A stretch of 63,693 nt of DNA, taken from Candidatus Omnitrophota bacterium. Its GTDB lineage: Bacteria; Omnitrophota; Gorgyraeia; Aquiviventales; Aquiviventaceae. The stretch covers positions 1 through 63,693 of the forward strand of contig JACQRE010000158.1 in NCBI GenBank assembly GCA_016206585.1, in the 5' to 3' direction. The translations under genes and the position numbers were made by a program. This document shows positions 1-63,693 of the stretch, piece by piece. The stretch's first letter is position 1, and each line of letters opens with the position of its first letter. Under the pieces are notes generated by a model. The model searched no databases, had not been told where the DNA came from, and worked only from the letters and a program-made list of their open reading frames with translations.

Positions 1-2
1 GG

Positions 3-176
3 GAGCTGGAGATCACCGACGTGAACAATGCGTACATCCAGCGCGGCCAGATGGCCTACGACATCCTGGACGGCTGGTGGACGGACGCGGGGCTGCCGGA
101 GACGCTCTACCGGGCGACGACGCTGGTGCGCGAGCGCGCCCTGCGCGAAGGCCGCGTCGTCGAGAGGGCGGGATGA
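3..176 (+). CDS. rfbA: glucose-1-phosphate thymidylyltransferase, C-terminal fragment (5' end lies outside the window)
   Basis: Frame 3 reads [57 protein letters not shown], an RmlA-type C-terminus. rfbB and rfbD follow. Confidence 0.75.
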
Positions 177-313
177 TCCCACCACCTGGCGGGTCCCGCC
201 AGAGGCGGGATGGCTCGCAGATGACCGTTTTAAACAGACTAAGCGAGCCCCGGCCGGTTGGCCTCAGGGCTCATGGGATTCGCCAACCGGCCGATCACCA
301 GGTGGTGGGATGA
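173..313 (+). repeat. ATGA-flanked intergenic element, copy 1: closing stem plus three hairpins
   Basis: The 14-bp stem 176-189 ATCCCACCACCTGG pairs perfectly with 298-311. Hairpins are 194-200/204-210, 212-218/243-249 and 251-262/282-293. ATGA occurs at 173-176 (stop of rfbA) and at 310-313 (start of rfbB). Confidence 0.8.
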
Positions 314-1347
314 CGCAGGTCTTGGTGACGGGCGGAGCCGGCTTCATCGGCTCGCACTTTATCCGGCTCTGGCTCGCAAGCCACCCGGATGACCGCGTCG
401 TCAACCTGGACCTCCTGACGTACGCCGGCTCGCGCGAGCGGCTCGCGGATCTGGAGGGCTCCTCCCGCTACCGATTTGTGCAGGGGACGATTGGCGATCC
501 CGCGGTGGTGCGGCAGGCGATGCAGGGCTGCGAGGCCGTGGTCCATTTCGCCGCGGAGACGCACGTGGACCGCTCCATCACCGACGCCGCACCGTTTCTG
601 CGCACGAACATTGAGGGGACCGACATCCTCCTGGACGCGGCGCGGGCAGGCGGTGTCGCGCGGTTCCTGCACGTGAGCACCGATGAGGTGTACGGGCCGG
701 TGCTGGAGGGGGAGGTGGATGAGCGGGCCCCCCTGTCCCCGCGCAGCCCCTACGCCGTCAGCAAGGCGGCCGGCGATCTGCTGGCCCAATCGTACTGGGC
801 GACGTACAGCCTGCCGGTGGTCGTGGCGCGGCCCACGAACATCTACGGGCCGGCGCAGTTCGTGGAGAAGTTCATCCCCCTGGCGATCATCAACAGCCTC
901 GAGGGGCTTCCGGTGCCGATCTACGGCGACGGGCAGCAGCGCCGCGCGTGGCTCTACGTCCAGGACGCCTGCGAGGCGGTCCGCACGATACTCGAGCGGG
1001 GGCAGCTGGGCGAGGTCTACAACATCGCCGGAGGCACCGAACAGCCGAACCTCGAGACGGCGCGGGCGATCGCGAAGCTGCTGGGCCGTCCGCCCGAGAG
1101 CCTGCAGCACGTGACGGACCGTCCCGGCCACGACCGGCGCTACGCGATGCACGACGCCAAGCTGCGCGCGCTGGGCTGGCGGCCGGCGACGCCATTTGAT
1201 CAGGGGCTAGCACAGACCGTGGCGTGGTACCGCGGCCAGCAGGACTGGTGGCGGCCACTGGCGAAGCGACTCCGTGAAGATCCTTATCACTGGCTCAACC
1301 GGTCTGCTCGGCCAGGCGCTGGGCGGCCATCTCGCAGCGCTCGGTGA
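310..1347 (+). CDS. rfbB: dTDP-glucose 4,6-dehydratase
   Basis: [17 protein letters not shown]..., YAVSKAAGD (YxxxK), DRPGHDRRYAMD. Typical RfbB length and motifs. Confidence 0.95.
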   Translation: MTQVLVTGGAGFIGSHFIRLWLASHPDDRVVNLDLLTYAGSRERLADLEGSSRYRFVQGTIGDPAVVRQAMQGCEAVVHFAAETHVDRSITDAAPFLRTNIEGTDILLDAARAGGVARFLHVSTDEVYGPVLEGEVDERAPLSPRSPYAVSKAAGDLLAQSYWATYSLPVVVARPTNIYGPAQFVEKFIPLAIINSLEGLPVPIYGDGQQRRAWLYVQDACEAVRTILERGQLGEVYNIAGGTEQPNLETARAIAKLLGRPPESLQHVTDRPGHDRRYAMHDAKLRALGWRPATPFDQGLAQTVAWYRGQQDWWRPLAKRLREDPYHWLNRSARPGAGRPSRSAR

Positions 1348-2233
1348 CGTGACCGGGGTCTCCAGGCGCCCACCAGCGTCGAGGGGAGGTTCTGCTCATG
1401 TCGCCTGCGACCTGCGCGACGCCGGCCGCGTGGCGGCGCTCGTTTCGCGGCTGCAGCCCGACGCCGTCATCCACTCGCAGGCGATGTCGGACGTGGACCA
1501 GTGCGAGCGGGATCCCGGCCTGGCGCGGGCGATGAACGCAAAGACCACCGCGAACCTCGTCCGGGCGCTGGGGGGCGCGCCGGCCGTGCTGCTCTACGTG
1601 AGCACCGACTACGTCTTTGACGGCGAGAAGGGACAGCCCTACAACGAGCAGGATGCGCCGCGGCCGATCAGCGTCTACGGGCAAAGCAAGCTCGAGGGCG
1701 AGCGGGAAGCGCTCCGCCATCCCCGCGCGGTGGTCGTCCGTCCCAGCACGCTCTTCGGGCCGGGACGGATGAACTTCTGCGACGCGATCGTGCGCGCCCT
1801 GCAGGAGGGGCGGACGATCGAGGCGTTCGTCGATCAGACGACCTCGCCGACGTACACCGAGGACCTGGCGGAGATGATGAAAGAGCTCATCGTGGTGTTG
1901 ACGCAATCGGGCCCTGCCCCCACACCAAACAGCGTCACCGGCGCAACAAGCCAAGCGACGCGTTTGGTGTGGGGGCGTGCCTCACGGATCGTGCACATGA
2001 GCAACGCGGGAGGGGCCAGCCGCGTGGCGTTCGCGCACCGGATCGCGGATCTCCTGGGCCGTTCCCGCGAGGCGGTGCGGCCGATCCGCATGGCCGATCA
2101 GCGCCGCCCGGCGAAGCGGCCGGCGTATTCCGCATTGACCAGCGCGGAGTTGGTGCCACTGACAGGGAGGATGATGCGACCATGGGACGACGCGCTGCAC
2201 GCCTATCTGCGCCAACGGGGCTGGCTCGGCTAG
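1274..2233 (+). CDS. rfbD: dTDP-4-dehydrorhamnose reductase
   Basis: GTG start gives MKILITGSTGLLGQAL, then STDYVFDG and YGQSKLEGE. It overlaps the rfbB 3' end by 74 nt and carries a ~20-aa in-frame insert. Confidence 0.9.
   Translation: MKILITGSTGLLGQALGGHLAALGDVTGVSRRPPASRGGSAHVACDLRDAGRVAALVSRLQPDAVIHSQAMSDVDQCERDPGLARAMNAKTTANLVRALGGAPAVLLYVSTDYVFDGEKGQPYNEQDAPRPISVYGQSKLEGEREALRHPRAVVVRPSTLFGPGRMNFCDAIVRALQEGRTIEAFVDQTTSPTYTEDLAEMMKELIVVLTQSGPAPTPNSVTGATSQATRLVWGRASRIVHMSNAGGASRVAFAHRIADLLGRSREAVRPIRMADQRRPAKRPAYSALTSAELVPLTGRMMRPWDDALHAYLRQRGWLG
1917..1975. repeat. 59-nt palindromic mini-element inserted in frame inside rfbD
   Basis: CCCCCACACCAAAC (1917-1930) pairs perfectly with GTTTGGTGTGGGGG (1962-1975). 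The loop contains GCAACAAGCCAAGCGAC. These are the same motifs as the intergenic hairpin families. Confidence 0.75.
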
Positions 2234-3519
2234 CCAAGAAGATCGCCGCCCGGCGCGCCCGCATCGGGGTGATCGGGCTCGGCTACGTGGGGCTGCCGCT
2301 GGCGGTGGAGTTCGCGAAGGAGGGGTTTTCCGTCACCGGGATCGACCTGGATCCCGCCCGGGTGCGCGGCGTCAACGCCGCGCGCTCCTACATCCTCGAC
2401 GTGCCGAGTGAGGACCTCCGCCGGCTGCGCGCCGCCAGACGGCTGCGGGCCACCGCCTCGTTCAACGTGCTCGGCGCGCAGGATGCCGTCATCATCTGCG
2501 TGCCGACCCCCTTGCGCAAGACGCGCGAGCCGGACATGTCGTACATCCTCTCCGCCACCAAGGAGATCGCGCGGCACATCCGAAAGGGGCAGCTCATCGT
2601 CCTGGAGAGCACGACCTATCCGGGCACGACCGATGAGGTGATCCTGCCGGCCCTGGAGGCGCGCGGGCTCACGGTGGGCCGGGACTTCTGCCTCGCCTTC
2701 TCGCCGGAGCGCATCGACCCGGGCAACGCCACCTACATGACCCGCACCATCCCCAAAGTCATCGGCGGCATCACGCCGCAGTGCACGAAGCTGGCGACGG
2801 TGCTGTACGGCTGCGCCATCCACCGGACCGTGCCCGTGTCCTCCTCGAAGGTCGCGGAGATGGTGAAGCTGCTGGAGAACACCTTCCGCGCGGTCAACAT
2901 TGGCTTGGTGAATGAGATCGCGCTGATCTGCGACCGGCTGGGCATTGACGTCTGGGAAGTCATCGACGCGGCGAAGACGAAGCCCTTCGGCTTCATGCCG
3001 TTCTACCCGGGACCCGGCATCGGCGGCCACTGCATCCCGTCGGATCCGATGTATCTGGCCTGGAAGGTGCGCGTGCACGGCTTCGAGGCCCGCTTCATCG
3101 AGCTGGCCACGCAGATCAACGGGGCGATGCCCGAGCACGTGGTGGAGAAGATCGGCGGCGTGCTCAATGCCCGCCGCAAGGCGCTGAAAGGCGCGCGCGT
3201 CCTCCTGCTGGGGCTCGCCTACAAGAAGGACGTCGGCGATCTGCGCGACTCGCCGGCGTTCGACGTCGCGCGCCTCCTGGAGCAGCGGGGGGCTGTGGTG
3301 GACTACCACGACCCGTTCGTGCCCTCGACCGAGCTCAACGGCCGCCGGCGCTCCTCGTCGCCGCTGACGCCCGCCACGTTGCGGCGCTCCGACTGCGCCG
3401 TGGTCCTGACGAACCACTCGAAGGTGGATTACACCCTGGTGCTGCGCTGGGCCCCGGCCGTTGTGGATACGCGGAACCAATACCAGGGGACCAGATCAAA
3501 GAAAATCGTGAAGCTATGA
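2182..3519 (+). CDS. nucleotide-sugar 6-dehydrogenase (UDP-GlcNAc/ManNAc dehydrogenase family, TviB/WbpO/WecC-like)
   Basis: RIGVIGLGYVGLPLAVEF, GGHCIPSDP (catalytic Cys), LGLAYKKDVGDLRDSP. The start is uncertain: ATG 2182 overlaps rfbD by 52 nt. Confidence 0.88.
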   Translation: MGRRAARLSAPTGLARLAKKIAARRARIGVIGLGYVGLPLAVEFAKEGFSVTGIDLDPARVRGVNAARSYILDVPSEDLRRLRAARRLRATASFNVLGAQDAVIICVPTPLRKTREPDMSYILSATKEIARHIRKGQLIVLESTTYPGTTDEVILPALEARGLTVGRDFCLAFSPERIDPGNATYMTRTIPKVIGGITPQCTKLATVLYGCAIHRTVPVSSSKVAEMVKLLENTFRAVNIGLVNEIALICDRLGIDVWEVIDAAKTKPFGFMPFYPGPGIGGHCIPSDPMYLAWKVRVHGFEARFIELATQINGAMPEHVVEKIGGVLNARRKALKGARVLLLGLAYKKDVGDLRDSPAFDVARLLEQRGAVVDYHDPFVPSTELNGRRRSSSPLTPATLRRSDCAVVLTNHSKVDYTLVLRWAPAVVDTRNQYQGTRSKKIVKL

Positions 3520-3520
3520 G

Positions 3521-3575
3521 AGCGCGGAGTGCGGAATTCGGAGTTCGGAGTGGAAGCGTCATTCCGAACTGCGTC
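3521..3575. repeat. heptamer-repeat hairpin (CGGAGTn family)
   Basis: GCGGAGT GCGGAAT TCGGAGT TCGGAGT at 3524-3551, followed by the complementary ATTCCGAACTGCG at 3561-3573. Confidence 0.6.
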
Positions 3576-3595
3576 TTCATGAGAGGTTGTCTGTG

Positions 3596-4540
3596 ATGGC
3601 GAAATACTTGGTGACGGGGGGCGCGGGGTTCATCGGGTCGCACATCGTGGACCGGCTCCTCGCGCTGGGACATCAGGTCCGCGTGATGGACGACCTCTCG
3701 TCGGGCAACCTGGAGAACCTCGCCGGGGTGCGCGCCACGATCGAGCTCGTCCAGGCGGACATCCGCGACCGGCAGGCGATGGCGAAGGCCTGCGCCGGGG
3801 TGGAGCGCATCATCCACGCGGCGGCCTGGCGCAGCGTGCCGAAGTCGATGGCCGATCCGTACGGCTACACCGATGTGAACGTCCTGGCCACGGCCAGCCT
3901 GCTGGAGCAGGCGGTCAACGCCAAGGCGAAGCGGGTCGTCTGCGTCTCGTCCAGCTCGGTCTACGGCGAGACCGACCGAGTGCCGCTGCGCGAGGACCAA
4001 CCGACGCTGCCCATCTCCCCCTACGCCGCCTCCAAGCTGATCGACGAGATCCTCTGCGGCCTCTTCTCGCGCAGCTTCGGCCTCGAGACGGTGTCGGTGC
4101 GCTACTTCAACGTGTTCGGGCCGCGCCAGAGCCTGGAGAACGACTACGCGGTCGTGATCCCCAAGTTCATCTCGTGCCTCCTGCGCAAGGAGCCGCCGCC
4201 GGTCTACGGCGACGGCAAGCAGTCGCGCGACTTCACCTACGTGGAGAACGTGGTGGAGGGCACCATCGCCGCCTCGCAAGCGCCCGGCGTCAACGGCGAG
4301 GTGTTCAACATCGCCCTCGGCGAGGAGCACACGGTGCTCGACCTCCTCAACGAGCTCAACGCGATCATGGGCTTGTCCGTTCCGCCCGCCTTCAAGCCGC
4401 CGCGGCCCGGCGACGTGCGCCGGACGCTGGCCGATCCGTCCAAGGCGATGCGGCGGCTCGGCTGGAAGGGGACGGTTCCGTTCGCCGAAGGGCTGCGCCG
4501 CACCGTCGAGTGGTTCTGCGCGCATCCGCCTGGGTCATGA
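3596..4540 (+). CDS. SDR-family NAD-dependent sugar epimerase (WbpP/TviC-like)
   Basis: [43 protein letters not shown] lies 9 nt upstream of the ATG. Confidence 0.88.
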   Translation: MAKYLVTGGAGFIGSHIVDRLLALGHQVRVMDDLSSGNLENLAGVRATIELVQADIRDRQAMAKACAGVERIIHAAAWRSVPKSMADPYGYTDVNVLATASLLEQAVNAKAKRVVCVSSSSVYGETDRVPLREDQPTLPISPYAASKLIDEILCGLFSRSFGLETVSVRYFNVFGPRQSLENDYAVVIPKFISCLLRKEPPPVYGDGKQSRDFTYVENVVEGTIAASQAPGVNGEVFNIALGEEHTVLDLLNELNAIMGLSVPPAFKPPRPGDVRRTLADPSKAMRRLGWKGTVPFAEGLRRTVEWFCAHPPGS

Positions 4541-4567
4541 CCACGCGTTGCTTCACGCTGCGGGCTC

Positions 4568-4616
4568 CAGGCTACAAGCTGCAGCTTGCGGCTTGTAGCT
4601 TGCGGCTTGCAGCCTG
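4568..4616. repeat. heptamer-repeat hairpin (GCTTGCG family)
   Basis: GCTTGCG GCTTGTA GCTTGCG GCTTGCA at 4584-4611. Segment 4568-4583 pairs with 4601-4616 (14 Watson-Crick pairs plus 1 GU out of 16). Confidence 0.65.
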
Positions 4617-4621
4617 ATCGC

Positions 4622-5737
4622 ATGCAGCACGCCCATATCCCGCTCATCGATCTTCAGGCCCAGTATCGCTCGATCCAGCGCGAGGTTGACGCCGCGATCC
4701 GGCGCGTGGTCGCGCGCGGCCAGTTCGTCTTGGGGCCGGAGGGCGACGCGCTCGAGCGGGAGCTGGCGGCCTACTGCGGGACGCGCCATGCGGTCGCACT
4801 GGCGTCGGGGACCGACGCGCTGGAGCTCTCGCTGCGAGCCCTCGGCATCGGCCCGGGAGATGAGGTGGTCACGACCGTCTTCAGCTTCTTCGCCACCGCC
4901 GAGGCGATCATCGCCGCCGGTGCCACCCCGGTCTTCGCCGACATTGAGCCGCAGAGCTACACGCTCGATCCGGAGGCCGCCGCGCGCGCCGTGACCCGAC
5001 GCACCAAGGCGATCATCCCGGTCCATCTCTACGGCCACCCCTGCGACATGGGGCGGATCGCGGCCCTCGCGCGCCACCGGCGGCTGCAGGTGATCGAGGA
5101 CTGCGCGCAGGCGATCGGTGCCACGTGGCGCGGGCGGCGCGTCGGCGGATTCGGCGCGGCCGGCTGCCTGAGCTTCTATCCGAGCAAGAACCTCGGCGGC
5201 TACGGCGACGGCGGCATGGTGGTGACCAACGACGCGCGGCTGGCCAGGGCCCTGCGGCTGCTGCGCAACCACGGCGGCCGCCAACGCTACCAGCACCTCG
5301 TCCTGGGGAAGAACAGCCGGCTCGATGAGCTGCAGGCGGCCATCCTGCGCGTCAAGCTGCGCTACCTGGACCGGTGGAACGCCGCGCGCCGCCGGCATGC
5401 GCAACGCTACGCCGCGGCGTTGACCCGGCGCGGCCTCCGCCGCGCGGGGTTGCCGAAGGAACAGCCCGGCTGCCGGCACGTCTACCACCTCTATACGATC
5501 CGCTCCTCGGCACGCGCACGCCTCATCCGCGCGCTTGGCGGGCAGGGCATTGCGACGCAGGTGGCGTATCCCTCCACGCTGGCCGCGCAGCCGGCCCTCA
5601 GGCCGCTGCGGCTGCGGGCCGGACGATTTCCCGTGGCTGAGCGGGCTGCGCGCGAGGTGCTGGCTCTGCCGATGTATCCGGAGCTGACCGGCCGCGCCAT
5701 CGATCGCATCGCGCGGGTAGTAGCACAATCCGCTTGA
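4622..5737 (+). CDS. DegT/DnrJ/EryC1/StrS-family sugar aminotransferase
   Basis: IPLIDLQAQYRSIQREVDAAI, GTDALELSL, SFYPSKNLGGYGDGG. Confidence 0.92.
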   Translation: MQHAHIPLIDLQAQYRSIQREVDAAIRRVVARGQFVLGPEGDALERELAAYCGTRHAVALASGTDALELSLRALGIGPGDEVVTTVFSFFATAEAIIAAGATPVFADIEPQSYTLDPEAAARAVTRRTKAIIPVHLYGHPCDMGRIAALARHRRLQVIEDCAQAIGATWRGRRVGGFGAAGCLSFYPSKNLGGYGDGGMVVTNDARLARALRLLRNHGGRQRYQHLVLGKNSRLDELQAAILRVKLRYLDRWNAARRRHAQRYAAALTRRGLRRAGLPKEQPGCRHVYHLYTIRSSARARLIRALGGQGIATQVAYPSTLAAQPALRPLRLRAGRFPVAERAAREVLALPMYPELTGRAIDRIARVVAQSA

Positions 5738-5813
5738 GTAGCCTATAATAAATGGCAATATTTTATAAAATTGTATCGGCGCCCTCTTCACCACCACAAC
5801 CCAGGAGCCTGCC
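5734..5813 (+). promoter_or_regulatory. AT-rich promoter/operator island upstream of the LexA-like gene
   Basis: A ~45-bp AT-rich patch in a GC-rich genome. It has TTGAGT(5734-5739)-N17-AATATT(5757-5762), a perfect TATAAT at 5744-5749, and the 12-bp palindrome ATTTTATAAAAT at 5760-5771. AGGAG lies 6 nt before the GTG at 5814. Confidence 0.5.
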
Positions 5814-6113
5814 GTGACCAAACAAGCCCTCACCCAGAAGCAGCAGGTGGTCCTCGAGTTCATTCAGCGCTTCTTCACGGAGCACCGGAAGTCGCCGCTC
5901 ATCCGGGAGATCCAAACCGGCTGCCAGATCGCCTCGTACAAATCCGCCATTGACCGGCTCAACGCGCTGGAGCGCAAAGGGTTCATCAGGCGGGCGTCCA
6001 ATAAGCACCGGGGCATCCGGTTAGTGCGCCGGCTGGCCGTTGAAGCGCCGGTGGCCGCCGGAGGGCCGCCGCCGCTGGGCGAGGGAGCGGCCGAGGGAGC
6101 CTCGGTGGTATGA
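5814..6113 (+). CDS. LexA-like winged-helix DNA-binding protein lacking the S24 peptidase domain
   Basis: [29 protein letters not shown]...[17 protein letters not shown]...RGIRLV matches the LexA N-terminal domain. A VAAG motif follows. The protein ends after 99 aa. Confidence 0.75.
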
Positions 6114-6253
6114 TCCCACCACCTGCGCCCCCTTGCCGCAGGCAAGGCACGAAGCGCGCCATGACCAGTCTTGCGGATTTTCAACCGCGCGCTTCGGCGT
6201 GGCGGCCTGCTGTGACGACCATGAGCCGCCGCGAGGCGCAGGTGGTGGAATGA
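6110..6253 (+). repeat. ATGA-flanked intergenic element, copy 2
   Basis: Stem 6113-6128 pairs with 6236-6251 (15/16). Hairpins are 6131-6137/6141-6147, 6150-6159/6187-6196 and 6199-6206/6225-6232. ATGA occurs at 6110-6113 (stop) and at 6250-6253 (start). Confidence 0.8.
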
Positions 6254-7212
6254 GAGTCCTCGTCACCGGCGGGGCGGGGTTCATCGGCTCCCATCTGTGC
6301 GACCGGTTTCTCCGGGACGGCCATGAGGTCGTCTGCGTCGATAACTTCCTGACCGGCAGCCGGACCAACATCGCGCACCTGCGTGCGCAGTCGGCGTTCC
6401 GGCTCATCGAGCACGACATCTCGAAGCCGCTCACCCTCGACGGGGCGATTGACGCGATCCTCCATTTCGCCTCGCCGGCCAGCCCGATCGACTACCTGAA
6501 GCTGCCCATCCAGACGCTGAAGGTCGGCTCGCTGGGCACGCTCAACGGCCTGGGGATCGCGAAGGCCAAGCAGGCGCGGTTCCTGCTCGCGTCGACCTCG
6601 GAGGTGTACGGCGACCCCAGCGTCCATCCGCAGCCCGAGAGCTACTGGGGGCACGTGAACCCGGTCGGGCCGCGCGGCGTCTACGATGAGGCCAAGCGGT
6701 TCGCCGAGGCGATCACGATGGCCTACCACCGGGAGCACCAGGTGGCCACGCGCATCGTGCGGATCTTCAACACGTACGGCCCGCGGATGCGCATGCAGGA
6801 CGGCCGGGCGATCCCGGCGTTCATCACGCCAGCGCTGCGGGGGGAGCCGATCACCGTGTTCGGGACGGGGGCGCAGACGCGCTCGTTCTGCTACGTGGAC
6901 GACCTCGTCGAGGGGATCGTGCGGCTGCTCCACTCCGATCACGCCGAGCCGATGAACCTGGGCAATCCGGAGGAGTACACGATCCTGCAGCTGGCCCAGC
7001 GCATCATCGAGGCCACGGGAAGCAAAAGCCGCATCGTCTACCAGACGCTGCCCCAGGACGATCCCAAGCAGCGGTGTCCCGACATCACGCTGGCAACGCG
7101 GACGCTGCAGTGGCAGGCGGCGACCCCGCTGGCCGCCGGGCTGCCGAAAACGATCGAGTGGTTCAGAACAGCCATGGGGCTGGCGTCCGCCGCAGGAGCG
7201 CGCCATGGCTGA
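6250..7212 (+). CDS. UDP-glucuronate decarboxylase (UDP-xylose synthase)
   Basis: [58 protein letters not shown]. Confidence 0.92.
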
Positions 7213-7621
7213 TCGACCTCCGCGTCCCTGGACCGCGATCGGGCTCGGCCTCGTGTTCGGCCTCTATGCCGTGCTCCTCGTCGCCGCGGTGCGCACGGGA
7301 GCACACCAGGCGTTCACCGGATGGACGGCGAAGCTGCTCACACTCGGCGGCATCGCCCTCGGGCTGCTGCCGTGGGGGGCGTGGCTACGGCCCCGGATCG
7401 TGTGGGGCCTGGGGCTTCTGGGGTGCTGGGCGCTGGTGGCGTGCTACCTCGTCCTGCTGGCACCCATCGCGCTGGTGGTCCGTCTCATCGGCGATCCGCT
7501 CAGCCGCCGGCGGCCCGCCCCCCCACCAACCAGGTTGGTGGGGGGGCCCGCCGGCTCCTCGCACTGGCTGGCGCGGCCCCCGCTGCCCAATACGCTTGAC
7601 GCTGCCCGTGTTGAGTACTGA
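7205..7621 (+). CDS. small polytopic membrane protein, SxtJ-like
   Basis: Three or four hydrophobic spans, then [13 protein letters not shown]. It lies immediately upstream of a carbamoyltransferase, as SxtJ-type genes do. Confidence 0.6.
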
Positions 7622-7752
7622 ATCACCAATGACCAAATTCCAAACACCACATAATCACCAAACATCAATGCACCAATCACCAAACCGTTTGGTGATTCGG
7701 TCATTGGTCCATTGGTCATTATGTGGTGATTGGAATGTGGTGTTTGGTTATT
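7621..7752. repeat. long imperfect hairpin, CACCAAn/TTGGTGA family, copy A1
   Basis: ~65-nt arms around centre CAAAC-C-GTTTG (7681-7691). AT-richer than the flanks. Starts at the last base of the SxtJ-like stop codon. Confidence 0.8.
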
Positions 7753-7768
7753 GCGAGCGTGCGGTGTG

Positions 7769-9595
7769 ATGCATATTCTGGGACTCTCCTGCTACTTCCA
7801 CGACGCGGCGGCGGCCCTCCTGCGCGACGGCGTGCTGATCGCCGCTGCGGAGGAGGAGCGGTTCTCCCGCACGAAGCACGACTTCGGCTTCCCGCGCCAC
7901 GCCATCGACTTCTGCCTGCGGCAAGGAGGCCTGACCGCGCAGGACCTCGACTACGTGGTGTTCTACGAGAAACCGTTCGTGAAGTTCCAGCGCATCCTCC
8001 AGTCGAACCTGCGGACGTGGCCGCGGTCCTGGCGCGCGTTTCCGGACGCGATGACCCACTGGATGCGCGAGAAGCTCTGGACGCGCACCCTCATCCAGGA
8101 AACGCTGGGGATCCCCGCGGAGCGGATCCTCTTTTCCGAGCACCACCTCTCGCATGCGGCCAGCGCCTTCTTCTGCGCGCCGTACGAGGAGGCCGCGATC
8201 ATCACGGTCGACGGGGTGGGGGAGTGGACCACGACGACGATGGGCCGCGGATCCGCCACATGGAACGGGCAGGGCCGCAACGAGATCGTCCTGTCGCACG
8301 AGATCCGCTTCCCCCACTCGCTGGGGCTGCTGTACTCCGCGTTCACCGCGTTCCTCGGCTTCGAGGTCAACGAGGGCGAGTACAAGGTGATGGGCATGGC
8401 GCCCTACGGGCAGCCGCGGTACCGCGATCGCGTGGCCCAGGTGCTGCATCTTGAACGCGACGGCAGCTTCTGGCTCGACCTCGACTACCTCAGCTACCAC
8501 TACTCCGACCGCCGCTCGTTCAGCCGCAAGCTCACGCAGCTCTTCGGCGAGCCGCGCGTGCCCGAGAGCGAGTTCTACACACGCTCGACCGGCCTGCCGG
8601 ACCGCCACGACGCGCGGAGGCTCGAGGCGAATGAGCACTACGCCGACGTCGCCGCCAGCATCCAGCAGGCGACCGAGGACGCGCTCCTGGCGATGGCGAA
8701 CCGTGTGCATGACGAAACCGGGCTCACGCGGCTGTGCCTGGCCGGCGGGGTGGCGTACAACAGCGTGGCGAACGGCCGGCTCCTGCGCGAAACGCCGTTC
8801 ACGGACATCTACATCCAGCCGGCGGCCGGCGATTCCGGCGGGGCGGTGGGGGCGGCCCTCTACGCCTACCACGTGCTGCTGCAGCGGCCCCGCGCGTTCG
8901 TGATGGACCACGCGTACTGGGGGGCCGCGTTTTCGGATGCCCAGCTCGAGGCCGCCCTGCGGGACCGGAACCTGGCCTTCGAGCGGTTCTCGGACGATGA
9001 GGAGCTGCTCGAGGAGGTCGCCGGAGCGCTCGCCGATGGGCGCGTGGTCGGGTGGTACCAGGGGCGCACCGAATGGGGCCCGCGGGCGCTGGGCAACCGC
9101 AGCATCCTCGCCGATCCGCGCCGGGCGGAGATGAAGTCGATCGTCAACGAGAAGATCAAGTTCCGGGAGCCATTCCGGCCCTTTGCCCCGTCGATTCTCA
9201 TGGACCGCGTGGCCGAGTACGTCGACTTCCAGGACAGCGACCGGCATCTCCCCGCCCAGTTCATGCTCTACGTGGCGGACGTGCGGCCCGAGCAGCGCAG
9301 CCGCATCCCCGCGGTGACGCACGCGGATGGCAGCAGCCGGCTGCAGGCGGTGTCCCCCAGGACCAATCCGCGCTACGCCCGGCTCATCGAGCGCTTCGAA
9401 GCGCGGACCGGGGTGCCCGTGGTACTCAATACCTCGTTCAACCTGCGCGGCGAGCCGATGGTCAACGCTCCGGCGGATGCGGTTACGACGTTCCTCAACA
9501 GCGGGATCGATTGGCTCGCGCTCGGGTCGTATCTCGTGCGGAAACCGGGAAGCGTCCGCGCCGACGCGCCGGCCCAGGCGGCCGCGGCAACGTGA
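7769..9595 (+). CDS. NodU/CmcH-family carbamoyltransferase
   Basis: MHILGLSCYFHDAAAALLRDG, EERFSRTKHD, LCLAGGVAYNSVANG, TSFNLRGEPMV. Confidence 0.93.
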   Translation: MHILGLSCYFHDAAAALLRDGVLIAAAEEERFSRTKHDFGFPRHAIDFCLRQGGLTAQDLDYVVFYEKPFVKFQRILQSNLRTWPRSWRAFPDAMTHWMREKLWTRTLIQETLGIPAERILFSEHHLSHAASAFFCAPYEEAAIITVDGVGEWTTTTMGRGSATWNGQGRNEIVLSHEIRFPHSLGLLYSAFTAFLGFEVNEGEYKVMGMAPYGQPRYRDRVAQVLHLERDGSFWLDLDYLSYHYSDRRSFSRKLTQLFGEPRVPESEFYTRSTGLPDRHDARRLEANEHYADVAASIQQATEDALLAMANRVHDETGLTRLCLAGGVAYNSVANGRLLRETPFTDIYIQPAAGDSGGAVGAALYAYHVLLQRPRAFVMDHAYWGAAFSDAQLEAALRDRNLAFERFSDDEELLEEVAGALADGRVVGWYQGRTEWGPRALGNRSILADPRRAEMKSIVNEKIKFREPFRPFAPSILMDRVAEYVDFQDSDRHLPAQFMLYVADVRPEQRSRIPAVTHADGSSRLQAVSPRTNPRYARLIERFEARTGVPVVLNTSFNLRGEPMVNAPADAVTTFLNSGIDWLALGSYLVRKPGSVRADAPAQAAAAT

Positions 9596-9604
9596 GGGGT
9601 GGGG

Positions 9605-9775
9605 ATGTCACGGATCGGATCGCGGGCGGGGATCGTCGGACGGTTGTTGCAGTACCTATGGCGGGAGCGGCTGTGGTGGCTGATCCCGGCGGTCATCATC
9701 TTGCTGGTCTTCGGCGGGCTGATTTTCTTCAGTCAGAGCTCGGCCGTCGCGCCTTTCGTCTACACGCTGTTTTGA
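9605..9775 (+). CDS. 56-aa hydrophobic mini-protein (DUF5989-like), absent from the supplied ORF track
   Basis: My own translation: [56 protein letters not shown]. It sits 9 nt after the carbamoyltransferase stop and 1 nt before gmd. Confidence 0.65.
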
Positions 9776-9776
9776 G

Positions 9777-11978
9777 GTGACCATGACACGCGCGCTGATT
9801 ACAGGCATCACGGGACAGGACGGCTCGTACCTGGCGGAGCTGCTGCTGCAGAAGGGCTACGAGGTGTTCGGGATCATCCGGCGCTCGAGCACCTTCAACG
9901 CCACGGTGCCCTTCAGCAAGGTGCTGCAGGAGTGGCAGGCCTCCGGCCAGCTGCACCTGGAGTACGGCGACCTCAACGATGCGAGCTCGCTCAACAAGAT
10001 CGTGCACTCCATCCGGCCGGATGAGATCTACAACCTCGCCGCCCAGAGCCACGTCCAGGTGAGCTTCGACATCCCGGAGTACACCGGCGAGATCACGGGG
10101 CTGGGCGTCGTGCGGTTGCTTGAGGCGATCCGCGAGAGCGACCTCAAGCCGCGGTTCTACCAGGCGTCCAGCTCCGAGCTGTACGGCCGGGTGCAGGAGA
10201 CGCCGCAGCGCGAGACGACCCCGTTCTACCCGCGCAGCCCCTACGCCTGCGCGAAGGCGTACGCGTTCTACATCACGCGCAACTACCGCGAGGCGTACGG
10301 CCTCTTCACCTGCAACGGAATTTTGTTCAATCACGAGACGGTAGCGTCATTTATGCCGATGTTTTGTAAGAACGTTGATGAGGATGAATTTGACATCAAA
10401 CCCATCTGTGAAATCGTCCCTTTTGATGAATCCAATACACAGTATCAAGCTCGAGAGGTTTCCGGAATTTGCGTCTGGGGAAAAGGCGCATGGGTCGATG
10501 TCTCGTATGCCTCCGCATATCCGCATGACGTGATGAGCGACAACAAGAAGCCCAGATTCATCAATGCTCGATCAGGGGCGTTCATGGCGACTTCGAGCCA
10601 TGTCGGCTTCATGGAAGGCGGCGAGGAAAGAGAAGTTGGCAGGATGAGCATTGGCGATCGTTTGGAGCAGCTCGATTTGCCGGAACCTTCCGGGCGAAAC
10701 CCCTATCCGATCTCTGAAGAGGAAGCCGAGCTCTTGGGCATGATGGTGGGGGATGGGTCCTTCACACGGTCGAGGCGGGGCATTGGCGTGCATGGAAAGT
10801 TTACCAATTCATGTCCTGAAATGCGTCAGCGCTTCAGCGACTTATGGTCAAAAGTCACAGGAGGACGCACCACCTATTACCCGACTCGTTCAGGCTTTAA
10901 TCCTGATAACATCGTGGGTCAACTCAGTCTCATAGGCCGAAATGACTGGTTGAGAAGTATAGACATTTATAACCGAGATAGAACCAAGCGCGTTCCCAAA
11001 GTCATTTTGAATTCCGGAAAAGCGATTATGCTGGCGTTCCTGCGCGGCTATAACGCGACCGACGGTCTCAAAAGTAACCCCTGCACGTACGAGTTTAGAA
11101 ACTTTAAGACAAATTCAGCCACATTGGCGATGGGGTTGTGGTATCTGATCGATCAGACCACCATGCAAGATGTCAATTTAACGGTCGAAACCAAAGCAGA
11201 TGGCCGCATCTTCTACTCACTGAACCTATTATCGACGACCGATAACCTCTCGAAGGAGCACAGCGTTCGTGAACTTGCGTTGGCAGACGTGTCTCAACGG
11301 GAAATATCACGCCGGACGGGCATCTCAAGAACCTTTATCCGTAAAATCCAGAACGGCGGTTCCGCATGCTTGACGCATCATCTGCGAAAGGAGTCCTCCG
11401 AAATCAAGAAAATCGTTGAAATGCCGAATTATCAGGGGTGGTTCTATGATCTTGAGACATCGTCGGGTGAATTTCATTGCGGCATTGGAACAATCCATGT
11501 TCACAATTCGCCCCGCCGGGGCGAGATTTTCGTCAGCCGCAAGATCACCCGGGCGGCGACCCGCATCAAGCTGGGGCTGCAGGATGCGCTGCTCCTCGGG
11601 AACCTGGAGGCGAAGCGCGACTGGGGTTACGCGCCCGAGTACGTCGAGGCGATGTGGCTCATGCTCCAGCAGGAGCGGCCGGACGACTACGTGATCGCCA
11701 CCGGCGAGACGCACTCGGTGCGCGAGTTCGTGGAGGAGGCCTTCGGCCACCTGGGCCTTCCGTGGGAGCGGTACGTGAAGACCGATCCGCAGTACCTGCG
11801 GCCCTCCGAGGTGGACGCCCTGGTGGGCGACGCCTCGAAGGCCGGGCGGCAGCTCGGGTGGCGCCCGAAAGTGAAGTTCAAGGACCTGGTGCGCATCATG
11901 GTCGATGCGGACCTGCTCGTGGCGGAACAGGAAGCGCACGCGCAGAGCTTCCAAGCGAAACCGCTCTCCGTGTCATAA
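9777..11978 (+). CDS. gmd: GDP-mannose 4,6-dehydratase interrupted by an in-frame intein (precursor 733 aa, spliced product 343 aa)
   Basis: [43 protein letters not shown] // [15 protein letters not shown]. The start may be the ATG at 9783. Confidence 0.93.
10338..11507 (+). mobile_element. 390-aa intein with a LAGLIDADG homing-endonuclease domain
   Basis: Block [19 protein letters not shown] motifs [11 protein letters not shown] and [13 protein letters not shown]. Blocks [25 protein letters not shown]|S. Visibly AT-rich compared with the flanks. Confidence 0.88.
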
Positions 11979-11980
11979 CC

Positions 11981-12062
11981 ACAGCCAGCAACAAGCAACA
12001 AGCGACACGCAGCACGTGAAGAATATTCTTTCCGTGTTGCATGTCGCATGTTGCATGTCGCG
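11981..12062. repeat. heptamer hairpin, GCGACAA/GCAACAA family, copy B1
   Basis: Left arm is ...AGCAACAAGCAACAAGCGACACGCAGCACG. The core is the palindrome AAGAATATTCTT (12019-12030). Right arm is CGTGTTGCATGTCGCATGTTGCATGTCGCG. Confidence 0.75.
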
Positions 12063-12079
12063 AATCGGATTGTTGTCCC

Positions 12080-13240
12080 ATGCACATTGGGATTGAAGGC
12101 CACGGGTTCTGGGGGGAAGGGGGCAGCCAGACCCGGTACGCCTTCCAGCTCATCAGAGCGCTCGCCCGCATCGACCGGACAAACCGCTACATCGTGTTCT
12201 TCAACTCGGCCCGTCGCCGGCTGCCCGGCCAGGGCCGGTTCAGGGAACAGCTCCAGAACGACAACTTCTCCTACGTCATGACCCGCCTGCCCAACACCGG
12301 TTCGCCCTGGCTCAAGCGGCTGCGCCGCGACGTGCTCTGGCCCTGGCGGGGCGCACAGCGCGGCATCGGGTTGTTCCACTCCACCGCCCAGCGCCGCATG
12401 TACACGAACGGGGTCGCCTCCGTGCTGACGATCCATGACCTCGCCGGGCTGGTGCACCCCGAATGGTTCCCGTCCGACTCGCTGGCGCACGAGCAGAATG
12501 CCACCGCCCTGCGGGACATCCGGCAGGCGCGCCTGACCATCGCCTCATCACGCAACACCCAACAGGACATCCAGCGCATGGCGGGCGTTGGGCTGGAACG
12601 GGTGCGGGTCGTCCTGCTGGGCGTCGACACCGGCGAGTTCCACCCCGTCGAAGATCCCGCCGCCATTGAGGCGGTGACCCGCCGGCTGGGCATCCGCGGC
12701 CCCTACCTGTTGCACGTGGGCGACCTGGTGCCGCGCAAGAACCTGGAGCGGCTCATCCGCGTCTTCGCGCGGCTGAAGGCGTCGAAGCGTCTCCCGCATC
12801 AGCTCGTGCTCGCCGGCAAGCGGAACTACGGGCCGCCCAGCCTGTTCGAGCTGCCGCGCGCGCTGGGTGTGGGCGACGACGTGCTGTTTCCCGGGTTCGT
12901 CGAGGAGGCGAATCTGCCGGCCCTCTACGCCGGGGCCGCGCTGTTCGTGTACCCCTCGTGCTACGAGGGGTTCGGGTTGCCGCTCCTGGAGGCGATGGCC
13001 TGCGGGGTGCCGGTGATCTCCTCCAACGCGGCCTCGTTGGTGGAGGTCGCCGGAGAGGCCGCCATCATCCTGGACCCCTCGGATGAAGCCGGGTGGGAGG
13101 AGACGATCGGGGATCTCCTGGACGATGACGCGACGCGGCGCGCCCTGATCGCGCGGGGGCTGGCGCACGTGCAGGGGTTCACGTGGGACAAGACGGCTAA
13201 GCAGACGCTCGCCGCGTACCGCGAGTTGGGAGCCGACTGA
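12080..13240 (+). CDS. GT4-family glycosyltransferase (paralogue of 17418..18575)
   Basis: MHIGIEGHGFWGEGG..., YPSCYEGFGLPLLEAMACGVPVISS. Confidence 0.9.
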   Translation: MHIGIEGHGFWGEGGSQTRYAFQLIRALARIDRTNRYIVFFNSARRRLPGQGRFREQLQNDNFSYVMTRLPNTGSPWLKRLRRDVLWPWRGAQRGIGLFHSTAQRRMYTNGVASVLTIHDLAGLVHPEWFPSDSLAHEQNATALRDIRQARLTIASSRNTQQDIQRMAGVGLERVRVVLLGVDTGEFHPVEDPAAIEAVTRRLGIRGPYLLHVGDLVPRKNLERLIRVFARLKASKRLPHQLVLAGKRNYGPPSLFELPRALGVGDDVLFPGFVEEANLPALYAGAALFVYPSCYEGFGLPLLEAMACGVPVISSNAASLVEVAGEAAIILDPSDEAGWEETIGDLLDDDATRRALIARGLAHVQGFTWDKTAKQTLAAYRELGAD

Positions 13241-13375
13241 GAATCACCAATGACCAAGCACCAAACACCACATAATCACCAATGGACCAATGACCGAATG
13301 ACCAAACGGTTTGGTGATTGGTGCATTGGTGTTTGGTGTTTATGTGGTGATTGGAATTTGGTGTTTGGTGATTCG
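13241..13375. repeat. CACCAAn-family hairpin, copy A2, inverted relative to A1
   Basis: It fills the whole stop-to-start gap. The centre is CAAAC-G-GTTTG, the reverse complement of the A1 centre. The reverse complement of its right arm matches the A1 left arm at 60 of 65 positions. Confidence 0.8.
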
Positions 13376-13377
13376 AA

Positions 13378-14220
13378 ATGAATATGCCGCCTGTTGTGAT
13401 CCTGTGCGGGGGCCGCGGCACCCGCCTGCGCGAGCGGACCGAGAGCATCCCGAAGGCGCTCGTCGAGATCGGCGGCCGGCCGATCCTCTGGCACATCATG
13501 AAGATCTACGCGTCGTTCGGCTGCCGGCGGTTCATCCTCTGCCTCGGATACAAGGGCGACCAGATCCGCCGGTGCTTCACGGGACGGCGAGGGGCTGTCC
13601 CTCGACTCGCCACCGTGTCTTCCGCACGGGGCTCGCTCGGGACTCCGCCCCCTGACGAGGTTCAGGGGGGCTCCGCGCGCGGTGCAGTCGGGATGGAGGA
13701 CACGGTGGAGCACCGCGAGGCGGGGCAGACGTGGACGATCACCTTCGCCGACACCGGCGTGGACACCAACAGCGGCGGGCGCCTCGCCCGCATCGTCCCG
13801 CGGCTCGAGGCCTCACTGGCCTTTGTGACGTACGGCGACGGGCTGGCGCGCATCGACCTGGAGGAGCTCCTGGCGTTCCACGAGTCGCACAGGCGGCTGG
13901 CCACGGTCACCTGCGTGCGGCCGGCGTGCCCCTTCGGCGTCGTCGAGGTGGGCGGCGAGGACCAGGTGACGGCGTTCCGGGAGAAGCCCCCGATGCGGGA
14001 CTGGGTGAACGGCGGCTTTTTCGTCTTCGATCGCCAAGCGCTCGACGGGTTCGGGGACGACGAGGTGCTCGAGCGCGAGCCGCTCGAGCGGCTGACGCGG
14101 GCGGGGCAGCTGTCCGCCTACCGGTTCGACGGGTTCTGGATGTGCATGGACACCTACAAGGACGCCCAGCAGCTCAACGTGCTGTGGGAGCGCGGGGAGG
14201 CGCCATGGAAAATCTGGTAG
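13378..14220 (+). CDS. rfbF: glucose-1-phosphate cytidylyltransferase
   Basis: VILCGGRGTRLRE, PKALVEIGGRPILWHIMKIY, GYKG, VNGGFFVF, GFWMCMDTYKD, APWKIW. About 23 aa are inserted after GYKG. Confidence 0.88.
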   Translation: MNMPPVVILCGGRGTRLRERTESIPKALVEIGGRPILWHIMKIYASFGCRRFILCLGYKGDQIRRCFTGRRGAVPRLATVSSARGSLGTPPPDEVQGGSARGAVGMEDTVEHREAGQTWTITFADTGVDTNSGGRLARIVPRLEASLAFVTYGDGLARIDLEELLAFHESHRRLATVTCVRPACPFGVVEVGGEDQVTAFREKPPMRDWVNGGFFVFDRQALDGFGDDEVLEREPLERLTRAGQLSAYRFDGFWMCMDTYKDAQQLNVLWERGEAPWKIW

Positions 14221-15233
14221 ACGGCGTCGTCGCCGCCCAGCCCGGCTGGTCCGGTCGCCGCGTGCTCGTCACCGGTGCCACGGGGTTCGTCGGGACGTGG
14301 CTGGCCAAAGCGCTGCTCGACTCCGGCGCCCAGGTCGTCTGCCTGGTGCGCGACGCCGATCCCAACGCGCTCTTCATCCGGGGCGGGATCGACGAGCAGG
14401 TGACGATCGTCGCCGGCTCGCTGCAGGACTACTTCCTCCTCGAGCGGGCCCTGAAGCAGTACGAGATCGACACGGTGTTCCACCTGGCGGCCGAGGCGAT
14501 CGTGCCGAACGCCATCGTCTCGCCGCTGTCGACCTTCGAGTCGAACATCCGCGGCACCTGGCAGCTGCTCGAAGCGGTGCGCCGGACGCCGACGGTGACA
14601 CGGACGGTCGTCGCCTCCAGCGACAAGGCGTACGGCGCGCAGCCCAGGCTGCCGTACACCGAGGAGGATCCGCTGCGCGGCCGCCACCCGTACGACGCGT
14701 CGAAGTCGTGCGCCGACCTGCTCGCGCAGGCCTACGCGTCCACCTACGAGCTGGCGGTGGGGATCACCCGGTGCGCCAACATCTACGGGCCCGGCGACAT
14801 CAACTGGAGCCGGCTCATCCCGGGCACGATCCGCTCGATCCTCCGGCGGGAGCGGCCCGTCATCCGCAGCGACGGCAAGTCCACGCGCGACTACCTCTAC
14901 ATCGCCGACGCGGTGGAGGCGTACCTGACGCTGGGGACCCGCGTGGAGGAGCCCGGCATCCGGGGCGAGCCGTTCAACTTCGGGCCGGGGCGGGCGGTCT
15001 CGGTGCTCGACCTGGCCGCGAGGCTGCTGGCCCTCGGGCCGTATCCCGAGTTGACGCTCGACATCGTCAACACGGCGAAGGCCGAGATCCGCGACCAGAG
15101 CCTCTCGAGCGAGAAGGCGAAACGGCTGCTCGGCTGGAGGCCCAGCGTCGGGCTGGATGAGGGGTTGGAGCGCGCGATGAAGTGGTACCAAGCGTTCCTG
15201 GAAGAAGACCTGGAAATTACCAGTAGAACATAG
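14205..15233 (+). CDS. SDR-family NDP-hexose 4,6-dehydratase (CDP-glucose dehydratase-like)
   Basis: RVLVTGATGFVGTWLAKAL, SSDKAYG, HPYDASKSCADL. It sits downstream of rfbF with a 16-nt overlap. Confidence 0.75.
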   Translation: MENLVDGVVAAQPGWSGRRVLVTGATGFVGTWLAKALLDSGAQVVCLVRDADPNALFIRGGIDEQVTIVAGSLQDYFLLERALKQYEIDTVFHLAAEAIVPNAIVSPLSTFESNIRGTWQLLEAVRRTPTVTRTVVASSDKAYGAQPRLPYTEEDPLRGRHPYDASKSCADLLAQAYASTYELAVGITRCANIYGPGDINWSRLIPGTIRSILRRERPVIRSDGKSTRDYLYIADAVEAYLTLGTRVEEPGIRGEPFNFGPGRAVSVLDLAARLLALGPYPELTLDIVNTAKAEIRDQSLSSEKAKRLLGWRPSVGLDEGLERAMKWYQAFLEEDLEITSRT

Positions 15234-15238
15234 GCCCT

Positions 15239-15333
15239 CAGCGACATGCGACATGCGACAAGCAACACTTCAACCGCCGATCCTTTAAGAGCTTGGTGGT
15301 TCCGTGTTGCATGTTGCTTGTCGCTTGTCGCTG
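15239..15333. repeat. GCGACAn-family hairpin, copy B2
   Basis: 30-nt arms at 15239-15268 and 15304-15333 are complementary at 26 of 30 positions. The loop is 35 nt. Confidence 0.8.
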
Positions 15334-15343
15334 ATACTCCTGT

Positions 15344-16366
15344 ATGACGCGCACCCCACTCGTGACCGTCTGCGTTCCCACCTATAACCGCGCCGGGTAC
15401 CTGCGCCAGTGCCTGGATTCGATTCTCGCGCAGACGGTGGACGCGTTCGAGCTGCTGGTGCTCGACAACGCCTCGACCGATGACACCCCTGAGGTGGTGC
15501 GGCATCTCGCGGATCCGCGCGTGCGCTGCGTCCGGCACCCGGAGAACCTGGGACAGATCCCCAACGTCAACCGGGGGCTGGAGCTGGCGAGGGGCGAATT
15601 CGTGTGCGTCTGCCACGACGACGACGTGTGGGCGCCGCGGTTCCTGGAGCGGCAGCTCGAGGTGATGCGCCGCCACCCGTCGGTCGCACTCTCGCACACC
15701 GCCGTCTGGCTCTGCACGGAGGAGGGGGTCGCGCGCGGCGTCCATCGGGTGAGTGCCCGCGACTACCTGCTCAACGGACGCGAGGCCTTTCTGCGCTACC
15801 TGGCGTTCGGGCACGACGTGGTGTTTTCCACGACGATGGTCCGCCGCGCCTGCTACCAGCAGGCCGGGCCGTTCGATGCCCGCTACCTGTGCGCCGACTT
15901 CGACATGTGGCTGCGCCTCTCGCTGCAGGGCGATGTCGCCTATGTGGCCAAGCCGCTGGCCGGATACCGGGTCCACGGGGCGAGTGCGTCGAGCGGCATG
16001 ACCGCCGTGCGGTGGTTCCAGGAGTATTTCGAGATCTTCGACCGGGCGGTCGCCCTGGGCGCTCCGCAGCTGCCGGAGTTGCCAGCACTGGCCGGTCGGC
16101 TGCGCGCCCGCGCGAAGCGCTTCCAGGCCCGGCGCGCCCGCATCGAGGCGGCCGCGTGCCTCGCGGCGGGCCACGACGCCGCCGCGCAGGAGTATCTCGA
16201 CGCGGCGGCGCGCCTGGATCGCTCACTGCCCAGTTCGCTCGCCACCGGGGCGTTGCGCCTGTGCCGCAATGCCGCTGGCCGCAGCGTGCTGAGTGGGATC
16301 AAGGCGGTACGACGTCGAGTACGCTCAGCGACAAGCGACAAGCGACAAGCAACAGTTACGCAATAG
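15344..16366 (+). CDS. GT2-family glycosyltransferase
   Basis: VTVCVPTYNRAGYLRQCLDSILAQT, LVLDNASTDDT, CHDDDVW. Confidence 0.9.
   Translation: MTRTPLVTVCVPTYNRAGYLRQCLDSILAQTVDAFELLVLDNASTDDTPEVVRHLADPRVRCVRHPENLGQIPNVNRGLELARGEFVCVCHDDDVWAPRFLERQLEVMRRHPSVALSHTAVWLCTEEGVARGVHRVSARDYLLNGREAFLRYLAFGHDVVFSTTMVRRACYQQAGPFDARYLCADFDMWLRLSLQGDVAYVAKPLAGYRVHGASASSGMTAVRWFQEYFEIFDRAVALGAPQLPELPALAGRLRARAKRFQARRARIEAAACLAAGHDAAAQEYLDAAARLDRSLPSSLATGALRLCRNAAGRSVLSGIKAVRRRVRSATSDKRQATVTQ
16326..16355. repeat. solo arm of the GCGACAA family (no partner arm)
   Basis: GCGACAA x3 at 16328-16348, then GCAACAG. It encodes the last residues (SDKRQATVTQ) of the GT2. Confidence 0.65.
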
Positions 16367-16383
16367 CCAAAAGCGGGTCATCA

Positions 16384-17358
16384 ATGAAAACGGCATTACT
16401 GGAATGGCTGGCGTGTCCCGCGTGCCGGGGCACGCTGCGCCTGGCACAGCCGGTGCACCAGGGCGAGGAGATCGTCTCCGGCGCGCTGGGCTGCGAGAGC
16501 TGCTCGCGCGCCTACCCGATCGTGCGGGGGATCCCCCGCTTCGTCGCCGACGACAGCTACGCCGGCAACTTCAGCTTCGAGTGGAACCGGTTCCAGACCA
16601 CCCAGCTCGACAGCCGGCAGCAGCGCGGCGAGTCGGAGCGGCGCTTCCGGCAGAGCCTCGACATCCCGCTGGAGCAGCTGAAGGGGCAGCTCGTCCTGGA
16701 CGCCGGCTGCGGGATGGGCCGCTTCGCCGAGATCGCCCTCCATCACGGGGCCACGGTCGTGGCGATGGACCTCAGCTTCGCGGTGGACGCGGCGGCGAAG
16801 AACCTCTCGCCGCAGCCCGACGCTCACGTGGTCCAGGCGAACCTCTTCGCCCTGCCGTTCCGCCCTGAGACGTTCGACCTGATCTACAGCCTCGGCGTGC
16901 TGCACCACACGCCCAACCCCCGGAAGGCGTTCGAGGGGCTGGTGGAGCTGCTCAAGACCGGCGGGAAGATCAGCGTGACGCTCTACAGCGGCTATAACAC
17001 CGTCTACGTGCGCTCCACGAGCTTCTGGCGGTTCGCGCTGAAGCGGCTCCCCGGCCGCTGGCTCTACCGCCTGTCGCACCTCGCCATCCCGTACTACCAC
17101 CTCTGCCGGATCCCGCTGCTCGGGTTGGGGTTTCAGGCGCTGTTTCCCATCAGCATGCACCCGGATCCCGAATGGCGGGTCCTCGACACCTTCGACTGCT
17201 ACAGCCCCACGTACCAGTCCTACCACACCCACCACGAAGTGTTCCGGTGGTTCAAGGAGGCGAACTTGACCGGCGTCGAAGTGCTGGAACCAGGCATCTC
17301 GTTAATTGGTGGAAAGCGCACAGTCAGCGACAAGCGACAAGCAACAAGCAGCACTTGA
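16384..17358 (+). CDS. class I SAM methyltransferase with an N-terminal Trm112-like zinc ribbon
   Basis: LEWLACPACRG...CESCSRAYPIVRGIPRF, then VLDAGCGMGRF and LLKTGGKI. Confidence 0.85.
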   Translation: MKTALLEWLACPACRGTLRLAQPVHQGEEIVSGALGCESCSRAYPIVRGIPRFVADDSYAGNFSFEWNRFQTTQLDSRQQRGESERRFRQSLDIPLEQLKGQLVLDAGCGMGRFAEIALHHGATVVAMDLSFAVDAAAKNLSPQPDAHVVQANLFALPFRPETFDLIYSLGVLHHTPNPRKAFEGLVELLKTGGKISVTLYSGYNTVYVRSTSFWRFALKRLPGRWLYRLSHLAIPYYHLCRIPLLGLGFQALFPISMHPDPEWRVLDTFDCYSPTYQSYHTHHEVFRWFKEANLTGVEVLEPGISLIGGKRTVSDKRQATSST

Positions 17359-17400
17359 AGAATATTCTCACGTGTTGCCTGTCGCTTGTTGCCTGTTGCT
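17321..17400. repeat. GCGACAA-family hairpin, copy B3
   Basis: Left arm CAGTCAGCGACAAGCGACAAGCAACAAGCAGCAC, core TGAAGAATATTCT, right arm CGTGTTGCCTGTCGCTTGTTGCCTGTTGCT. Confidence 0.75.
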
Positions 17401-17417
17401 AAACGGGTGGTTGTTCC

Positions 17418-18575
17418 ATGCATATTGGGATTGAGGCGCACGGGTTCTGGGGCGACGTCGAGGGGCAGGGCGCCTACATCGCCAACCTGATCCGCGCCCT
17501 GGGCCGGCTGGACCGGACCAACCGCTACACGCTCCTGTTCAACTCCTTCACCCGCACGCCGGCGCGCCGCGCGGCGGTCGCGCGGCAGCTGCCGCCGAAT
17601 TTCCAGGCGGTGTTCCTGCCACTGCCCAACGTCTACCACCCCTCGGTGCTGTTCATGAAGGAGCGGGTGGTCTGGCCGGCGGTGACCCGGCGGCTCGGGA
17701 TCGACGTGTTCCACGCGACGTCGTATCGCGGCATCTTCGCGGAGGGCATGCGGACGGTGCTCAGCGTCCACGACTTCGCCTACCACCACTGCCCGGAGAC
17801 GTTTCGCCCTGAGAGCCTCGGCTATTACCGGCGGCTGCCGCAGGATGCGGCGCGGGCTGCGCTGGTGATGACCCTCTCCGACTCCAGCCGCCAGGATGCG
17901 GTGCGCGTGCTCGGGCTGCCGCCGGAGAAGGTGCGGACGGTCTACGCCGGCGTCGACCTGGACCGGTTCAACACGCGGTCCTCCCTGCCGGAGGTCGAGG
18001 CCACGCGCTCCCGCTACGGCATCCGCTCGCCGTCCATCCTGTTTCTCGGCAACCTGAACCCGAAGAAAAACGTCGGCACGCTGATCGCGGCCCTCGGCCG
18101 GCTGCGCGCGCAGGGCCAGGACCGGTATCAGCTGGTCCTGGCCGGCAAAGCCACGGCGCACCAGGACTCGATCCGCCGGGCGATTGCCGCATGGTCGCTG
18201 GGCGCTCAGGCGGTGTGCACGGGCTTCGTGCCGGACGAGGAGCTTCCGCTCCTCTACCGCGCGGTGGACCTGTTCGCGTTCCCGTCGCTGTTCGAGGGGT
18301 TCGGCCTGCCGGTGCTGGAGGCGATGGCGTGCGGCACCCCGGTGGTGGCCTCGAACGCGACGTCGATCCCCGAAGTGGCCGGCGAGGCGGCGGTCCTGGT
18401 GGATCCGCGGGATGCGGCAGCACTCGCCGCGGCGATCCGGCGCGTGTTCGAGGACGCGGCGCTGCGCGCCTCGCTCGTCGAGCAGGGGGCAGCACAGGCG
18501 CGCCGTTTTTCCTGGGAGCAGGCGGCCGCCCGCGTGCTGGACGTCTACCGCGCGGCGGGCAACGGGGCGAGATGA
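17418..18575 (+). CDS. GT4-family glycosyltransferase
   Basis: MHIGIEAHGFWGDVEG..., FPSLFEGFGLPVLEAMACGTPVVAS. Confidence 0.9.
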   Translation: MHIGIEAHGFWGDVEGQGAYIANLIRALGRLDRTNRYTLLFNSFTRTPARRAAVARQLPPNFQAVFLPLPNVYHPSVLFMKERVVWPAVTRRLGIDVFHATSYRGIFAEGMRTVLSVHDFAYHHCPETFRPESLGYYRRLPQDAARAALVMTLSDSSRQDAVRVLGLPPEKVRTVYAGVDLDRFNTRSSLPEVEATRSRYGIRSPSILFLGNLNPKKNVGTLIAALGRLRAQGQDRYQLVLAGKATAHQDSIRRAIAAWSLGAQAVCTGFVPDEELPLLYRAVDLFAFPSLFEGFGLPVLEAMACGTPVVASNATSIPEVAGEAAVLVDPRDAAALAAAIRRVFEDAALRASLVEQGAAQARRFSWEQAAARVLDVYRAAGNGAR

Positions 18576-19372
18576 ATCCAATCTCCCAGTCGGTGTCGGT
18601 GGTGATCCCGGCGTACAACGAAGCCAAGCGGATTGGGCTCACGCTCGACCGCATCGAGCGGTTCTTCTCCGGCCAGGCCAGGCCGTTTGAGGTCATCGTG
18701 GTGGATGACGGCAGCGCCGATGAGACCTCCGCCGTGGTCGAACGCTTCTGCGCCCGGCAGCCGGACCGGTTCCGGCTGCTGCGGCAGGGGCGGAATGCCG
18801 GCAAGGGGGCGTGCGTCCGGCGCGGCATGCTGGAGGCGACGGGGCAGCTGCGCCTCTTTTCGGACGCCGACCTCTCGACGCCGATCGAGGAGCTGGGCAA
18901 GCTCATGGCCGCGCTGGGCGAGGGCTGCGACATCGCCATCGGCTCCCGCGGCCTGCCGCAGTCGGAGCTCGTGCTGCGCCAGCCCAAGTACCGCGAGCTG
19001 ATGGGGCAGGGGCTGAACCGGCTGCTGCGGCTGATGCGGCTCACGCGGTTCCACGACACGCAGTGCGGCTTCAAACTGTTCTCCCGCGAGGCGGCCCAGG
19101 CGATCTTTGCGCGGCAGACGATCGACCGTTACGGGTTCGACGTGGAGATCCTCTGGCTGGCCGAGCGGATGGGGTTTCGCATCGCCGAAGTGCCGGTGCG
19201 GTGGATCCACGACGCGGACAGCCGCGTGCAGCCCGTGCAGGACGGCCTGCGGACGCTCTCCGACGTGCTGCGGCTGTCGCTGCGCCGCGATGGCGCCGTG
19301 CTGCCGCCGGCGCGCCGGGAGACGCGCTCGCCGTCGGATGCTGCCGCGCACGAGGCGCAGGTGCGGCGATGA
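18572..19372 (+). CDS. GT2 glycosyltransferase (polyprenyl-phosphate hexosyltransferase-like)
   Basis: VSVVIPAYNEAKRIG, VIVVDDGSADET, FSDADLS, DTQCGFKLF. ATGA overlap with the upstream gene. Confidence 0.88.
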   Translation: MNPISQSVSVVIPAYNEAKRIGLTLDRIERFFSGQARPFEVIVVDDGSADETSAVVERFCARQPDRFRLLRQGRNAGKGACVRRGMLEATGQLRLFSDADLSTPIEELGKLMAALGEGCDIAIGSRGLPQSELVLRQPKYRELMGQGLNRLLRLMRLTRFHDTQCGFKLFSREAAQAIFARQTIDRYGFDVEILWLAERMGFRIAEVPVRWIHDADSRVQPVQDGLRTLSDVLRLSLRRDGAVLPPARRETRSPSDAAAHEAQVRR

Positions 19373-20091
19373 ATCCGCAGGCCCAGCAGCATCTCCACGA
19401 GCACGCCCCGCACCACTGGTGGTCGCGGGGGCAGGAAGCGCTGCTGCGGCAGGTGCTGTCGCGGTGGCTCTCGCCTGGGTCGCTGATCTTGGACGCGGGC
19501 TGCGGCTCAGGCCGTATGCTGCCGATGCTGGAGGCGTTCGGCCGTCCGGTCGGCCTCGATGAGAGCCTGGACGGCCTGCGGCTGGGCGGGTACCCGCGCC
19601 TGGCGCGCGCGTCGCTCACCGCGCTGCCGTTTTCCGCCGCCGCCTTCGATGCGGTCATCTGCCTGGATGCGATCGAGCACGTGGAGCGCGACGAGGCAGC
19701 ACTCGCGGAGCTGGTCCGGGTGCTGCGTCCCGGCGGACTCCTGGCGCTGACCGTGCCGGCCTACGGCTGGCTCTTTTCGCGCCACGACGTCGCCCTGGGC
19801 CACTACCGGCGCTATTCCGGGCGCGAGCTGAGGCGCAAGCTGCTCGCCGCCGGCGTCACCGTGCGGTACCTGAGCCCGTTCAACACGCTGCTCTTTCCCA
19901 TCGCGGCCGCCGTGCGGCTGGCGGAGAAATGGCGGCCAGCACCCCCGGAGCGCCTGCACGCCGACATCGTCCGGGTGCCGCCGCGGCCGGTGAACGCGCT
20001 GCTCGAGCAGGTCTTCCGGGCGGAGCGGCTGTGGCTCGGGCGCGGCACCGCACCGTTTGGCCTGTCGCTCCTTGGGATCGCGACGAAGTGA
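19369..20091 (+). CDS. class I SAM methyltransferase
   Basis: ILDAGCGSGRM, FDAVICLDAIEHV, LRPGGLLALTVP. Confidence 0.85.
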   Translation: MNPQAQQHLHEHAPHHWWSRGQEALLRQVLSRWLSPGSLILDAGCGSGRMLPMLEAFGRPVGLDESLDGLRLGGYPRLARASLTALPFSAAAFDAVICLDAIEHVERDEAALAELVRVLRPGGLLALTVPAYGWLFSRHDVALGHYRRYSGRELRRKLLAAGVTVRYLSPFNTLLFPIAAAVRLAEKWRPAPPERLHADIVRVPPRPVNALLEQVFRAERLWLGRGTAPFGLSLLGIATK

Positions 20092-21779
20092 TGCGGATGC
20101 GCGGGGCGCTGGCCGCGATGCTCCTGGCCGCCCTGGCCCTGCGCGCGTGGGGCATCACGACGGGGCTGCCCGGGCTCTACTGGCATGACGAGACCGGGAC
20201 GCTGATGGGCTCGCTGCGCATCGGCGTGACCGGTCTGCGGGGCGCGGGATACAGCTACTTCCACGGGTCGCTCCTCTCGCTGCTGCTCTTCGCGGCGGAA
20301 GGGGCCTACTACCTCGTCGGCCGGCTGACGGGCGCGTTTGCGAGCCTGAACGATTTCCTGCTGCACGTCGCCTCGGATCCGAGCGGCTGCGTGATCCTGG
20401 TGCGCGCCGTGCTGGTGGCGGTCAGCGTCGGCGTCGTCGCGCTCACGTACGCCCTGGGCGAGCGGCTGGTGGACCAGACGACCGGGCTGATCGCCGCGCT
20501 GGGGGCCGCGGTCTCGTTCGGCTTCGTCCAGCTGGCCTTCGGGAAGGAGGATCAGCTGTACACGCTGCTGCTCCTTACGAGCGTCTGGGCGCTGCTCCGC
20601 AGCCTGGAAGCCGGGGCGAAGCCGAGCGGCCTCTTCGCCTCCGGGGCGTTGCTGGGGCTGGCGATGGGCGTGAAATACCTGGCACTCTTGGGCGGCGTCT
20701 TCATCCTCGTCGCCTGGTGGTGGCACCGCGAGCAGCTCTCCATTAGCCGGCTCCTCGTCTGGGGGGCCGGCTTCCTGGGCGGGCTGCTCGCCGGCATCCC
20801 AGCACTCCTCGTCGACCTCGCGGCGGTCTGGCGGGACGCCTCCCAGATCTATGGGGCCAACACGTCGCACGGGTTCCTGGTGATCGAGGGGCCGAACACC
20901 TCGTGGCTGTCGTACGCCGGGCCGACGGTCAGCGACAACGTGGGGATCGTCTTGGCGGTCGCCTGCGGTGCCGGGGTGCTCCGGTGCCTCCAGCGGCGCG
21001 ATGGGCGTCTGCTGAGCTGGCTGCTGGCCTATCCCATCGTCCTCACCATCGTGCTGGCCCGCGTGGTCTGGATCGGGCAGGGCAACGCGGTGCCGTATTT
21101 TCAGCTGCCGGCGATGCCGTTTCTCCTGATCCTCGCCGCCCTGGGCATCCGGGAGGCGCTGGCGAGTTCGCACCGCGCGGCGCGCGCCGCCGGGCTGGCG
21201 GTCCTGTGCGCCGGCGTGCTGGTGAACGGGCCGCCCATCATCCGGTACAAGCGGTGGCTGGCGTCCGACGACACCCGCACGCTGGCGAAGGCCTGGCTGG
21301 AGGCGCGCGTGCCCGCCGGGAGCCGGATCGCCGTGGAGGGCGGGCTCAAGGGCTACGTCTGGGCCGGGCCGCAGCTCGCCGAGGATGAGGCGACGCTGCA
21401 GCGCGAGATCGAGCGCTCCAGGCAGGAGGGGGGGACCGGCCGGTTTTGGGAAGAGCGGGCGAGAGCGCTGCACCGCGGCGCGGCACCGCGCTATACCCTG
21501 ACCAAAGTGGTGCGGGTCAGCGAGCTGACGGAGGAGCAGCTGCGCGCGCACGACTACGTGGTGCTCTCCCGGCGGCACGACGAACCGTGGGCCGGCTTGC
21601 CGTCGTTCGAGCCGGTCGAGCGGTTCGAGCCGGCCCCGCCGATCTCCTACGACTTCGCGCCCATGCTGAGCCGGACCGACTTGCTGCGCCTGCGGGTCGT
21701 GCCCTTGTGGGGGCCGGCGCGGCTGGCCAAAGGGCCGCGCATCGTCATTCTCAGGCGCGCAGCGCCGGGGGCGGGATGA
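20091..21779 (+). CDS. polytopic GT-C-type (ArnT/PMT-like) membrane glycosyltransferase
   Basis: More than 10 hydrophobic spans and an early loop YWHDETG. A soluble C-terminal domain follows. Confidence 0.6.
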   Translation: MRMRGALAAMLLAALALRAWGITTGLPGLYWHDETGTLMGSLRIGVTGLRGAGYSYFHGSLLSLLLFAAEGAYYLVGRLTGAFASLNDFLLHVASDPSGCVILVRAVLVAVSVGVVALTYALGERLVDQTTGLIAALGAAVSFGFVQLAFGKEDQLYTLLLLTSVWALLRSLEAGAKPSGLFASGALLGLAMGVKYLALLGGVFILVAWWWHREQLSISRLLVWGAGFLGGLLAGIPALLVDLAAVWRDASQIYGANTSHGFLVIEGPNTSWLSYAGPTVSDNVGIVLAVACGAGVLRCLQRRDGRLLSWLLAYPIVLTIVLARVVWIGQGNAVPYFQLPAMPFLLILAALGIREALASSHRAARAAGLAVLCAGVLVNGPPIIRYKRWLASDDTRTLAKAWLEARVPAGSRIAVEGGLKGYVWAGPQLAEDEATLQREIERSRQEGGTGRFWEERARALHRGAAPRYTLTKVVRVSELTEEQLRAHDYVVLSRRHDEPWAGLPSFEPVERFEPAPPISYDFAPMLSRTDLLRLRVVPLWGPARLAKGPRIVILRRAAPGAG

Positions 21780-22975
21780 TCACCGTCTTGCATCTCTCGC
21801 ACTGCCTCAACCGCTACGACTATATCGACGCGGTGATCCGGCACGCGGACCCCGCGCAGTTCCGCATGCTGGCCGCGACGCTGACGGATGACGGCTCGGT
21901 GCGTCCCGGGGCGGCGCCGTATCCGGTGACCGTGTTGGGCGTGCGCGCCCGGACCCAGTGGCCGGCTGCGGCGGCGGCGCTGCGGCGCCTGTGCCGGAGC
22001 GAGCGCGTGGACGTCGTCCATACGCACAATCTCGATTCGACGGCGATCGGCGCCTTCGCCGCGCTCGGCATCCGCCGGGTGCGGCTCGTCATCGGGCGGC
22101 ACTACGCGGATGCGCTCTATCAGCTGCGCCCCGCCTGGAAGTGCCGCGCCCTCCTGGCGCTGGAAGGCTGGTGCAACCGCCGCGCGGCGCGCCTCATCGC
22201 GCCCTCCTCCATGGTGCGCGCGATCCTCGTGGAGCGTCAGCGCGTGCCGGCGCGGCGTGTCGCGCAGATTCCGTACGGGTTCGACTTCGCCAAGCATCAG
22301 GCGTCCGTGGATGCGCCGGCACGGCTGCGGCGCGAGCTGGGGCTGGAGGGGGCGGCCGTGCTGGGCAGCTTCTCGCGGTTGAACGCCGATAAAGGGCACG
22401 CCGATCTGTTGCGCGCCTTCGCCCGGCTGCAGCCGGGGCGGCCCACGCTGCGCCTGCTCCTCGTCGGGGAGGGGAACGTCAGGCCGCGCCTTGAGGCGCT
22501 GGCCCGGGAGCTCGGCGTGCAGGAGCGGGTGCGGTTCGCCGGGTGGCGCGCGGATGTCATCGACCTCATGGCGATGGCGGATGTGGTCGCGCACCCCTCG
22601 CTCCACGAGGCGTTCAGCCAGGTGATGGTGGAGGCGCTGGCCATGGGCAAGCCGCTCGTGATCACCGACGTGAGCGGTGTCGCCGATGTCGTGCGGGATG
22701 GCTGGAACGGGCTCATCGTCCCGAAGGCGGATCCGGCGGCGCTGGCGGCGGCGGTCACGCGGCTGCTCGACCATCCCGAGGAGGCCGCCGCAATGGGCGC
22801 GCGCGGGCGCGCGCGGGTGCGCCGCGAGCTGGACATCCACGTCATCATCACACAGTACGAAGCGGTCTATCGGAACGTGATGGGGCAGGAACAATCACCA
22901 AACACCAAATCTCAATCACCAAATAATCACCAAGATCCAATCACCAATGACCAAACAATTGAGGTCATCGCGTAG
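21776..22975 (+). CDS. GT4-family glycosyltransferase
   Basis: VAHPSLHEAFSQVMVEALAMGKPLVITDVSG. The last ~30 aa are a translation of the left arm of repeat A3. Confidence 0.88.
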   Translation: MITVLHLSHCLNRYDYIDAVIRHADPAQFRMLAATLTDDGSVRPGAAPYPVTVLGVRARTQWPAAAAALRRLCRSERVDVVHTHNLDSTAIGAFAALGIRRVRLVIGRHYADALYQLRPAWKCRALLALEGWCNRRAARLIAPSSMVRAILVERQRVPARRVAQIPYGFDFAKHQASVDAPARLRRELGLEGAAVLGSFSRLNADKGHADLLRAFARLQPGRPTLRLLLVGEGNVRPRLEALARELGVQERVRFAGWRADVIDLMAMADVVAHPSLHEAFSQVMVEALAMGKPLVITDVSGVADVVRDGWNGLIVPKADPAALAAAVTRLLDHPEEAAAMGARGRARVRRELDIHVIITQYEAVYRNVMGQEQSPNTKSQSPNNHQDPITNDQTIEVIA

Positions 22976-23041
22976 TTGTTTGGTGATTGGTGTTTGGTTA
23001 TTGGAGCTTATTTGGTGATTGGAATTTGGTGATTGGTGATT
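22893..23041. repeat. CACCAAn-family hairpin, copy A3
   Basis: ~66-nt arms at 22893-22958 and 22976-23041, with a 17-nt loop. The stop codon of the upstream GT4 lies in the loop. Confidence 0.8.
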
Positions 23042-23063
23042 TCATGAGCAGCGAGATGTGTTG

Positions 23064-23852
23064 ATGTCCACAGCATCCTCCATGGAACGGATCAAGCGAA
23101 TCGCCAACGTGTTCAGCCGCTACTCGCATCCCTCGGATGACTTCGCGGCGATCGTGACGTACCAGGTCGCGGTGCGCAACCCCGTGCTGCGCTTCCTCCT
23201 GCGCCAGGCCCCGGTCGCCCCCCTCGTCTTCCGGCTGCCGTCGCTGCGGCGCGCCCTCTGCGCCTACAGCACGACGGAGCGCATCGTGGAGGTCCCGTTC
23301 GTGCTGCGGCATCTGACGCTTCCTAAGGGGTCCGCCATCGCGGACTTCGGCTGCACCGAGAGCCCGCTCGCCCTCCACCTGGCCAATGCCGGCTACCAGG
23401 TGACCGGCATCGACCTGCGGCCCTACCCCTTCGATCACCCCAACCTCCGCACGATCCAAGGGGATGTGCTGGGCGGCGTCCTGCCCGGCGGGGCGTTCGA
23501 CGCCGCGATCTGTCTCTCGACCATCGAGCACGTCGGGCTGGACGCGTACGGCGGCCGGCTGATGGCGGATGGCGATCTGCGCGTGATGCGGGAGCTGCGC
23601 CGCAGCCTGCGGACGGGCGGGACGCTGCTCCTCACCGTGCCGTACGGCTGCGGTCGGCTGCCCGGTTCGCGCGTCTATGACCGGGACAGGCTGAGCGCGC
23701 TGCTCGAGGGGTTTGCGGTCGACGCAGAGGAGTACTACTACAAGCAAGCGGGACGCCACTGGATCGTCTCGGACCGCGAGACGGTCGGGGCGGTGGAGTC
23801 CCGCGTCGCCACGCAGGGGGTCGCACTCATCGCCGCCCGCAAGAGGGACTGA
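23064..23852 (+). CDS. SAM methyltransferase-fold protein (DUF268-like)
   Basis: IADFGCTESPLALHLANAGYQVTGIDL, ICLSTIEHVGLD, LRTGGTLLLTVP. Confidence 0.7.
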   Translation: MSTASSMERIKRIANVFSRYSHPSDDFAAIVTYQVAVRNPVLRFLLRQAPVAPLVFRLPSLRRALCAYSTTERIVEVPFVLRHLTLPKGSAIADFGCTESPLALHLANAGYQVTGIDLRPYPFDHPNLRTIQGDVLGGVLPGGAFDAAICLSTIEHVGLDAYGGRLMADGDLRVMRELRRSLRTGGTLLLTVPYGCGRLPGSRVYDRDRLSALLEGFAVDAEEYYYKQAGRHWIVSDRETVGAVESRVATQGVALIAARKRD

Positions 23853-25657
23853 TGCGGCATACGTTATCGGTCATCATCCCGTGCTACAACGAGGCGCGGA
23901 CCATCCGCGACGTGATCCGCCGGGTCCAGGCGGTCGACCTGGGTGAGGTGGACACAGAGATCGTCGTGGTCGACGATGGCTCGCGCGACGGCACGCGGGA
24001 CATTCTGCGCCAGCTCTCGACGGTCACCGTCATCTTCCACGAGCGCAATCAGGGCAAGGGCGGGGCGATCCGCACGGGCATCGCCGCGGCCGCCGGCGAC
24101 CTGGTCATCATCCAGGATGCGGACACCGAGTACGACCCCGGCGATTTCCAGGCGCTGATCAGGCCGATCCTCGACGGCCGGACCGAGTTCGTGATGGGCT
24201 CGCGCTTCCTCCGGGAGAAGCGGCGCTACCTCTGGGGCGGCAACTCGCCCTTTTTCACCCACTACGTCGGCAACCAAGTGGTGATCTGGCTGACCAACTT
24301 CCTGTATGGGAACAGGGCGACCGACTACGAGGGGTGCTACAAGGTGCTGACGCGCCGGCTCGCGGTCGCGCTGGACGTGCGAGCCAAGGGGTTCGAGTTC
24401 GACAACGAGCTGATCTGCAAGGCGCTGCGCCTGGGCCATCCGATCGTCGAGGTGCCGATCCGCTACACGCCGCGCAGTTATCGGGACGGGAAGAAAATCA
24501 CCTGGCGGCACGGCCTGCAGATGGTGTGGACCATTCTGCTGTGGCGGGTGCGCCCCCTGCGTCTCCCGCCAGCGGCCGCCGGAGCTGGACGCGCCGCGGC
24601 GATCGTCTCCGCCGCCGTCCCGAGGGCCGGCACGCCGCTGGTCAGCATCTGCATTCCGGTGAAGAACATGGAGCGGACCATCCGGCAGACGGTGGCCTCG
24701 GCGCTGGCGCAGACGTATCCGCACCTCGAGGTGCTCGTGGTGGACAACCGCTCCACCGACCGCACGCGCGAGGAGGCCGCCGGTTTCCAGGATCCGCGGC
24801 TGCGGGTGATCCAGAACGCCGAGGACGTGGGCGTCTACGGCAACCACAACCGGTGCGTCGAGCACGCACGCGGCGAGTTCGTCAAGTTCCTCCACGGCGA
24901 CGATCTGCTGGAGCCGGCGTGCGTGGAGCGGATGTTGGAGCCCGTCCGAGCGCCCGGCGGCGAGCGGATCGGCCTCGTCGCCTGCGGCGCCATTGAGCTG
25001 GGCCCGTCTGATGCGGAGTGCCGCCGCACGGTGATTCCGCCCGGGCCGCTGCGGATCCCGGGCGGCGAGCTGTACGAGGCGGTGCCGCGGCTGGGCAATT
25101 TCATCGGCACCCCGACGATGACGCTCCTGCGCCGGCAGACGGTGCGTGACGCCGGCGGGTTCGACGCGGCGATCCGCCACTCGGCCGATTTCGACTGCTG
25201 GCTGGCCATCGCCGAGCAGGCCGACGTCGCCTTCGTGCCGCACCACCTCGTGCGGCTGCGCACCGACCCGCCGCCCGCCGATCCGCGCCGGCGCTACAAC
25301 GCGGAGCAGATCCTCCACTACATCACGGTGCTCAAGAAGCGCTACGGCCGGACGCTGGGCCGCGAGCCGCTGTGGCGCTCGCCCTTGGGGCGATGGATCT
25401 GCCGCGAGTCCGTGCTCTACACGCTGGCCTACGGCCGCGAGGCGCTGCGCGGCCACCCGGATGCGTTCCGGCGGCTGGTGTCGGAGCTTCGCCGGGACGG
25501 CCTGCTGCCCCAGCTCTCCTGGCAGCTCATGCTCCACGGACCGGGGACGGTGTTCCGGACGGTCACCCGCTCGTCGCCGGACCCGTACCAGCGGATCTCG
25601 GCCTATTTCGGGTCGCACCGGGAACGGGCGGACGCCGTCCAGAGAGCCCGCGCATGA
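23852..25657 (+). CDS. fusion of two GT2 glycosyltransferase domains
   Basis: Domain 1: SVIIPCYNEARTI, VVVDDGSRDGT, IQDADTEYDP. Domain 2: VSICIPVKNMERTI, VVDNRSTDRT, LHGDDLLEP. Confidence 0.88.
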   Translation: MRHTLSVIIPCYNEARTIRDVIRRVQAVDLGEVDTEIVVVDDGSRDGTRDILRQLSTVTVIFHERNQGKGGAIRTGIAAAAGDLVIIQDADTEYDPGDFQALIRPILDGRTEFVMGSRFLREKRRYLWGGNSPFFTHYVGNQVVIWLTNFLYGNRATDYEGCYKVLTRRLAVALDVRAKGFEFDNELICKALRLGHPIVEVPIRYTPRSYRDGKKITWRHGLQMVWTILLWRVRPLRLPPAAAGAGRAAAIVSAAVPRAGTPLVSICIPVKNMERTIRQTVASALAQTYPHLEVLVVDNRSTDRTREEAAGFQDPRLRVIQNAEDVGVYGNHNRCVEHARGEFVKFLHGDDLLEPACVERMLEPVRAPGGERIGLVACGAIELGPSDAECRRTVIPPGPLRIPGGELYEAVPRLGNFIGTPTMTLLRRQTVRDAGGFDAAIRHSADFDCWLAIAEQADVAFVPHHLVRLRTDPPPADPRRRYNAEQILHYITVLKKRYGRTLGREPLWRSPLGRWICRESVLYTLAYGREALRGHPDAFRRLVSELRRDGLLPQLSWQLMLHGPGTVFRTVTRSSPDPYQRISAYFGSHRERADAVQRARA

Positions 25658-27966
25658 CGGAACTCGTCTCCTCGAACCGGTGGCGCTACGCGGTCTGGGC
25701 GGTGCTGGCCGCCGGCGGCGCGCTGCTAGCACTGGGCTGGCTGGATCTGTTCGGGTGGATCGCCCGCCACCTGAGCCCCGACGGCGTCCTGCAGTCCGAG
25801 ACGCTGTCGGAAATCCGCCGGTTCAACCAGGCCACCCCCGTGGTGGGCGGAGCGCTGGTGGGGGCTGCCCTCGCCGCCGCCGCGATGCGGGACCGCCTTC
25901 AGGCGTGGCTGCGCGCGTTCGACGTCCCGGAGGCGGTGACGGCCGAGTCGCCCGCGCTCCAGCTCTTCCTCGTGAGCGTCATCGGCCTGTTCCTTCAGAT
26001 GCTCATCATCCGCTGGGTGTCCTCCGAGGTGCGCATCTTCGCCTACTTCAAGAACCTAGCACTGCTGGGCTGCTTCTTCGGGTTCGGTCTCGGCACAGGC
26101 CTTGGCCGGCGCCGCATCTCGTTGCTCCTCATCTTTCTCCCGCTGCTCGCCCTGGCCCTCTATGTGCAGTTTCCCGAGTACCTCGGACCCCTGTCGCTGC
26201 CCAACCTGATCCGGTTCGTCGGCAGCTTTGATGATCTGCGCTACTGGGTCTCCGCGCCGCGCAAGGCGCTGCTTTGGAGTGCCGGCCTGATCCAGATCGC
26301 GGCGATCTTCCTGACGGTGCTGCTGCCCTTCATCCCCATCGGGCAGTGGCTTGGCCGGCTGCTGAGCACCGCGCCGCCGCTGCGCGCCTACACGATCAAC
26401 CTCCTCGGCAGCCTGGCGGGGATCTGGCTCTTCTCGGGGCTCTCCTGGGCGTGGCTGCCGCCGGTGGCGTGGTTCGTGCTGGCACTGGCGGGCCTCCTCG
26501 TCCTCCTGCGGCGCCATCGAGCCGGCTGGGCGGGCACGCTGGTCTTCGGCCTCGCCCTGCTCGCCGTGCTGGGCCTGCCGCGCGAGGGCCTCCGCGTCGT
26601 GTGGTCGCCCTACCATCAGCTCCTCGTCCATCCGGTGCCGGCGGGGGAGGGAAGCGGGCGCGTGCAGCACATCATCGAGGTCAACCACACCTTCTACCAG
26701 AACGTCGAGGATACCCGGCGGCCCGCGCCGGTGGCCCTGTCACACTATGAGGTGCCCTACCGCATCGTGCCGCAGCCCGGGCGCGTGCTGATCGTGGGGG
26801 CCGGCTCGGGCAACGACGTGGCCGCAGCACTGCGCGCGGGAGCCGGCCATGTGACCGCGGTGGAGATCGATCCGGCGATCGCCGCGCTGGGGCGCGAGCT
26901 GCACCCCGAGCATCCGTACGACTCGCCGCGCGTCCGGCTGGTCATCGACGATGCGCGCGCCTACTTCAAGCGGGCCGGGGAGCGGTACGACCTCATCGTC
27001 TTCGGGATGCTCGACTCCCATACGTTGTCCTCCACCGTGACCAACATCCGGCTGGACCACTACGTCTATACCGTGGAGAGCTTGCGCGAAGCGCGCCGCT
27101 TGCTGGGCCCGGAGGGCGTCCTGGTGCTCACCTTCGCGCCCGGCATTCCCTGGATGCACGACCGGTTGGCCGAGACGCTCCAGCAGGTCTTCGATCAGCC
27201 GCCGCTCCTCATCGGGCCGACCCTGATCGCGGGCGACCCCTCGCAGATCCAGGCCGCGCTGGCCAGGGATCCGCAGCTCGCCCAGGAGGTGCGGCCCCAT
27301 GCGTCCCACCCCGCGATCCGCGTCACCACCGATGACTGGCCCTACCTCTATCTGCCGCGGCGCGGTATTCCCCTCTTACAGTTGGCCATCACGGGGCTGG
27401 TGGGGCTGCTGTTCTGGCTCATCGCGCGCCGCAGCCTGGGATCGATGGCCCGTCTCGACGGGCAGTTCTTCTTCCTCGGGGCCGCGTTCCTGCTGATCGA
27501 GTTCCAGGGGGTCAGCCGCGCAGCCCTCCTGTTTGGGACGACGTGGCTGGTGAACGCCATCATGATCTCCGGCATCCTGCTGATGGCGCTCGCCTCGACC
27601 GGGTTCGTCGCGCGCCGCCGGATCGTCTCGACGCAGCCCTTCTACGCCGGGCTGCTGCTGTGCGTGCTGCTGGGCGCGCTCCTCCCGCTCGAGCATCTGG
27701 CGGGCGGCGGTCTCTGGTCGCGCGCCATCGGGCCGGTCGCGCTCCAGACCGCGCCGCTGTTCTTTTCAGGCGTCATCTTCGCCGCCGCATTTCGCCAGGC
27801 GCGGGACGTCCGGGCGGCGTTCAGCTCCAATCTGCTAGGGGCGGTCGCCGGCGGCCTGGTAGAGTCGGTGTCGTATCTGACCGGGATTCGCGCGTTGAGC
27901 TGGGTGATCCTCCTCTTCTATGCGCTGGCGTGGGTGAGCGGGGAGCGGGCCACCGCTCATGGCTGA
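25654..27966 (+). CDS. polytopic membrane protein fused to a spermidine-synthase-like (SAM-fold) domain
   Basis: RVLIVGAGSGNDVAAAL, VTAVEIDP, YDLIVFGMLDSHT, flanked on both sides by multi-span hydrophobic regions. Confidence 0.7.
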   Translation: MTELVSSNRWRYAVWAVLAAGGALLALGWLDLFGWIARHLSPDGVLQSETLSEIRRFNQATPVVGGALVGAALAAAAMRDRLQAWLRAFDVPEAVTAESPALQLFLVSVIGLFLQMLIIRWVSSEVRIFAYFKNLALLGCFFGFGLGTGLGRRRISLLLIFLPLLALALYVQFPEYLGPLSLPNLIRFVGSFDDLRYWVSAPRKALLWSAGLIQIAAIFLTVLLPFIPIGQWLGRLLSTAPPLRAYTINLLGSLAGIWLFSGLSWAWLPPVAWFVLALAGLLVLLRRHRAGWAGTLVFGLALLAVLGLPREGLRVVWSPYHQLLVHPVPAGEGSGRVQHIIEVNHTFYQNVEDTRRPAPVALSHYEVPYRIVPQPGRVLIVGAGSGNDVAAALRAGAGHVTAVEIDPAIAALGRELHPEHPYDSPRVRLVIDDARAYFKRAGERYDLIVFGMLDSHTLSSTVTNIRLDHYVYTVESLREARRLLGPEGVLVLTFAPGIPWMHDRLAETLQQVFDQPPLLIGPTLIAGDPSQIQAALARDPQLAQEVRPHASHPAIRVTTDDWPYLYLPRRGIPLLQLAITGLVGLLFWLIARRSLGSMARLDGQFFFLGAAFLLIEFQGVSRAALLFGTTWLVNAIMISGILLMALASTGFVARRRIVSTQPFYAGLLLCVLLGALLPLEHLAGGGLWSRAIGPVALQTAPLFFSGVIFAAAFRQARDVRAAFSSNLLGAVAGGLVESVSYLTGIRALSWVILLFYALAWVSGERATAHG

Positions 27967-29500
27967 CGCCGCAGCGCTGTCTCTCTTGGCGGCTCCGCCG
28001 GTCTCGGGCCGGGCCGAGGTGCAAGCACGGCAGCGGTTCCTCTGGCTGTGCGCGTCATTGCTCGCGGTCTATGGCGTGATCTTCTGGTGCTTCGTGCCTG
28101 GGCGGACCGACGAGTACTGGGATCACACCGCGGCGATCCGCGCCCTGACGGAGAGCTTCCTCCATCCGGTGCATCCGCTCATGCAGGTTCCGCTGGCCGG
28201 TGAGCGGTGGTTCAATCCGTACCTGCTCCTGATGGCCGGGATTGCCAAAGCGGCCGGCCTCATGCCGGTGGACGTGTTAAAGCTCGGCGGTCCGCTCAAC
28301 CTGGCCCTGCTCTTCGTGGGGCTCTACCGCTTCGCGGCGGTTTCGACGGGCCTCGGACGCGGCGTGGCGGGCTGGATGCTGATCAGCTACCTGTTCTTCT
28401 GGACGACGCGGGGGGCCATGGTGCGGGAGCTGGGCTACTCGCCGGCGGCCTTCGTCGCCAGCGGCACGCCGCTGCTCTGGTGGTTGGCGCTGCGCCTGGT
28501 GAACCGTCCGACCGCCGCGCGAATGGCCTGGGTGGTGGCCGCCGGATCGATCCTGTGGCTCTGCCATCAGCTCGCCGCCGGAGTGGCCCTCATCAATGCG
28601 GCATGGCTGATGCTGCTCGAGCCGTCCAGTCCGTGGCGCCGTCGAGCGCTCCTCGCGCTGGGCATGGCCTGCGGCATTCTGCTGCTCAGCGAATGCTGGC
28701 CGTATTTCTCGAGCGTGCGGCTGCTGCTGGGCAGCTTCCGGCAGTACGGCTATGGCAGCAGCCATATCCACCAAGCCTGGGAGGCCCGTCTGTATCTCGC
28801 ACTCCTCGGGCCGAATCTCCTGGGTCTCGTGCTGCTCACGACGCGACAGGGCCGCTCGCTGCTGGAGCGGTTTCTGCAGGTTTCCGCGGGGAGCTTCGGG
28901 GTGTTGTGGGCGGTGCTGCTCGCGGCGCGCTCCCAATACCACAGCGCGGCGATTCTGGCGGTCGGCAACGCCTTCGCCTTGCGCGTGGGGCTGGAGCTCG
29001 CGCGTCCGGCGGGTCCCGGCTGGTCCGCCATCCTGCGCACCGCCCTCATCCTGGCGATCCTGCTGCAGGTGAAATTCACGGCCGGGTGGTTCCATCAGAT
29101 GTACGGCACGCCGTCGGGCGCGGCGTACCGGCAGATGCTCCAGGACTACCGGCAGCTTCCGCGCCATGTCGGCCGGTCGGACGTCGTCCTCAGCGACCTG
29201 TGGACGTCGTGGCAGGTGCCGACGTTCGCCGGCAAGACGCTCACCCGGCCGCCCGGACACGAGGTGGATTACTCGGTGCCGTACCGGGAGCAGCAACAGC
29301 GCGCCCGGGCGCTGCAGCAGCTCCTGGACCCCGCGACGTCCGGGGCGATCCGGCAGGCGCTCCTGCAGCGCTACCACATCCGCTACGTCCTGGTCAATCG
29401 CGTGCTGGCTCCGGAGTTCGACCTGCGCCACCTCGTCCGGATGGGCGAGACCGTGTGGGAAACACCCCGCCTGACCCTGGTGAGGCTTTCCGCATCATGA
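27959..29500 (+). CDS. polytopic membrane protein, function unknown (polymerase/GT-C candidate)
   Basis: 513 aa, about 12 hydrophobic spans, no recognisable motif. Confidence 0.6.
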   Translation: MADAAALSLLAAPPVSGRAEVQARQRFLWLCASLLAVYGVIFWCFVPGRTDEYWDHTAAIRALTESFLHPVHPLMQVPLAGERWFNPYLLLMAGIAKAAGLMPVDVLKLGGPLNLALLFVGLYRFAAVSTGLGRGVAGWMLISYLFFWTTRGAMVRELGYSPAAFVASGTPLLWWLALRLVNRPTAARMAWVVAAGSILWLCHQLAAGVALINAAWLMLLEPSSPWRRRALLALGMACGILLLSECWPYFSSVRLLLGSFRQYGYGSSHIHQAWEARLYLALLGPNLLGLVLLTTRQGRSLLERFLQVSAGSFGVLWAVLLAARSQYHSAAILAVGNAFALRVGLELARPAGPGWSAILRTALILAILLQVKFTAGWFHQMYGTPSGAAYRQMLQDYRQLPRHVGRSDVVLSDLWTSWQVPTFAGKTLTRPPGHEVDYSVPYREQQQRARALQQLLDPATSGAIRQALLQRYHIRYVLVNRVLAPEFDLRHLVRMGETVWETPRLTLVRLSAS

Positions 29501-30768
29501 AGCCCGGCGCTGAGACGACGCGCGTGCCGTATCGCTGGGACTGGCTGCCGCTGGCGTGGCGGTTCCTCCGCACCGATCAACAGCTCGCACACATCCTGCA
29601 TGGCGGCCATCTCGCCTACCTCAACGCGCTCTGGCGCGACGGCGCCCCGCTCATGGTCTCCGGACGGCACTGGCCGTCCCCCTCCGTGCCGCTGACGGAC
29701 AGCCGCGCCATCGACAACGGCTACCGTCCCGCCAACGCGCCCGGGGCGGGGTTCGAGCGGCAGCCGCTGGTGGTGGGCGACGTGGAGGCGGTGCGGGAGC
29801 AGTTCCGGGACATCGCGGTGCAGGAGTGGTGGCATCTGGTGGCCCCGGGCGGGTATGTGCTCCTGCGGCTGGCCGGCCGTTCAGGGTTCGGGGGACGCGC
29901 CGTCCCATCGGCTGAGCGGGCCCTCCAGCTGTGCGCGCACGGGGTGGTGCGGTTTTGGAAGCGGTTGTATCTCGGGCGAGGGGAATTGCTCCTGATCCAG
30001 AAACAGGCCTCCGTCGAGCTGGGGCGGGCGGAGGAGTGGAGCTTCGGGATCATCAGTAACGGCCAACGCGCCGGCTGGCTGCAGGAGGCGATCGCCGCGA
30101 TCCGGGAGCAGGGCATTCCCCGCTACGAGATCATCCTCGTGGGGCCGCGCGACCGGCTGCCGGCGGAGGGCAAGGATCTGCGCGTGATCGACTTCACGCA
30201 GCACGATGACCGAGGGTGGATCAGCCGCAAGAAGAACCTGGTCGCCGAACACGCGCGCTACGAGAACCTCGCGATCCTCCACGACCGGATCCGGCTCGAC
30301 CCGGACTGGTATACGGGGATGCTGGCCTACGGCAACGCGTTCTGGCTGCTTGGCGTGCCGATCCGCTCGCAGGCGCCCCAGGCGCGGACCGTCGACTGGG
30401 TGCGGTTTGACGGGCGGCGGGGGCTGCGGCGGCTGGCGGAGATCGAGCTGCTCGACTACGCGGATTGGGATCCGTGCGTGTTCATCAACGGGGCGCTGCT
30501 GATGGCGAAACGATCCTGCTGGCTGCAGATCGGGCTGGATGAGCGGCTGTTCTGGCAGGAGGACGAGGACGTGTGGTTCTCCCGGGCGTTCATCGCCCGC
30601 GGCTGGCTGCCGCGCCTCAACGTCCTGGCCGCGGCCTGGTCGAAGACGTTCTACCCGACGCGGGTCTCCTTGCAGCTCTTGCCGGACGGCGGGCGGCGGC
30701 GCGTGGTGATCCCGTGGAGCCGCTTCTCCCGCACCCCGCAGCCGCTCCCATCCGGAGCGGCCTCATGA
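29497..30768 (+). CDS. two-domain soluble protein with a GT-A-like C-terminal half
   Basis: ATGA overlap with the upstream gene. WSFGIISNGQRAGWLQEAIAAIREQGIPRYEIILVG, WQEDEDVW. Confidence 0.6.
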   Translation: MKPGAETTRVPYRWDWLPLAWRFLRTDQQLAHILHGGHLAYLNALWRDGAPLMVSGRHWPSPSVPLTDSRAIDNGYRPANAPGAGFERQPLVVGDVEAVREQFRDIAVQEWWHLVAPGGYVLLRLAGRSGFGGRAVPSAERALQLCAHGVVRFWKRLYLGRGELLLIQKQASVELGRAEEWSFGIISNGQRAGWLQEAIAAIREQGIPRYEIILVGPRDRLPAEGKDLRVIDFTQHDDRGWISRKKNLVAEHARYENLAILHDRIRLDPDWYTGMLAYGNAFWLLGVPIRSQAPQARTVDWVRFDGRRGLRRLAEIELLDYADWDPCVFINGALLMAKRSCWLQIGLDERLFWQEDEDVWFSRAFIARGWLPRLNVLAAAWSKTFYPTRVSLQLLPDGGRRRVVIPWSRFSRTPQPLPSGAAS

Positions 30769-32153
30769 GCACGCTGGTCGTCGAGCCGGCGGTGCGCGCG
30801 GGCGGTCTGACGGAGAACGCCGTGCGGCGGGATGCGCTGATCCGGCTCAACCGGCTGTGGGGGATCGCGTCGCGGGTCGCAACGACCCTACTGGGGTTCC
30901 TGTCGGTGCACCTGGCGATCCGGTACTTCGGGGCCGAGCGCTACGGAGTGTGGCTGGCACTGTCCACCATTCCCGGATGGCTGGCACTCCTCGAGCTGGG
31001 GCTGGGTCCGCTGCTGCGCAACCGCATCGCACAGGCCTCAGCGGGCGAGGACGCCGCCCAGATCCGGCGGCTCGCGAGCGCTTCGTTCCGTTCGCTGGCT
31101 CGCGCGGCACTCGCCGCAGGAGCGATCGCCCTCCTCGTCATCCCCCGCCTGCCGTGGTCCCGGTGGGTTGGCGCGGAGGGGGTGCCGCCCGCAGCCCTCG
31201 TGGCCGCGGCGGGGTGGCTGACGGCCGCCGGCATCGCGTCGCTGCCTCTGCTGGTGGCCGGACACGTCGCCGTCGGGCTGCAGCGCGGCTACCTGATGGA
31301 GCTGTGCCAACTGGCGTCGGTGGCCGCGGTGGCCGCCGGCCTGTGGCTGCTGAACGCCGCCGCCCCGAACGGCTCATGGCTGGCAGGCGTGCTCGTGCTG
31401 GGGGTGGTCCCGCAGCTCATGTTGCTGCTGTTTTTTGCCGCGTTCTTCGCCGCGCCCGCCTTCCGCGCGCTGCGCCCCTCGTGGCAGCGCTCGGGAGCCG
31501 AGGCACTCGCCGGGACGGCGGGAGCGCGCGCGCTCTTCTTCGGGCTGCACGGCGCCTCGCTCATGGTCGCCCTGGGCGAAAGCTGGGTGATCCTGCACGT
31601 CGCCAATGCCGGCGTGGTCGCGCAGGCCGGCGTGGTGCAGCGATGGTACCTGCCGGTCGCCATGCTCCACTCGATCCTCCTGACCCCGCTGCATCCGGCC
31701 TACGCCGAGGCGATGTCGCGCGGCGATCATGCCTGGAGCCGCCGGACGCTCGCGAGATTTTCCGTCCTGTCCTGGGTGCTGATCGGCGCCTTCGGCGTGT
31801 TGCTGCTCCTCACGCAGCCGCTCTACGTGCGCCTGATCGGCCAGGGGGCGGTGGCCAGCGACGCATGGCTGGGCGTGCTCTACGGGCTGCGGATGATCGA
31901 GAACGCGGTGGGCGGTTCGTACGCGACCTTCCTCCTGGCGACCGGACGCGTCGGGCGGCTGTTGGCGTACAACCTCCTCGGAGCGATCAGCTACGTGCCG
32001 CTCGCCCTGTGGCTGGGCCGCGGGGGCGGAGCCGCCGGGGTCGTCCTGGCCGGCCTGCTCGCCTACCTGCCGGTGGCGGTCAGCAACTGGCGCCAGGCCA
32101 CGCGGATGTTGCGGCCCGCGGCTGGACAGCCCTCTACGGAACCAGTAGGATGA
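30765..32153 (+). CDS. Wzx/MOP-type polysaccharide flippase
   Basis: About 12-14 transmembrane spans. The N-terminal region LLGFLSVHLAIRYFGAERYGVWLALSTI is typical of oligosaccharide flippases. Confidence 0.65.
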   Translation: MSTLVVEPAVRAGGLTENAVRRDALIRLNRLWGIASRVATTLLGFLSVHLAIRYFGAERYGVWLALSTIPGWLALLELGLGPLLRNRIAQASAGEDAAQIRRLASASFRSLARAALAAGAIALLVIPRLPWSRWVGAEGVPPAALVAAAGWLTAAGIASLPLLVAGHVAVGLQRGYLMELCQLASVAAVAAGLWLLNAAAPNGSWLAGVLVLGVVPQLMLLLFFAAFFAAPAFRALRPSWQRSGAEALAGTAGARALFFGLHGASLMVALGESWVILHVANAGVVAQAGVVQRWYLPVAMLHSILLTPLHPAYAEAMSRGDHAWSRRTLARFSVLSWVLIGAFGVLLLLTQPLYVRLIGQGAVASDAWLGVLYGLRMIENAVGGSYATFLLATGRVGRLLAYNLLGAISYVPLALWLGRGGGAAGVVLAGLLAYLPVAVSNWRQATRMLRPAAGQPSTEPVG

Positions 32154-32782
32154 TCATCTTGGCCCATCGGGGTAACCTCGACGGCATCGCGGGTGCGCGC
32201 CGGGAAAACTCGCCCGAGGCGGTCCGCGACGCGCTAGAGGCGGGGTTCGGCGTGGAGATCGACGTGCGCGCGCAGGGCACACGGCTCTACGTGTCGCACG
32301 ATCGACGGCGCTGGGTGCGGACGCGGGCCTTCGAGCGGTATGAGCCGCTGCTGCGTCGGGCTGACGGACAAAGCATCGGCCTGGACATCAAGGATCCCGG
32401 GGCGGTCGCCCCGCTCGAGCGGCGGCTCCGGAGCCTGAAGCTGCGCCGGGCGTTCCTGTTCGATTTCGAGCTGGCGGGGGCGCGGCCCACGTCGGTGCGG
32501 CGGCACGCGGTGCGCGTCTCCGACCTGCCGGCGGAGGATTACCGGCGGCGCGACCTGGCGCGGTGGGCGTACATCTGGCTCGATGAGATGCGGCGGGAGT
32601 GGGTGACCGCAGCCCTCGTGCGCGACTTGCGGCGGCGGTCGCGCGCCAGGATCCTGTGGGTGTCCCCCGAGCTGCACGGCCGGCCGCACACGCGCCGCTG
32701 GCGCGCGGCGAGGCGCTGGCCCATCGACGGCATCTGCACCGACTATCCCCTGGAGTTCCAGCGCTGGTGGACGGACCGATGA
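32150..32782 (+). CDS. glycerophosphodiester-phosphodiesterase-like protein
   Basis: MIILAHRGN...ENSPEAVRDALEAGFGVEIDVR and ICTDYP. Confidence 0.6.
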   Translation: MIILAHRGNLDGIAGARRENSPEAVRDALEAGFGVEIDVRAQGTRLYVSHDRRRWVRTRAFERYEPLLRRADGQSIGLDIKDPGAVAPLERRLRSLKLRRAFLFDFELAGARPTSVRRHAVRVSDLPAEDYRRRDLARWAYIWLDEMRREWVTAALVRDLRRRSRARILWVSPELHGRPHTRRWRAARRWPIDGICTDYPLEFQRWWTDR

Positions 32783-33429
32783 TCAAGAGCATTCTCTTCG
32801 ATCTGGACGGCGTGCTCGTCGACGCGACGGGGTGGCACTACAAGTCCTTCAACCTTGCGCTGCGGGACACCTGCGGCTTCGAGCTGACCCCCTTGGAGCA
32901 TGAGGCCACGTTTAACGGGCTGCCCACGAAGGAGAAGCTGCGGATGCTGATCCAGCAGGGCCGGGTGCCGCTGGAGAAGGCCCGGCAGATCTTCGAGGCG
33001 AAGCAGCGGCAGACCAACCAGGTGATCGAGACCGACTGCGTGCCGCAGCCCGCGAAGGTGGCGATGATCCGGCAGCTCGCCGCCTCGTACCGGCTGGCCT
33101 GCGTGACCAACAGCATCCGGCAGACGGCGGAGCTGATGCTGCGCAAGGCCGGCTACCTGCCGCATCTGGAGTTCTTCCTCAGCAACGAGGACGTGACCCG
33201 GCCCAAGCCGCATCCGGACGGGTTCATCATCGCGATGCACAAGATGGGCGTGCGGCCGGAGGAGACCATCGTGGTTGAGGATGCGCCGAAGGGGATCGCC
33301 GCGGCCAAAGCGGCCGGCTGCCACGTGCTCGAGATTCTCGGCTATCACGATCTCGATGTGCACCGGGTGACACGGTTTCTGGAGGCTCTGGAGGCGCCTG
33401 ACGGCGCGAGGAAGGAGGCGGTGGCATGA
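32779..33429 (+). CDS. HAD-superfamily phosphatase
   Basis: ILFDLDGVLVD, VTNS, KPHPDGF, VVEDAPKGIAAAKAAG. Confidence 0.85.
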   Translation: MIKSILFDLDGVLVDATGWHYKSFNLALRDTCGFELTPLEHEATFNGLPTKEKLRMLIQQGRVPLEKARQIFEAKQRQTNQVIETDCVPQPAKVAMIRQLAASYRLACVTNSIRQTAELMLRKAGYLPHLEFFLSNEDVTRPKPHPDGFIIAMHKMGVRPEETIVVEDAPKGIAAAKAAGCHVLEILGYHDLDVHRVTRFLEALEAPDGARKEAVA

Positions 33430-34142
33430 ACATCGTGATTCCCATGGCCGGCGAGGGGGCCCGCTTCCGGGAGCGGGGGTACAGCTTTCCCAAGCCGCTC
33501 ATCCCGGTGCAGAACAAAACGATGATCCAGGTGGTCGTGGAAAACCTGGGCCTCGACGGGCACTACATCTTCCTCTCCCGGAAGGAGCACCTGCAGCAGT
33601 ACGCCATCGAGCCGATGCTGCGGCTCTTCGTCAAACGCTTCACGATCGTGGAGGTGCCGGGTCTGACCGAGGGGGCCGCCTGCACCGTCCTCTTGGCGCG
33701 GCAGCTGATCGACAACGAGGATGAGCTGGTGATCGCCAACAGCGACCAGTGGGTCCGCTGGGACCCCTCGCGGTTCCTCGCGTACCTGCGGCGGGAGCAG
33801 GCGGACGGCGGCATCGCCACGTTCCACGCCACCCACCCCAAGTGGAGCTACGCCCGGCTCGATGCGCGCGACTACGCGGTGGCGGAGGTGGCCGAGAAGG
33901 TGCCGATCAGCACGCACGCCACCGTCGGCATCTACTACTTCCGGCAGGGGCGGATGTTCGTCAGCGGCGCGGAGGAGATGATGCGCAAGAACATCCGGAC
34001 GAACAAGGAGTTCTACGTCTGCCCGGTCTACAACCAGCTCATCGGCCAGGGACTCAAGATCCTCCACTATCCGGTGGAGGAGATGTGCGGTCTCGGCACG
34101 CCGGAGGACCTCGAAGTGTTCGTCCGGCAGAAAAGCTTGTAG
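33426..34142 (+). CDS. sugar-phosphate nucleotidyltransferase (GT-A fold)
   Basis: MNIVIPMAGEGARFRERGYSFPKPLI, TEGAACTVL, GIYYF. Confidence 0.75.
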   Translation: MNIVIPMAGEGARFRERGYSFPKPLIPVQNKTMIQVVVENLGLDGHYIFLSRKEHLQQYAIEPMLRLFVKRFTIVEVPGLTEGAACTVLLARQLIDNEDELVIANSDQWVRWDPSRFLAYLRREQADGGIATFHATHPKWSYARLDARDYAVAEVAEKVPISTHATVGIYYFRQGRMFVSGAEEMMRKNIRTNKEFYVCPVYNQLIGQGLKILHYPVEEMCGLGTPEDLEVFVRQKSL

Positions 34143-34191
34143 AACCGGTTTCATCAATCCCCGCGACCGCGCAGGTAACCCCGGGGCGCTG

Positions 34192-35619
34192 ATGCCCAGC
34201 GAGACGTTGCAGGTTCCCGCACGCGCGAAGACGAGCGAGCTGCCCGACCGCAGCCTGGATGCCGTCATCCGCCTCGCCATGCTCCTGCTGGCACTCGGCA
34301 ATGTCGGAGCGGTCCTCGCGTTTTTCACCGTCCGGTGGTCCGCGCTCTGGTCCTACCGGATGGAGAAGATGGCCGTGACCGGCTATGTCGTGGTGATGGT
34401 CTTGGCGGTCCAGCTGGGATGGTGGAGCCGGCGCATCCGCCCGAGGGTGCTGCTGCTCAACGTCAGCCAGGCGCTGGTGGTGATCGCGCTGGCCTGCGCT
34501 GACGCCGTCCTGACGCGGATGCCGTCGCTCCTGCCAACGGTGCTCATCAATTTTGAGCCGCGGCTCAACCCGGCGCTGGAGCAGGCGCGTGAGACGCTGC
34601 TGGACTACCTCCCGTACAGCCCCTGGGTACGCTTCAAGCCCCACATCCTCGTGCGGACCATCGGCGACCGGCGGGACGATTTCGTCTATACGTGGACCAC
34701 CGACCGGTTCGGGTTCAAGAACGATGACGCGTTCGCGGAGCGCGCCGCCCGTGACGGGGTTGCCGCGGTGGCCATCGGCGACTCCTTCGTGGAAGCGGCT
34801 GGGGTGCCGACGGAGGAGACCTGGGTTTCACGGCTCTCCCGCCGAGGGTTTCCGACCTATAATCTGGGGGTGCAGGCCTTCGCGCCGCAGCAGATGGCGG
34901 GGGCCCTCGACCGGTTCGGCCGCCACTTCCGGGCGCGGTACGTCCTGATCGGCTACACGCCGGGCTTCGAGGGCCGCACGCTGCGCGTCAGGGATGCCGG
35001 CGCGAAGCTGGGCGACCCGGCATTCCAGTCGATGCTGGAGCCCCAGTACCTGCAGGAACGCCGGCCCAGCGACATCCCCCGATGGCGGGTGCTCAACGCC
35101 GCCTTGGAGCTGAGCAAGAGCCGGTTGCGGTACCTGCTGCGGACCCGGCGGGCGCGGTGCCACGCGGCAGCGCCCGGCTCCGTCTTCACGCCGTACTGCG
35201 CCGAGGTGCAGGATGGCGCCCGGGTGTCCTTCAATCCGTCGGGCGAACCCTGGCGCCTCACCGCCGCGTCGCTGGAGGAGACCGCGCGGATTGCCCGCGA
35301 GATGGGTGCCAGCCCCGTGATCGTGCTCTTCCACAGCCGGGCCTTCCTGTATTACCCGCGCGTGATGGGCCGCGATGCGCCGGCCGACCATTATGAGCGC
35401 CGCACGGCGCAGACGCTCCGCGCCTGGGCGCAGAGGCACGGGGTCGAGCTCATCGATACGGAGTTGGTCTTCGTGCGCTACCTAGCCGGGGTGGACGAAT
35501 CCGCGGACGTCTCCGCGCTGCCGTTCTTCTTGGCCGACGGCCACATCGGCCCCGTGGGCCAGCGGCTCGTGGCCGAGGCGGTCGCGGACACGCTGGGACG
35601 TGAGGCATTCGCTCCATGA
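34192..35619 (+). CDS. membrane-anchored SGNH/GDSL hydrolase (O-acyl esterase or transferase candidate)
   Basis: N-terminal transmembrane spans, AIGDSFVE (block I), ADGHIGPVG (block V). Confidence 0.65.
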   Translation: MPSETLQVPARAKTSELPDRSLDAVIRLAMLLLALGNVGAVLAFFTVRWSALWSYRMEKMAVTGYVVVMVLAVQLGWWSRRIRPRVLLLNVSQALVVIALACADAVLTRMPSLLPTVLINFEPRLNPALEQARETLLDYLPYSPWVRFKPHILVRTIGDRRDDFVYTWTTDRFGFKNDDAFAERAARDGVAAVAIGDSFVEAAGVPTEETWVSRLSRRGFPTYNLGVQAFAPQQMAGALDRFGRHFRARYVLIGYTPGFEGRTLRVRDAGAKLGDPAFQSMLEPQYLQERRPSDIPRWRVLNAALELSKSRLRYLLRTRRARCHAAAPGSVFTPYCAEVQDGARVSFNPSGEPWRLTAASLEETARIAREMGASPVIVLFHSRAFLYYPRVMGRDAPADHYERRTAQTLRAWAQRHGVELIDTELVFVRYLAGVDESADVSALPFFLADGHIGPVGQRLVAEAVADTLGREAFAP

Positions 35620-37208
35620 AAGACCGGATGGTCCCGTCTCGCTTGGTGCTGTTGGCCGGCGGTGCCGTACTCGCCATGGCCCTCGTCCTGCGCCTGCCGC
35701 AGCTGACCGCCATCTATCAATGGGACGAAGTGGACTACGTCCGGGCCGCGGCGCTGGGCGTGCGCGCGAATTACCTGAGCGAGCACACGATGCCCCCGGC
35801 GGTCTTCGTGCACCGCGGGCTCGTCAAGTGGCTCCATCTGGGGGACGAGATGATCCGGCTGCCCGACGGCTACGACCCCTCGCGGGATCCCGTGGCCCTC
35901 GCGCACAGCCATCCGCCGCTGTCCCTCTATCCCGTGACGGCGGCCCTTCGTCTCTTCGGTGAGCATGAATGGAGCGCGCGGCTGCCTGCACTCCTCGCCA
36001 GCCTCTTGACGCTCGTCGCCCTGGGGTTCACCGCCCGCGCGGCGTTCGGTCCATCCGGAGAGGCGACGGCCGTGTGGGCGGCCGGAGCCCTGGCGCTGAT
36101 GCCGGCCCACGTGCAGTCTAGCCACGTGGTGTCCATGCACCCGCTCTCTACGCTGCTGCTGGTGACGGCCTTGGGGTGCTGGTTCCGGTTTCGAGCGGCC
36201 CGTCGGTGGGGATGGTTCTACGGGATGGCCGCCCTGCTGGCCCTGAGCCTGTTGGCGCTTGAAACGGTCCCAGCACTCTTGGGATTTGCAGGGCTCGTGG
36301 CCTGCGATCGGGACGTCGTGCGGGTGGAACGGCGGCAGTTCCACGGATCGTGCCATCTGGTCGGGGCCTTGGCGGTCTTTCTCGTCGTGCTCGCTGCCGG
36401 CTGGCCCGGCGGGTTCCTGCGAGGCGGCTGGGTTCAACTGATCTTGCACCGGAGCTACTTGGTCGCGACCATGCTGCGCCAGGGTCCTTCGTGGCTCAGC
36501 GTCTGGGCCTCCACCGATCCCGCATGGGCCTTCCTCTCTATCGCCGGCTGTGCGGCCTGCGCCTGGTGGGCCATCCGGGAGTGCTGCTGGAGCGTGTGGG
36601 GTCCGTTGGGATGGCTGGCGGTAGTGACCGTGGCCGGATTATCGGCCAACCCGTTTCGCAATCCCGCACACGGGATCTGGCTGATGGCGCTGCTGTCGCT
36701 GCCGCTGGGCTACACCGTCACCCGGCTCTTCCGCGCACCGCCGCCAGCGCGCGTCCTGGCCGTCGGCCTGGTCGCGCTCATGGCCGCGTCGCAGACCGCC
36801 CACACGGCACGGGCGCTGCGCGCCGACGACGGCAAACGGCTCTTGCGCTACGTGGCTGAGGCAATCCCGCCCAACGCGACGATCCTCGCCGACGGGGCGC
36901 ACATCTACCGCCACTATTTCCCGGAGCGGCGGTTCGTGGACCTGACGTTTTTTGAGGGATCCCGCGGCCTGCGGCAGGCCGGGCGGTTTACCCCCGAGAC
37001 GTCCAGCCGGCTGCGCGAGACGCTGGATGTCCGCGACGGCATCCGCGAGGGGCGCTACGACTACGTGATCCTGCAGCCCGGACGCGAGGCGCTGGATCCC
37101 GATCTGGCCCGGCTCCTGCAGGAGCGCTACCGCCTGGTGCCGGAGACCTCGTCCCCCGAGTTGATGTACCACCTCGTGGGTGGCGCGGAGCCGCAGCGGC
37201 ATGGGTGA
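35616..37208 (+). CDS. polytopic GT-C-type (GT39/83-like) glycosyltransferase
   Basis: The first loop has YQWDEVDY. About 11 transmembrane spans are followed by a soluble C-terminal domain. Confidence 0.65.
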   Translation: MKDRMVPSRLVLLAGGAVLAMALVLRLPQLTAIYQWDEVDYVRAAALGVRANYLSEHTMPPAVFVHRGLVKWLHLGDEMIRLPDGYDPSRDPVALAHSHPPLSLYPVTAALRLFGEHEWSARLPALLASLLTLVALGFTARAAFGPSGEATAVWAAGALALMPAHVQSSHVVSMHPLSTLLLVTALGCWFRFRAARRWGWFYGMAALLALSLLALETVPALLGFAGLVACDRDVVRVERRQFHGSCHLVGALAVFLVVLAAGWPGGFLRGGWVQLILHRSYLVATMLRQGPSWLSVWASTDPAWAFLSIAGCAACAWWAIRECCWSVWGPLGWLAVVTVAGLSANPFRNPAHGIWLMALLSLPLGYTVTRLFRAPPPARVLAVGLVALMAASQTAHTARALRADDGKRLLRYVAEAIPPNATILADGAHIYRHYFPERRFVDLTFFEGSRGLRQAGRFTPETSSRLRETLDVRDGIREGRYDYVILQPGREALDPDLARLLQERYRLVPETSSPELMYHLVGGAEPQRHG

Positions 37209-37968
37209 CGGGATGGCACTGCGCGGACGCGCCGCACGGCCCGCCGCCGGTGCTGCGGGCGAGTTCTATGAGGGCACGCAGGGCGGCAGGGATCTGGAAG
37301 TGCTCGCGGATGCCCGCAACTATTACCGGTGGATCCTCCGGCAGTTCGCGCCGTTTCTGGGACGCCGGGTCGTGGAGATCGGCGCGGGCCTCGGCAACTT
37401 TTCCCGGGTGATCCTCTCGGATGCGGGCGTTTCGGAGGCGGTCCTGGTGGAGCCCGCCGCCAACCTGTTTCCGCGCCTGCGGGAGCGGTTCGCCGGCGAT
37501 CCCCGCGTCCAGACGCGGCACGGCCTGTTTGAGGACGTCATTCCCGAATCGATGGGAGCGGATTCGGTCGTGCTCGTCAATGTCCTGGAGCACGTCGAAG
37601 ATGATCTTGGGCTGCTGCGCCACATCCGCCAGCGGCTCATCCCGGGCGGCCACGTGCTGCTGTTCGTCCCGGCGCTGCCGGCGCTGTTTGGCTCGATCGA
37701 TGAGGTCGCCGGCCATTACCGCCGGTATCTCAAGCCCTCGCTCGCCGCGCAGCTCGCTGAAGCCGGATTCACGGTGGAGCGCCTCCGGTACGTCAACCTG
37801 CCGGGCACCATCGCGTGGTTCCTGATCGGCCGCGTGCTCAAATGGCGGGTGTTTCAGCCTGGCTCCGTGCAGCTCTACGACCGGCTGGTCATCCCGCTGA
37901 TCGCCGCGCTCGAGCGGTGGTGGGAGCCGCCGGTGGGGCAGAGCCTGATTGCCATCGCAAGGAAGTAA
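37201..37968 (+). CDS. class I SAM methyltransferase
   Basis: VVEIGAGLGNFS, VLVNVLEHVEDD, LIPGGHVLLFVP. Confidence 0.85.
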   Translation: MGDGMALRGRAARPAAGAAGEFYEGTQGGRDLEVLADARNYYRWILRQFAPFLGRRVVEIGAGLGNFSRVILSDAGVSEAVLVEPAANLFPRLRERFAGDPRVQTRHGLFEDVIPESMGADSVVLVNVLEHVEDDLGLLRHIRQRLIPGGHVLLFVPALPALFGSIDEVAGHYRRYLKPSLAAQLAEAGFTVERLRYVNLPGTIAWFLIGRVLKWRVFQPGSVQLYDRLVIPLIAALERWWEPPVGQSLIAIARK

Positions 37969-37990
37969 TACACTCAGCGACAAGCGAACA

Positions 37991-39322
37991 ATGAACATCG
38001 AAGAGCGAACAATCGACACGCTCGCTCGCGACGCGGCGGATGTTCCTCGGCGCGAGGAGGCGGCAGAGCCGGGCGCATCGCTGCGCGGGGTGCGCGCGCT
38101 CTACCTCTCCTACGACGGGCTGCTGGAACCGCTGGGACAGTCGCAGATCCTGCCGTACGTGCGCGGGCTCGCCCGGTGCGGTGCGGTGATCCGCCTGCTG
38201 ACGTTTGAGAAGCCCGAGGCGTGGCGGTCGGGCCGGGACGCGATGGCCGCATTGCGCCGCGGCCTCGAGGCCGAAGGGATCGGGTGGACCGCGCTGCGCT
38301 ACCATCGATCGCCGACGGTGCCGGCGACCGCCTACGATCTGCTCCGGGGCGTGCTCGTCGGGGTGTGGGTGGCCCTCCGGTGTTCCGTACACCTCGTGCA
38401 TGCGCGCAGCGAGGTGGCCGGCATCATGGCGTGGGTGGTGAGCCGGCTGACCGGAGCGCGCTTCCTCTTTGACATGCGCGGCTTCTGGGCGGATGAGCGC
38501 GTTGAGGCGGGCCTGTGGCCGGCCGAGGGGTGGCTCTACCGCGCCGCGAAGCGATGGGAAGGGCGCCTGCTGCGGGATGCGCAGGCGGTCGTGACGCTCA
38601 CCGAGGCCGCACGGTGCGAGGTGGAGCGGGACGCGGCCGCCCGGCCCCGCCGAGCCAAGGTCGCTGTCATCCCCACCTGCACCGACCTGGACCGGTTTCA
38701 GCCGGCACCCAAGTCCACGCGTCTGCTGCAGGCGCTGCGGCTTGAGGAGCAGTGGCTCCTGCTCTATAGTGGTGCCTTGGGCACGTGGTATCTCCTCGAG
38801 GAGATGGCCCGGTTCTTCCAGGCGATCCGCCGGCGGCAGCCCAATGCCCATTTTCTCGCGCTGACGTCCCAGGATTCCCGCGTCGTGCAGACCGCCTGGG
38901 CGCGCTGTGGCATGGACGAGACGACGATCACCGTCCGCACCGTCCCGTTTGCTAAGATGCCGGAGTGGCTCTCGCTCGCGGATGCCTCGGTCCTCTTCCG
39001 TCGGCCGGGCGCCTCCCTGGCCGGGGTGTGTCCCACGAAGATCGGAGAGTCTCTGGCCTGCGGGGTGCCTGTCGTGATCAATGCGGGCATCGGCGACTGT
39101 GATGTGATGGTCCGAGCGCGTCGCGTCGGGGTGGTGATGCCGCAGCTGCTCGGCGAGGCGTATGACGCGGCGGCCGTCGACGTCATCGCGTTATCGCGTG
39201 AGCCGGACGTGCGCGCGCGCTGCCGCGCAGCCGCAGAAGCGCTCTTCGGATTGGAGCGCGGCGTGGCCGGGTATGCGGCGGTCTACCGCCGTCTAGAAGC
39301 TGGAAGGGGAACAGACGCATGA
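37991..39322 (+). CDS. GT4-family glycosyltransferase
   Basis: LYLSYDGLLEPLGQSQILPYV, RGFWADERVE, GVCPTKIGESLACGVPVVIN. Confidence 0.8.
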   Translation: MNIEERTIDTLARDAADVPRREEAAEPGASLRGVRALYLSYDGLLEPLGQSQILPYVRGLARCGAVIRLLTFEKPEAWRSGRDAMAALRRGLEAEGIGWTALRYHRSPTVPATAYDLLRGVLVGVWVALRCSVHLVHARSEVAGIMAWVVSRLTGARFLFDMRGFWADERVEAGLWPAEGWLYRAAKRWEGRLLRDAQAVVTLTEAARCEVERDAAARPRRAKVAVIPTCTDLDRFQPAPKSTRLLQALRLEEQWLLLYSGALGTWYLLEEMARFFQAIRRRQPNAHFLALTSQDSRVVQTAWARCGMDETTITVRTVPFAKMPEWLSLADASVLFRRPGASLAGVCPTKIGESLACGVPVVINAGIGDCDVMVRARRVGVVMPQLLGEAYDAAAVDVIALSREPDVRARCRAAAEALFGLERGVAGYAAVYRRLEAGRGTDA

Positions 39323-41163
39323 TCACGGCCGTGGGGGCGTGGCTTGACCAGCCGATCCGGGTGCGCGAATTGGCGGTGATGGTGGGCGTCTGGACCGCCC
39401 TGCTGCTGATCAGCTACTCCCAGGCTCCCCATGCAGCCGCGGTGCCGTGGCTGGTCTTTGCGGCCGGGTTCGGCCTCATGCTCCTGCTCGGGCGATGGCT
39501 GAAGATCGCTCCGGCGCTTGGCCGCGTCCTGCTGGCGGTCTATGCCGTGAAAGCGACCGCGGCTGTCGTGTTCTTCGGCGTGTCATGGCACCGCCTCTCG
39601 TTTCTCTCATCCTACCAGGTGGGCCAGGGGTTCTGGAGTTTTGCGGCGGACGCCATCACCTACCACCATTACGGGCTCTCCATGCTGGAGTCCTGGCGGA
39701 CCGGTACCCCGTTCAACATTCCGATGACCAGCGTGCCGTTTCAAGTGTATTGCGGGCTGGTGTACCGGGTGATCGGGCCGCATCCGCTCGGCCTGATCCT
39801 GCTCAACAGCTGGTACGACGTCGGGACGGCGTGGATCGCCGCGGGAGTGGCGATGCGAATCGGCTCGTCCCCGCGCATCGGCCTCCTGGCCGCCGGGCTG
39901 GCGGGCTGCTGGCCGAGCACCCTCCTGTGGAGCTCGACGCTGACCAAGGACCCGCTCTTCCTGTTCCTGGAAGCGAGCGCCATCGGCCTGGTGCTCCGGC
40001 TCGCGCAGCAGATTGGGGCCGGCCGGCTCTCACGCGCCTGGTCCGCACAGCGGCCCTTCATGGGGGCGGTGGCGGGACTGTGCCTCAGCCTCTTCCTGGC
40101 CACGCAGCTGCGAGGGTATGCCGGCCAGCTCCTCACCATCGCCGGCTGGATCGTGATGGCCGGGCTGATGGGCGCTGGGCTGCTGCGCAAGGACTGGTTG
40201 CGCGTGGGGCATTCAATGGTCGCGGTGCTGTTCACCGTGCTCACCTTCTTTGCGGCTGGGTGGGTCAACCCGCTCGCACTGGTCAGCCCAAGAACTCCCG
40301 TCCAGCGTTCAGCGTTGGAGTCCAACGCTGCTGCCGATGCCGCATTGCGGGTCGCGCTGACGTCCCACGCGTTCACGCGCCATTCGCACGATCTGAGGGC
40401 CGCCACACACTCGCTCGAGGAATCCGTCCCCATGCCGAAGGGCATGCTGCAGGAGCTGGAACGGCAAGGCGTCTTAACGGATGGCGCACCGACCACCGGT
40501 CATCCGCGAACCGATCACATCATCAATGCCTCTTGCAGCAGTCTGATCAAGCAGCCCTTGCCGAACGTCGTGTATGGGCTGGTGAACGGGAACTGCCAGG
40601 TGGTGGAGGCGTACATCGCTTCAGTGATCCAGCCCTCACCGGAAGAGTTCTTCAAGCTGCCGACCAATCCGGCATCGTTTTCCTGGACCAACGTCAAGAC
40701 GCGGCGGACCGGGTTCTTGACCTCCGGCGGCACCATCGTCGGAGTGCACCTGAGCCTCGAGACCCTCCATGATGTGTTCTGGCACCTGCCCGAGATCATG
40801 GCGATCCCGGTGTTCTACCCCTTTCCCCGCGACTGGCCCGCGTTCCTGCACGGCGGGGCGAATGCGAAGTGGTATCTGCTCGAAGCGATGCTGCTCTGCG
40901 TGCTGTCTCCGCTGTGTGTGATCGGCATGGCCTGGTGCGTGTGGCGTCGGCGCTGGAATGGCTGCTTTGTGTGCGGAATCCTGCTGATGTTCCTGCTCCC
41001 GCTGGGCATCGTGGTGGCCAACTACGGGACGCTGTTCCGCCTCCGGCTGCAATGTCTCCTGCCCTTCTCCATCCTCACCGCCGTCGGGTTCGGCGCGCTG
41101 GCCTCGGTGCGCTGGCGGCTGCCCGCGCTCTTGCGGCTGGCGCCAAGCCGCTGGCGGGCCTAG
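39319..41163 (+). CDS. polytopic membrane protein with a ~190-aa extracytoplasmic loop (polymerase/GT-C candidate)
   Basis: 614 aa with many transmembrane spans. The loop region (about 40290-40800) is less GC-rich. Confidence 0.55.
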   Translation: MITAVGAWLDQPIRVRELAVMVGVWTALLLISYSQAPHAAAVPWLVFAAGFGLMLLLGRWLKIAPALGRVLLAVYAVKATAAVVFFGVSWHRLSFLSSYQVGQGFWSFAADAITYHHYGLSMLESWRTGTPFNIPMTSVPFQVYCGLVYRVIGPHPLGLILLNSWYDVGTAWIAAGVAMRIGSSPRIGLLAAGLAGCWPSTLLWSSTLTKDPLFLFLEASAIGLVLRLAQQIGAGRLSRAWSAQRPFMGAVAGLCLSLFLATQLRGYAGQLLTIAGWIVMAGLMGAGLLRKDWLRVGHSMVAVLFTVLTFFAAGWVNPLALVSPRTPVQRSALESNAAADAALRVALTSHAFTRHSHDLRAATHSLEESVPMPKGMLQELERQGVLTDGAPTTGHPRTDHIINASCSSLIKQPLPNVVYGLVNGNCQVVEAYIASVIQPSPEEFFKLPTNPASFSWTNVKTRRTGFLTSGGTIVGVHLSLETLHDVFWHLPEIMAIPVFYPFPRDWPAFLHGGANAKWYLLEAMLLCVLSPLCVIGMAWCVWRRRWNGCFVCGILLMFLLPLGIVVANYGTLFRLRLQCLLPFSILTAVGFGALASVRWRLPALLRLAPSRWRA

Positions 41164-41183
41164 AACGCCGTCTCGTAGCATCC

Positions 41184-42308
41184 ATGCGCATCCTCGCCGT
41201 TGCCACCAATCCCGAGACCGGTGCCAGTACCCGCTTCCGCGTCCTCCAATGGGCGCCGGTGCTGGAGCGCGAGGGGTTTTCGCTGGCGGTCGAGCCCTTC
41301 TACTCCCCCCGGGCCTCGGCGGTGCTGTATCGGCGCGGCCGGCCGCTGGGCAAGCTCTCGCATTTCATCCGCGGTGCCATCCGGCGCCGCGCGGTGCTCG
41401 CCCGCGCGTCCACCGAGGCCGAGATCCTCCTCATCCACCGGGAGGCGTTTCCGCTGGGTCTGCGCTGGTCGCTCGGCGCGGTCAAGCGGTTCGGCGGGCC
41501 CCTCCTCTATGATTACGACGACGCGATGTTCGTGCCGCAGCGGCAAGGGCGGGGAGTGCTCGCGCGGCTGGAGCACCTCGACACCCCGAAGGAGCTCATG
41601 GCGCTGAGCGACGTCGTGCTGGCCGGCAACGAGTTCCTCGCCGCGTACGCGCGCCGGTACGCGCGCCGCGTCGTCCTGCTGCCCACCTGCATCGACACGG
41701 CGCGGTTCAGGCCCGGACCCGCATCCGAGCCAGACGGCCGGCCCCTCACCATCGGCTGGATCGGCAGCCACTCGACGACCAAATACCTGGAGAGCGTCAA
41801 GCCGGTGCTGGAGCGGCTCGGTGCCGGCCTCCCGTTTCGCGTCTCCATCGTGGGCAGCGCAGTACCGCTGAGGCTGCGCGGCGTCGAGGTCAGCCAGACC
41901 GCCTGGGCGCTCGAGCGCGAGGCGGAGGATTTTGCGCGCTGCGACATCGGCGTCTATCCGTTGTGGGACGACCCGTGGAGCCAGGGCAAGTGCGGGTTCA
42001 AGGCGATCCAGTTCATGGCCTGCGGCGTGCCCGTCGTCGCCTCCGCGGTCGGAGCGAACCGCGAGATTATCCAGGACGGCGTCAACGGGTTCCTCGCCGC
42101 CACACGCCAGGAGTGGCTCGAGAAGCTGGGCCGGCTGCTCACCGATGCCGCCCTGCGCGCGCGGCTGGGCGAGGCGGGGCGGCGGACCATCGAGGAGCGC
42201 TATTCTCTGGCGGCACAGGCGCCACGGCTCGTTGGAGCGCTGCGCGAGGCGCTCACGAACCACAGAAGCACAGAGACAGTGCCACAGAAGCACAGAGAAG
42301 AGCAATGA
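41184..42308 (+). CDS. GT4-family glycosyltransferase
   Basis: IGWIGSHSTTKYL, KCGFKAIQFMACGVPVVASAVGANREII. The C-terminal tail (NHRSTETVPQKHREEQ) is a translation of repeat C1. Confidence 0.85.
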   Translation: MRILAVATNPETGASTRFRVLQWAPVLEREGFSLAVEPFYSPRASAVLYRRGRPLGKLSHFIRGAIRRRAVLARASTEAEILLIHREAFPLGLRWSLGAVKRFGGPLLYDYDDAMFVPQRQGRGVLARLEHLDTPKELMALSDVVLAGNEFLAAYARRYARRVVLLPTCIDTARFRPGPASEPDGRPLTIGWIGSHSTTKYLESVKPVLERLGAGLPFRVSIVGSAVPLRLRGVEVSQTAWALEREAEDFARCDIGVYPLWDDPWSQGKCGFKAIQFMACGVPVVASAVGANREIIQDGVNGFLAATRQEWLEKLGRLLTDAALRARLGEAGRRTIEERYSLAAQAPRLVGALREALTNHRSTETVPQKHREEQ

Positions 42309-42384
42309 CCAATTACCAAGGCTCCTTTTGGTGTTTGGTAATTGGCTTTCTCTGTGTTTCTGTGGGATTCTGTGGTTCTGTGGT
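42259..42384. repeat. mosaic hairpin C1 (CACAGAA outer arms, CCAAT/TTGGT inner arms)
   Basis: ACCACAGAAGCACAGAGACAGTGCCACAGAAGCACAGAG...CCAATTACCAA / TTGGTGTTTGGTAATTGG...CTCTGTGTTTCTGTGGGATTCTGTGGTTCTGTGGT. Confidence 0.8.
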
Positions 42385-42401
42385 GTCGGGAGCCGTGTGA
42401 C

Positions 42402-44321
42402 ATGTGCGGCATCGCAGGGATCGTCCGGTTCGACGGCCGCCCCGTCGAAGAAGAGCTCCTTGAGCGGATGACGCAGATGCTGGCCCACCGGGGCCCGGAT
42501 GGGCAGGGCGTCCAGGCGTTCCGGGCCGGGGCGTTCCAGGCGGGGTTCGGGCATGCGCGGCTGAAGATCATCGATCTCTCCGACGCCGCCGCGCAGCCGA
42601 TGGTGAACGAGGACGGCACGATCGCGGTCGTCTTCAACGGCGAGATCTACAACTACCGCGAACTGCGCCAGGAGCTCCTCCGGCCCGGGATCGCGTGCCG
42701 CACGAGCTCCGACACCGAAGTGATCCTGCGGCTCTACGAGGCCGAGGGGTCCCGCGGGGTGCGGCGGCTCGAGGGGATGTTCGCTTTGGCGATCTGGGAT
42801 GCCCGCACCGGATGCGTCCTCCTCGCCAGGGACCGGGTGGGGAAGAAGCCGCTCTTCTACTACGCCACCCCCGCGCTGGCCGCGTTCGCCTCGGAGATCA
42901 AAGCGCTCGTGTGCCATCCCGACGTCCCGGCCGAGGTCGATGCGGAAGCCCTCCCCGCCTTCTTCCTCTACGGGTATGTGCCCAGCCCCAGGACGGTCTA
43001 CCGCGGGATCCGCAAGCTGGGGCCGGGCGAGCTGATGACCATCCAGGCTGACGGCCGCATCACGCGCGAATCGTACTGGAACCTGGAACTGCCACCGGAG
43101 GCCGACGCCCGTCGCGCGCCCTCGGACGCCGAGGCGATCGCGCGCGTGCGCGAGCTGATGACGGCGGCGGTGCGCCGCCGGATGATCGCCGACGTGCCGC
43201 TCGGGGCCTTCCTGAGCGGCGGGATCGACTCGACGATCGTCGTCGGGCTCATGAGCCAAGCCAGCCGTCGGCCGGTCCGGACCTTCAGCATCGGATTTTC
43301 AAGCGACCCGCGGTTCGACGAGACGCGCTACGCCCGGCTCGCCTCAACCCGGTTCAACACCGCGCACACCGAGTTCGTCGTGGAGCCCTCGGCGATCGAG
43401 CTGGTCGAGCGGCTGGTGTGGCACCACGACGGGCCCTTCGCCGACTCCTCGGCGATCCCGACGTACCTGCTCGCCCAACTGACCCGGCAGCACGTGACGG
43501 TCGCCCTCACCGGCGACGGCGGCGATGAGGTCTTCGCCGGCTACCTACGGTTCTACGCGGCCATCCTCTGCGAGCGCATCCCCTCGCCGGTGCGGCAGGC
43601 GGTCCATCGGCTGCTGGGGGCTACCCCGGAGCGCGCCGCCCACCGTAGCCTCTGGCGCCGGGTGCAGAAGTTCGCCGGGAGTGCGGCCCTGCCGTTTGCG
43701 GAGCGCTTCACCCGCTGGATCTCGGTCTTCTACGAGGACTTGCCCGAGCTGGTTCCCGGCGGGCTGGGCACCGGGGTCGTGCAGGAGGCGCTGCGCCCGG
43801 TCCATGCGGCGCTCGAGGAAGCGGGCGGAGCCTCCCCCCTGTCGCGGCTGCTCGCGCTGAACCTCAAGACCTACCTCCTCGATGACCTGCTGGTCAAGAT
43901 GGATCGCTGCACGATGGCGCACGGGCTGGAGGCGCGCTCGCCGTTTCTGGACCGTGAGCTGCTGGAATACGCCTTCTCGCTGCCGGATGCGATGAAGCTG
44001 CGGTGGGGCCGCACGAAGGTGATCCTCCGCCGCGCGTTCGCCGATCTGGTGCCGCCGGAGATCCTGCAGCGCGGCAAGATGGGGTTCGGCGTGCCGTTGC
44101 AGGCGTGGTTCGCGCGCGACCTGCGCGACTATCTTCAGGATGTGCTGCTGGGTCCCGAGGCGCGGCTGCGCGCGCATGTGGACCACGCGTACGTGCGGCG
44201 GCTCTGGGACGCCCACGTGCGTGGGGAGGCGGATCACTCCCACCGGCTCTGGACGCTCCTCACCTTTGAGGTGTGGCTGCGGCAGGGGCTGCGGCAGCCT
44301 GCGGGGATGGCGCTTCGATGA
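42402..44321 (+). CDS. asparagine synthase (glutamine-hydrolysing) family amidotransferase
   Basis: MCGIAGIV, HRGPDG, FLSGGIDST. Confidence 0.92.
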   Translation: MCGIAGIVRFDGRPVEEELLERMTQMLAHRGPDGQGVQAFRAGAFQAGFGHARLKIIDLSDAAAQPMVNEDGTIAVVFNGEIYNYRELRQELLRPGIACRTSSDTEVILRLYEAEGSRGVRRLEGMFALAIWDARTGCVLLARDRVGKKPLFYYATPALAAFASEIKALVCHPDVPAEVDAEALPAFFLYGYVPSPRTVYRGIRKLGPGELMTIQADGRITRESYWNLELPPEADARRAPSDAEAIARVRELMTAAVRRRMIADVPLGAFLSGGIDSTIVVGLMSQASRRPVRTFSIGFSSDPRFDETRYARLASTRFNTAHTEFVVEPSAIELVERLVWHHDGPFADSSAIPTYLLAQLTRQHVTVALTGDGGDEVFAGYLRFYAAILCERIPSPVRQAVHRLLGATPERAAHRSLWRRVQKFAGSAALPFAERFTRWISVFYEDLPELVPGGLGTGVVQEALRPVHAALEEAGGASPLSRLLALNLKTYLLDDLLVKMDRCTMAHGLEARSPFLDRELLEYAFSLPDAMKLRWGRTKVILRRAFADLVPPEILQRGKMGFGVPLQAWFARDLRDYLQDVLLGPEARLRAHVDHAYVRRLWDAHVRGEADHSHRLWTLLTFEVWLRQGLRQPAGMALR

Positions 44322-45595
44322 TGAAACGCGTGAAGGGGTGGATGGCCGTGCAGCTCCTCGTGACCGGCACAGGCGTGGGGCTGGGGCTCTGGCTCGTGCA
44401 CGTCGGGACCCTTCGAGGGGCCGGAGGCAGCGACCGGCTGCGCGGCACGCCGGAGAGCGAGACGATCCTGGGTCTTGGCGGCGACGACGAGATTGACGGA
44501 CTCGCCGGCCGGGATTTGCTCTACGGCCACGACGGCGATGACGTCCTGAGGGGCGGCGACGGCGATGATCTCCTGGTGGGCCTCCAGGGGAGCGACCGGC
44601 TCGAAGGGGGTGCTGGGGCCGATCTGCTGAATGGGGGCGGCGGGGATGATACGCTCGATGGCGGCGCGGGCGATGACGTCCTGAGCGGGCTGGACGGCCA
44701 CGACACGCTCATCGGCGGAGGCGGCAACGACCGGCTGGAGGCGGATGCCGGCAACGACCGCTTGGAGGGCGGGCCGGGCGATGACGCGCTCTTGGCGGGA
44801 CCTGGAGACGATGTGCTCATCGGGTCGGCAGGCGACGACACGCTGAGTGCCGGCGAGGGCGATGACCGCCTCGACGGAGGGGCCGGCGATGATCAGCTGT
44901 TCGGGGACGCCGGCAACGACCGTCTCGATGGCGCAGACGGGCACGATCTCCTTGAGGGCGGCGAGGGCGCGGATCAGCTGGCGGGGGGTCCGGGGAACGA
45001 CCGCTTGGACGGCGGTTCCGGCGATGATGAGTTGGACGGCGGCGCGGGCCACGATCTCCTGGACGGCGGCGCGGGCCGCGACCGGTTGATTGGCGGATCC
45101 GGCGATGACATCGTGCGGGGGCTGGGTGGCGACGATGTCCTCGAAGGGGGCGACGGCAACGACCAGCTGCTTGATGAGGTGGGTGGCAACGATACATTGG
45201 ACGGCGGGACGGGCGATGACCGGCTCTCCGGCTACCTGGGCGATGACCATCTGCTCGGCGGGGAAGGGGATGATCGCTTGGACGGCGACAAGGGCGACGA
45301 CCGCCTCGACGGCGGGGCGGGCGATGACCAGCTCCAGTTGGGCGATGGCGATGACCATGGTTCTGACGGAACGGGCTCGGATCAGGTCGAGGGCGGGCCG
45401 GGCAGCGATACGATTGAGCTCGTGCAGGATGGCACGGCTGACCGCGTGTCCGCAGGGTCCGGCGATGACGCGATGTGGGTTCATTTCGACAGCGGGCCCG
45501 ATGAGATTGTCTGTGGGGAGGGCACGGATACGGTGGATCTCCATGGCAACACGCAGGCGCGCGTGGCGGCGGATTGCGAGCAGGTGATCCCCTGA
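44318..45595 (+). CDS. RTX-type calcium-binding repeat protein with an N-terminal hydrophobic anchor or signal
   Basis: Roughly three dozen GGxGxDxLx nonapeptides. The N-terminus is MMKRVKGWMAVQLLVTGTGVGLGLWLV. Confidence 0.88.
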   Translation: MMKRVKGWMAVQLLVTGTGVGLGLWLVHVGTLRGAGGSDRLRGTPESETILGLGGDDEIDGLAGRDLLYGHDGDDVLRGGDGDDLLVGLQGSDRLEGGAGADLLNGGGGDDTLDGGAGDDVLSGLDGHDTLIGGGGNDRLEADAGNDRLEGGPGDDALLAGPGDDVLIGSAGDDTLSAGEGDDRLDGGAGDDQLFGDAGNDRLDGADGHDLLEGGEGADQLAGGPGNDRLDGGSGDDELDGGAGHDLLDGGAGRDRLIGGSGDDIVRGLGGDDVLEGGDGNDQLLDEVGGNDTLDGGTGDDRLSGYLGDDHLLGGEGDDRLDGDKGDDRLDGGAGDDQLQLGDGDDHGSDGTGSDQVEGGPGSDTIELVQDGTADRVSAGSGDDAMWVHFDSGPDEIVCGEGTDTVDLHGNTQARVAADCEQVIP

Positions 45596-45690
45596 CACCA
45601 CAGATGACACAGAAGCCACACAGAACCACAGAGGGAGGCGGCTTATTCACACGCTTCTGTGCTTCTGTGGATTTCTGTGATTTTGTGGTG
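45596..45690. repeat. CACAGAA-family hairpin, copy C2
   Basis: CACCACAGATGACACAGAAGCCACACAGAACCACAGAG ... CTTCTGTGCTTCTGTGGATTTCTGTGATTTTGTGGTG. It starts directly after the RTX stop codon. Confidence 0.75.
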
Positions 45691-45712
45691 CGGGTGGTTC
45701 AGGGGATTCCGC

Positions 45713-45741
45713 TTGACACGATTTCGGTTGTGCGGTACGTT
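45713..45741 (+). promoter_or_regulatory. candidate sigma-70-type promoter
   Basis: TTGACA (45713-45718), a 17-nt spacer, then TACGTT (45736-45741). It lies about 55 nt upstream of the regulator ATG. Confidence 0.45.
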
Positions 45742-45796
45742 CATGCAGTGAACACCATCCTTCCGCGATGCGCCCTCCTCGGCGCTGTGGGGTGCG

Positions 45797-46423
45797 ATGA
45801 ACCCTGACGCCTATCGCGAACTCAAAGTGCTCGAAGAGCTGTCCCACAATGCCGATCACACCCAGCGGCATCTGGCCAAGCAACTTGGGGTCGCACTGGG
45901 CCTGACCAACCTCATGATCAAGCGGCTGGTCCGGAAGGGCTATGTCAAGATCGTGAACCTCCAGCGCAACCGCATTCGCTATCTGGTCACCCCCCAGGGC
46001 ATTGCCGAGAAGACCCGCCTCACCTACGAGTACCTGGAGTACTCCCTCTATCTGTATCGCCGCGTCCGCGAGGTGCTCCAGCAGCGCATGCGCGAGGTCG
46101 GCGAGCGCGGCGGGAAGGACATCGTGCTCTTCGGGGTCGGGGAGCTCGCCGAGGTCGCCTACCTGACGATCCGGGGGCAGGGGCTCAACCTCGTGGGGGT
46201 CGTGGATGACCGGGTGGCCGGCACGACGTTTCTGGGGCTGGCCGTGTCGCCCTCCGAGGCGCTGCCGGCCCTGCAGTTCGACGCCGTGATCGTCAGCTCC
46301 CTGGATAACGAGTTGGTCGGACTGAACAGGCTCCAGGAACTGGGAATCGACCGGGCACGCATCATCGTCATGGAGCAGCGCGGCTCGCAGATTCACCCGG
46401 TCCTGCCGGGAGCCAGCCGATGA
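45797..46423 (+). CDS. MarR-like winged-helix regulator fused to a Rossmann-like C-terminal domain
   Basis: TQRHLAKQLGVALGLTNLMIKRLVRKGYVKI, then DIVLFGVGELAEVAYL...VGVVDD. Confidence 0.7.
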   Translation: MNPDAYRELKVLEELSHNADHTQRHLAKQLGVALGLTNLMIKRLVRKGYVKIVNLQRNRIRYLVTPQGIAEKTRLTYEYLEYSLYLYRRVREVLQQRMREVGERGGKDIVLFGVGELAEVAYLTIRGQGLNLVGVVDDRVAGTTFLGLAVSPSEALPALQFDAVIVSSLDNELVGLNRLQELGIDRARIIVMEQRGSQIHPVLPGASR

Positions 46424-46560
46424 TCCCACCACCTGCGCCGGCCACGCCGGTGGCGTGGCCGCGAGGCGCTCGAATGAGTCGACACGTCATGAGAGTGATG
46501 CAACTACTGAACGGCCTCGCCACGGCGGCGTGCCGCCGTGGGGCGCAGGTGGTGGGATGA
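46420..46560 (+). repeat. ATGA-flanked intergenic element, copy 3
   Basis: Perfect 17-bp stem 46423-46439 / 46542-46558. Hairpins are 46440-46448/46452-46460, 46461-46467/46514-46520 and 46521-46529/46532-46540. ATGA occurs at 46420-46423 and 46557-46560. Confidence 0.85.
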
Positions 46561-47294
46561 GCCAACGCACTGGGCGTGCGAGGCGCCTTCGCTGGCTGCT
46601 CATCGGGTCGCTCGCGCTGACAGCGCTCATCGGGTCGTTGACCGCCACGCTCACGACCCGCCAGGGCGTGAACTTCCAGGTCACCGCCGCCCCGCTTCCT
46701 GCCTACGTCAAGGCGATCGATTTCCTCCATCGCGACGCGCACTACTACCTCCTTGCCCGGGAGATCACCCGGGGCCTGCCGGCGGGCCGCCGCGCGGCGG
46801 CCGACCGCGACCGCGCGCTGGCCGTCTTCCGCTGGACGCAGGAGCACCTGCGCCCGACACCGGAAGGCTGGCCCGTCGTCGATGACCACATCCTGCACAT
46901 CATCATCCGGGGACACGGTGTCGCGGATCAGTACGCGGATGTCTTCACTACCCTCTCGACATACGCTGGCGTGCCGGCCTTCTGGCAGCCGATCCGTGAG
47001 CCGGCCTCGGGCCGGACGCTCATCCTCTCCTATGCGAAGGTGGACGGCCGCTGGGCCGTCTTCGACGTGTTCCACGGGGTGGTCTTCAGCCGGCCGAGCG
47101 GGGAGCTCATCAGCGCGGAGGAATTGGCCGCGGACCCCGCGCTGGCGGATGTCGCCTCCGGAAGCCTCCCCTACCGCCAGCTCTTGACGGGTTATCGCGC
47201 CCCGGTGGTGCCGCGTCCCTTGCGCGCCGAACTGCAGATGCCGTGGCCCCGGGCGGTCCACACGTTGCATCAGATGGTTGGAGGCACCAGGTAA
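46557..47294 (+). CDS. membrane-anchored transglutaminase-like protein, probably catalytically inactive
   Basis: N-terminal transmembrane span. RGHGVADQYADVFTTLSTYAGVPA resembles the transglutaminase core but has Ala where the catalytic Cys is expected. Confidence 0.5.
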   Translation: MSQRTGRARRLRWLLIGSLALTALIGSLTATLTTRQGVNFQVTAAPLPAYVKAIDFLHRDAHYYLLAREITRGLPAGRRAAADRDRALAVFRWTQEHLRPTPEGWPVVDDHILHIIIRGHGVADQYADVFTTLSTYAGVPAFWQPIREPASGRTLILSYAKVDGRWAVFDVFHGVVFSRPSGELISAEELAADPALADVASGSLPYRQLLTGYRAPVVPRPLRAELQMPWPRAVHTLHQMVGGTR

Positions 47295-48040
47295 TGCCGC
47301 CCTCGTCGCGCGTGCTCGCGATCATTCCCGCCCGGGGCGGCTCCAAAGGGATGCCACGGAAGAACCTGCGGCTGCTGGGCGGCGAGCCGCTCATCGTGCA
47401 CACCATCCGGCACGCCCAGCAGGCGACGCAGATCGACCACATCGCGGTCTCCACCGATGATGAGGAGATTGCGGCGGTGTCGCGCACGACCGGCGCCGAC
47501 GTGATCCGCCGCCCGGCCGAGCTGGCGACCGACACCGCCTCCTCCGAGGCGTCGCTCCTCCATGCGCTGGACGTCTTGGCGCGCGAGCAGTGGATTCGCC
47601 CCGAGCTGGTCGTCTTGCTCCAGTGCACCTCGCCGCTGCGAGCGCCCGACGATATCGATCGGGCGATCGCCACCTTGCGGCGCCAACGCGCCGATTCGCT
47701 CTTCTCCGCGTGCCGAAGCCATGCCTTCGTGTGGCGTCACACCGCCCGCGGGCCGATCTGCCTGACCTATGACTTCCGCCGCCGGAAGCCCCGCCAACAG
47801 CTTCCGCCTGCATGGGTGGAGAACGGGTCCATCTACCTCACCACGTCGGCTGCGCTGCGCAAGAGCCGCAACCGCCTGAGCGGGACGATCGCGGTCCATG
47901 AGATGTCGCCGCTCGACTCGTTCCAGGTGGACACCGAGGAGGACTTTGCCCTCATCGAGCAGCTCTGGGCGCTGCGCCACCGCAGTCACCAGGAGACACC
48001 GCGGGCGGCTCGCCGTGCGGTGGCTCAAGCCAGGAGCTGA
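47294..48040 (+). CDS. acylneuraminate cytidylyltransferase family (CMP-nonulosonate synthetase)
   Basis: LAIIPARGGSKGMPRKNL, LLQCTSPLR, ENGSIY. Confidence 0.88.
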   Translation: MPPSSRVLAIIPARGGSKGMPRKNLRLLGGEPLIVHTIRHAQQATQIDHIAVSTDDEEIAAVSRTTGADVIRRPAELATDTASSEASLLHALDVLAREQWIRPELVVLLQCTSPLRAPDDIDRAIATLRRQRADSLFSACRSHAFVWRHTARGPICLTYDFRRRKPRQQLPPAWVENGSIYLTTSAALRKSRNRLSGTIAVHEMSPLDSFQVDTEEDFALIEQLWALRHRSHQETPRAARRAVAQARS

Positions 48041-48045
48041 GCGGC

Positions 48046-48924
48046 ATGGGACGCACGGTGTCGATGGCCGGCAGGCTGGTCGGGGAGGGGCAGCCCGTCT
48101 GCATCGTCGCGGAAATCGGCATCAATCACAACGGCGACGTCGAAACGGCCACACGGCTCATCGACGCGGCGGCCGAGGCCGGGTGCGACGCGGTCAAGTT
48201 CCAGAAACGCACGCCGGAGCGCTGCGTCCCGCGGGAGCAGTGGGGCGTCCCGCGTGACACGCCGTGGGGCGTCATGCCGTACATCGACTACCGCCACCGT
48301 CTGGAGTTCGGCGCGGAGGCGTACCAGGCCATCGACCGCCACTGCCGCGCGCGCGCCATCCCCTGGTTCGCCTCCTGCTGGGACGAGCCCGCGGTCGAGG
48401 CGATGGCGCCGTTCGATCTGCCGTGCTACAAGGTCGCCTCGGCTCACCTGACGAATGACGCCCTCCTGCGCGCGCTGCGCACCACCGGACGGCCGATCAT
48501 CCTCTCCACCGGCATGAGCACGCTCGAGCAGATCCGGCACGCGGTGGATGTCCTGGGGGACGAGGAGCTCGTGCTGCTCCACTGCACGAGCACGTACCCC
48601 GCGAAGCCGGAGGAGCTCAACCTGCGCATGATCGAGACGCTGCGGCGGACCTTCGCCTGCCCGGTCGGCTATTCCGGCCACGAGGTGGGGCTCCAGACGA
48701 GCCTGGCCGCGGCGGCCTTGGGGGCCTGCCTGATCGAGCGGCACATCACGCTCGACCGGGCGATGTGGGGCAGCGACCAGGCCGCGTCGGTCGAGCCGCA
48801 GGGGTTCGCGCGGCTCGTGCGCGACATCCGTGTGATCGAGTCCGCCATGGGCGACGGCGTCAAGCGCGTGTACGAGAGTGAGCGGCCGGTGATGGCGCGA
48901 CTGCGCAAGCCGGTGGCGGCGTGA
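48046..48924 (+). CDS. NeuB/SpsE-family sialic-acid-synthase-like protein without a SAF domain
   Basis: VAEIGINHNGD, DAVKFQKR, YKVASAHLTN, ILSTGMS, LHCTSTYP, GYSGHE. Confidence 0.85.
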   Translation: MGRTVSMAGRLVGEGQPVCIVAEIGINHNGDVETATRLIDAAAEAGCDAVKFQKRTPERCVPREQWGVPRDTPWGVMPYIDYRHRLEFGAEAYQAIDRHCRARAIPWFASCWDEPAVEAMAPFDLPCYKVASAHLTNDALLRALRTTGRPIILSTGMSTLEQIRHAVDVLGDEELVLLHCTSTYPAKPEELNLRMIETLRRTFACPVGYSGHEVGLQTSLAAAALGACLIERHITLDRAMWGSDQAASVEPQGFARLVRDIRVIESAMGDGVKRVYESERPVMARLRKPVAA

Positions 48925-49754
48925 TGGCGACGGCGCTGGACCGGCTCTACGCCTGGGCGCCGTGGCTCTACCGGTACGCGATGTCCCGCGGCTGGATCGC
49001 GGAGCACAAGTGGATCGACATCGGGGCGGAGCGGTTCGACGACTACCTCGCCGATTCGCATCCGGACCGTGCGTGGTTCGTCAACTGGTGCGCCGCTCAG
49101 CGCCCCTGTACGGTGCTGGAGATCGGGGCCGGCGCGATGCACGAGATCAAGCAGCTGAGGGCGCTGGGCCATCTGGCGTCGGACATCCGGTACACCGTGA
49201 TGGATATCGCCCCGCAGTTGCTGGCCGAAGGCCGGAAGCATCTGCCGGACGTCACGTTCGTGAAGGGGTCGATCAACCGGATCCCGCTGCCGGATGACGC
49301 GTTCGATCTGGTCTGCTGCCGGGCGGTGCTCGAGCACCAGCCCGGCTACCGCCGCCCGATCGAGGAGATGCTGCGGGTCAGCCGTCGGTACGTCGTGGTG
49401 AACCTGTTCCGCTGGGCGATGGACCGGGACGTGATCGCGCGGGGCAAGTACTATTCGAACGCGTATCACATTGAGCCGCTCCTGGCGTTCGCGGGGTCCG
49501 TCAGCGGCCGCGTGCTGCCCATCCTGATCCCCCGTGGGAACGAACCGGGGCTCAACCGGTACGAGGATCCGACGATCCGGCGCAACGGCGACCACTTGGT
49601 CCTCGTGATGGCCAAACGTCCGGACGATTCGCTCGACGGCGCCCTGCAGTGGCTGGAGCGGCTGGGCATCCGGCACATGGCGAACCCCGATCACCAGGTG
49701 CTCGCCGGCGGGACGGCCCACGCGGCGCGGCAGGCCGAGGAGTTGGCGACGTGA
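48921..49754 (+). CDS. class I SAM methyltransferase
   Basis: VLEIGAGAMHE, FDLVCCRAVLEH. Confidence 0.75.
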   Translation: MMATALDRLYAWAPWLYRYAMSRGWIAEHKWIDIGAERFDDYLADSHPDRAWFVNWCAAQRPCTVLEIGAGAMHEIKQLRALGHLASDIRYTVMDIAPQLLAEGRKHLPDVTFVKGSINRIPLPDDAFDLVCCRAVLEHQPGYRRPIEEMLRVSRRYVVVNLFRWAMDRDVIARGKYYSNAYHIEPLLAFAGSVSGRVLPILIPRGNEPGLNRYEDPTIRRNGDHLVLVMAKRPDDSLDGALQWLERLGIRHMANPDHQVLAGGTAHAARQAEELAT

Positions 49755-51154
49755 CGACGGCAACACGCGTACAAGCCATCAGGCACGAGCGGTCGGCTCG
49801 ATGGGCGATCGGATTGCTGCTCGCGGTGTGCCTCGTCGCGCGCACGGGGTTCGTGCTGATTGCGTACCGCCACACGCTGAAGGGGGCGGAAGCGCATCCG
49901 TGGTTGTTCGTCGAGCAGGATACGACCGGCTATATGATCCGGGCGCTGGACCTCGTCCAGGGGCGAGGCTTCATGGCCCATCCGCCGGAGAGCCGCCGGA
50001 CGCCGCTGTACCCGCTGATCCTCGCGGGCATGGTCCGGGCGTGCGGCCTGCAACACCTCGACGTGAACCGCCTGCGGCCCGAGAACGCCGGCGCGTGGCT
50101 GATCTTCCGCTCGCCACTCTGGATGCCGATGGCGCTGCTCCACCACGCCCTGGGGATGTTGACGACGCTGATGGTGTTCCTCATCGCCCGGGAGCTGACC
50201 GGTTCTGTGGCAGCCGCCTGGGCGGGGGCGATGGCCCTTGAGAGCTCACCCGTCCGGCTGGCGACCGACACGGTGATGCTGCCCTACGTCGTGATGGGCT
50301 TCTGGTTGATCCTGTGCGTGTGGACGTTCTTGCGGGCGGTTCGGATGCGGCGGCTGGGATGGCTGGCGGCGGCGGGAGCCTCGCTGTGCCTTGCGACGCT
50401 GGCTCAGCCCATGCCGCTCTATCTCTGGCCGGGCTTTCTTGCGCTCATCCTCCTGTTCTGGCGGGGTCAGCGGCTGGCACTGGCCGGGCTGATCTTCTGT
50501 GCGGCCGCCACCGCACTGCCCATGGCGTGGCTGGTCCGCAACGGATGGCTCAGCGGCGTCTACCGGTACAGCATGAACGGCGATGCGAGCCTGTTCCAGC
50601 TGAAGGTGCCTCTTGCGCTGATGGAGCGGGACCGCATCAGCTTTGCCGAGGCGGAAGAGCGGCTTGTGGCGGAATCGGAGCGGCGCATCGCGCGCGCCGA
50701 ACGGCGGCTGGGGCGCCCGCTCAACGGGTTTGAGTGGGAACGGGAGCGCGGCGCGGTGGCGGTCGACTTCATCCGGTCGCATCCGCTCAGCTATGTGTCG
50801 TCCATGGTGCGGGGCGTGCCGGGCCTGTTGTTCGATCAGGCTGGCCGGCGGACCGGCGTCTATGACCGGGGGCTGATGGCCTGCCTCCTCGCGCTGGCGG
50901 TCGTGGCGATGGCGCGCTTCGCGCGCCTTAGAGCTCCTCACAGCATACCGCGCGAGTGGCACAGCCTGTTGCTGCTTGGCGGGCTCGTGGGCTACCTCAC
51001 GGTGCTCACGGTTCCGGCGCTGCCGGGCTACGTCCGGTTCAAGGCGGTCCTGATGCCGTACCTGTGCATCCTGGCGGCGGTCGGGTTGGATCAGGTCGCG
51101 CGGTGGCGCGCCCGGTCCGCTCCGGTGACCGCCTCGGCGGTCGGGCGCGCATGA
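49751..51154 (+). CDS. polytopic GT-C-type (ArnT-like) glycosyltransferase
   Basis: GTGA overlap start. FVEQDTTGY and RTPLYPLILAG, with multiple transmembrane spans. Confidence 0.6.
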   Translation: MTTATRVQAIRHERSARWAIGLLLAVCLVARTGFVLIAYRHTLKGAEAHPWLFVEQDTTGYMIRALDLVQGRGFMAHPPESRRTPLYPLILAGMVRACGLQHLDVNRLRPENAGAWLIFRSPLWMPMALLHHALGMLTTLMVFLIARELTGSVAAAWAGAMALESSPVRLATDTVMLPYVVMGFWLILCVWTFLRAVRMRRLGWLAAAGASLCLATLAQPMPLYLWPGFLALILLFWRGQRLALAGLIFCAAATALPMAWLVRNGWLSGVYRYSMNGDASLFQLKVPLALMERDRISFAEAEERLVAESERRIARAERRLGRPLNGFEWERERGAVAVDFIRSHPLSYVSSMVRGVPGLLFDQAGRRTGVYDRGLMACLLALAVVAMARFARLRAPHSIPREWHSLLLLGGLVGYLTVLTVPALPGYVRFKAVLMPYLCILAAVGLDQVARWRARSAPVTASAVGRA

Positions 51155-51777
51155 TCCGGGCGTTCATTCAGGCGCGGATGAGCTCCTCGCGGTTTCCGGG
51201 CAAGGCGCTCGCCCCGCTGGCCGGCCGGCCGTTGATCGAGCATGTGATCGCGCGCGCCGCCGCGGCGATGCCGGCGGAGCAGATCGTCGTCGCCACGAGC
51301 ACCGACCCTGCCGACGACGCGCTGGCCGAGCATGTCCGCCGGCTGGGGATCGCGGTGTTCCGCGGTTCGCTCGGCAACCTCGTGGAGCGGTTCCAGGGCT
51401 GCCTGGGCGCGCATCCGTGCGACTGGTTCTTCCGCATCTGCGCCGACAGCCCGTTCCTGGATGAGACGCTCTTTGCACGCATGATGGCGTACGCGGATGA
51501 TTCGGAGGCCGACCTCGTGACGAACCTCTTTCCCCGGACCTTCCCACACGGGCAGAGCCTGGAGATGGTCCGCGCCGAGACGTTCGCGGCGCTGGACTCC
51601 TCGCAATTGAGCGCGGAGGAGCAGGAGCACGCGACCCGGGTGTTCTATGCGCATCCGGAGGCGTTCCAGATCGTCAACCTCGAGCCGTCGGAGCCGGTGT
51701 CGCTCGATGTGCGCCTCGCCGTGGACACGCCGGAGGACATCCCGCGGCTGGAGCAGCGGATGGCGACGGTGCGATGA
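51151..51777 (+). CDS. SpsF-like cytidylyltransferase
   Basis: MIRAFIQARMSSSRFPGKALAPLAGRPLIEHVI. Confidence 0.8.
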   Translation: MIRAFIQARMSSSRFPGKALAPLAGRPLIEHVIARAAAAMPAEQIVVATSTDPADDALAEHVRRLGIAVFRGSLGNLVERFQGCLGAHPCDWFFRICADSPFLDETLFARMMAYADDSEADLVTNLFPRTFPHGQSLEMVRAETFAALDSSQLSAEEQEHATRVFYAHPEAFQIVNLEPSEPVSLDVRLAVDTPEDIPRLEQRMATVR

Positions 51778-52793
51778 GCACGCTGAGCGCGAAGCGTCGA
51801 GTCCTGGGCGTGGCCGTCGCGGGGCTGGGGGTCGGCGCACAGCACGCCAGGGCGTACGCGGCGACCGGGCGGTGCGACGTGCGCTACCTCTATGACGTGG
51901 ATTCGGCGAAGAGCCGCGAGCTCAGCGAGCGGCTGGGGACCGGGCGCGCGGCGGAGCGATTCGAGCAGCTCCTGGAGGATCCGGAGGTCGACGTCGTGTC
52001 CATCGCCTCGTATGACGATGCGCATGTCGGGCAGGTGATCGCGGCACTCCGGGCGGGGAAGAGCGTCTTCGTGGAGAAACCGCTGTGCCGCTCCATGGCG
52101 GAGCTCGAGACGATTCAGCGGACGTGGGAGGCCCATGGCTGCCGTCCGCTGGCGTCCAACCTCGTGCTGCGCGCGGCCCCGCTCTATCAGCGGCTGCGCG
52201 CGCGGATCGAGGCGGGTGAGCTCGGGTCGCTCTACGCCTTCGACGGCGAGTACCTGTATGGCCGGTTGTCCAAGATCACCGACGGCTGGCGCAAGGATGT
52301 GCCGGACTACTCCGTGATGCAGGGCGGCGGCGTGCACCTGGTCGACCTCATGCTCTGGCTCACCGGCCAGCGGCCGGTGGCGGTGACCGCGCGAGGCAAC
52401 CGGATCTGCACAGCAGGCAGCGCCTTCCGCTACCACGACTACGTGGCGGCGGCCTATGAGTTCCCGTCCGGGCTGATCGGCCGGATCACGGCAAACTTCG
52501 GCTGCGTCCACCCGCACCAACACGTCGTCCGGGTCTTCGGCACCGCAGCGACCTTCCTCTACGACGATGCCGGGGCCCGGCTGCACACCAACCGCGACTC
52601 CTCTGTGCCGTCGACCCGGCTCGCCGAGGCGGCGCTGCCCGAGTCCAAGGGCGATCTCATCCCGGCCTTCGTCCGGGCGGTTGCGCAGGGTGAGGACCTG
52701 CGGGTGCAGACCCAGCAGGAGTTCGATGTGATGCGGGTGACACTCGCCGCCGATGAGGCGCTGGCGGCGGGCCAGCGGGTGACGATTTCCTAG
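51774..52793 (+). CDS. Gfo/Idh/MocA-family oxidoreductase
   Basis: GVAVAGLGVGAQHA, VFVEKPLCRS. Confidence 0.85.
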   Translation: MSTLSAKRRVLGVAVAGLGVGAQHARAYAATGRCDVRYLYDVDSAKSRELSERLGTGRAAERFEQLLEDPEVDVVSIASYDDAHVGQVIAALRAGKSVFVEKPLCRSMAELETIQRTWEAHGCRPLASNLVLRAAPLYQRLRARIEAGELGSLYAFDGEYLYGRLSKITDGWRKDVPDYSVMQGGGVHLVDLMLWLTGQRPVAVTARGNRICTAGSAFRYHDYVAAAYEFPSGLIGRITANFGCVHPHQHVVRVFGTAATFLYDDAGARLHTNRDSSVPSTRLAEAALPESKGDLIPAFVRAVAQGEDLRVQTQQEFDVMRVTLAADEALAAGQRVTIS

Positions 52794-52795
52794 TC

Positions 52796-53959
52796 ATGTC
52801 GATCGCCGCGCCAGCACGCGTCATCCCATTCGCCAGGCCGTGGATCACCGAGGAGGACCGCCGCGCGGTCGCGGAGGTGCTGGAGGGGCACATCCTCACG
52901 CACGGGCCGCAGGGCCAGTCGTTCGAAGCGGAGTTCGCGGCCTTCCTCGGGCCGGAGGTCTCGTGCGTGACGGTTAGCTCCTGCATGGCCGCCCTCCACC
53001 TCGCCTACCTCCACTTCGGGATCGGGCCGGGCGATGAGGTGATCGTGCCGGCGCAGACGCACGCCGCTACGGTCCACGCGGTCGAGTGGGTCGGGGCCAC
53101 GCCGGTGTTCGTCGACTGCGATCCGGCGACTGGCAACGTGACGGCGGAGGGGATCGCCGCGGCGGTGACCCCGCGCACCAAAGCGATCGGGCTGGTGCAT
53201 TTTATCGGCATCCCATGCGACATGCCGCGGATCATGGCGCTGGCACAGCGGCACGACCTCAAGGTCATCGAAGACTGCGCGATTGCGCTGGGCGCCCGGC
53301 ACGGGGGGCGCCACGTCGGCCTCTTCGGCGACGCGGGCTGCTTTTCGTTCTATCCCGTCAAGCACCTGACGACGGGGGAGGGCGGGATGTTCGTGAGCCG
53401 CCACCCCGCGGTCGCCGGGGCGGTGGCGCGCCTGCGGGCCTTCGGGGTGGACCGCTCGCACACGGAGCGCGCCGTGCCCGGGCTCTACGACGTGCCCTCG
53501 CTCGGGCTCAACTACCGGATGAGCGAACTGCAGGCCGCCTTGGGCCGCTCGCAGCTGCGGCGGATCGATGAGAATCTCGCGCGGCGGCGCGCGCACTTCA
53601 CGATCCTGCGAGCGTCGCTGCGGGCGGTGCCGGACGTGCGCATCCTGGAGGCGACGGAGCCGGACGCCGCCACCAGCCACTACTGCCTGAGCGTCGTGCT
53701 CGAGGGGCCGCTCGCCGCGCGGCGGAACGCGATCCTCGCGGCACTCACGGCCGCCGGCGTCGGGACGAGCGTCTACTACCCGCACCCGGTGCCGCGACTG
53801 CAGTACTACCGGGCCCGCTACGGATACGACGCGTCCCGCTGGACGCAGGCGCAGCGCATCAGCGATCAGTCGATCGCCCTGCCGGTGGGGCCCCATCTGG
53901 CCGACGACGACGTCGAGTACGTGGCGCAGCGATTCATCCATGCCGTGGAGGAGAGCTGA
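52796..53959 (+). CDS. DegT/DnrJ/EryC1-family aminotransferase
   Basis: IPFARPWITEED, SFYPVKHLTTGEGGM. Confidence 0.9.
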   Translation: MSIAAPARVIPFARPWITEEDRRAVAEVLEGHILTHGPQGQSFEAEFAAFLGPEVSCVTVSSCMAALHLAYLHFGIGPGDEVIVPAQTHAATVHAVEWVGATPVFVDCDPATGNVTAEGIAAAVTPRTKAIGLVHFIGIPCDMPRIMALAQRHDLKVIEDCAIALGARHGGRHVGLFGDAGCFSFYPVKHLTTGEGGMFVSRHPAVAGAVARLRAFGVDRSHTERAVPGLYDVPSLGLNYRMSELQAALGRSQLRRIDENLARRRAHFTILRASLRAVPDVRILEATEPDAATSHYCLSVVLEGPLAARRNAILAALTAAGVGTSVYYPHPVPRLQYYRARYGYDASRWTQAQRISDQSIALPVGPHLADDDVEYVAQRFIHAVEES

Positions 53960-53961
53960 GG

Positions 53962-55005
53962 ATGAGCACGGAACTCCGGGGACGACGGATTGCCCTGATC
54001 GGCGGGGCCGGGTTCATTGGCCACAACCTGGCGCTGGAGCTGGCCCGGCAGGGCGCCAAGGTGGACGTGATCGACAGCCTGCAGGTGAACAACCTGCTGA
54101 CGTTCTCCGCGAAGATGCCCGACCTGGTCAACCGGGAGCTGTACCTGCGCATCATCCATCAGCGGCTCGACCTGCTGCATGAGGCCGGCATCCCGCTGCA
54201 CGTGCAGGACGCGCGGGACTACCACGCGCTGGGCAAGCTGCTCAACCAGCAGATCAAGCCGCAGGTGATCGTGCATCTCGCGGCGGTGGCGCACGCGGGC
54301 CATTCCAACAAGGATCCGTACAGCACGTTCGACCACAGCCTGCGCACGCTCGAGAACGCCCTGGACTGCGCGCGCGATTCCATCGAGCAGTTCATCTTCC
54401 TCTCCTCCAGCATGGTGTATGGGAATTTCAAGGCCGACGAGGTCGACGAGGAGCACCCGCTCGAGCCGATCGGCATCTACGGCGCGCTCAAGGTGGCGGG
54501 CGAGAAGCTGGTGATCGCCTATCACCAGGTGTTCGACCTGCCGTATACCATCATCCGGCCCTCGGCGCTGTACGGCCCGCGGTGCGTGAGCCGGCGCGTC
54601 GGGCAGATCTTCATCGAGAGCGCCCTGAGCGGGTCCACCCTGAGAGTCGACGGCGATGGCAGCGAGCGGCTGGATTTCACCTACGTCGACGACCTGGTGG
54701 ATGGGATCTGCCTGGCGATCCGGCATCCCGCGGCCCGGAACCAGATCTTCAACATGACGTATGGCGGCTCCCGGTCGATCCAGGAGCTCGTCGAGATCGT
54801 GCGCCAACACTTCCCGCGCGTCGAGGTCCAGCGCGTTCCGCGCGACGCCCTGATGCCGTTCCGCGGCACGCTGAGCACGCGCAAGGTGGTGGCACAGCTG
54901 GGGTATGCGCCAACGCATCCGCTCGAGGCGGGCTTCGCCAAGTACGTCGAGTGGTACCGCGCGCTGGTGGGCGAGCCCTCGGCGACGGCGGAGGTCCAAG
55001 CGTGA
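53962..55005 (+). CDS. SDR-family NAD-dependent epimerase/dehydratase
   Basis: IALIGGAGFIGHNL, YGALKVAGE. Confidence 0.85.
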   Translation: MSTELRGRRIALIGGAGFIGHNLALELARQGAKVDVIDSLQVNNLLTFSAKMPDLVNRELYLRIIHQRLDLLHEAGIPLHVQDARDYHALGKLLNQQIKPQVIVHLAAVAHAGHSNKDPYSTFDHSLRTLENALDCARDSIEQFIFLSSSMVYGNFKADEVDEEHPLEPIGIYGALKVAGEKLVIAYHQVFDLPYTIIRPSALYGPRCVSRRVGQIFIESALSGSTLRVDGDGSERLDFTYVDDLVDGICLAIRHPAARNQIFNMTYGGSRSIQELVEIVRQHFPRVEVQRVPRDALMPFRGTLSTRKVVAQLGYAPTHPLEAGFAKYVEWYRALVGEPSATAEVQA

Positions 55006-55952
55006 ACATTCTCTTCGCCGGCAACAAATCTCGCGGAACGCTCTGCCTGCGCGCGCTCCACGAGCGGGAACACCGCATCGTCGGCGTCCTGGCGCACCCG
55101 GCACCCGGCGAGCCCGCCGCGGGCAGCGTGGCAGCGGCGGCGCGGGAGCTGAGCGTGCCGCTGTGGCAGCCCGAGGACGTCAACGCGCCGGCGATGCTGG
55201 CGTCGCTGCGCGCCCTGCGGCCCGACCTGATCGTGATGGTCGGCTACAGCCCGATCGTCGGGCGCGCGTTCTTGGAGCTGGCACCCCGCGGCGGCCTCAA
55301 CCTGCATGGGGGCAAGCTGCCGCAGTACCGCGGCTCCTCGCCGATGAACTGGGCGCTGATCAACGGCGAGCGGGAGTTCACGATCTCCGTCGTGCGCGCC
55401 GACACCGGCGTGGACACGGGCGAGGTGCTCAGCGAGCGGACGTTTCCCATCGGCCTCCACGACACAATCGCCGACGTGCAGCGCCTCGCCGATGACGCGT
55501 TCCCCGGCCTGTTGCTGGACGTCGTCGAGCGGCTGGCGCGCGGGCCGGTGCGCGGGCGCGCGCAGGATGGCTCGCAGGCGGGCTACTATCCGCTGCGGTT
55601 TCCCGAGGATGGACTGATCTTGTGGGATCTGTATACCGCGGAGCAGGCCCACAACCGCATCCGCGCATTGACCGATCCCTATCCCGGCGCCTTCACCTGG
55701 TGGAAGGGACGCCGGGTCAAGTTGCGGCGCTCCGCGTTGGCGAAGCAACGGCGCTACGGCGAGGCGGGACGGGTCTACCTCAACAGCGAGCGCGGCGTGC
55801 TCATCTGCGCCAAGGATCGGTGCCTCTGGATCGAGCAGGCGGTGGTGGAGGACACCGGCGAGCCGCTGCGAGAGGTAGTCGCCCGGTACGACCAGATGGC
55901 CACACTGCGCCAGCTGGCCGTGAGCGCGCTGAATGCCGGAGTGGCCCTATGA
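55002..55952 (+). CDS. formyltransferase (Fmt/ArnA N-terminal-domain-like)
   Basis: GLNLHGGKLPQYRGSSPMNWALING, VDTGEV. Confidence 0.85.
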   Translation: MNILFAGNKSRGTLCLRALHEREHRIVGVLAHPAPGEPAAGSVAAAARELSVPLWQPEDVNAPAMLASLRALRPDLIVMVGYSPIVGRAFLELAPRGGLNLHGGKLPQYRGSSPMNWALINGEREFTISVVRADTGVDTGEVLSERTFPIGLHDTIADVQRLADDAFPGLLLDVVERLARGPVRGRAQDGSQAGYYPLRFPEDGLILWDLYTAEQAHNRIRALTDPYPGAFTWWKGRRVKLRRSALAKQRRYGEAGRVYLNSERGVLICAKDRCLWIEQAVVEDTGEPLREVVARYDQMATLRQLAVSALNAGVAL

Positions 55953-56968
55953 AGATCGGCGCGCACGACACGGCGATCCGTCCGCTGATCGTGGCCGAGA
56001 TCGGCAACAACCATGAGGGCCGGTTCAAGGTCGCTCAGGAGCTGGTGCTGGCCGCCGCCTCGTGCGGGGCGGACGCGGTGAAGTTCCAGACGTTTCAGGC
56101 GGAACGGTTCGTGAGCCGCGCCGATGCGGCGCGGTTCCAGCGGTTGAAAGGCTTCGAGCTGGCCCCGGCGCAGTTCACGCAGCTCGCCGAGCTGGCCCGC
56201 TCACGGGGCCTGATTGTTCTGTCCACGCCATTGGATTTGGAGAGCGCGGCGTTCCTGGAGCCGCTGGTCGACGCGTTCAAGATCGCCTCCGGCGACAACA
56301 CCTTCTATCCGCTCATCGAGCGGGTGGTGCGCAGCGGCAAGCCGTTGATCGTGTCCACAGGGCTCAGCGATACCGAGCAGGTGCGGCGCACCGTGGAATT
56401 TATCCGGACGCGGCAGCGGACCCAGGGGTATTCGGCCGCGTGGGCGCTGCTGCACTGCGTGAGCAGCTATCCGGTGGAGCCGGCCCAGGCGAACCTGCGC
56501 TCGATCCCGTTCCTCGCCAAGACCTTCGGCGTGCCGGTGGGTTACTCCGACCATACGGTGGGCATCGAGGCCGCCGTGCTGGCGGCCGCCCTGGGGGCGG
56601 AGATCATCGAAAAGCACGTGACGCTTGACCACGACTACTCGAAGTTCCGCGACCACCAGCTCTCCGCGAATCCGGAGCAGTTGCAGCAGCTGGTGCGGCG
56701 TGTGCGCGAGGTCACCGCCATGCTCGGCCGGTTTGACAAGAGGGTCCAACCCTGCGAGCAATCCGCCACACGGCAGCTGCGCCGCTCGATCGCCGCCGCC
56801 GCGGACCTGCCGGTCGGCGCGCAGCTGCGATGGGAGGATCTCGTCTGGCTGCGTCCGGCCGCCGGCCTCGCCCCGGGCGAGGAAGGGCAGCTGGTCGGCA
56901 AAGTCCTCAAGCGGGCGGTGGGAAGCGGAGAGCTCATCGGCCTCTCGGACGTGGAGCCGACGCGCTGA
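55949..56968 (+). CDS. NeuB-family nonulosonic acid synthase with a C-terminal SAF domain
   Basis: VAEIGNNHEG, DAVKFQTF, FKIASGDNT, VSTGLS, LHCVSSYP, GYSDHT, then a SAF-like tail. Confidence 0.88.
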   Translation: MKIGAHDTAIRPLIVAEIGNNHEGRFKVAQELVLAAASCGADAVKFQTFQAERFVSRADAARFQRLKGFELAPAQFTQLAELARSRGLIVLSTPLDLESAAFLEPLVDAFKIASGDNTFYPLIERVVRSGKPLIVSTGLSDTEQVRRTVEFIRTRQRTQGYSAAWALLHCVSSYPVEPAQANLRSIPFLAKTFGVPVGYSDHTVGIEAAVLAAALGAEIIEKHVTLDHDYSKFRDHQLSANPEQLQQLVRRVREVTAMLGRFDKRVQPCEQSATRQLRRSIAAAADLPVGAQLRWEDLVWLRPAAGLAPGEEGQLVGKVLKRAVGSGELIGLSDVEPTR

Positions 56969-58800
56969 TGTGCGGCATCGCCGGCTACCTCGGATCCCGG
57001 ACGATCGACGAGGCGCATCTCACCGAGTGTCTTGCCCTCATGGGTCGCCGCGGCCCGGACTACGCCGCCGCGAAGTCCTGGGCGCTGCCGGGTGGCCGGT
57101 CGCTCACCCTCCTGCACACGCGGTTGAACATCATCGACCTGCACGATCGGGCCAACCAGCCGCTGCGCGTCGGATCGAAATGGATCGCCTACAACGGCGA
57201 GCTGTACAACTACGTGGAGCTGCGCGAGCAGCTGGCGGCGGAGGGCATCGAGTTCACCACGACGTCGGACACCGAGGTGCTGCTGCGGGCGATCGACCGC
57301 TGGGGCTGGGAGGCGCTGGACCGCTGCGAGGGGATGTGGGCGCTGGCGGTCTACGATGAGGCCGAGCGGTCGCTCACGGTCTGCCGGGACCGGTTCGGCG
57401 AAAAGCCGCTCTACGTGGTGCGGGATGGTGACGGGCTCTACTTCGGATCGGAGGTCAAGTTCCTCGTTGCGCTGCGGGGCCGGCCGCTGACCGTGAACGC
57501 CGCCCAGCTCCAGCGCTACCTCGTGAACGGCTACAAATCGCTCTACAAGTCCGGGCAGACGTTCTTCAACGAGCTGACTGAGCTGCCTCCGGCCACCCGC
57601 CTGTGCATCGACGCCGAGGGCCGGGAATCGAGCGAGGCCTACTGGGAGCTCCGGGCGCGCCCGGAGGCCGGCATGTCGTACGAGGAGGCGGTCGCCGGGG
57701 TCCGGGAGCGGCTGATCCGGTCGGTGGAGCTGCGGCTGCGCTCCGACGTGCCGCTGGCCTTCTGCCTGAGCGGCGGGGTGGACTCGAATGCGCTGATTGG
57801 CATTGCGCGGCGCGTCCTCGGTGCGGACGTCCGTGGGTTTACGATCCGCAACACCGACGCGCGCTACGACGAGGGGCCGCTGGTCGATCACGCGGTACGC
57901 GAGCTGGGGATCCGCCACACGTGGGTGCCGACCCAGACCGAGGAGTTCTTGCCAAGGCTGCAAGCGCTGGTCAACCACCATGATGCGCCGGTCTATACGA
58001 TCACCTATTACGCCCACTGGCTCCTGATGGAACAGATCGCATCCTACGGCTACCGGATCGCAATCAGCGGCACCGCAGCCGATGAGCTGTTCACCGGCTA
58101 CTACGACCACCATCTCGCCTACCTCTATGAGGTGCGCGGGGAGCCCGCACTGCATGCGGCGTCGCGCGAGGCCTGGCGGACGCACGTGCAGCCGGTCGTG
58201 CGCAACCCCTACCTGCGGGACCCGGACCTCTTTCTGCACGATCCGGCGTTCCGCCGGCACATCTTCCTGGATGCGGAGGGCTTTGCGCAGTATCTCGCAG
58301 CACCCCGGGCGGAGCCGTTCACCGAGACGGCGTTCTCGGACAGCCTGCTGCGCAACCGGATGCTCAACGAGCTCTTTGTCGAGAACGTCCCCGTCATCCT
58401 GCATGAGGATGACCTGAACGCGATGTCGTGCTCGATCGAAAACCGCTCACCGTATCTCGACCGAGCGCTCGTCGAGTTCGCCTACCGGATCCCCTCGCGG
58501 CACCTCGTGCGGGACGGCTTCGCGAAAGCGGTCCTGCGGGATGCGATGGAGGGCCTTGTGCCGGAGCCGATCCGACGGGCGCACCGGAAGGTCGGGTTTA
58601 ACGCGCCGATCCATGCCTTCCTGGACGTCCGCGATCCTCACGTGCGGCGCCACATCCTGAGCGAGAGCCCCATCTTCGAGTTCGTCAAGCGCGACCGCGT
58701 CGCCGCACTCATGGACAAGGCGGATCTGCCAAACAGCGAGAGCAAATTTCTGTTCTACGTCCTCAGCAGCAAGTACTTCCTGGAGCGGTTCGGCTCATGA
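56968..58800 (+). CDS. asparagine synthase family amidotransferase (second copy)
   Basis: MCGIAGYLG, GRRGPDY, CLSGGVDSN. Confidence 0.9.
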   Translation: MCGIAGYLGSRTIDEAHLTECLALMGRRGPDYAAAKSWALPGGRSLTLLHTRLNIIDLHDRANQPLRVGSKWIAYNGELYNYVELREQLAAEGIEFTTTSDTEVLLRAIDRWGWEALDRCEGMWALAVYDEAERSLTVCRDRFGEKPLYVVRDGDGLYFGSEVKFLVALRGRPLTVNAAQLQRYLVNGYKSLYKSGQTFFNELTELPPATRLCIDAEGRESSEAYWELRARPEAGMSYEEAVAGVRERLIRSVELRLRSDVPLAFCLSGGVDSNALIGIARRVLGADVRGFTIRNTDARYDEGPLVDHAVRELGIRHTWVPTQTEEFLPRLQALVNHHDAPVYTITYYAHWLLMEQIASYGYRIAISGTAADELFTGYYDHHLAYLYEVRGEPALHAASREAWRTHVQPVVRNPYLRDPDLFLHDPAFRRHIFLDAEGFAQYLAAPRAEPFTETAFSDSLLRNRMLNELFVENVPVILHEDDLNAMSCSIENRSPYLDRALVEFAYRIPSRHLVRDGFAKAVLRDAMEGLVPEPIRRAHRKVGFNAPIHAFLDVRDPHVRRHILSESPIFEFVKRDRVAALMDKADLPNSESKFLFYVLSSKYFLERFGS

Positions 58801-59798
58801 GCGCTCGGTCGATGTCCCCGATGCCATTGGAGGCGGGAATCGGCTCGCCACCGCTCCTCCGGCCCGTCGACGAGGAGGAGGCCGCCCGGCTGTCGCCCTG
58901 GCCGTTCCGATTGGCGGGCCGCGAGGCCTGGCAGCCGTCTGCAAAGCGCTCCGGCAGCGCCCGGGCGGAATACGACAGCGGCTGGTACGCGGATCTGCTG
59001 GATGCGTGGCAGCGGTTTCTGGAGGCCGCCCCTCCGGCGCCTCGGCATCCCGGGATGGCGTTCCGGTTCTTTGATGCGCTGCGGCGCGCCAACAACGCGG
59101 CGATGCAGCGCCACCCGGAGATCTACGGGGACGTGAGCCTGGACGCGTACCTGGTCAGCGCGGCGGATCAGCTCTACGCGGCGGACCTCAACGTGTTCGA
59201 GGCGTGGTGGCGGAACCTCCTCGTCGAGCGGGTCGCCTGGGCGCACGAGGCCGCGCCCTTCGGGACGCTGGCGGAGATCGGCTGCGGCAGCGGGGTGAAC
59301 CTCCTGACGATGTATTCCAGGCTGCCGGTGAATCGGATCGCCGGATGCGACATCTCCCCGAATGCCGTGGACGCGGTGCGGCGCATCGCGTCGGATCTGG
59401 CGATCCCTGCGGCGATGCGCGTGGGAGATTTCCTGCAGCCGGAGACGCTGCAAGCCCTCGTGCCTGCGTCAGGGTCCTGGGCGCTGCTGTCGGTGCACGC
59501 CCTGGAGCAGGTCGCCCGGCTGGGGATGGAATGGTTTGAGCGGGTGGTGGCACTCCAGCCGCCGCCGGCCATTGCCGTGCACTGTGAGCCAATCCAGTGG
59601 GGTGATGGTTCCCCCTTTGCGATGTCGTGCGCGCGGTACGCGGCCCTCAACGGCTACAACCAGGATCTCGCGGCGGCATCCCGCGCGGCCGAGTCCGCCG
59701 GGCTGATTCGGACCATCCGGACGGAGCGGCGCGTCCTGGGCCATTCGGCGTACAACCCCACATCGATCCTCATGTGGGTGCCAGCGAGGAGCGCGTGA
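58797..59798 (+). CDS. SAM methyltransferase-fold protein
   Basis: LAEIGCGSGVNLL, ATGA overlap. Confidence 0.65.
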   Translation: MSARSMSPMPLEAGIGSPPLLRPVDEEEAARLSPWPFRLAGREAWQPSAKRSGSARAEYDSGWYADLLDAWQRFLEAAPPAPRHPGMAFRFFDALRRANNAAMQRHPEIYGDVSLDAYLVSAADQLYAADLNVFEAWWRNLLVERVAWAHEAAPFGTLAEIGCGSGVNLLTMYSRLPVNRIAGCDISPNAVDAVRRIASDLAIPAAMRVGDFLQPETLQALVPASGSWALLSVHALEQVARLGMEWFERVVALQPPPAIAVHCEPIQWGDGSPFAMSCARYAALNGYNQDLAAASRAAESAGLIRTIRTERRVLGHSAYNPTSILMWVPARSA

Positions 59799-60949
59799 TG
59801 CGGTACTGCAGCCGGTGCATCGTGCCCGACACCCGGCCGGACGTTCGCTTCGATGCGCAGGACGTGTGCTCGGCGTGCCGCGCCCATGACGAAAAACAGC
59901 ACCAGGTGGACTGGAGCGCCCGCCGGCAGGCCTTCGAAGCGCTGGTGGATCGCGTCAAGCGGCTCAAGCGGCGCTACGACTGCCTGATCCCTGTCAGCGG
60001 CGGCAAGGATAGCACCTGGCAGGTGGTCACCTGCCTGCAGCACGGCTTGCATCCCCTGACGGTGACGTGGAAGCCGCCCGCCCAGACCGCGATCGGCGCC
60101 GCGAACCTCGAGAACCTCGTCAGCTTGGGCGTGGACCACCTGGCGTTCCAGATCAACCCGCAGGTGGAGAAAAAGTTCCTCTACCAATCGTTGGTCCGGT
60201 ACGGGGCGACCGCGATTCCCATGCACATGGCGATGTTCAACATCCCGCTGACTCTGGCGGCGGCGCTCGACATCCCGCTCCTGGTCTGGGGGGAGAACTC
60301 GGCCGACGAGTACGGCGGGGTCGGCGATGAGAGCCGAGGCCACCGGATGGACGGCCGCTGGCTGAAGCGCTACGGCGTCACCCATGGGACGACCGCCCGC
60401 GACTGGATCTCCAAGGAGCTGACCGAACAGGAGCTGGCCCCCTACTTCGGGCCGGGGGACGAGGCGTTGGCCCGCAAGGACATCCATGCGGTGTTCCTCG
60501 GCTACTACTTCAACTGGGATCCGGTGGCCACGTACGCGGTGGCCGCCGCCCACGGGTTCCGGGCGCGCCCCGAAGGGCCGAAGGTCGGCTATTACCCCTT
60601 TGCGGACATCGACGACGAGTTCATCTCGATCCACCACTACCTCAAGTGGTACAAGTTCGGCTTCACGCGGCTGTTTGACAACCTGTCGTTGGAGATCCGC
60701 AACGGCCGCATGGCCCGCGACGAGGCGATTGCGCTGGTCCGCGAGCGGGGTGTCGAGGTGCCGCACGAGGACATCGAGCGGTTCTGCGCCTTCACCGGCA
60801 TGCCGACCGGCCGGTTCTTCGAGATCATCGAGCGGTTCCGCAACCCGGCGGTCTGGACGCGCCGGGACGGCACCTGGAGGATCGAAGGGTTCCTGGTTCC
60901 GGACTGGAAGTGGGAAGAGGAGGTGTCCCGTGCAGCTCACACCCGTTGA
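59798..60949 (+). CDS. N-acetyl sugar amidotransferase (PP-loop, WbpG/PseA-like)
   Basis: MRYCSRCIVPDTRPDVRFD..VCSAC, IPVSGGKDST. Confidence 0.88.
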   Translation: MRYCSRCIVPDTRPDVRFDAQDVCSACRAHDEKQHQVDWSARRQAFEALVDRVKRLKRRYDCLIPVSGGKDSTWQVVTCLQHGLHPLTVTWKPPAQTAIGAANLENLVSLGVDHLAFQINPQVEKKFLYQSLVRYGATAIPMHMAMFNIPLTLAAALDIPLLVWGENSADEYGGVGDESRGHRMDGRWLKRYGVTHGTTARDWISKELTEQELAPYFGPGDEALARKDIHAVFLGYYFNWDPVATYAVAAAHGFRARPEGPKVGYYPFADIDDEFISIHHYLKWYKFGFTRLFDNLSLEIRNGRMARDEAIALVRERGVEVPHEDIERFCAFTGMPTGRFFEIIERFRNPAVWTRRDGTWRIEGFLVPDWKWEEEVSRAAHTR

Positions 60950-61316
60950 TCCGCCGCGCGTCTTCGACGTCGGCTGCCTCGTCAAGATCCAGCTGAAGGA
61001 CTGCGGCCGCGTGGCCCTCGAGGCGGATGAGCAGGTCACATTCGTGACGGAAACCGGCGGTGAATTTGATGTGGTCAGAAAGTCGTGGGGGTTCTACGCC
61101 ACCCCCTCGCTGAACCAGCGGCTGCCCCGGTTCGGTCTCCGGGCGGTGCTCGTGAAGAGCCCGGACGGCAAGTACTACGTCTGGCTCGTGGAGCGGGGCA
61201 AGGAGCCGGACTTCCAGCGGTACCTGGAGGCGGAGCGGCAGGCGGTCGTCTCGTGGCTGGATACCGACCAGGCCCTGGAGCGGCTCGCCAAACAGATGGA
61301 GCGCGCCCCGGCATGA
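60930..61316 (+). CDS. 128-aa hypothetical protein
   Basis: GTG start 7 nt after GGAAGAGGAGG. It overlaps the upstream gene by 20 nt. No motif recognised. Confidence 0.55.
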   Translation: MQLTPVDPPRVFDVGCLVKIQLKDCGRVALEADEQVTFVTETGGEFDVVRKSWGFYATPSLNQRLPRFGLRAVLVKSPDGKYYVWLVERGKEPDFQRYLEAERQAVVSWLDTDQALERLAKQMERAPA

Positions 61317-62155
61317 CGGTGGCTGCGGCCAAAGGGTTGGCGTGCGTGTGCGGCGGGGAGCCGTTCGCGCCGCTCTTTACCTATGCGTCCCCGCCGCCCG
61401 GCGAGCCGCGGTACGCCTTTGCCCTTGGCGCCTATCGCCGCGAGGTCTGGCGGTGCCAGCGGTGCGGCCATTGCCGCGCGGTGCACGACCTCGATGCCAG
61501 CGCGCTCTACTCCGGCGACTACGTCAACACCGCGTATGCGGGCGACGGGATCCTCCGGGCGTACGACCGGATCATGGCGCTGCCTCCGTCCCAGTCGGAT
61601 AACGCGGGGCGGGTCGCGCGCGTGGTGGCGTGGGCCGAACGGTTGCCGCTTCCACCCGGGCGCGCGCGCACGATCCTCGACGTCGGTTCCGGGCTGTGCG
61701 TGTTCCTGAGCCGGATGAAGGCTGCGGGCTGGGCGTGCACCGCGCTCGATCCGGATGCGCGCGCGGTGACGCACGCCCGCGAGGTGGTGGGGGTGGACGC
61801 CATCCAGGGGGCGTTCCTCGATGTGAGCGGCCTGGGCCGATTCGACCTCATCGCGTTCAACAAAGTGCTGGAGCACGTCCAGGAGCCTGCGGCGATGCTG
61901 ATCAAGGCGGCGAAGCATCTGGCGCCGCGCGGCGGCCTCTATGTCGAAGTGCCGGACGGCGAGATGGCCGCCCGCGCCGGCGCGCAGCGCGAGGAGTTCT
62001 TCATCGACCACTGGCACGTCTTTTCGGCCGCGTCGCTGACGCTGCTGGCCAGCCGGGCCGGCTATGCGATCCAAGCGCTCGAACGGCTGCAGGAGCCCAG
62101 CGGCAAGTACACGCTGCGGGCCCTGCTCGTATCCATCAGCGAGGAGGCGCGCTGA
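61313..62155 (+). CDS. class I SAM methyltransferase with an N-terminal Cys cluster
   Basis: CVCGG...CQRCGHC, ILDVGSGLCVF, FNKVLEHV. Confidence 0.85.
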   Translation: MTVAAAKGLACVCGGEPFAPLFTYASPPPGEPRYAFALGAYRREVWRCQRCGHCRAVHDLDASALYSGDYVNTAYAGDGILRAYDRIMALPPSQSDNAGRVARVVAWAERLPLPPGRARTILDVGSGLCVFLSRMKAAGWACTALDPDARAVTHAREVVGVDAIQGAFLDVSGLGRFDLIAFNKVLEHVQEPAAMLIKAAKHLAPRGGLYVEVPDGEMAARAGAQREEFFIDHWHVFSAASLTLLASRAGYAIQALERLQEPSGKYTLRALLVSISEEAR

Positions 62156-62910
62156 TGCCGGTTCAGCCCCAGGCGGCCTCGGCGCGGCAGCAATGGGAGG
62201 CCTCGTTCGCTGCCCAGATCGCGGAGGGCGCCTACAACACCGCACCGGTCGAGCCGGTGGTGCGGATGGTCGCCTACTACCTGCGGCACCATGTGGTGCG
62301 CGAGCGCATCAGCTCGCTGAAGTTCCTCGAGCTGGGCTGCGGCGCGGGTCCCACCCTCGTCTGGCTGGCCCAGAAGGGCATCGAGGTCAGCGGAGTGGAC
62401 ATCTCCCCCACGGCGCTGCAGCTGGCACGCCAGCAGCTTGAGCGCGCGGGGTGTGCTGCCCGCATCGGCACGCTGACGGAGTGCTCCGTGATCTCGGTGC
62501 CGCATGAGGACGGCGCGTTCGACGGGGTCATCGAATCGTGCGTTTTCCAGCATCTGCCGAAGGCGGAGCGCGCCGCGGCGTTCCGGGAGGCCGGCCGGCT
62601 GCTGCGGCCCGGCGGGCTGTTTGTCGGCTACCTGCTCGACGTCGGGCACACGATCTTCGCGGCGAAGCGCGCGGAGCAGCTTCCGGAGGATCCCGGCACG
62701 CTGATCCTGTCCGACCAGAAGAGCCGCGTCCAGCTGGAGAACCTCGGACTGTGCCACTTTTACCGCCGGGAGGAGCTGCCGCAGCTGCTCCGCGGCTTTT
62801 CGGCCGTCGATCCGTGCTTGACCACCTACGCGCTTCCGCGCGAAGAGGCGAAGCGGCGCGGCTACGACGAATATGTCCAGAGCATGTGGACGGTGTATGC
62901 CATCAAATGA
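62155..62910 (+). CDS. class I SAM methyltransferase
   Basis: FLELGCGAGPTLVWL, VIESCVFQHL, LRPGGLF. Confidence 0.85.
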   Translation: MPVQPQAASARQQWEASFAAQIAEGAYNTAPVEPVVRMVAYYLRHHVVRERISSLKFLELGCGAGPTLVWLAQKGIEVSGVDISPTALQLARQQLERAGCAARIGTLTECSVISVPHEDGAFDGVIESCVFQHLPKAERAAAFREAGRLLRPGGLFVGYLLDVGHTIFAAKRAEQLPEDPGTLILSDQKSRVQLENLGLCHFYRREELPQLLRGFSAVDPCLTTYALPREEAKRRGYDEYVQSMWTVYAIK

Positions 62911-62917
62911 TCACGGC

Positions 62918-63685
62918 ATGAGTGCCGGGACACGATCCTTCAAAGATTACGTGGACGATGCGGGCCACATGGCCCTGTACCGCGCGTACCAGCAGCGATA
63001 CGCGCGTTCCATCCGCGAGAGCGACCGCGTCCTGATCGAGATCATCCGCGCGCTGGTCGCGAAGCGCCCACGCCCGGGCCGGCCGCTGAGGCTGCTCGAT
63101 GTCGGGTGCTCGACCGGGAATTTGTTGGGGCATCTCAAGCAAGCGCTTCCAGGCCTTGCGCTGTCTGGAGCCGACATCGTCTCCGAGGTGATCGCGGAGT
63201 GCCGGGCCAATCCGGATCTGGCCGGCATCCAGTTCGATGAGATGAACGTGCTCAACCCGCCTGCGGCGGGGTCATCGTTTGACCTGGTGGTGACCAATGC
63301 CGCGCTCATGTTCTTTGACGATGACGAATTGGGCGTGGCCCTGCGCCATCTCGGCGCCCTGGCGGCTCCCGGCGGCTGGTTCGTGGCGTTCGACTATTTC
63401 CACCCCTTCGAGCAGCGCGTGGCGCTGACCGAAACCAGCCGGCTCCATCCTCACGGGCTCACGTTCCACCTGCGGCCGTATGGAGTGATGCAACGGTTGC
63501 TGGAGGAGGCGGGGTTTGAATCGCCAGCCTTCAGGCCGTTTCACCTGCCCATTGATCTGCCGCCACCCAGCGATCCCGGCCAGATCAGCAGCTATACCGT
63601 GAGCCAACAGGATGGCGGGCGACTCTGTTTCCGTGGGACGCTGTACCAGCCGTGGTGCCACCTGACCGCGCAACGCAGGCGCTGA
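62918..63685 (+). CDS. class I SAM methyltransferase
   Basis: LLDVGCSTGNLL, FDLVVTNAALMF, APGGWF. Confidence 0.82.
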   Translation: MSAGTRSFKDYVDDAGHMALYRAYQQRYARSIRESDRVLIEIIRALVAKRPRPGRPLRLLDVGCSTGNLLGHLKQALPGLALSGADIVSEVIAECRANPDLAGIQFDEMNVLNPPAAGSSFDLVVTNAALMFFDDDELGVALRHLGALAAPGGWFVAFDYFHPFEQRVALTETSRLHPHGLTFHLRPYGVMQRLLEEAGFESPAFRPFHLPIDLPPPSDPGQISSYTVSQQDGGRLCFRGTLYQPWCHLTAQRRR

Positions 63686-63693
63686 AGCGTCCA

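Follow-up and report, generated by a model that had tools for sequence, protein, structure and literature searches.

Short inverted-repeat elements with an open mini-ORF at start/stop junctions in Omnitrophota-type genomes: a probable new MITE family of MIRU-like ribosome-relay design

Background

Among bacterial MITEs (non-autonomous DNA transposons), the Correia elements of Neisseria and the ERIC/IRU elements of enterobacteria are small repeats that bear terminal inverted repeats (TIRs) and occur in operon transcripts, where they form long stems and can influence the message; the target duplicated by Correia elements is TA. IS5-type and PIF-Harbinger-type transposons and their MITEs combine short TIRs with a 3-bp duplication of a T-N-A-like target. 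Elements mobilised by HUH enzymes have asymmetric ends, insert beside a fixed tetra- or pentanucleotide and are not known to produce a duplication. The MIRUs of mycobacteria are direct, often tandem (VNTR) units of 40-100 bp that are not known to have TIRs or a cloverleaf fold. They are apparently mobile repeats of gene junctions, and their internal short ORF, which overlaps a neighbouring gene by 4 nt, is thought to limit the harm of insertion (Supply et al. 1997, summarised in PMC12548453). The MITE-like Rickettsia palindromic elements (RPEs; about 100-150 bp) are translated and tolerated through a kept frame; the terms 'start codon', 'stop codon' and 'translational coupling' appear nowhere in the 2024 review of prokaryotic MITEs that describes them (PMC10969869). 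For some short leader or intergenic ORFs, such as a Salmonella intergenic sORF (PMC8092293), a ribosome-binding site (RBS) and AUG lie in a stem that is unfolded by translation of the short ORF. The REP/REPIN sequences are 20-40-bp palindromes with a GTAG or CGTC tag and without target duplication (PMC3733652). Here, a repeat at gene junctions of a 63,693-nt contig of Candidatus Omnitrophota bacterium (JACQRE010000158.1; hereafter the window) is compared with these systems.

Three copies of the element in the window

The 13-mer ATCCCACCACCTG or its complement, with at most two mismatches, is found at six sites in the window (176, 6113 and 46423, and on the complementary strand 299, 6239 and 46546), a number reached in 0 of 100 shuffles (mean 1.48). 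These sites form the arms of three spacers, each bracketed by ATGA (copy 1, 173-176/310-313; copy 2, 6110-6113/6250-6253; copy 3, 46420-46423/46557-46560). Genes, mini-ORFs, codons and stem arms, as well as the hairpins of copies 2 and 3, are given on the forward strand.

The body of copy 1 (TCCCACCACCTG...CAGGTGGTGGGA; 177-310) has a perfect 12-nt TIR and lies between two TGA trinucleotides. The left TGA (174-176) is the stop codon of an upstream NTP_transferase-like gene (frame 3-173), whose C-terminus is encoded here. The right TGA (311-313) forms ATGA with the last A of the element (310), and an RmlB-like dehydratase gene (310-1347) starts there with the codon at 310-312; an exact-protein look-up of this gene returned nothing on record. 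An open mini-ORF of 46 aa (173-313) extends from the ATG at 173-175 to the right TGA, with an arm-to-arm length of 136, i.e. 3n+1. The left arm of the closing stem (176-192), which encodes IPPPG, pairs with the right arm (295-311) through 14 bp, one bulge and 2 bp, and the right arm comprises the SD-like AGGTGGTG together with the initial AT of the downstream ATG. Between the arms, RNAfold places hairpin 1 (H1; 193-211) with a 3-nt loop, hairpin 2 (H2; 212-249) with an AT-richer loop of 24 nt that contains an in-frame ATG within an ATGA, and hairpin 3 (H3; 251-293).

Copy 2 (body 6114-6250) follows the stop codon (6111-6113) of an ORF with a LexA_DNA_bind domain, and its 47-aa mini-ORF (6110-6253) ends with the right TGA at 6251-6253, overlapping the ATG (6250-6252) of an epimerase-like gene (6250-7212). 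Its closing stem, as folded, pairs 6116-6129 with 6235-6248 and encloses hairpins at 6131-6147, 6150-6196 and 6198-6233; the right arm carries a single G>A change (GGAAT). Copy 3 (body 46424-46557) lies between a MarR/HTH_24 gene (45797-46423; stop codon 46421-46423) and a gene for a 245-aa protein (46557-47294; ATG 46557-46559). Its mini-ORF (46420-46560) encodes the 46-aa peptide MIPPPAPATPVAWPRGARMSRHVMRVMQLLNGLATAACRRGAQVVG and stops at the right TGA (46558-46560). The left arm of its closing stem (46423-46439) forms 17 bp with 46542-46558, and the hairpins occupy 46440-46460, 46461-46520 and 46521-46540.

All three copies are thus predicted to fold into a closing stem of about 17 bp and three adjoining hairpins (-84.9, -83.9 and -95.4 kcal/mol for copies 1 to 3; z-scores -7.25, -7.45 and -9.01), and ATGA(C/G) is present in their large H2 loops. 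An earlier sequence-only reading of the window had proposed these arms, stem and hairpins for the three spacers, and the z-scores of -7 to -9 bear it out; RNAfold reproduced its helix positions for copy 1, and the H2 loop motif was likewise found. As it had stated, ATGA brackets every copy; a long frame upstream terminates at the left TGA, and another long frame begins downstream at the right ATG. Plain ATGA/GTGA overlaps are found at many of the remaining window junctions, and an element copy at three only. In each copy, the left ATG and right TGA also share one open frame of 46-47 codons (MIPPP...QVV(G/E)-stop), whose start overlaps the upstream stop and whose stop overlaps the downstream start.

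Distribution, ends and target sites of the family

A scan that required exact arms with an outer A and T yielded 78 additional loci, spread over 20 species-level MAGs that are labelled Omnitrophota or Planctomycetales and range from 45 to 70% GC, with up to 17 loci per MAG. The 82 copies thus defined constitute the main set. Neither a search for the exact pattern in viral contigs nor blastn against plasmids and phages gave a match, and by these searches the family appears confined to Omnitrophota-type genomes. Copies measure 121-153 nt (variants 31-228 nt) and their sole content is a mini-ORF of 40-50 codons. A single tandem pair was seen (L009), and some arms-only copies without a junction exist, one of which reads as 11 codons (MIPPPVLQVVG-stop). 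Arm pairs 0.2-4 kb apart were sought as candidates for an autonomous element in approximately 0.7 Mb of loci, and no convincing full-length element or transposase was found. One copy, shared by L049 and L068, is 96% identical between the two loci, compared with about 80-85% for the coding flanks; a plain MITE model leaves this unaccounted for.

The element TIR is 12 nt long, perfect and symmetric. In the 82 exact-arm copies, complementarity extends past the arms to 17 bp; stem positions 14-17 are variable and yet Watson-Crick paired in 82-95% of copies, as opposed to 33-64% in shuffles, and pairing ends at position 18. Local mismatch-tolerant searches recovered variant-arm copies, some with compensating changes in both arms. 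An ORF of at least 80 codons ends exactly at the left stop in 62 of the 82 copies, compared to 15% for random TGA trinucleotides, and one of at least 80 codons starts at the right ATG in 73.

The left flank reads ATGA in 66 copies, GTGA in eight, TTGA in three and CTGA in one, while the right flank is always ATGA, because the right-hand A is the last base of the element itself; three copies have TAA on both sides. When flanks were left unconstrained, the trinucleotides on the two sides agreed in 94 of 100 arm pairs, TAG/TAG and ACA/ACA among them. The duplicated target, as judged from these flanks, is 3 bp and almost always a stop codon, usually TGA and rarely TAA or TAG, with the reservation that the outer A/T filter imposes T-N-A flanks on the main set, a bias which the unconstrained-flank and variant-arm checks only partly remove. 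The MITE-like insertion that keeps both codons, as first proposed for the window, stands, while the 4-bp target duplication proposed with it gives way to one of 3 bp, as the matching 3-nt flanks indicate.

Insertion polymorphism and orientation

Clean filled/empty pairs of sites were identified in related genomes. L018 is filled (CCATGA[TCCC..GGGA]TGAGCG) where L052 is empty (TCATGAGCG), and at another junction L052 is filled (GCCATGA[..]TGATCGC) where L018 is empty (GCCATGATCGC). A filled and an empty junction are likewise found in L003/L042, further gains or losses of copies separate L029 and L056, and the junction of window copy 3 is a plain ggATGAGC in a distant orthologue.

One element lineage occurs in both orientations. 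The L030 copy is identical to the reverse complement of that in L056 at 90 of 121 positions, as against 56 of 121 in the same orientation, and reverse-complement identities of 102/127 and 107/139 were observed for L040 with L059 and L029 with L002, respectively. The order H1-H2-H3, which the sequence-only reading had taken as the common design, is therefore not general, since mirror-image copies also occur. From one subfamily to another, the interiors show no relationship. Where orthologous junctions are both filled (window copy 2/L035 and L034/L062), the interiors are unrelated when compared in both orientations, and in-situ inversion was thus dropped as an account of these junctions.

Frame and length constraint on the mini-ORF

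The length is 3n+1 in 71 of the 82 copies, spread over eleven length classes from 121 to 151 nt, and in 29 of 36 clusters after de-replication (p = 8e-9). Frame 0 contains two stop codons in 3125 codons, whereas 76 and 61 were counted in the two remaining sense frames and 61, 53 and 46 in the three antisense ones; among cluster representatives there are none, compared to 46 and 27. In DNA as GC-rich as this, frames of about 45 codons are often open (124 of 246 antisense reads of the interiors, three frames per copy, are open), and the case consequently depends on how the frames differ, on the length classes and on the low-GC copies. In genomes of 45-52% GC, frame 0 is open in all eight copies, as opposed to 1/8 and 0/8 for the other sense frames and 5/8, 0/8 and 4/8 for the antisense frames. 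Twelve further TGA-flanked copies, which were not chosen by exact arms, include eight of length 3n+1; the arms-only copy that encodes MIPPPVLQVVG-stop is one of the twelve.

The 3n+1 rule is broken in 11 of the 82 copies. Seven of nine 3n copies can switch, at an ATGA, GTGA or TTGA inside the element, to the frame that ends with the terminal TGA (control rate 0.34; p = 0.01). Four rule-breakers (L007, L055, L062 and L075) have no two-step NTGA relay, and in L075 the open frame instead continues into that of the downstream ATG; fusion to a neighbouring gene is rare (L075 and L001_4003). Codons 3-5 read PPP in all exact-arm copies and in the majority of those with variant arms, and the loops contain 65 in-frame ATGs where about 28 are expected. 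Variability is evenly distributed over the codon positions (0.32, 0.34 and 0.33), which indicates that selection acts on the openness of the frame and not on the peptide. Since length is held to 3n+1 and stop codons are strongly depleted, coupling is best explained by ribosomes that translate the element, and not solely by one that melts a stem as it terminates. The untranslated structured spacer of the earlier reading does not agree with an open mini-ORF of length 3n+1 in which stops are depleted in one frame.

Fold and strand symmetry

Three hairpins are present in 63 of 82 minimum free energy folds, with a mean interior z-score of -3.8; the hairpin architecture is conserved while the interior sequence is not. 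A sense-RNA signature was sought in minimum free energy (-85.0 sense versus -86.0 antisense; p = 0.16), G.U pairs (209 versus 216) and internal mismatches (109 G.T versus 104 A.C) and none was found. Given this symmetry, and the occurrence of one lineage in both orientations, the interior is not a strand-specific RNA motif, contrary to what had been supposed from the window copies. An Rfam scan of the whole window at gathering scores gave no match, and positions 100-400 at E up to 10 gave only chance snoRNA matches, in line with the earlier reading, which had recognised no named RNA or repeat family. Searches for a role of the loops as guides or spacers produced a sole match outside catalogued elements, located within an end-clipped copy in L003, the remainder being chance matches of 11-12 nt. 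The SD-like right arm pairs with the canonical anti-SD tail, which may not be that of this phylum, at -10.7 kcal/mol (top 3% of window 15-mers).

The hairpins persist in all subfamilies, and their stems remain invariant while the loops saturate in paralogues, a pattern for which a plain MITE model gives no reason.

A ribosome-relay MITE and its alternatives

TIRs, a target-site duplication, small size without a transposase gene, and dispersed copies with presence/absence differences are all found in this family. The spacers probably (roughly 0.7) belong to a new family of MITEs whose ribosome-relay design resembles that of MIRUs. In this model, insertion at an (A/G/T)TGA junction duplicates the 3-bp target on either side of the body TCCCACCACCTG...CAGGTGGTGGGA and leaves the upstream stop intact. 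The original start codon, left behind, opens the mini-ORF beginning with M-I-P-P-P, and the last A of the element rebuilds ATGA with the duplicated TGA, so that the downstream gene regains an in-frame ATG, which overlaps the stop of the mini-ORF (...Q-V-V-G-stop). Owing to the symmetry of the ends, these codons are rebuilt in either orientation. Copies that persist would be those in which the mini-ORF is kept open, either because the arm-to-arm length is 3n+1 or because an NTGA within the element provides a hand-over. In the mRNA, the arms would form a GC-rich stem of about 17 bp burying the SD-like AGGUGGUG and the downstream AUG, and it is plausible that the RBS and AUG of the downstream gene are hidden in this way. 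Ribosomes that come off the gene upstream or, in copies within 5' leaders, that initiate at the mini-ORF itself by its SD or as a leaderless start, would presumably translate the element, unzip the stem, terminate at the UGA and reinitiate 1 nt upstream; expression of the downstream gene would then depend on this translation.

One alternative is an untranslated RNA spacer, in which a terminating ribosome melts the RBS-hiding stem and the four-way junction is a functional RNA motif. The strong fold, the SD-like sequence and part of the AUG inside the stem and the covarying positions 14-17 agree with it, but neither 3n+1 lengths nor depletion of stops in a single frame are expected of an untranslated spacer, which would also create no internal NTGA hand-overs. 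Together with equal G.T and A.C mismatches, sense and antisense strands that fold equally well, a lineage that works in both orientations, arms-only copies without a junction and the lack of a matching Rfam family, this makes such a spacer improbable. A genuine small-protein gene family (MIPPP...QVVG) with a function of its own would account for open ORFs with proper start and stop codons and conserved N- and C-termini. However, variability shows no codon-position bias, subfamily interiors are unrelated, flipped copies encode entirely different peptides and an 11-codon arms-only version exists, while the conserved termini are the inverted repeat read in frame, so that this explanation is scarcely credible. 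Identification as an attC site, a ribozyme or a tRNA-like processing signal was rejected given the lack of conserved junction nucleotides and the arms-only copies, as was excision at the RNA level restoring the ATGA junction, which would not select for an open frame.

Two further proposals concern how the element moves and whether the host uses it. Mobilisation as single-stranded DNA by an HUH enzyme (REP/RAYT or IS200/IS605-derived), with the hairpins as recognition structure and no true duplications, would suit a hairpin architecture kept without its sequence and a structure that looks DNA-level, given strand-symmetric mismatches; no DDE partner was found among the widely spaced arm pairs. 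It is nevertheless quite unlikely, as flanking trinucleotides co-vary (TGA/TGA, TAA/TAA, TAG/TAG, ACA/ACA) in the manner of a target duplication, the ends are symmetric and used in both orientations, and arms-only copies exist. A domesticated regulatory gate, which would be added to a MITE origin and does not exclude it, holds that MIPPP makes the relay depend on EF-P, which relieves stalling at PPP, or on ribosome pausing: a ribosome paused on PPP would hold the left arm and free the SD and AUG of the right arm, and dozens of genes would be tuned together. The consistent PPP at codons 3-5, arms identical across genomes of 45-70% GC, the high conservation of the L049/L068 copy relative to its coding flanks and the enrichment of in-frame ATGs in loops all point in this direction. 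PPP and QVVG, however, force each other by arm complementarity, and PPP may thus merely follow from an end that serves to bind a transposase. Copies are also gained and lost between relatives, and orthologous junctions carry unrelated interiors, which looks selfish and not host-maintained; a gate is accordingly judged unlikely. A broader variant is equally doubtful, namely that the inverted ends make up a bidirectional relay cassette and gate, with the rebuilt start and SD-like sequence locked in the 17-bp stem, PPP conferring dependence on EF-P or flux, and the hairpins serving structure-specific mobilisation or maintenance. If it were true, only a ribosome translating the mini-ORF would open the stem, in either orientation, and dozens of operon junctions would share one translational throttle.

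Implications

If the relay MITE reading is correct, the family would be a second, independent case of a rare strategy by which a selfish repeat enters very compact operons as a ribosome relay and leaves them intact, the sole precedent found being MIRU. Junctions that share the stem and differ in their interiors, dozens per genome, would constitute a natural experiment on translational coupling, of possible use for tests of reinitiation versus de novo initiation and as portable coupling cassettes. The 40-50-codon ORFs and the true downstream starts are likely mis-called in Omnitrophota MAGs.

Comparison with known systems

The logic proposed for the relay is that of the Salmonella-type sORFs. 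These are single, locus-specific regulators, whereas the Omnitrophota device, in its presumed role, resides on a multi-copy mobile element. The ends of the element read TCCCACC without the tag of REP/REPIN sequences, and flanking duplications are present; they are symmetric, with co-varying flanks and both orientations, unlike those of IS200/IS605 (HUH) elements. Nor do they read GTTRRRY, as in integron attC sites, and only three of the many window junctions carry a copy. TIRs, a 3-bp duplication and a T-N-A-like target are held in common with IS5/PIF-Harbinger elements, although TAG and ACA duplications also occur here; this likeness is by description and no more than a lead. Correia and ERIC elements are likewise small repeats with TIRs; the start/stop-codon design and frame constraint observed here are not described for them in the MITE review (PMC10969869).

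The RPEs are likewise palindromic, translated and frame-keeping. They lie inside genes as in-frame segments of host proteins, whereas insertion of the Omnitrophota element contributes 3n+2 bases and creates a distinct mini-ORF at the junction, linked by start/stop overlaps to both neighbours, as reflected in the 62 of 82 copies that abut an upstream stop and the 73 that abut a downstream start. The closest likeness is to the MIRUs, in that a junction repeat carries an internal ORF coupled by start/stop overlap. The Omnitrophota element is set apart from these, by description, by symmetric 12-nt inverted ends, a 3-bp duplicated stop codon, a 17-bp closing stem with three hairpins, occurrence in both orientations and mostly a single copy per site, its repeat structure being inverted and not the direct one of a VNTR. 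Its design would be the more elaborate of the two, as symmetric ends specify where the relay begins and where it finishes, whichever way the element lies, the ATG downstream is restored and two-step relays may proceed via an internal ATGA.

The repeat in the window and its distribution

The spacers at 173-313, 6110-6253 and 46420-46560 (copies 1, 2 and 3) share a 5' start, ATGATCCCACCACCTG, and a 3' end, CAGGTGGTGG(G/A)ATGA, and their interiors align poorly with one another. They had been taken for three spacers of one design in the sequence-only reading, and this is borne out by the conserved arms, the closing stem and the three abutting hairpins in each copy. At two or fewer mismatches the window holds six matches to the 13-mer arm or its complement, while the shuffle mean is 1.48 and none of 100 shuffles reaches six. 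By Pfam, copy 1 separates the C-terminus of an NTP_transferase from an RmlB-like dehydratase, copy 2 a LexA_DNA_bind-domain protein from an epimerase, and copy 3 a MarR/HTH protein from a 245-aa protein without assignment. Many of the remaining window junctions are plain ATGA/GTGA. The co-oriented gene run on the + strand has 4-nt ATGA/GTGA overlaps, potential target-like junctions without the element, for example at 18572, 19369, 21776, 25654, 29497, 30765, 32150, 32779 and 33426, and further at 35616, 39319, 44318, 51151, 51774, 55949, 58797 and 61313. The stretch at 10001-12000 has a GC content of 0.565, against 0.67-0.72 elsewhere in the window, and may represent a foreign gene within a polysaccharide-type cluster.

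Species-representative genomes were scanned for two arms 95-125 nt apart. Copies extend beyond the window: one arm-pair scan yielded 78 loci in 20 MAG assemblies (counted from the result table), all labelled Omnitrophota/Omnitrophica, Planctomycetales/Planctomycetia or uncultured bacterium, with SBAZ01 (17 loci) and JACQRD01 (14) the richest and locus GC ranging from 0.45 to 0.71. The same arm-pair pattern has zero matches in viral contigs, the element has zero blastn matches in plasmid and phage collections, and no Rfam family matches it at gathering scores or permissive E-values, in keeping with the earlier failure to recognise a named family. One copy (7271-7400 of L017; L numbers denote the genomic loci retrieved) is N-masked in its interior in the genome collection and was left out of the analysis.

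Ends, target duplication and mobility

The element is a piece of mobile DNA that duplicates 3 bp at its target. Its ends form a perfect inverted repeat, TCCCACCACCTG / CAGGTGGTGGGA, and among 100 arm pairs gathered within the retrieved loci with flanks unconstrained, 94 have identical 3-nt flanks: 89 have TGA (TCA when read from the opposite strand), three TAA/TTA, one TAG/CTA and one ACA. A MITE-like insertion with a 4-bp ATGA duplication had been proposed; the insertion stands, but the duplication is one base shorter. Because the element itself ends in the first A of the right ATGA, only the left side varies: the right tetranucleotide is always ATGA, and the left is ATGA (66 copies), GTGA (8), TTGA (3) or CTGA (1), a spectrum which means that a start codon nearly always overlaps the stop.

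Filled and empty sites occur reciprocally in two loci. L018 reads CCATGA[TCCC...GGGA]TGAGCG where L052 is empty (TCATGAGCG), and L052 reads GCCATGA[...]TGATCGC where L018 is empty (GCCATGATCGC). Three more junctions differ in element presence between L029 and L056, which are ~80% identical. None of 32 distant metagenomic orthologues of the gene following copy 3 carries the element, and the junction in L081, one of the 32, reads ggATGAGC, as predicted for an empty site. Empty ATGA sites at orthologous junctions, the comparison suggested in the sequence-only reading, are thus present in the L018/L052 pair and in L081. No autonomous partner element was found in the DNA of the retrieved loci.

An open reading frame inside the element

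Arm-to-arm lengths follow the series 121, 124, 127 ... 151, and among the 82 copies with exact arms 71 are of length 3n+1, nine of 3n and two of 3n+2. A length of 3n+1 places the left ATG and right TGA in one frame, giving a mini-ORF of 40-50 codons that reads MIPPP(A/V/G)...QVVG* (QVVE* in window copy 2 and L060) and encodes 46, 47 and 46 aa in window copies 1, 2 and 3. Stops interrupt only 2 of 3125 codons in this frame, compared with 76 and 61 stops in the other sense frames and 61, 53 and 46 in the antisense frames; the frame had been missed when the element was read as an intergenic spacer. When similar copies are collapsed into 36 clusters, 29 are 3n+1 (binomial p = 8e-9), and the cluster representatives have no in-frame stops, the two remaining frames having 46 and 27. 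Open frames are common in this GC-rich DNA (124 of 246 antisense-frame interior reads, three frames per copy), so that the case rests on how the frames differ, on the length classes and on the copies from low-GC genomes. Nine copies derive from genomes of 45-52% GC; the mini-ORF frame is open in all eight that are 3n+1, the other sense frames in 1/8 and 0/8 and the antisense frames in 5/8, 0/8 and 4/8. Within alignable subfamilies all three codon positions are equally variable (0.32, 0.34 and 0.33), and selection on the element frame is therefore for openness rather than for the peptide.

The copies that depart from a 3n+1 length lend support to the same constraint. Of the nine 3n copies, seven contain an internal NTGA (ATGA in five, GTGA and TTGA in one each) at which the first frame stops and a -1-frame start opens a second short ORF ending at the terminal TGA, a two-step relay; its rate in control antisense frames is 34%, hence p is only 0.01. 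In L075, a 3n+2 copy, the frame reads open into the downstream gene. Of the ATGs inside 3n+1 copies, 65 are in frame and 24 and 12 out of frame, the numbers predicted from position-specific composition being 28, 22 and 20, and the ATGA previously noticed in the loops of the second hairpin (H2) forms part of this enrichment.

Other size variants measure 58, 107-115 and 228 nt, and an arms-only copy at ~4142-4180 of L023 (reverse strand) reads MIPPPVLQVVG*. Arms-only or very short copies are also sited at 1886-1939 and ~1040-1160 of L053; MIPPPAFGLKGQKTILEVVG* is a translation among these short forms of L023 and L053, one of which bears at its 3' end a further hairpin made of arms only and read in a different frame. 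Tandem elements at 5598-5727 and 5730-5883 of L009 have a common ATGA and form a chain of two mini-ORFs. Additional copies with TGA flanks are 3n+1 in 8 of 12 cases.

Fold, orientation and evolution of the copies

The closing stem and three hairpins of window copies 1-3 fold at -84.9, -83.9 and -95.4 kcal/mol (z-scores -7.25, -7.45 and -9.01), and the opposite strand folds at least equally well. Across the 82 copies, closing-stem positions 14-17 are variable yet Watson-Crick paired in 82-95% (shuffles 33-64%), pairing drops abruptly to 2% at position 18, and 63 MFE folds have exactly three hairpins. The interiors alone have a mean z of -3.8 against shuffles, 69 of 82 lying below -2. Nothing marks the structure as one selected in sense RNA: no sense-RNA signature appears in the 82 copies, sense and antisense energies being equal (-85.0 vs -86.0, p = 0.16) and internal G.T and A.C mismatches similarly frequent (109 and 104).

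Members of a single lineage lie either way round with respect to the translated strand, and each of them has an open 3n+1 ORF. L030 is identical to the reverse complement of L056, from the same genome, at 90/121 positions (56/121 in the same orientation), L040 to that of L059 at 102/127 (72/134) and L029 to that of L002 at 107/139; hairpin sizes are likewise mirrored, at 19/38/43 nt in window copy 1 and 43/38/19 in the SBAZ01 subfamily.

Paralogues within a genome have near-invariant stems and 20-24-nt loops of constant length that are close to saturation. On contig SBAZ01000074.1, L024 and L046 have an identical first hairpin loop and unrelated second loops, a mosaic that suggests recombination between copies. 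An orthologous copy between mazE-like and mazF/PemK-like genes (L049, - strand 6982-7132; L068, - strand 7365-7515) has TAA/TAA flanks, creating a TAATG overlap, and is 96% identical over the element and ~80-85% over the coding flanks. At two orthologous junctions the interiors are unrelated in either orientation. Neutral loops, hypermutable loops, inter-copy recombination and quasi-palindrome correction each cover only part of this pattern. A ~100-nt spacer adjoining the element at ~1730-1830 of L056 is full of ATCAGCG/GCTGAT-like heptamer repeats; its orthologue in L029 is free of them and ends in TTGTGGGATGA, which resembles the element end.

Gene context and a proposed translation relay

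An upstream ORF of at least 80 codons ends at the left stop in 62 of the 82 copies (random TGA, 15%), and one of at least 80 codons opens at the right ATG in 73. The 14 copies without an upstream gene are located in leaders, and those of L008 and L010 have their own mini-ORF SD (AAGGAG and GGAG). Two leader copies, L077 (- strand 4431) and L070 (- strand 3055), have a TATAAT-like box a few bases 5' of the mini-ORF ATG (in L077 a -10-like TATAAT), and a leaderless transcript may serve for translation of their mini-ORF. Pairing of the right arm with a canonical anti-SD tail, assumed for this phylum, has an energy of -10.7 kcal/mol, within the top 3% of 15-mers in the window; the left arm, GAUCCCACCACCUG, is similar to the same assumed tail.

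The SD-like right arm, the stem and the junction context point to a relay in which the stem would conceal the SD-like sequence together with the opening bases of the next gene's AUG, and ribosomes translating the mini-ORF would open it, terminate on reaching the UGA and reinitiate 1 nt further upstream. Codons 3-5, which encode PPP, could in addition make the relay dependent on EF-P or cause a pause that keeps hold of the left arm; the PPP may equally be a mere by-product of the arm sequence. Speculatively, the structure might also limit access of Rho or RNase.

Comparison with known systems

Literature searches turned up no description of a repeat of this kind in Omnitrophota, and the terms 'start codon', 'stop codon' and 'translational coupling' are all absent from the text of a MITE review (PMC10969869). 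RPEs are palindromic repeats that are translated, as the element appears to be, but are located inside genes (PMC10969869) rather than at junctions. The nearest concept is that of the MIRUs, apparently mobile repeats which insert at start codons and whose internal ORF couples with -4 spacing, minimising harm (2025 review, PMC12548453). The element has the same coupling and harm-minimising logic, but differs from MIRUs in its symmetric inverted ends, stop-codon duplication, cloverleaf-like fold, bidirectional use and occurrence in a different phylum.

Follow-up and report, generated by a model that had tools for sequence, protein, structure and literature searches.

REP and BIME sequences are short extragenic palindromes without target duplication, with proposed roles in mRNA stability and DNA topology. 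The attC sites of integrons are imperfect palindromes of 57-141 bp with the consensus RYYYAAC/GTTRRRY, a variable centre and extrahelical bases, and yeast mitochondria carry GC-cluster or 'byp' palindromes, very short GC-rich mobile elements inside protein-coding genes, of which the byp elements are skipped by the ribosome. Two further described systems are also close to the case reported here. Rickettsia palindromic elements (RPEs), repeats of non-coding appearance, insert in frame into unrelated housekeeping genes and are translated as fold-compatible peptide segments (PMC10969869). Bacterial MITEs (such as Correia/NEMIS, ERIC, Chunjie and Nezha) have terminal inverted repeats (TIRs), a flanking target-site duplication (TSD) and a long stem-loop, and are occasionally fused to host ORFs (PMC3184786). 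REPs, for their part, carry a GTAG or CGTC head (PMC3733652).

We analysed a stretch of 63,693 nucleotides (the window) in which the initial annotation had noticed a palindrome inside rmlD and had likened it to an RPE. The features at this locus are:

1274 to 2233, plus strand: rmlD (dTDP-4-dehydrorhamnose reductase) coding sequence, host of the insertion (TIGR01214, PF04321)
1917 to 1975, no strand assigned: hairpin element of 59 nt with CCCCC...GGGGG ends, predicted to be translated in frame as RmlD residues ~215-236
1917 to 1930, plus strand: left TIR CCCCCACACCAAAC, the same in the orthologous locus L001 and in 48 contigs of other organisms
1962 to 1975, plus strand: right TIR GTTTGGTGTGGGGG
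1932 to 1961, plus strand: inner stem and 20-nt loop, GCGTC (1932-1936) pairing with GACGC (1957-1961)
1913 to 1916, plus strand: left copy of the TSD, 4 nt, decayed (CCTG); CCCG in L001 and in the empty site of the orthologous locus L172
1976 to 1979, plus strand: right copy of the TSD, 4 nt, decayed (CGTG)

The letters of the 14-bp perfect inverted repeat are exactly as first annotated, and the perfect arms are actually 15 bp long with G1916/C1976 added (1916-1930 and 1962-1976). A1931 is bulged between the outer arms and the 5-bp inner stem GCGTC/GACGC, which is the counterpart of the covarying stem 2 of the family described below. The RNA fold of positions 1906-1986 reaches -52 kcal/mol, compared with -29.6 ± 3.3 kcal/mol in shuffled sequences (z = -6.9; none of 200 shuffles was as good), and the covariance model R1 scores 1917-1975 at 48.3 bits (E = 1.6e-9).

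The roughly 20 extra residues that had been reported in RmlD proved to be real. In the alignment, about 19-21 residues are absent from every homologue at ≤74% identity, which delimits the insert to 63 nt or 21 residues, that is, the 59-nt element plus a 4-nt duplication. An 81%-identical orthologue, L001, carries the palindrome with perfect CCCG/CCCG flanks (AGG CCC G-(59-nt element)-CCC GCC TCG CGG), whereas in L172, an orthologue of 70% identity, the site is empty (GG-CCCG-CCTCG) and reads TGG CCC GCC TCG CGC (RWPASR). The window's own duplication is imperfect (CCTG/CGTG, three of four positions identical). With the empty site in one orthologue, the duplication in the other and copies elsewhere, the mobility that the initial annotation had claimed for the rmlD element is supported. 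No orthologue has a homologous insert without the palindrome, the sole one with the insert (L001) having both; and because L001 was assembled independently with the same insert, an assembly artefact is excluded. Insertion took place at a CCCG target in rmlD, with duplication of 4 nt, in the ancestor that the source organism shares with the organism behind L001.

The host gene looks intact. The rmlD ORF scores 237 bits against TIGR01214 (cut-off 224) and E = 1.3e-68 against PF04321, Y135 and K139 are invariant in the homologue alignment despite the insert, and comparison of the window with L001 gives dN = 0.10 and dS = 0.42 (dN/dS ~0.24). The 63 added nt keep the frame and bring in no stop. The AF2 model of RmlD has a pLDDT of 93.5 overall, with low values (52-69) and coil only at residues ~212-238, and Foldseek aligns it to the solved RmlDs 3sc6, 1vl0 and 1kbz at TM 0.88-0.92. 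Relative to 3sc6 there are 33 residues (207-239) in place of 7. In the model the insert lies in a surface loop, disordered, that connects helix 195-211 to strand 239-241. Judging from the open frames, the ribosome would translate the insert, so that RmlD, normal in other respects and still under constraint, gains 21 residues.

A second copy of the palindrome lies in another gene of the window:

7518 to 7546, no strand assigned: second, loop-less palindrome copy CCCCCCCACCAACC-A-GGTTGGTGGGGGGG (R1, 32.8 bits, E = 8.6e-6)
7205 to 7621, plus strand: conserved small membrane-protein gene, host of this second in-frame copy, assigned from homologues

In this copy the arms carry two changes, both compensated; CCCG borders it at 7514-7517 and again at 7547-7550, and it encodes a 10-residue insert absent from 11 of 11 homologues. 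Those homologues share 48-66% identity with the product of 7205-7621, including a conserved C-terminus; neither Pfam nor NCBIfam contained a matching family. When inverted repeats of the rmlD-palindrome class (perfect arms ≥14 nt, loop ≤60 nt) were counted, the window had 2; 300 first-order Markov simulations gave 0.073 on average, and a single one of them gave at least two. The second such repeat (7517-7547) belongs to the same sequence family as the first. The window is GC-rich and holds many short palindromes.

An exact-arm pattern search found the CCCCCACACCAAAC...GTTTGGTGTGGGGG hairpin in 48 other contigs, 17 from GTDB and 31 from JGI metagenomes. Their hosts are mostly CPR/Patescibacteria, mostly groundwater bacteria and very distantly related; the family also occurs in at least one high-GC lineage, probably Omnitrophota. 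Arm identity extends over 14-16 nt across host GC contents of 32-72%, a conservation that is partly ascertainment, since members were collected by the exact-arm pattern and only L169, L170 and 7518-7546 were found independently of it. The hairpins of the family measure 45-86 nt (mode 67 nt; 59 nt in rmlD), and the full range of its members is 29-86 nt. They are built of a 14-16-bp basal stem and a covarying 6-bp stem 2, to which a small GC hairpin plus a tract rich in A/T is often added; 7518-7546 and the copies at L018, L021 and L035 are loop-less derivatives. In stem 2, 4.18 of the 6 pairs are Watson-Crick on average, where the null gives 2.19 ± 0.17, and 40 different 6-mers occur; double changes occur in 10 of 21 pairs, and the observed covariation was reached by 0 of 500 shuffles. 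Loci L002, L012 and L047 were handled as outliers or chance matches, as were three Micromonosporaceae loci, which share a separate orthologous hairpin with an arm identity of just 12 nt and were set aside.

Of the 36 non-redundant copies, 14 have perfect 4-nt direct repeats at their flanks (the permutation null gives 4.0 and at most 11 in 5000), and in 22 at least three of four flank positions are identical (8.5 expected), a signal that could partly reflect target preference or element sequence, since TTTA and TCAA dominate the flanks. The family target site is G|YNNR|C-like. A 6-nt TSD model (GTNNAC) was dropped in favour of 4 nt; flank positions 2-5 alone exceed expectation. At most two copies were seen per genome or locus among the loci and flanks surveyed, which is unusual for a MITE family; the two-copy cases are this 64-kb window, L008, L028 and two contigs of one MAG. 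A covariance model run over 294 kb of flanks yielded no further copies, and the fetched loci held no solitary arms; no transposase or autonomous element bearing these ends came to light in them. The hairpin pattern is absent from IMG/VR, where a single arm gives just solitary chance 14-mer matches; by this search the family is not phage-borne. A plasmid BLAST with one family member returned no arm match. Literature searches on the arm sequence and on CPR MITEs found nothing relevant, and the family of tiny hairpin elements is apparently undescribed.

Copies of the family sit in frame in other coding sequences as well: in DUF6390, DUF6938, the C-terminal region of SMC, a prepilin leader (MVKRGF-(22 aa)-TMIELLVV, flanks TTTA/TTTA) and the second gene of the window. 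A family copy also lies at the C-terminus of Ddl, and host proteins with copies number at least six. For DUF6390 there are three filled orthologues, and the site is empty in those of ≤65% identity; the insert measures 66-69 nt rather than 67 + 4, so that a secondary 2-nt deletion must be assumed. Each intragenic copy that was found keeps the frame and is free of stops, although the arms are read in three different frames.

We judge it quite probable that this palindrome represents a non-autonomous miniature transposable element that behaves like both a MITE and an RPE, with a 59-nt body and 14-nt TIRs. The analogy with RPEs, first drawn from the palindrome in rmlD, holds for an in-frame mini-element in a surface loop with an empty site, a duplication and further copies. 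The element would be mobilised in trans by a putative transposase that recognizes the conserved arms; possible leads are IS1380-type elements, with 'CC' ends and 4-5-bp duplications, or IS5, IS701 and IS1182, with 4-bp duplications. Survival of intragenic copies would rest on arms that have no stop in any of the six frames, with only frame-preserving insertions in tolerant loops being kept.

Once inserted, the hairpin changes little. Between the window and L001, 39 arm-proximal nt are unchanged at a synonymous p-distance of 0.32, and 11 of 22 positions differ in the loop centre. Among DUF6390 orthologues synonymous sites are saturated (pS 0.68-0.75), and of the 52 paired hairpin positions 4-7 differ, nearly all in compensated pairs, as in the series CCAAAC/GTTTGG to CCCAAC/GTTGGG to CTCAAC/GTTGAG. 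Of the 17 unpaired positions 4-7 differ, and the minimum free energy holds steady at -43.5 to -43.8 kcal/mol. These substitution patterns indicate that the hairpin is under purifying selection, even within coding sequence. Such strong conservation in orthologous fixed copies is unlike a dead selfish insertion and suggests that more than mobility is at work.

The hairpin might be mainly a functional cis-acting DNA or RNA module that the host keeps and on which a conserved factor acts sequence-specifically, by binding or processing; mobility would then be only the way it spread. We regard this as possible but doubtful; it refines the transposable-element explanation rather than excluding it. Consistent with such a module are the 14-16-nt arms conserved over very different lineages (GC 32-72%), the arms unchanged between the window and L001 against a pS of 0.32, the compensatory substitutions in three stems of orthologous intragenic copies at saturated synonymous sites, and the conserved inner architecture of stem 2, small GC hairpin and A/T-rich tract. 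Several observations argue against it. Rfam gave no family match in the window or 14 loci at the gathering score, and in E-value mode only sub-threshold generic hairpin (miRNA-precursor) matches. All-versus-all BLAST of flanking ORFs revealed no conserved neighbouring gene, the three Micromonosporaceae loci apart. The asymmetric inner hairpin runs in the direction of its flanking genes in 5 cases and opposite to them in 6, a lack of bias which leaves a strand-specific RNA role unsupported, and strand inference from G.U wobbles was inconsistent. Loop content varies freely, down to the loop-less derivatives, and no candidate trans factor was identified. A bolder form, which we think rather unlikely, is that the hairpin is a cross-phylum, sequence-specific structured module actively needed by cells or by a resident enzyme, more than a relic transposon. 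It could then be the recognition hairpin of a hairpin-binding recombinase, nuclease or RNA-processing activity of CPR and their neighbours, which in the boldest version could process host mRNA or DNA at the hairpin; this would explain compensatory preservation even inside coding sequences.

The initial annotation had also taken the rmlD insert for the same repeat as intergenic heptamer hairpins of this genome, and hence for proof of their mobility. This link was not established, and we hold it quite improbable that the insert is a derivative or copy of those hairpins (CACCAAN and AGCRACA units) showing them to be mobile. The shared motifs do recur in the intergenic hairpins, as the 8-mer CACCAAAC and the 9-mer GCAACAAGC; one shared 8-mer or 9-mer is, however, common in shuffles (52% and 20%, respectively). 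Taken together, the 10-mer ACACCAAACA and the loop motifs GCAACAAGC and CAAGCGAC are common to the rmlD insert and the heptamer hairpins, k-mer sharing so extensive that it occurred in only 0.4% of 20000 structure-preserving shuffles, which leaves room for a distant relation. The window also has composite nested hairpins (42282-42365). Against derivation, the arms of the rmlD insert match the cross-phylum family, mainly from CPR/Patescibacteria, over 14-16 nt; model R1 gives the heptamer hairpins E values of about 0.1-1 at best; these hairpins lack CCCCC/GGGGG ends; and the orthologous copy in L001 has none of the loop motifs, GCAACAAGC included.

Removal of the element from the message (as an intron) or its skipping by the ribosome (translational bypass), directed by the hairpin and giving a protein without the 21 residues, would account for the strong structural conservation of intragenic copies, and the 4-nt duplication would permit exact restoration of the original ORF. 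That every intragenic copy is in frame and stop-free, over three arm reading frames, makes this very unlikely; moreover, when ~35 other copies were excised in silico, no out-of-frame interruption of a gene came to light, the single candidate (L017) translates to nonsense, and none of the ribozyme or intron models gave a match. A chance palindrome in a loop extension peculiar to the lineage, conceivable in a GC-rich window with many short palindromes, or an assembly artefact, can practically be dismissed, given the count of 2 such repeats against 0.07 expected, identical arms in 48 unrelated contigs, the empty site in L172, the same insert in the independent L001 assembly, and a preserved frame in a gene under purifying selection.

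Read as a transposable element, the locus offers a filled/empty site pair in which a 59-nt palindrome transposed into an enzyme of an essential pathway and was then kept. Mobile DNA is generally regarded as scarce in the tiny genomes of CPR. The in-frame copies in CPR/Patescibacteria and in a high-GC, probably Omnitrophota lineage suggest that RPE-type remodelling of proteins by palindromes extends beyond Rickettsia. That many CPR classes and an unrelated lineage carry one ultra-short element whose ends are nearly identical suggests that co-resident ultra-small groundwater bacteria exchange genes or have a mobilising enzyme in common. Because compensatory change preserves the hairpin within ORFs, the reason for the upkeep of intragenic palindromes can be approached here, and for annotation the element accounts for unexplained low-confidence loops of 10-23 residues in otherwise conserved proteins.

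How does the element compare with described systems? It resembles REP/BIME sequences in size and in its hairpin-forming single strands; membership in the REP/RAYT class was rejected on its CCCCC/GGGGG ends, the presence of a 4-nt TSD and the absence of a RAYT or shared gene nearby. With integron attC sites it shares an AAAC...GTTT core, a bulged base and a variable central part; this assignment was rejected as well, as the arms depart from RYYYAAC/GTTRRRY, an unpaired central spacer and a cassette array are both lacking, and the copies are solitary and flanked by direct repeats. Unlike the yeast byp elements of a eukaryotic organelle, all copies here preserve the reading frame and seem to be translated. 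Sequence or architecture also spoke against parS-like protein sites, hammerhead-type ribozymes and an IS608-like TTAC/TCAA asymmetry, which were dropped.

The likeness to RPEs lies in being palindromic and in frame in unrelated protein-coding genes, here at least six host proteins, with a surface-loop position in RmlD. Compared by description, RPEs are ~100-150 bp long (PMC10969869), confined to Rickettsia and apparently unrelated in sequence, whereas the family of the rmlD element measures 29-86 nt, its 14-nt TIRs are sharply delimited, it makes a 4-nt TSD, and its hosts are CPR/Patescibacteria and at least one lineage of high GC. By host and by length (59-67 nt), the element would fall outside RPE-1 to RPE-10. 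As in MITEs, there are TIRs, a TSD with an empty site, a stem-loop, small size and no transposase gene. Unlike typical MITEs, the rmlD element is far shorter, is seen in few copies per genome and has no known cognate IS; its arm sequence is shared across phyla, and the whole hairpin, beyond the TIRs, is kept by compensatory change. It can be grouped with MITE/RPE-like elements, among which its breadth and its conservation are unusual.

The inverted repeat described in the initial annotation was confirmed; CCCCCACACCAAAC at 1917-1930 has its exact reverse complement at 1962-1975, and the perfect repeat reaches 15 bp when the G1916/C1976 pair is counted. Beyond a bulged A1931 lies an inner stem, GCGTC/GACGC, with a remaining loop of 20 nt. 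RNA folding of the palindrome gave -52 kcal/mol, compared with -29.6 ± 3.3 for shuffled sequences (z = -6.9). The window (63,693 nt, 68% G+C) contains two perfect inverted repeats with arms of at least 14 nt and loops of up to 60 nt, against 0.073 in simulations; the second, at 7517-7547, is of the same sequence kind. The host ORF (1274-2233) is a bona fide rmlD. Its product scores 237 bits against TIGR01214 (cut-off 224) and matches PF04321, and its AlphaFold2 model (pLDDT 93.5) agrees with solved RmlD structures at TM-scores of 0.88-0.92.

We found 3138 RmlD homologues, the named ones nearly all from Candidatus Omnitrophota at 55-60% identity; it is by RmlD similarity that the window is placed, probably, in this group. 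The protein alignment (A1) delimits the insert: about 20 residues at its place are missing from every homologue of 74% identity or less, and, relative to the solved enzyme 3sc6, 7 residues are replaced by 33 in the window RmlD. The insert is present in P0002, an 81% identical fragment encoded on an independently assembled ENA contig (L001), whose DNA has the same arms. The filled site in L001, ...AGG CCC G[CCCCCACACC...GGTGTGGGGG]CCC GCC TCG CGG..., carries CCCG on either side of the 59-nt element, and the 70% orthologue P0005 (contig L172) has an empty site, ...CGA TGG CCC GCC TCG CGC ATC... (RWPASRI). The gene has therefore gained 63 nt (59 + 4), equal to 21 codons, in keeping with the in-frame insertion originally claimed. 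Deleting these 63 nt gives ...RPASRVVH, in agreement with the (W)PASR(I/V)VH of the homologues. In the window itself, the flanks have diverged from CCCG and now read CCTG and CGTG. The element is an insertion with a 4-nt target-site duplication, present in some orthologues and absent from others. The added residues sit in the only low-confidence coil segment of the RmlD model (residues ~212-238, pLDDT 52-69), placed between helix 195-211 and strand 239-241; the predicted structure locates the insert in a surface loop, a point that the initial annotation had referred to modelling. Since the insertion rmlD has been under purifying selection (dN 0.10, dS 0.42 versus L001).

The palindrome recurs in other coding sequences, a search of which in the genome the initial annotation had proposed. 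In the window, R1, a covariance model of the hairpin family, found a second copy (7517-7547; 32.8 bits, E = 8.6e-6). This copy is loop-less, CCCCCCCACCAACC-A-GGTTGGTGGGGGGG, differs in its arms by two compensated changes and lies between two CCCG tetramers. It lengthens a conserved small membrane protein (ORF 7205-7621, upstream of a carbamoyltransferase gene) by 10 aa, in frame and within the C-terminal tail, and this insert is missing from 11 of 11 homologues. The 10 aa correspond to 30 nt rather than to 29 + 4 nt, which leaves the exact junction uncertain. In other organisms, family copies are read through in the following genes:

DUF6390 protein (L009, a Minisyncoccia MAG), Pfam match 2-262 on 236 profile positions
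DUF6938 protein (L018)
C-terminal part of SMC (L019)
Prepilin leader (L049), MVKRGF[TPTPNNRASLLKYNKNGLVWGF]TMIELLVV, with TTTA/TTTA flanks
Extreme C-terminus of Ddl (L025)

In the prepilin the insertion regenerates the G|F processing site. At 2089-2176 of L018, a larger and partly degenerate copy encloses a loop-less arm pair (CCCCCACACCAAAC-TTTGGTGTGGGGG) in its loop, and the whole stretch is read through in the DUF6938 ORF. The arms are stop-free in all six frames, three different frames being in use, and in silico excision of all other copies uncovered no out-of-frame gene interruption. Members of the family have repeatedly come to lie in frame within genes; most simply, insertions survive and are translated only where they preserve the frame and the place is tolerant.

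Among GTDB species representatives, 17 contigs matched the exact pattern CCCACACCAAAC-N15-45-GTTTGGTGTGGG, among them contigs of Ca. Liptonbacteria (two), Ca. Wolfebacteria, Ca. Saccharibacteria, Minisyncoccia (two), several unclassified MAGs and one Gammaproteobacteria MAG, with three Micromonosporaceae, a Desulfotomaculum and a Cytophagia MAG as apparent outliers. A slightly longer hairpin pattern matched 31 contigs of JGI metagenomes. No family hairpin was found in IMG/VR, plasmids or Rfam, and no relevant occurrence of the arm sequence in the literature. The core consensus is (R)CCCCCACACCAAAC - RRG... variable ...CYY - GTTTGGTGTGGGGG(Y), its arm conservation being inflated by ascertainment because an exact arm match was used to collect the family. 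The modal length is 67 nt, and the hosts span 32-72% G+C. Six positions past the conserved basal stem pair despite differing sequence (40 different hexamers); this stem 2 has 4.18 of 6 Watson-Crick pairs, versus 2.19 ± 0.17 with partners permuted. Double changes occur in 10 of the 21 pairs of the family alignment (A6), and the observed covariation was reached by no shuffle. Many members continue with a small GCGC-loop-GCGC hairpin and then an A/T-rich tract of 12-17 nt. Copies are mostly solitary, in short spacers separating co-directional genes, with no common neighbouring gene and no orientation bias. Together they form a dispersed family with conserved terminal inverted repeats (TIRs). The Micromonosporaceae contigs (L010, L013 and L015; Actinoplanes/Nucisporomicrobium) carry an orthologous long perfect intergenic hairpin that has only the 12-nt core CCCACACCAAAC/GTTTGGTGTGGG in common with the family and has neither CC/GG ends nor 4-nt flanking repeats. 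Here the pattern has probably caught a conserved hairpin that is unrelated to the family.

The four bases outside the C5/G5 ends form perfect direct repeats (TTTA, TCAA, TAAA, CAGA, CCCG) in 14 of 36 non-redundant copies, against a permutation null of 4.0 (maximum 11 in 5000), and 22 of these copies match at three or more of the four positions (8.5 expected). The excess is confined to flank positions 2-5, so the duplication is 4 nt; the flanking sequences suggest G|YNNR|C as the target. At the Liptonbacteria locus, near-identical copies (L004/L031/L045 versus L032) differ solely in the right flank, GTGGAC versus GTCCAC, the same 2-nt core being inverted (stem extended by 6 bp) or direct (resembling a target-site duplication), which could reflect hairpin-templated flank correction.

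Between the window and L001, no change has occurred over the 39 arm-proximal nt (1916-1936, 1959-1976), the synonymous p-distance in the remainder of rmlD is 0.32, and 11 of 22 positions differ in the loop centre. The DUF6390 insert is the stronger case. It is present in three orthologues (L009, L169 and L170; 100, 80 and 70% protein identity) and missing at 65% identity or less, and synonymous sites of the filled orthologues are saturated (pS 0.68-0.75). Hairpin differences number 4-7 of 52 at paired and 4-7 of 17 at unpaired positions, and paired differences are compensated almost throughout: CCAAAC/GTTTGG to CCCAAC/GTTGGG and on to CTCAAC/GTTGAG in the arms, AAGGAT/ATCCTT to AAAGAT/ATCTTT in stem 2, GCGCT..AGCGC to GCGCC..GGCGC in the small hairpin. 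Amino acids change while the MFE holds at -43.5 to -43.8 kcal/mol. Gene conversion between the arms could keep them complementary but would not make them change more slowly than neutral sequence. Selection therefore acts on the nucleic-acid hairpin, and these comparisons show constraint following insertion. That the hairpin is a functional module with a putative conserved partner seems to us rather unlikely.

At least 11 AT-rich intergenic hairpins stand out against the 68% G+C of the window:

3525-3551, 4550-4617, 7621-7752, 11987-12061, 13241-13374, 15238-15334: heptamer hairpins
16327-16354, 17326-17400, 22890-23041, 42257-42384, 45598-45688: heptamer hairpins

Degenerate heptamers (CACCAAN, AGCGACA/AGCAACA, CACAGAAG, CGGAGTT, TGCAGCT) repeated in tandem make up one arm, and the same array inverted makes up the other; 7621-7752 and 13241-13374 are homologous copies, and at 42282-42365 ACCAA units are nested within CACAGAAG units. 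The initial annotation took the rmlD insert for the same repeat. Both indeed have ACACCAAACA in common, and the rmlD loop contains GCAACAAGC and CAAGCGAC (1943-1960), typical of AGCRACA heptamer hairpins. Of the structure-preserving shuffles, 99.6% show less sharing than this. A close relation is, however, unproven: a single 8-mer or 9-mer in common is frequent by chance (52% and 20% of shuffles), R1 scored the heptamer hairpins at E = 0.13-1 only, the orthologous L001 loop, of equal length, has neither GCAACAAGC nor CAAGCGAC, and it is with the cross-phylum family that the ends of the element agree, not with the heptamer arrays. The motifs in the window loop may have arisen by chance, by conversion from a heptamer hairpin or through a mutational process common to both.

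The window also contains another TIR family, ~136-139 bp long and unrelated to the first, whose ends read (GATG)ATCCCACCACCTG ... CAGGTGGTGGGAT(GA):

176-311: copy whose right end provides the ATG of rmlB (at 310)
6113-6251: copy whose right end provides the ATG of a decarboxylase-like gene (at ~6250)
46423-46558: third copy

The left end overlaps the TGA stop of the upstream gene. This family recalls the Neisseria REP2 and Borrelia IR repeats, which bear an RBS and ATG (PMC3184786).

We propose that the rmlD element would be mobilised in trans by a putative TIR-recognising transposase, that the insert would be translated, and that CPR bacteria and the lineage of the window may have exchanged the element by horizontal transfer. 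Judged by published criteria (PMC3184786), the element is a MITE in four respects, namely TIRs, target duplication, lack of a transposase gene and a long stem-loop fold. Its behaviour also agrees with that of Rickettsia palindromic elements (RPEs; PMC10969869), and the in-frame copies in several genes uphold the analogy drawn initially. Unlike MITEs and RPEs, it is extremely small and of apparently low copy number, its arm sequence recurs across phyla, and selection maintains its whole structure.

Follow-up and report, generated by a model that had tools for sequence, protein, structure and literature searches.

Bacterial genomes contain heptanucleotide repeats, a statistical oddity that has lacked an explanation since 1990 (STRR) and that resurfaced in 2007-2015 (long-SSR surveys, Xanthomonas and Beggiatoa); the S23p ORF of the intervening sequences (IVSs) of rRNA is equally unexplained. 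RNase III excises IVSs, and to our knowledge such stems have no other known processing route; we know of no mobility or transposase activity of S23p. Mazel et al. are said to have described, in 1990, the cyanobacterial STRR units CCCCAGT, TTGGTCA and CAACAGT. The Rickettsia palindromic elements (RPE) of Ogata et al. (in 2000) are reportedly selfish, inserted in frame in conserved protein genes and translated as surface loops. REP, BIME and REPIN elements are mobilized by RAYT transposases.

The IVS of Coxiella burnetii has an S23p ORF in its loop, and its stem region contains tandem GACAGAT heptamers whose number varies between strains (PMC4990558). Xanthomonas genomes each contain 70-75 convergent pairs of GGGAATC arrays; the arrays are transcribed, and different species keep the same array type (Rehm et al. 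2015, PMC4692102). The TAACTGA arrays of Beggiatoaceae and Microcystis consist of 2-6 units and end a few nucleotides before start codons (PMC4679880).

Here we describe heptamer arrays in a contig of a Candidatus Omnitrophota bacterium. The window, the whole stretch of 63,693 nucleotides that was analyzed, contains 11 such elements (Table 1), most of them hairpins, and we compared them with the rest of the assembly and with related genomes.

Results

The genome analyzed (G000) is a 1.385-Mb MAG assembly of 67% GC, with about 74% of the genome assembled and no rRNA. The host is probably a member of the Omnitrophota with a small genome. Judged by rpoB it is not a cyanobacterium, because the best named matches are MAGs of Omnitrophota and Verrucomicrobiota, at 55% identity (at most 59% to anything named).

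Period 7 dominates the tandem arrays of this genome. With a threshold of at least four copies and at least 85% self-match, the whole assembly contains 190 period-7 arrays, and three dinucleotide shuffles used as a control contain none. The same criteria gave 2-17 arrays each for periods 5, 6, 8 and 9 and none for periods 10-12. The initial annotation had described a strict 7-nt periodicity common to all the hairpin families, and this is statistically supported; the unit is strictly 7 nt in this genome, and some relatives use 8-nt units instead. TRF reports period-7 rows at 11 of 11 loci in the window, and its consensus at 7689-7720 is TTGGTCA, the unit that had been noticed inside the A-family arms. 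At least 15 unit families occur in G000, all without G-tracts; GGAGTKC, GCGACAA, ACGTGTA, GTTCGAT and CACCAAT are among the dominant units.

Most arrays are arms of hairpins, in which 3-9 tandem heptamers (octamers in some relatives) lie on each side of a short loop. The proposal that each run of heptamers pairs with a complementary run holds for 182 of 285 arrays of at least three copies, which have a complementary partner within 160 nt (26 reversed-sequence controls pass the same threshold); it fails for the solo arm at 16325..16355 and for the approximately 57 solo arrays found genome-wide. The paired arrays form about 80 long hairpins, 79 of them with at least 20 bp, and the medians are 93 nt in length, 35 bp of stem and -49 kcal/mol. 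Interruptions of the stems are most often spaced 7 nt apart (80 cases; next highest 49).

In the window, the heptamer runs and the A-family and C-family units quoted in the initial annotation are all present (Table 1). The truncated element occupies the spacer between a stop codon at 3517-3519 and the next start at 3596; only about 1.5 units of its right arm remain (ATTCCGAACTGCG), and its core stem is 12 bp (approximately 3542-3570). The hairpin at 4549..4622 separates the epimerase-like gene, which stops at 4538-4540, from an aminotransferase-like gene with its ATG at 4623, and that at 15230..15343 lies between a stop at 15231-15233 and an ATG at 15344. An upstream ORF extends into the left arm of the third A-family copy, another has its stop inside the loop of the 17326..17400 hairpin, and another reads through the solo arm, encoding ...SATSDKRQAT; identical copies of this 31-mer are at C51:24345 and C127:951. 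A-family copies 1 and 2 are oppositely oriented, yet each lies between plus-strand genes. The loop of the 42252..42392 hairpin contains a nested A-type hairpin (GACCAAT/TTGGT, approximately 42300-42345). A search of the window against Rfam at gathering score gave no matches.

Table 1. Heptamer elements of the window, and the gene that anchors the comparison of orthologous junctions
Feature	Position	Strand	dG (kcal/mol)	Fold z	Details
Truncated GGAGTKC-family element	3524..3575	none	-26.8	-2.7	folded region 3515-3581; four left-arm heptamers at 3524-3551, GCGGAGT GCGGAAT TCGGAGT TCGGAGT
Gene for NAD-dependent sugar epimerase/dehydratase-like protein	3596..4540	+			GGAGFIGS motif
GCTGCAR/GCTTGCR-family hairpin	4549..4622	none	-50.8	-6.8	32 bp; 4584-4611 is GCTTGCG GCTTGTA GCTTGCG GCTTGCA
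A-family (CACCAAn/TTGGTSA) hairpin, copy 1	7615..7758	none	-65.6	-7.5	58 bp; A arms 7621-7752
GCGACAA-family hairpin	11979..12068	none	-43		GAAGAATATTCT loop core
A-family hairpin, copy 2	13241..13374	opposite to copy 1	-74		A arms 13241-13374; orientation from inner arm sequences and alignment orientations
GCGACAW-family hairpin	15230..15343	none	-63.5	-10.5	45 bp
Solo GCGACAA arm	16325..16355	+			no partner; 16328-16348 is GCGACAA x3
GCGACAA-family hairpin	17326..17400	none	-42		GAAGAATATTCT loop
A-family hairpin, copy 3	22886..23046	none	-83		65 bp; A arms 22890-23041
C-family (CACAGAA) hairpin	42252..42392	none	-83		C arms 42257-42384
C-family (CACAGAA/TTCTGTG) hairpin, copy 2	45591..45694	none	-52		arms 45598-45688

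The arrays are intergenic, with a median coding overlap of 0 vs. 0.88 for random placement. Enrichment at co-directional junctions, which had been suggested as a test, was not significant: arrays occupy 12.7% of the co-directional junctions vs. 8.5% of the rest (Fisher p=0.16), and divergent and convergent junctions have copies at rates similar to those of co-directional ones. Intrinsic terminators were rejected, as a T-tract (at least four T within 12 nt) is present at only 2 of 60 hairpins. RNA-level strand selection was also rejected (sense and antisense folds equally stable, 32 vs. 34 hairpins, Wilcoxon p=0.64). An orientation bias of T.C vs. G.A per hairpin was not significant either (18 vs. 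10, p=0.18), and a seeming G.U vs. A.C bias was rejected because it arose from restricting the count to 1x1 loops.

An upstream stop lies within 15 nt of the 5' stem base in 42 of 60 hairpins (median distance -1.5 nt), and a downstream start lies -12 to +25 nt from the 3' stem base in 52 of 60 (median +5.5 nt). Hairpins that fill the spacer in this way, with very stable stems, could be functional intercistronic RNA stems, which would either appose stop and start for termination-reinitiation coupling or protect or segment polycistronic mRNA (compare REP/BIME stems and phage T7 processing sites); the position of the DXS and Asd hairpins, kept in at least 10 genera with some covariation, fits such a role. 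We think this explanation unlikely, since the folds lack sense/antisense asymmetry, both orientations are found, the unit sequences are unconstrained, the same two genes adjoin with no spacer in many genera, and copies are also found in ORFs and, at similar rates, at divergent and convergent junctions. An RNase III domain, searched for with three different models, was not found in 30 of 31 genomes of the family, which also speaks against processed intercistronic stems and makes IVS-style excision appear unlikely here.

The 7-nt period is out of phase with codons, which the initial annotation took to fit a non-coding origin. This does not hold for a subset that is in frame. In G000, in-frame, open hairpins lie inside DXS, Asd, a radical-SAM gene and a GT4 gene, which are the in-gene cases checked against Pfam; the gene caller, based on GC3, is crude (89% coding), and among the 35 loci that it places inside genes are ORFs fused across hairpins without stops. 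Orthologs were compared for DXS, for Asd and for ftsK of the relative G001. At the DXS and Asd sites, in-frame and stop-free hairpins are found in at least 10 genera, and the in-frame hairpins are located in variable loops of the proteins. G001 has an in-frame hairpin in ftsK, and 33 nt of unrelated sequence take its place in the congener G040. Covariation between the arms of the Asd hairpin is modest (score 0.193 vs. 0.143, with 7 of 500 shuffles scoring as high). Hairpins at DXS and Asd are old and vertically inherited, and the modest covariation could also reflect selection for structure.

Each unit family is dispersed to many loci, and the copies share non-repeat termini (e.g., ACACGCAGTKC...GMACTGCGTGT) and loop motifs (e.g., the core GAAGAATATTCT). 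Orthologous sites are filled or empty both between and within genera. The junction between the epimerase-like gene, whose identity comes from its motif and was not Pfam-tested, and the aminotransferase-like gene has elements of unrelated units in 5 genera and no spacer in at least 10. Like MITEs, the elements have terminal inverted repeats and are dispersed in many copies, and their sites are filled in some genomes and empty in others. Neither the sequences flanking 27 GGAGTKC copies nor the G001/G040 filled/empty site showed a target-site duplication or a target motif, although flanks as diverged as these could conceal one. A transposase-encoding parent element with the same ends was not found; S23p is the only gene found between such arms. 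Contig L160 of G001 has no arrays, and its indels relative to G040 are ordinary genes.

Dispersal bears on the possibility of a purely in-place origin, in which heptamer slippage and hairpin-templated repair would act at each locus and units would resemble one another through mutation bias or gene conversion. Congeners do show turnover of units at fixed sites, the mismatches of the stems have a 7-nt spacing, and heptanucleotide SSRs are the commonest class of long SSR in many prokaryotes, where they are ascribed to polymerase slippage (summarized in PMC4679880). However, such an origin is quite improbable given that non-periodic termini, loop cores and irregular breaks are common to different copies, that identical 31-mers are present at three loci, that one element is nested within another, and that the arms bracket one specific gene family in 23 of the 27 cases described next.

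That gene family is PF05635, or S23p, the "23S rRNA intervening-sequence protein", an Avd-like four-helix bundle. The association was absent from the initial annotation. PF05635 genes are present in 24 of 35 genomes of the family, in up to 11 copies, and 23 of 27 are flanked on both sides by period-7 or period-8 arrays (1 of 97 for shifted control windows). In G015, an intact S23p cassette occupies the same junction as the gene-less 4549..4622 hairpin of the window. The arms of this cassette can be aligned to those of the A family, and the alignment extends to an irregular ATAA break (score 25-36, with shuffles reaching 19-22 at most). G000 itself has a truncated S23p between inverted arms (C51:2987-3326), the only S23p in the assembled 74% of the genome. 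The arms of a cassette in G036 have matches at 50 or more places in its congener G043; the filled/empty comparison of these two genomes gave matches to the arms alone, at about 50 places. In G000, where no rRNA is assembled, every copy is found between or inside protein-coding genes and none in a 23S rRNA helix. In the window, the long stem built from inverted terminal arms, as in S23p cassettes, is present, and the gene in the loop is absent: none of the 11 elements has an ORF in its loop. From these alignments and positions, the elements of the window are most likely gene-less relatives of the cassettes that bracket S23p.

No PF05635 match was found in G016 (96% complete) or G018 (90% complete), although both have DXS and Asd hairpins, so an S23p gene appears unnecessary for the persistence of the hairpins. 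G000 has the densest set of hairpins, yet only one, truncated, S23p.

We consider it very improbable that the arrays are binding sites for a protein reading 7-nt registers on DNA or single strands (S23p or a cold-shock/OB-fold protein being candidates) for nucleoid organization or regulation: the period is strict whatever the unit, S23p is Avd-like and associated with the arrays, and each heptamer is bound by one CspB protein (work cited in PMC4679880), but at least 15 unrelated units would demand a sequence-independent reader, and hairpins are kept in genomes without S23p.

Discussion

We propose that the elements are probably copies of a foldback DNA element that is selfish and for the most part non-autonomous, and that they represent the gene-less form of a cassette carrying PF05635. 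The element consists of two inverted heptamer arms around a short loop, which in related genomes carries the PF05635 gene. Descent may have gone either way: the cassette may have lost its gene, or the gene may have been inserted into the loop of a hairpin. The arms could lengthen, shorten and homogenize by 7-nt slipped-strand mispairing, which would explain both the 7-nt spacing of stem mismatches and the rapid turnover of units at fixed sites, and new copies would arise by some DNA-level copying step.

We suspect that copies persist where a self-folding insert is least harmful. One such place would be between a stop and the next start, where the stem keeps the two a few nucleotides apart; the other would be a surface loop or a linker between domains, where the insert is read as an open frame. 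A lineage that appears to be without RNase III may tolerate long stems in its mRNA. The apparent lack of this gene would remove the only known processing route, which suggests why the stems are tolerated, and it indicates that the hairpins, unlike the IVSs of 23S rRNA, are probably not excised.

These observations tie heptamer repeats and S23p together in one lineage by site-by-site evidence: at the same gene junction, one genus carries an intact S23p cassette, a second has a hairpin without the gene, and still others have no spacer. They also indicate that hairpins translated as part of essential enzymes (DXS, Asd and FtsK) can be long-lived, all in a family without a detectable RNase III gene. 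In practice, the repeats break assemblies (22 loci are at contig ends), fuse ORF calls and add low-complexity peptides, and annotators of Omnitrophota MAGs should be aware of them.

A much broader idea, which we put forward tentatively and regard as doubtful, is that heptamer hairpins and S23p together make up one widespread, undescribed class of bacterial element, in which S23p would act on 7-nt-periodic arms in their copying, protection or homogenization. STRR, the Xanthomonas repeats and the IVSs of rRNA would then be its manifestations, and in an RNase III-less family of Omnitrophota it might have escaped from rRNA and intergenic niches into operon junctions and the frames of essential genes.

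The elements resemble several described systems in part. RPE are also palindromic and inserted in frame in conserved genes, but they have neither tandem-heptamer arms nor an associated S23p gene. Like REP, BIME and REPIN, the hairpins here are abundant, intergenic and found within operons. A RAYT/REP link was rejected, since the arms are not REP-like and neither of the two Y1_Tnp genes in G000 has heptamer arrays on its flanks. The Y1_Tnp gene of C66 is flanked by GGTACC palindromes of its own.

The likeness to STRR that the initial annotation had pointed out holds for the design, with several unrelated tandem heptamer units per genome, in many copies and mostly intergenic. It does not extend to the dominant units, which differ from the STRR units listed above (TTGGTCA is only a minor variant of the A arms, at 7689-7720), or to the hosts, which are cyanobacterial for STRR, whereas the arrays here are in another phylum, at 67% GC and predominantly in inverted pairs. 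We found no report of a link between STRR and S23p in the searchable literature. The TAACTGA repeats are likewise abundant intergenic heptamer arrays, but almost all are direct (1 of 170 sets inverted), with a single unit and an orientation bias (PMC4679880).

Inverted heptamer arrays in a genome of high GC had been called unexpected, but the convergent pairs of Xanthomonas are a precedent; there too, GC is high, and arrays of about four units lie near stops and starts in inverted pairs (PMC4692102). The Xanthomonas arrays have a single G-rich unit with G-quadruplex potential, in contrast to the many families without G-tracts here, and those of G000 are far denser (about 20 arrays per 100 kb), and some are translated in frame.

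The S23p IVSs of Coxiella burnetii (PMC4990558) and Leptospira are located in 23S rRNA helices, whereas the elements described here are between or inside protein-coding genes, most of them have lost the gene or never had one, and their lineage appears to be without RNase III. Both, however, have a long stem made of terminal inverted repeats whose loop can carry the S23p gene, and the IVSs are regarded as selfish, with an ORF that decays, in likeness to the elements here.

Period-7 arrays in the genome

The heptamer runs quoted in the initial annotation are present exactly as quoted, and the 7-nt periodicity proposed there is overwhelmingly supported. Tandem Repeats Finder (TRF) returned period-7 rows at 11 loci in the window (table) and 389 such rows, the commonest period, in the whole assembly of the window's genome (G000; 1.385 Mb in 178 contigs, of which the window is C129; 67% GC, rated 74% complete). 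A simple autocorrelation detector found 190 period-7 arrays of at least four copies in the assembly, compared with 2-17 at periods 5, 6, 8 and 9, none at periods 10-12, and no period-7 arrays in dinucleotide shuffles (n=3); it is this excess on which the support rests. Arrays of at least three copies number 285 and merge into 198 loci. Heptamer arrays also lie at 22 contig ends. Such repeats break short-read assemblies, and the true number of arrays is therefore under-counted.

Repeat features of the window, its genome and related genomes (G000, the window's genome; other G numbers, genomes of the same family; C numbers, G000 contigs; L numbers, loci from relatives)
Feature	Source	Position	Detail
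TRF period-7 row	window	3525-3551	
TRF period-7 row	window	4580-4613	
TRF period-7 row	window	7621-7747	
TRF period-7 row	window	11987-12061	
TRF period-7 row	window	13245-13373	
TRF period-7 row	window	15241-15332	
TRF period-7 row	window	16327-16354	
TRF period-7 row	window	17326-17400	
TRF period-7 row	window	22892-23041	
TRF period-7 row	window	42257-42384	
TRF period-7 row	window	45598-45688	
Decayed element	window	3524-3575	four left units, right arm truncated, z -2.7
Strong hairpin	window	4549-4622	-50.8 kcal/mol, z -6.8
A-family hairpins	window	7615-7758; 13241-13374	opposite orientations
C-family hairpin	window	42252-42392	CACAGAA units
Nested A-type hairpin	window	42300-42345	GACCAAT/TTGGT
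Solo GCGACAA arms	window; G000	16325-16355; C51:24345, C127:951, C39:6266	ORFs read through
PF05635 relic	G000	C51:2987-3326	profile positions 1-51
Y1_Tnp genes	G000	C66:331-1068; C120:1578-2249	~225-245 aa
Unit family	G000		GGAGTKC, ~35 hairpins
Unit family	G000		GCGACAA, ~25 hairpins
Further unit families	G000		ACGTGTA, GTTCGAT, CACCAAT, GAGACMW, GCTGCAG, GAGTGAC, AGCTGAT, others
In-frame hairpin, DXS	G000		between DXP_synthase_N (residues 8-282) and Transket_pyr (from residue 343); Pfam
In-frame hairpin, aspartate-semialdehyde dehydrogenase	G000		Pfam
In-frame hairpin, radical-SAM protein	G000		Pfam
In-frame hairpin, GT4 glycosyltransferase	G000		inter-domain linker; Pfam
In-frame hairpin, ftsK	G001	L161:14119-14185	72-nt GCTCAAGG
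3' of epimerase-like gene	G000	gene at 3596-4540	GCTTGCR hairpin
3' of epimerase-like gene	G010, G009		hairpins of 8-nt units
3' of epimerase-like gene	G036		solo CCCGAAC array
3' of epimerase-like gene	G015		CACCAAN arms

Hairpins between stop and start codons

A complementary partner lies no more than 160 nt from 182 of the arrays, at a threshold that 26 reversed-sequence controls also pass, and 79 loci in G000 fold into one hairpin with 20 bp or more (medians: 93 nt, 35 bp, -49 kcal/mol, loop of 5 nt). The typical stem is a repeating block of 5-6 pairs followed by one mismatch, and 7 nt is the most frequent spacing of stem interruptions (80 cases vs 49 for the next spacing).

With gene calls from a crude GC3-based caller (89% coding), the median coding overlap of array loci in G000 is 0, compared with 0.88 under random placement. 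The elements are intergenic in general, within a genome that is 86% co-directional (1002 co-directional, 84 divergent and 80 convergent junctions). By junction class the loci number 127, 8 and 6, respectively, and the suggested enrichment at co-directional junctions is not significant (12.7% vs 8.5% of other junctions, Fisher p=0.16). Among 60 co-directional cases, the stop codon of the upstream gene is no more than 15 nt from the 5' stem base in 42, an in-frame start first appears -12 to +25 nt from the 3' base in 52, and a T-run follows the hairpin in only 2. The hairpins thus fill the stop-to-start spacer. Intrinsic terminators are ruled out by the same T-run count.

Functional intercistronic stems could occupy the same position, and we regard this explanation as unlikely. 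Nothing points to selection on the transcribed strand: fold energies of the two strands are equal (sense fold more stable in 32 hairpins, antisense in 34; p=0.64), and two copies of the A family (CACCAAn/TTGGTSA units) have opposite orientations between plus-strand genes (table). A search of Rfam gave no match.

Unit families

G000 contains at least 15 unit families, and likeness within a family extends beyond the unit itself. The GGAGTKC copies have non-periodic termini in common (ACACGCAGTKC...GMACTGCGTGT), several GCGACAA copies have the loop core GAAGAATATTCT, the A copies have an irregular ATAA break in both arms, and three loci, including window 16325-16355, contain one and the same 31-mer. 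Slippage that is purely local could produce periodic arms; beside such extended likeness it seems quite improbable as the whole explanation. When 5' arms are phased from a terminal CAG, many families end in AG (TTCGGAG, CGACAAG, ACCAGAG, GCTGCAG, CGATCAG, TGACGAG, GCTCAAG), and, judged from these sequences, a [C/G]AG every 7 nt may be common to the unit families. The further explanation that the arrays bind a protein is given very little weight.

Units of 8 nt (e.g., GCCAGTTn, AACGCGCA) occur at L095 (G004), L102 (G032), L118 (G010) and L119 (G009). These are sites where other genera have 7-nt units, and the period is therefore lineage-tunable rather than fixed at 7.

About 57 arrays in G000 are solo arms. 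Where ORFs read through solo GCGACAA arms, translation gives a recurring peptide, SATSDKRQAT; the genes concerned are glycosyltransferase and lipid A-related genes, and the peptide lies at their C-termini or at points of fusion.

Cassettes with an S23p gene

The S23p protein (PF05635, "23S rRNA intervening-sequence protein") has matches in 24 of 35 family genomes, with up to 11 per genome. Of 27 fetched loci, 23 have period-7 or period-8 arrays with complementary units no more than 260 nt away both upstream and downstream of the gene; for control windows displaced by 0.8-1.1 kb in these loci, the count is 1 of 97. The gene is co-directional with its neighbours in 14 of 22 cases. Arm units of these cassettes match gene-less hairpins of the same genome (CAGGTGTA in G009, GCTCAAGG in G036 and G001, GAGTTGA in G005), and the congener G043 has about 50 places that match the arms of a single G036 cassette. 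The sole PF05635 relic in the G000 assembly is a truncated ORF that encodes the N-terminal half of the domain and then an unrelated tail; inverted AGAAGGG/CCTTCTT arrays surround the ORF and fill the stop-to-start spacer.

The junction downstream of an epimerase-like gene differs among genera (table), and in at least 10 genera the spacer is absent or the genes overlap. In G015, an intact cassette (left arm, 111-residue PF05635 ORF of 69 bits, right arm) occupies exactly the gap from the epimerase stop to the aminotransferase ATG. Its arms align with the three A-family hairpins of the window over ~55 nt, including the ATAA break (score 25-36; shuffle maximum 19-22).

We favor, with some reserve, the view that the hairpins are a family of selfish foldback elements, the gene-less form of the S23p cassettes. 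Slippage in 7-nt steps would maintain the period of the arms, and copies would survive where a self-folding insert does no harm. The loop of the C-family hairpin holds a nested A-type hairpin, and hairpin loops may be preferred landing sites, as the S23p gene also occupies loops. The selfish-element view has weaknesses: no target-site duplication was seen in the flanks of 27 GGAGTKC copies or at the ftsK site of G001 and G040, the flanks having diverged; no mobility enzyme for the hairpin elements was found; and S23p was not found in some hairpin-rich genomes (G016, G018). G000 has two Y1_Tnp (IS200/RAYT-like) genes. Inverted AGAACCGGTACCATTTTTCT sequences border the one on C66, and the genome has 7 occurrences of GAACCGGTACC. 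These may be a separate REP/RAYT-type system.

Translated hairpins in essential genes

The initial annotation took the 7-nt period to fit a non-coding origin. This fails for a subset of the loci. Gene calls in G000 contain 35 loci, many of them ORF fusions across stop-free hairpins, and four are real in-frame inserts, each checked by Pfam (table). Among orthologues from 18-25 genera of the family, a tandem-repeat hairpin is found at the DXS linker site in ~11 genera and at the loop site of aspartate-semialdehyde dehydrogenase (Asd) in ~10, always open and in frame. Units at these sites vary (GCTCAAG, GGCTCAG, GTTCAAG, GGGTTCG; 8-nt units in two genera). In seven genera the Asd segment has a length of exactly 45 codons; its arms retain a GAGTT/AACTC core. 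Covariation in Asd is modest: 62.6% of cells are paired, vs 57.9% in shuffles and 19-44% with the partner slid, and 7 of 500 shuffles reach the score of 0.193 (vs 0.143).

In G001, an in-frame hairpin occupies the variable loop of FtsK, between ...GYNE.. and LPY(I/L)VIVIDE. The congener G040 (L244) has 33 unrelated nt there with conserved flanks, and filled and empty states thus occur even inside one genus. Both genomes have a solo array just 5' of a start codon, with different units. Because units differ at fixed sites, we conclude that sites last while their units are replaced. The inserts in DXS, Asd and FtsK are in frame and stop-free, and are therefore translated, not removed.

RNase III

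The analogy with rRNA intervening sequences (IVSs) would predict excision by RNase III. In searches with TIGR02191, PF14622 and PF00636, neither G000 nor 30 of 31 family genomes, 10 of them at least 90% complete, yielded an RNase III domain; the single genome with a signal has fragments at contig ends. In the wider class, the RNase III gene (rnc) is present in 15 of 61 genomes, and its presence follows family lines. It is unusual for bacteria to lose rnc across entire families. Because RNase III was not found in the genomes searched, IVS-type excision is unlikely here. Lack of the enzyme may explain how long stems can be tolerated in mRNAs, but it is not sufficient, since several relatives lacking rnc have no arrays in 40-kb samples.

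Distribution

Of 18 other genera in the family, 8 have the GCGACAA pattern. It was also found in both of the order's other sampled families (one weak match each, and the control pattern also hits one), and in none of 10 further families from the class. Most of the sampled family genomes contain generic period-7 arrays, which are patchy beyond the family. The rpoB of G000 has at most 59% identity to any species representative; its best named matches are Omnitrophota and Verrucomicrobiota MAGs (55%).

Comparison with known elements

In the Coxiella IVS, the terminal stem is 28 bp long, the loop holds an S23p ORF, and tandem GACAGAT heptamers vary in number by strain; RNase III cleaves in the stem [PMC4990558]. 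This element supports the architecture of a stem, an S23p ORF in its loop and tandem heptamers [PMC4990558]. Our literature search found no paper joining heptamer arrays with S23p-bearing IVSs and none mentioning heptamer hairpin repeats in Omnitrophota. Both heptamer arrays (STRR, Xanthomonas, Beggiatoaceae) and IVSs that carry S23p are already known; what is new is the occurrence at one junction of a cassette, a gene-less hairpin or no element, depending on the genus, the long-lived translated inserts in essential genes, and the apparent family-wide lack of RNase III.
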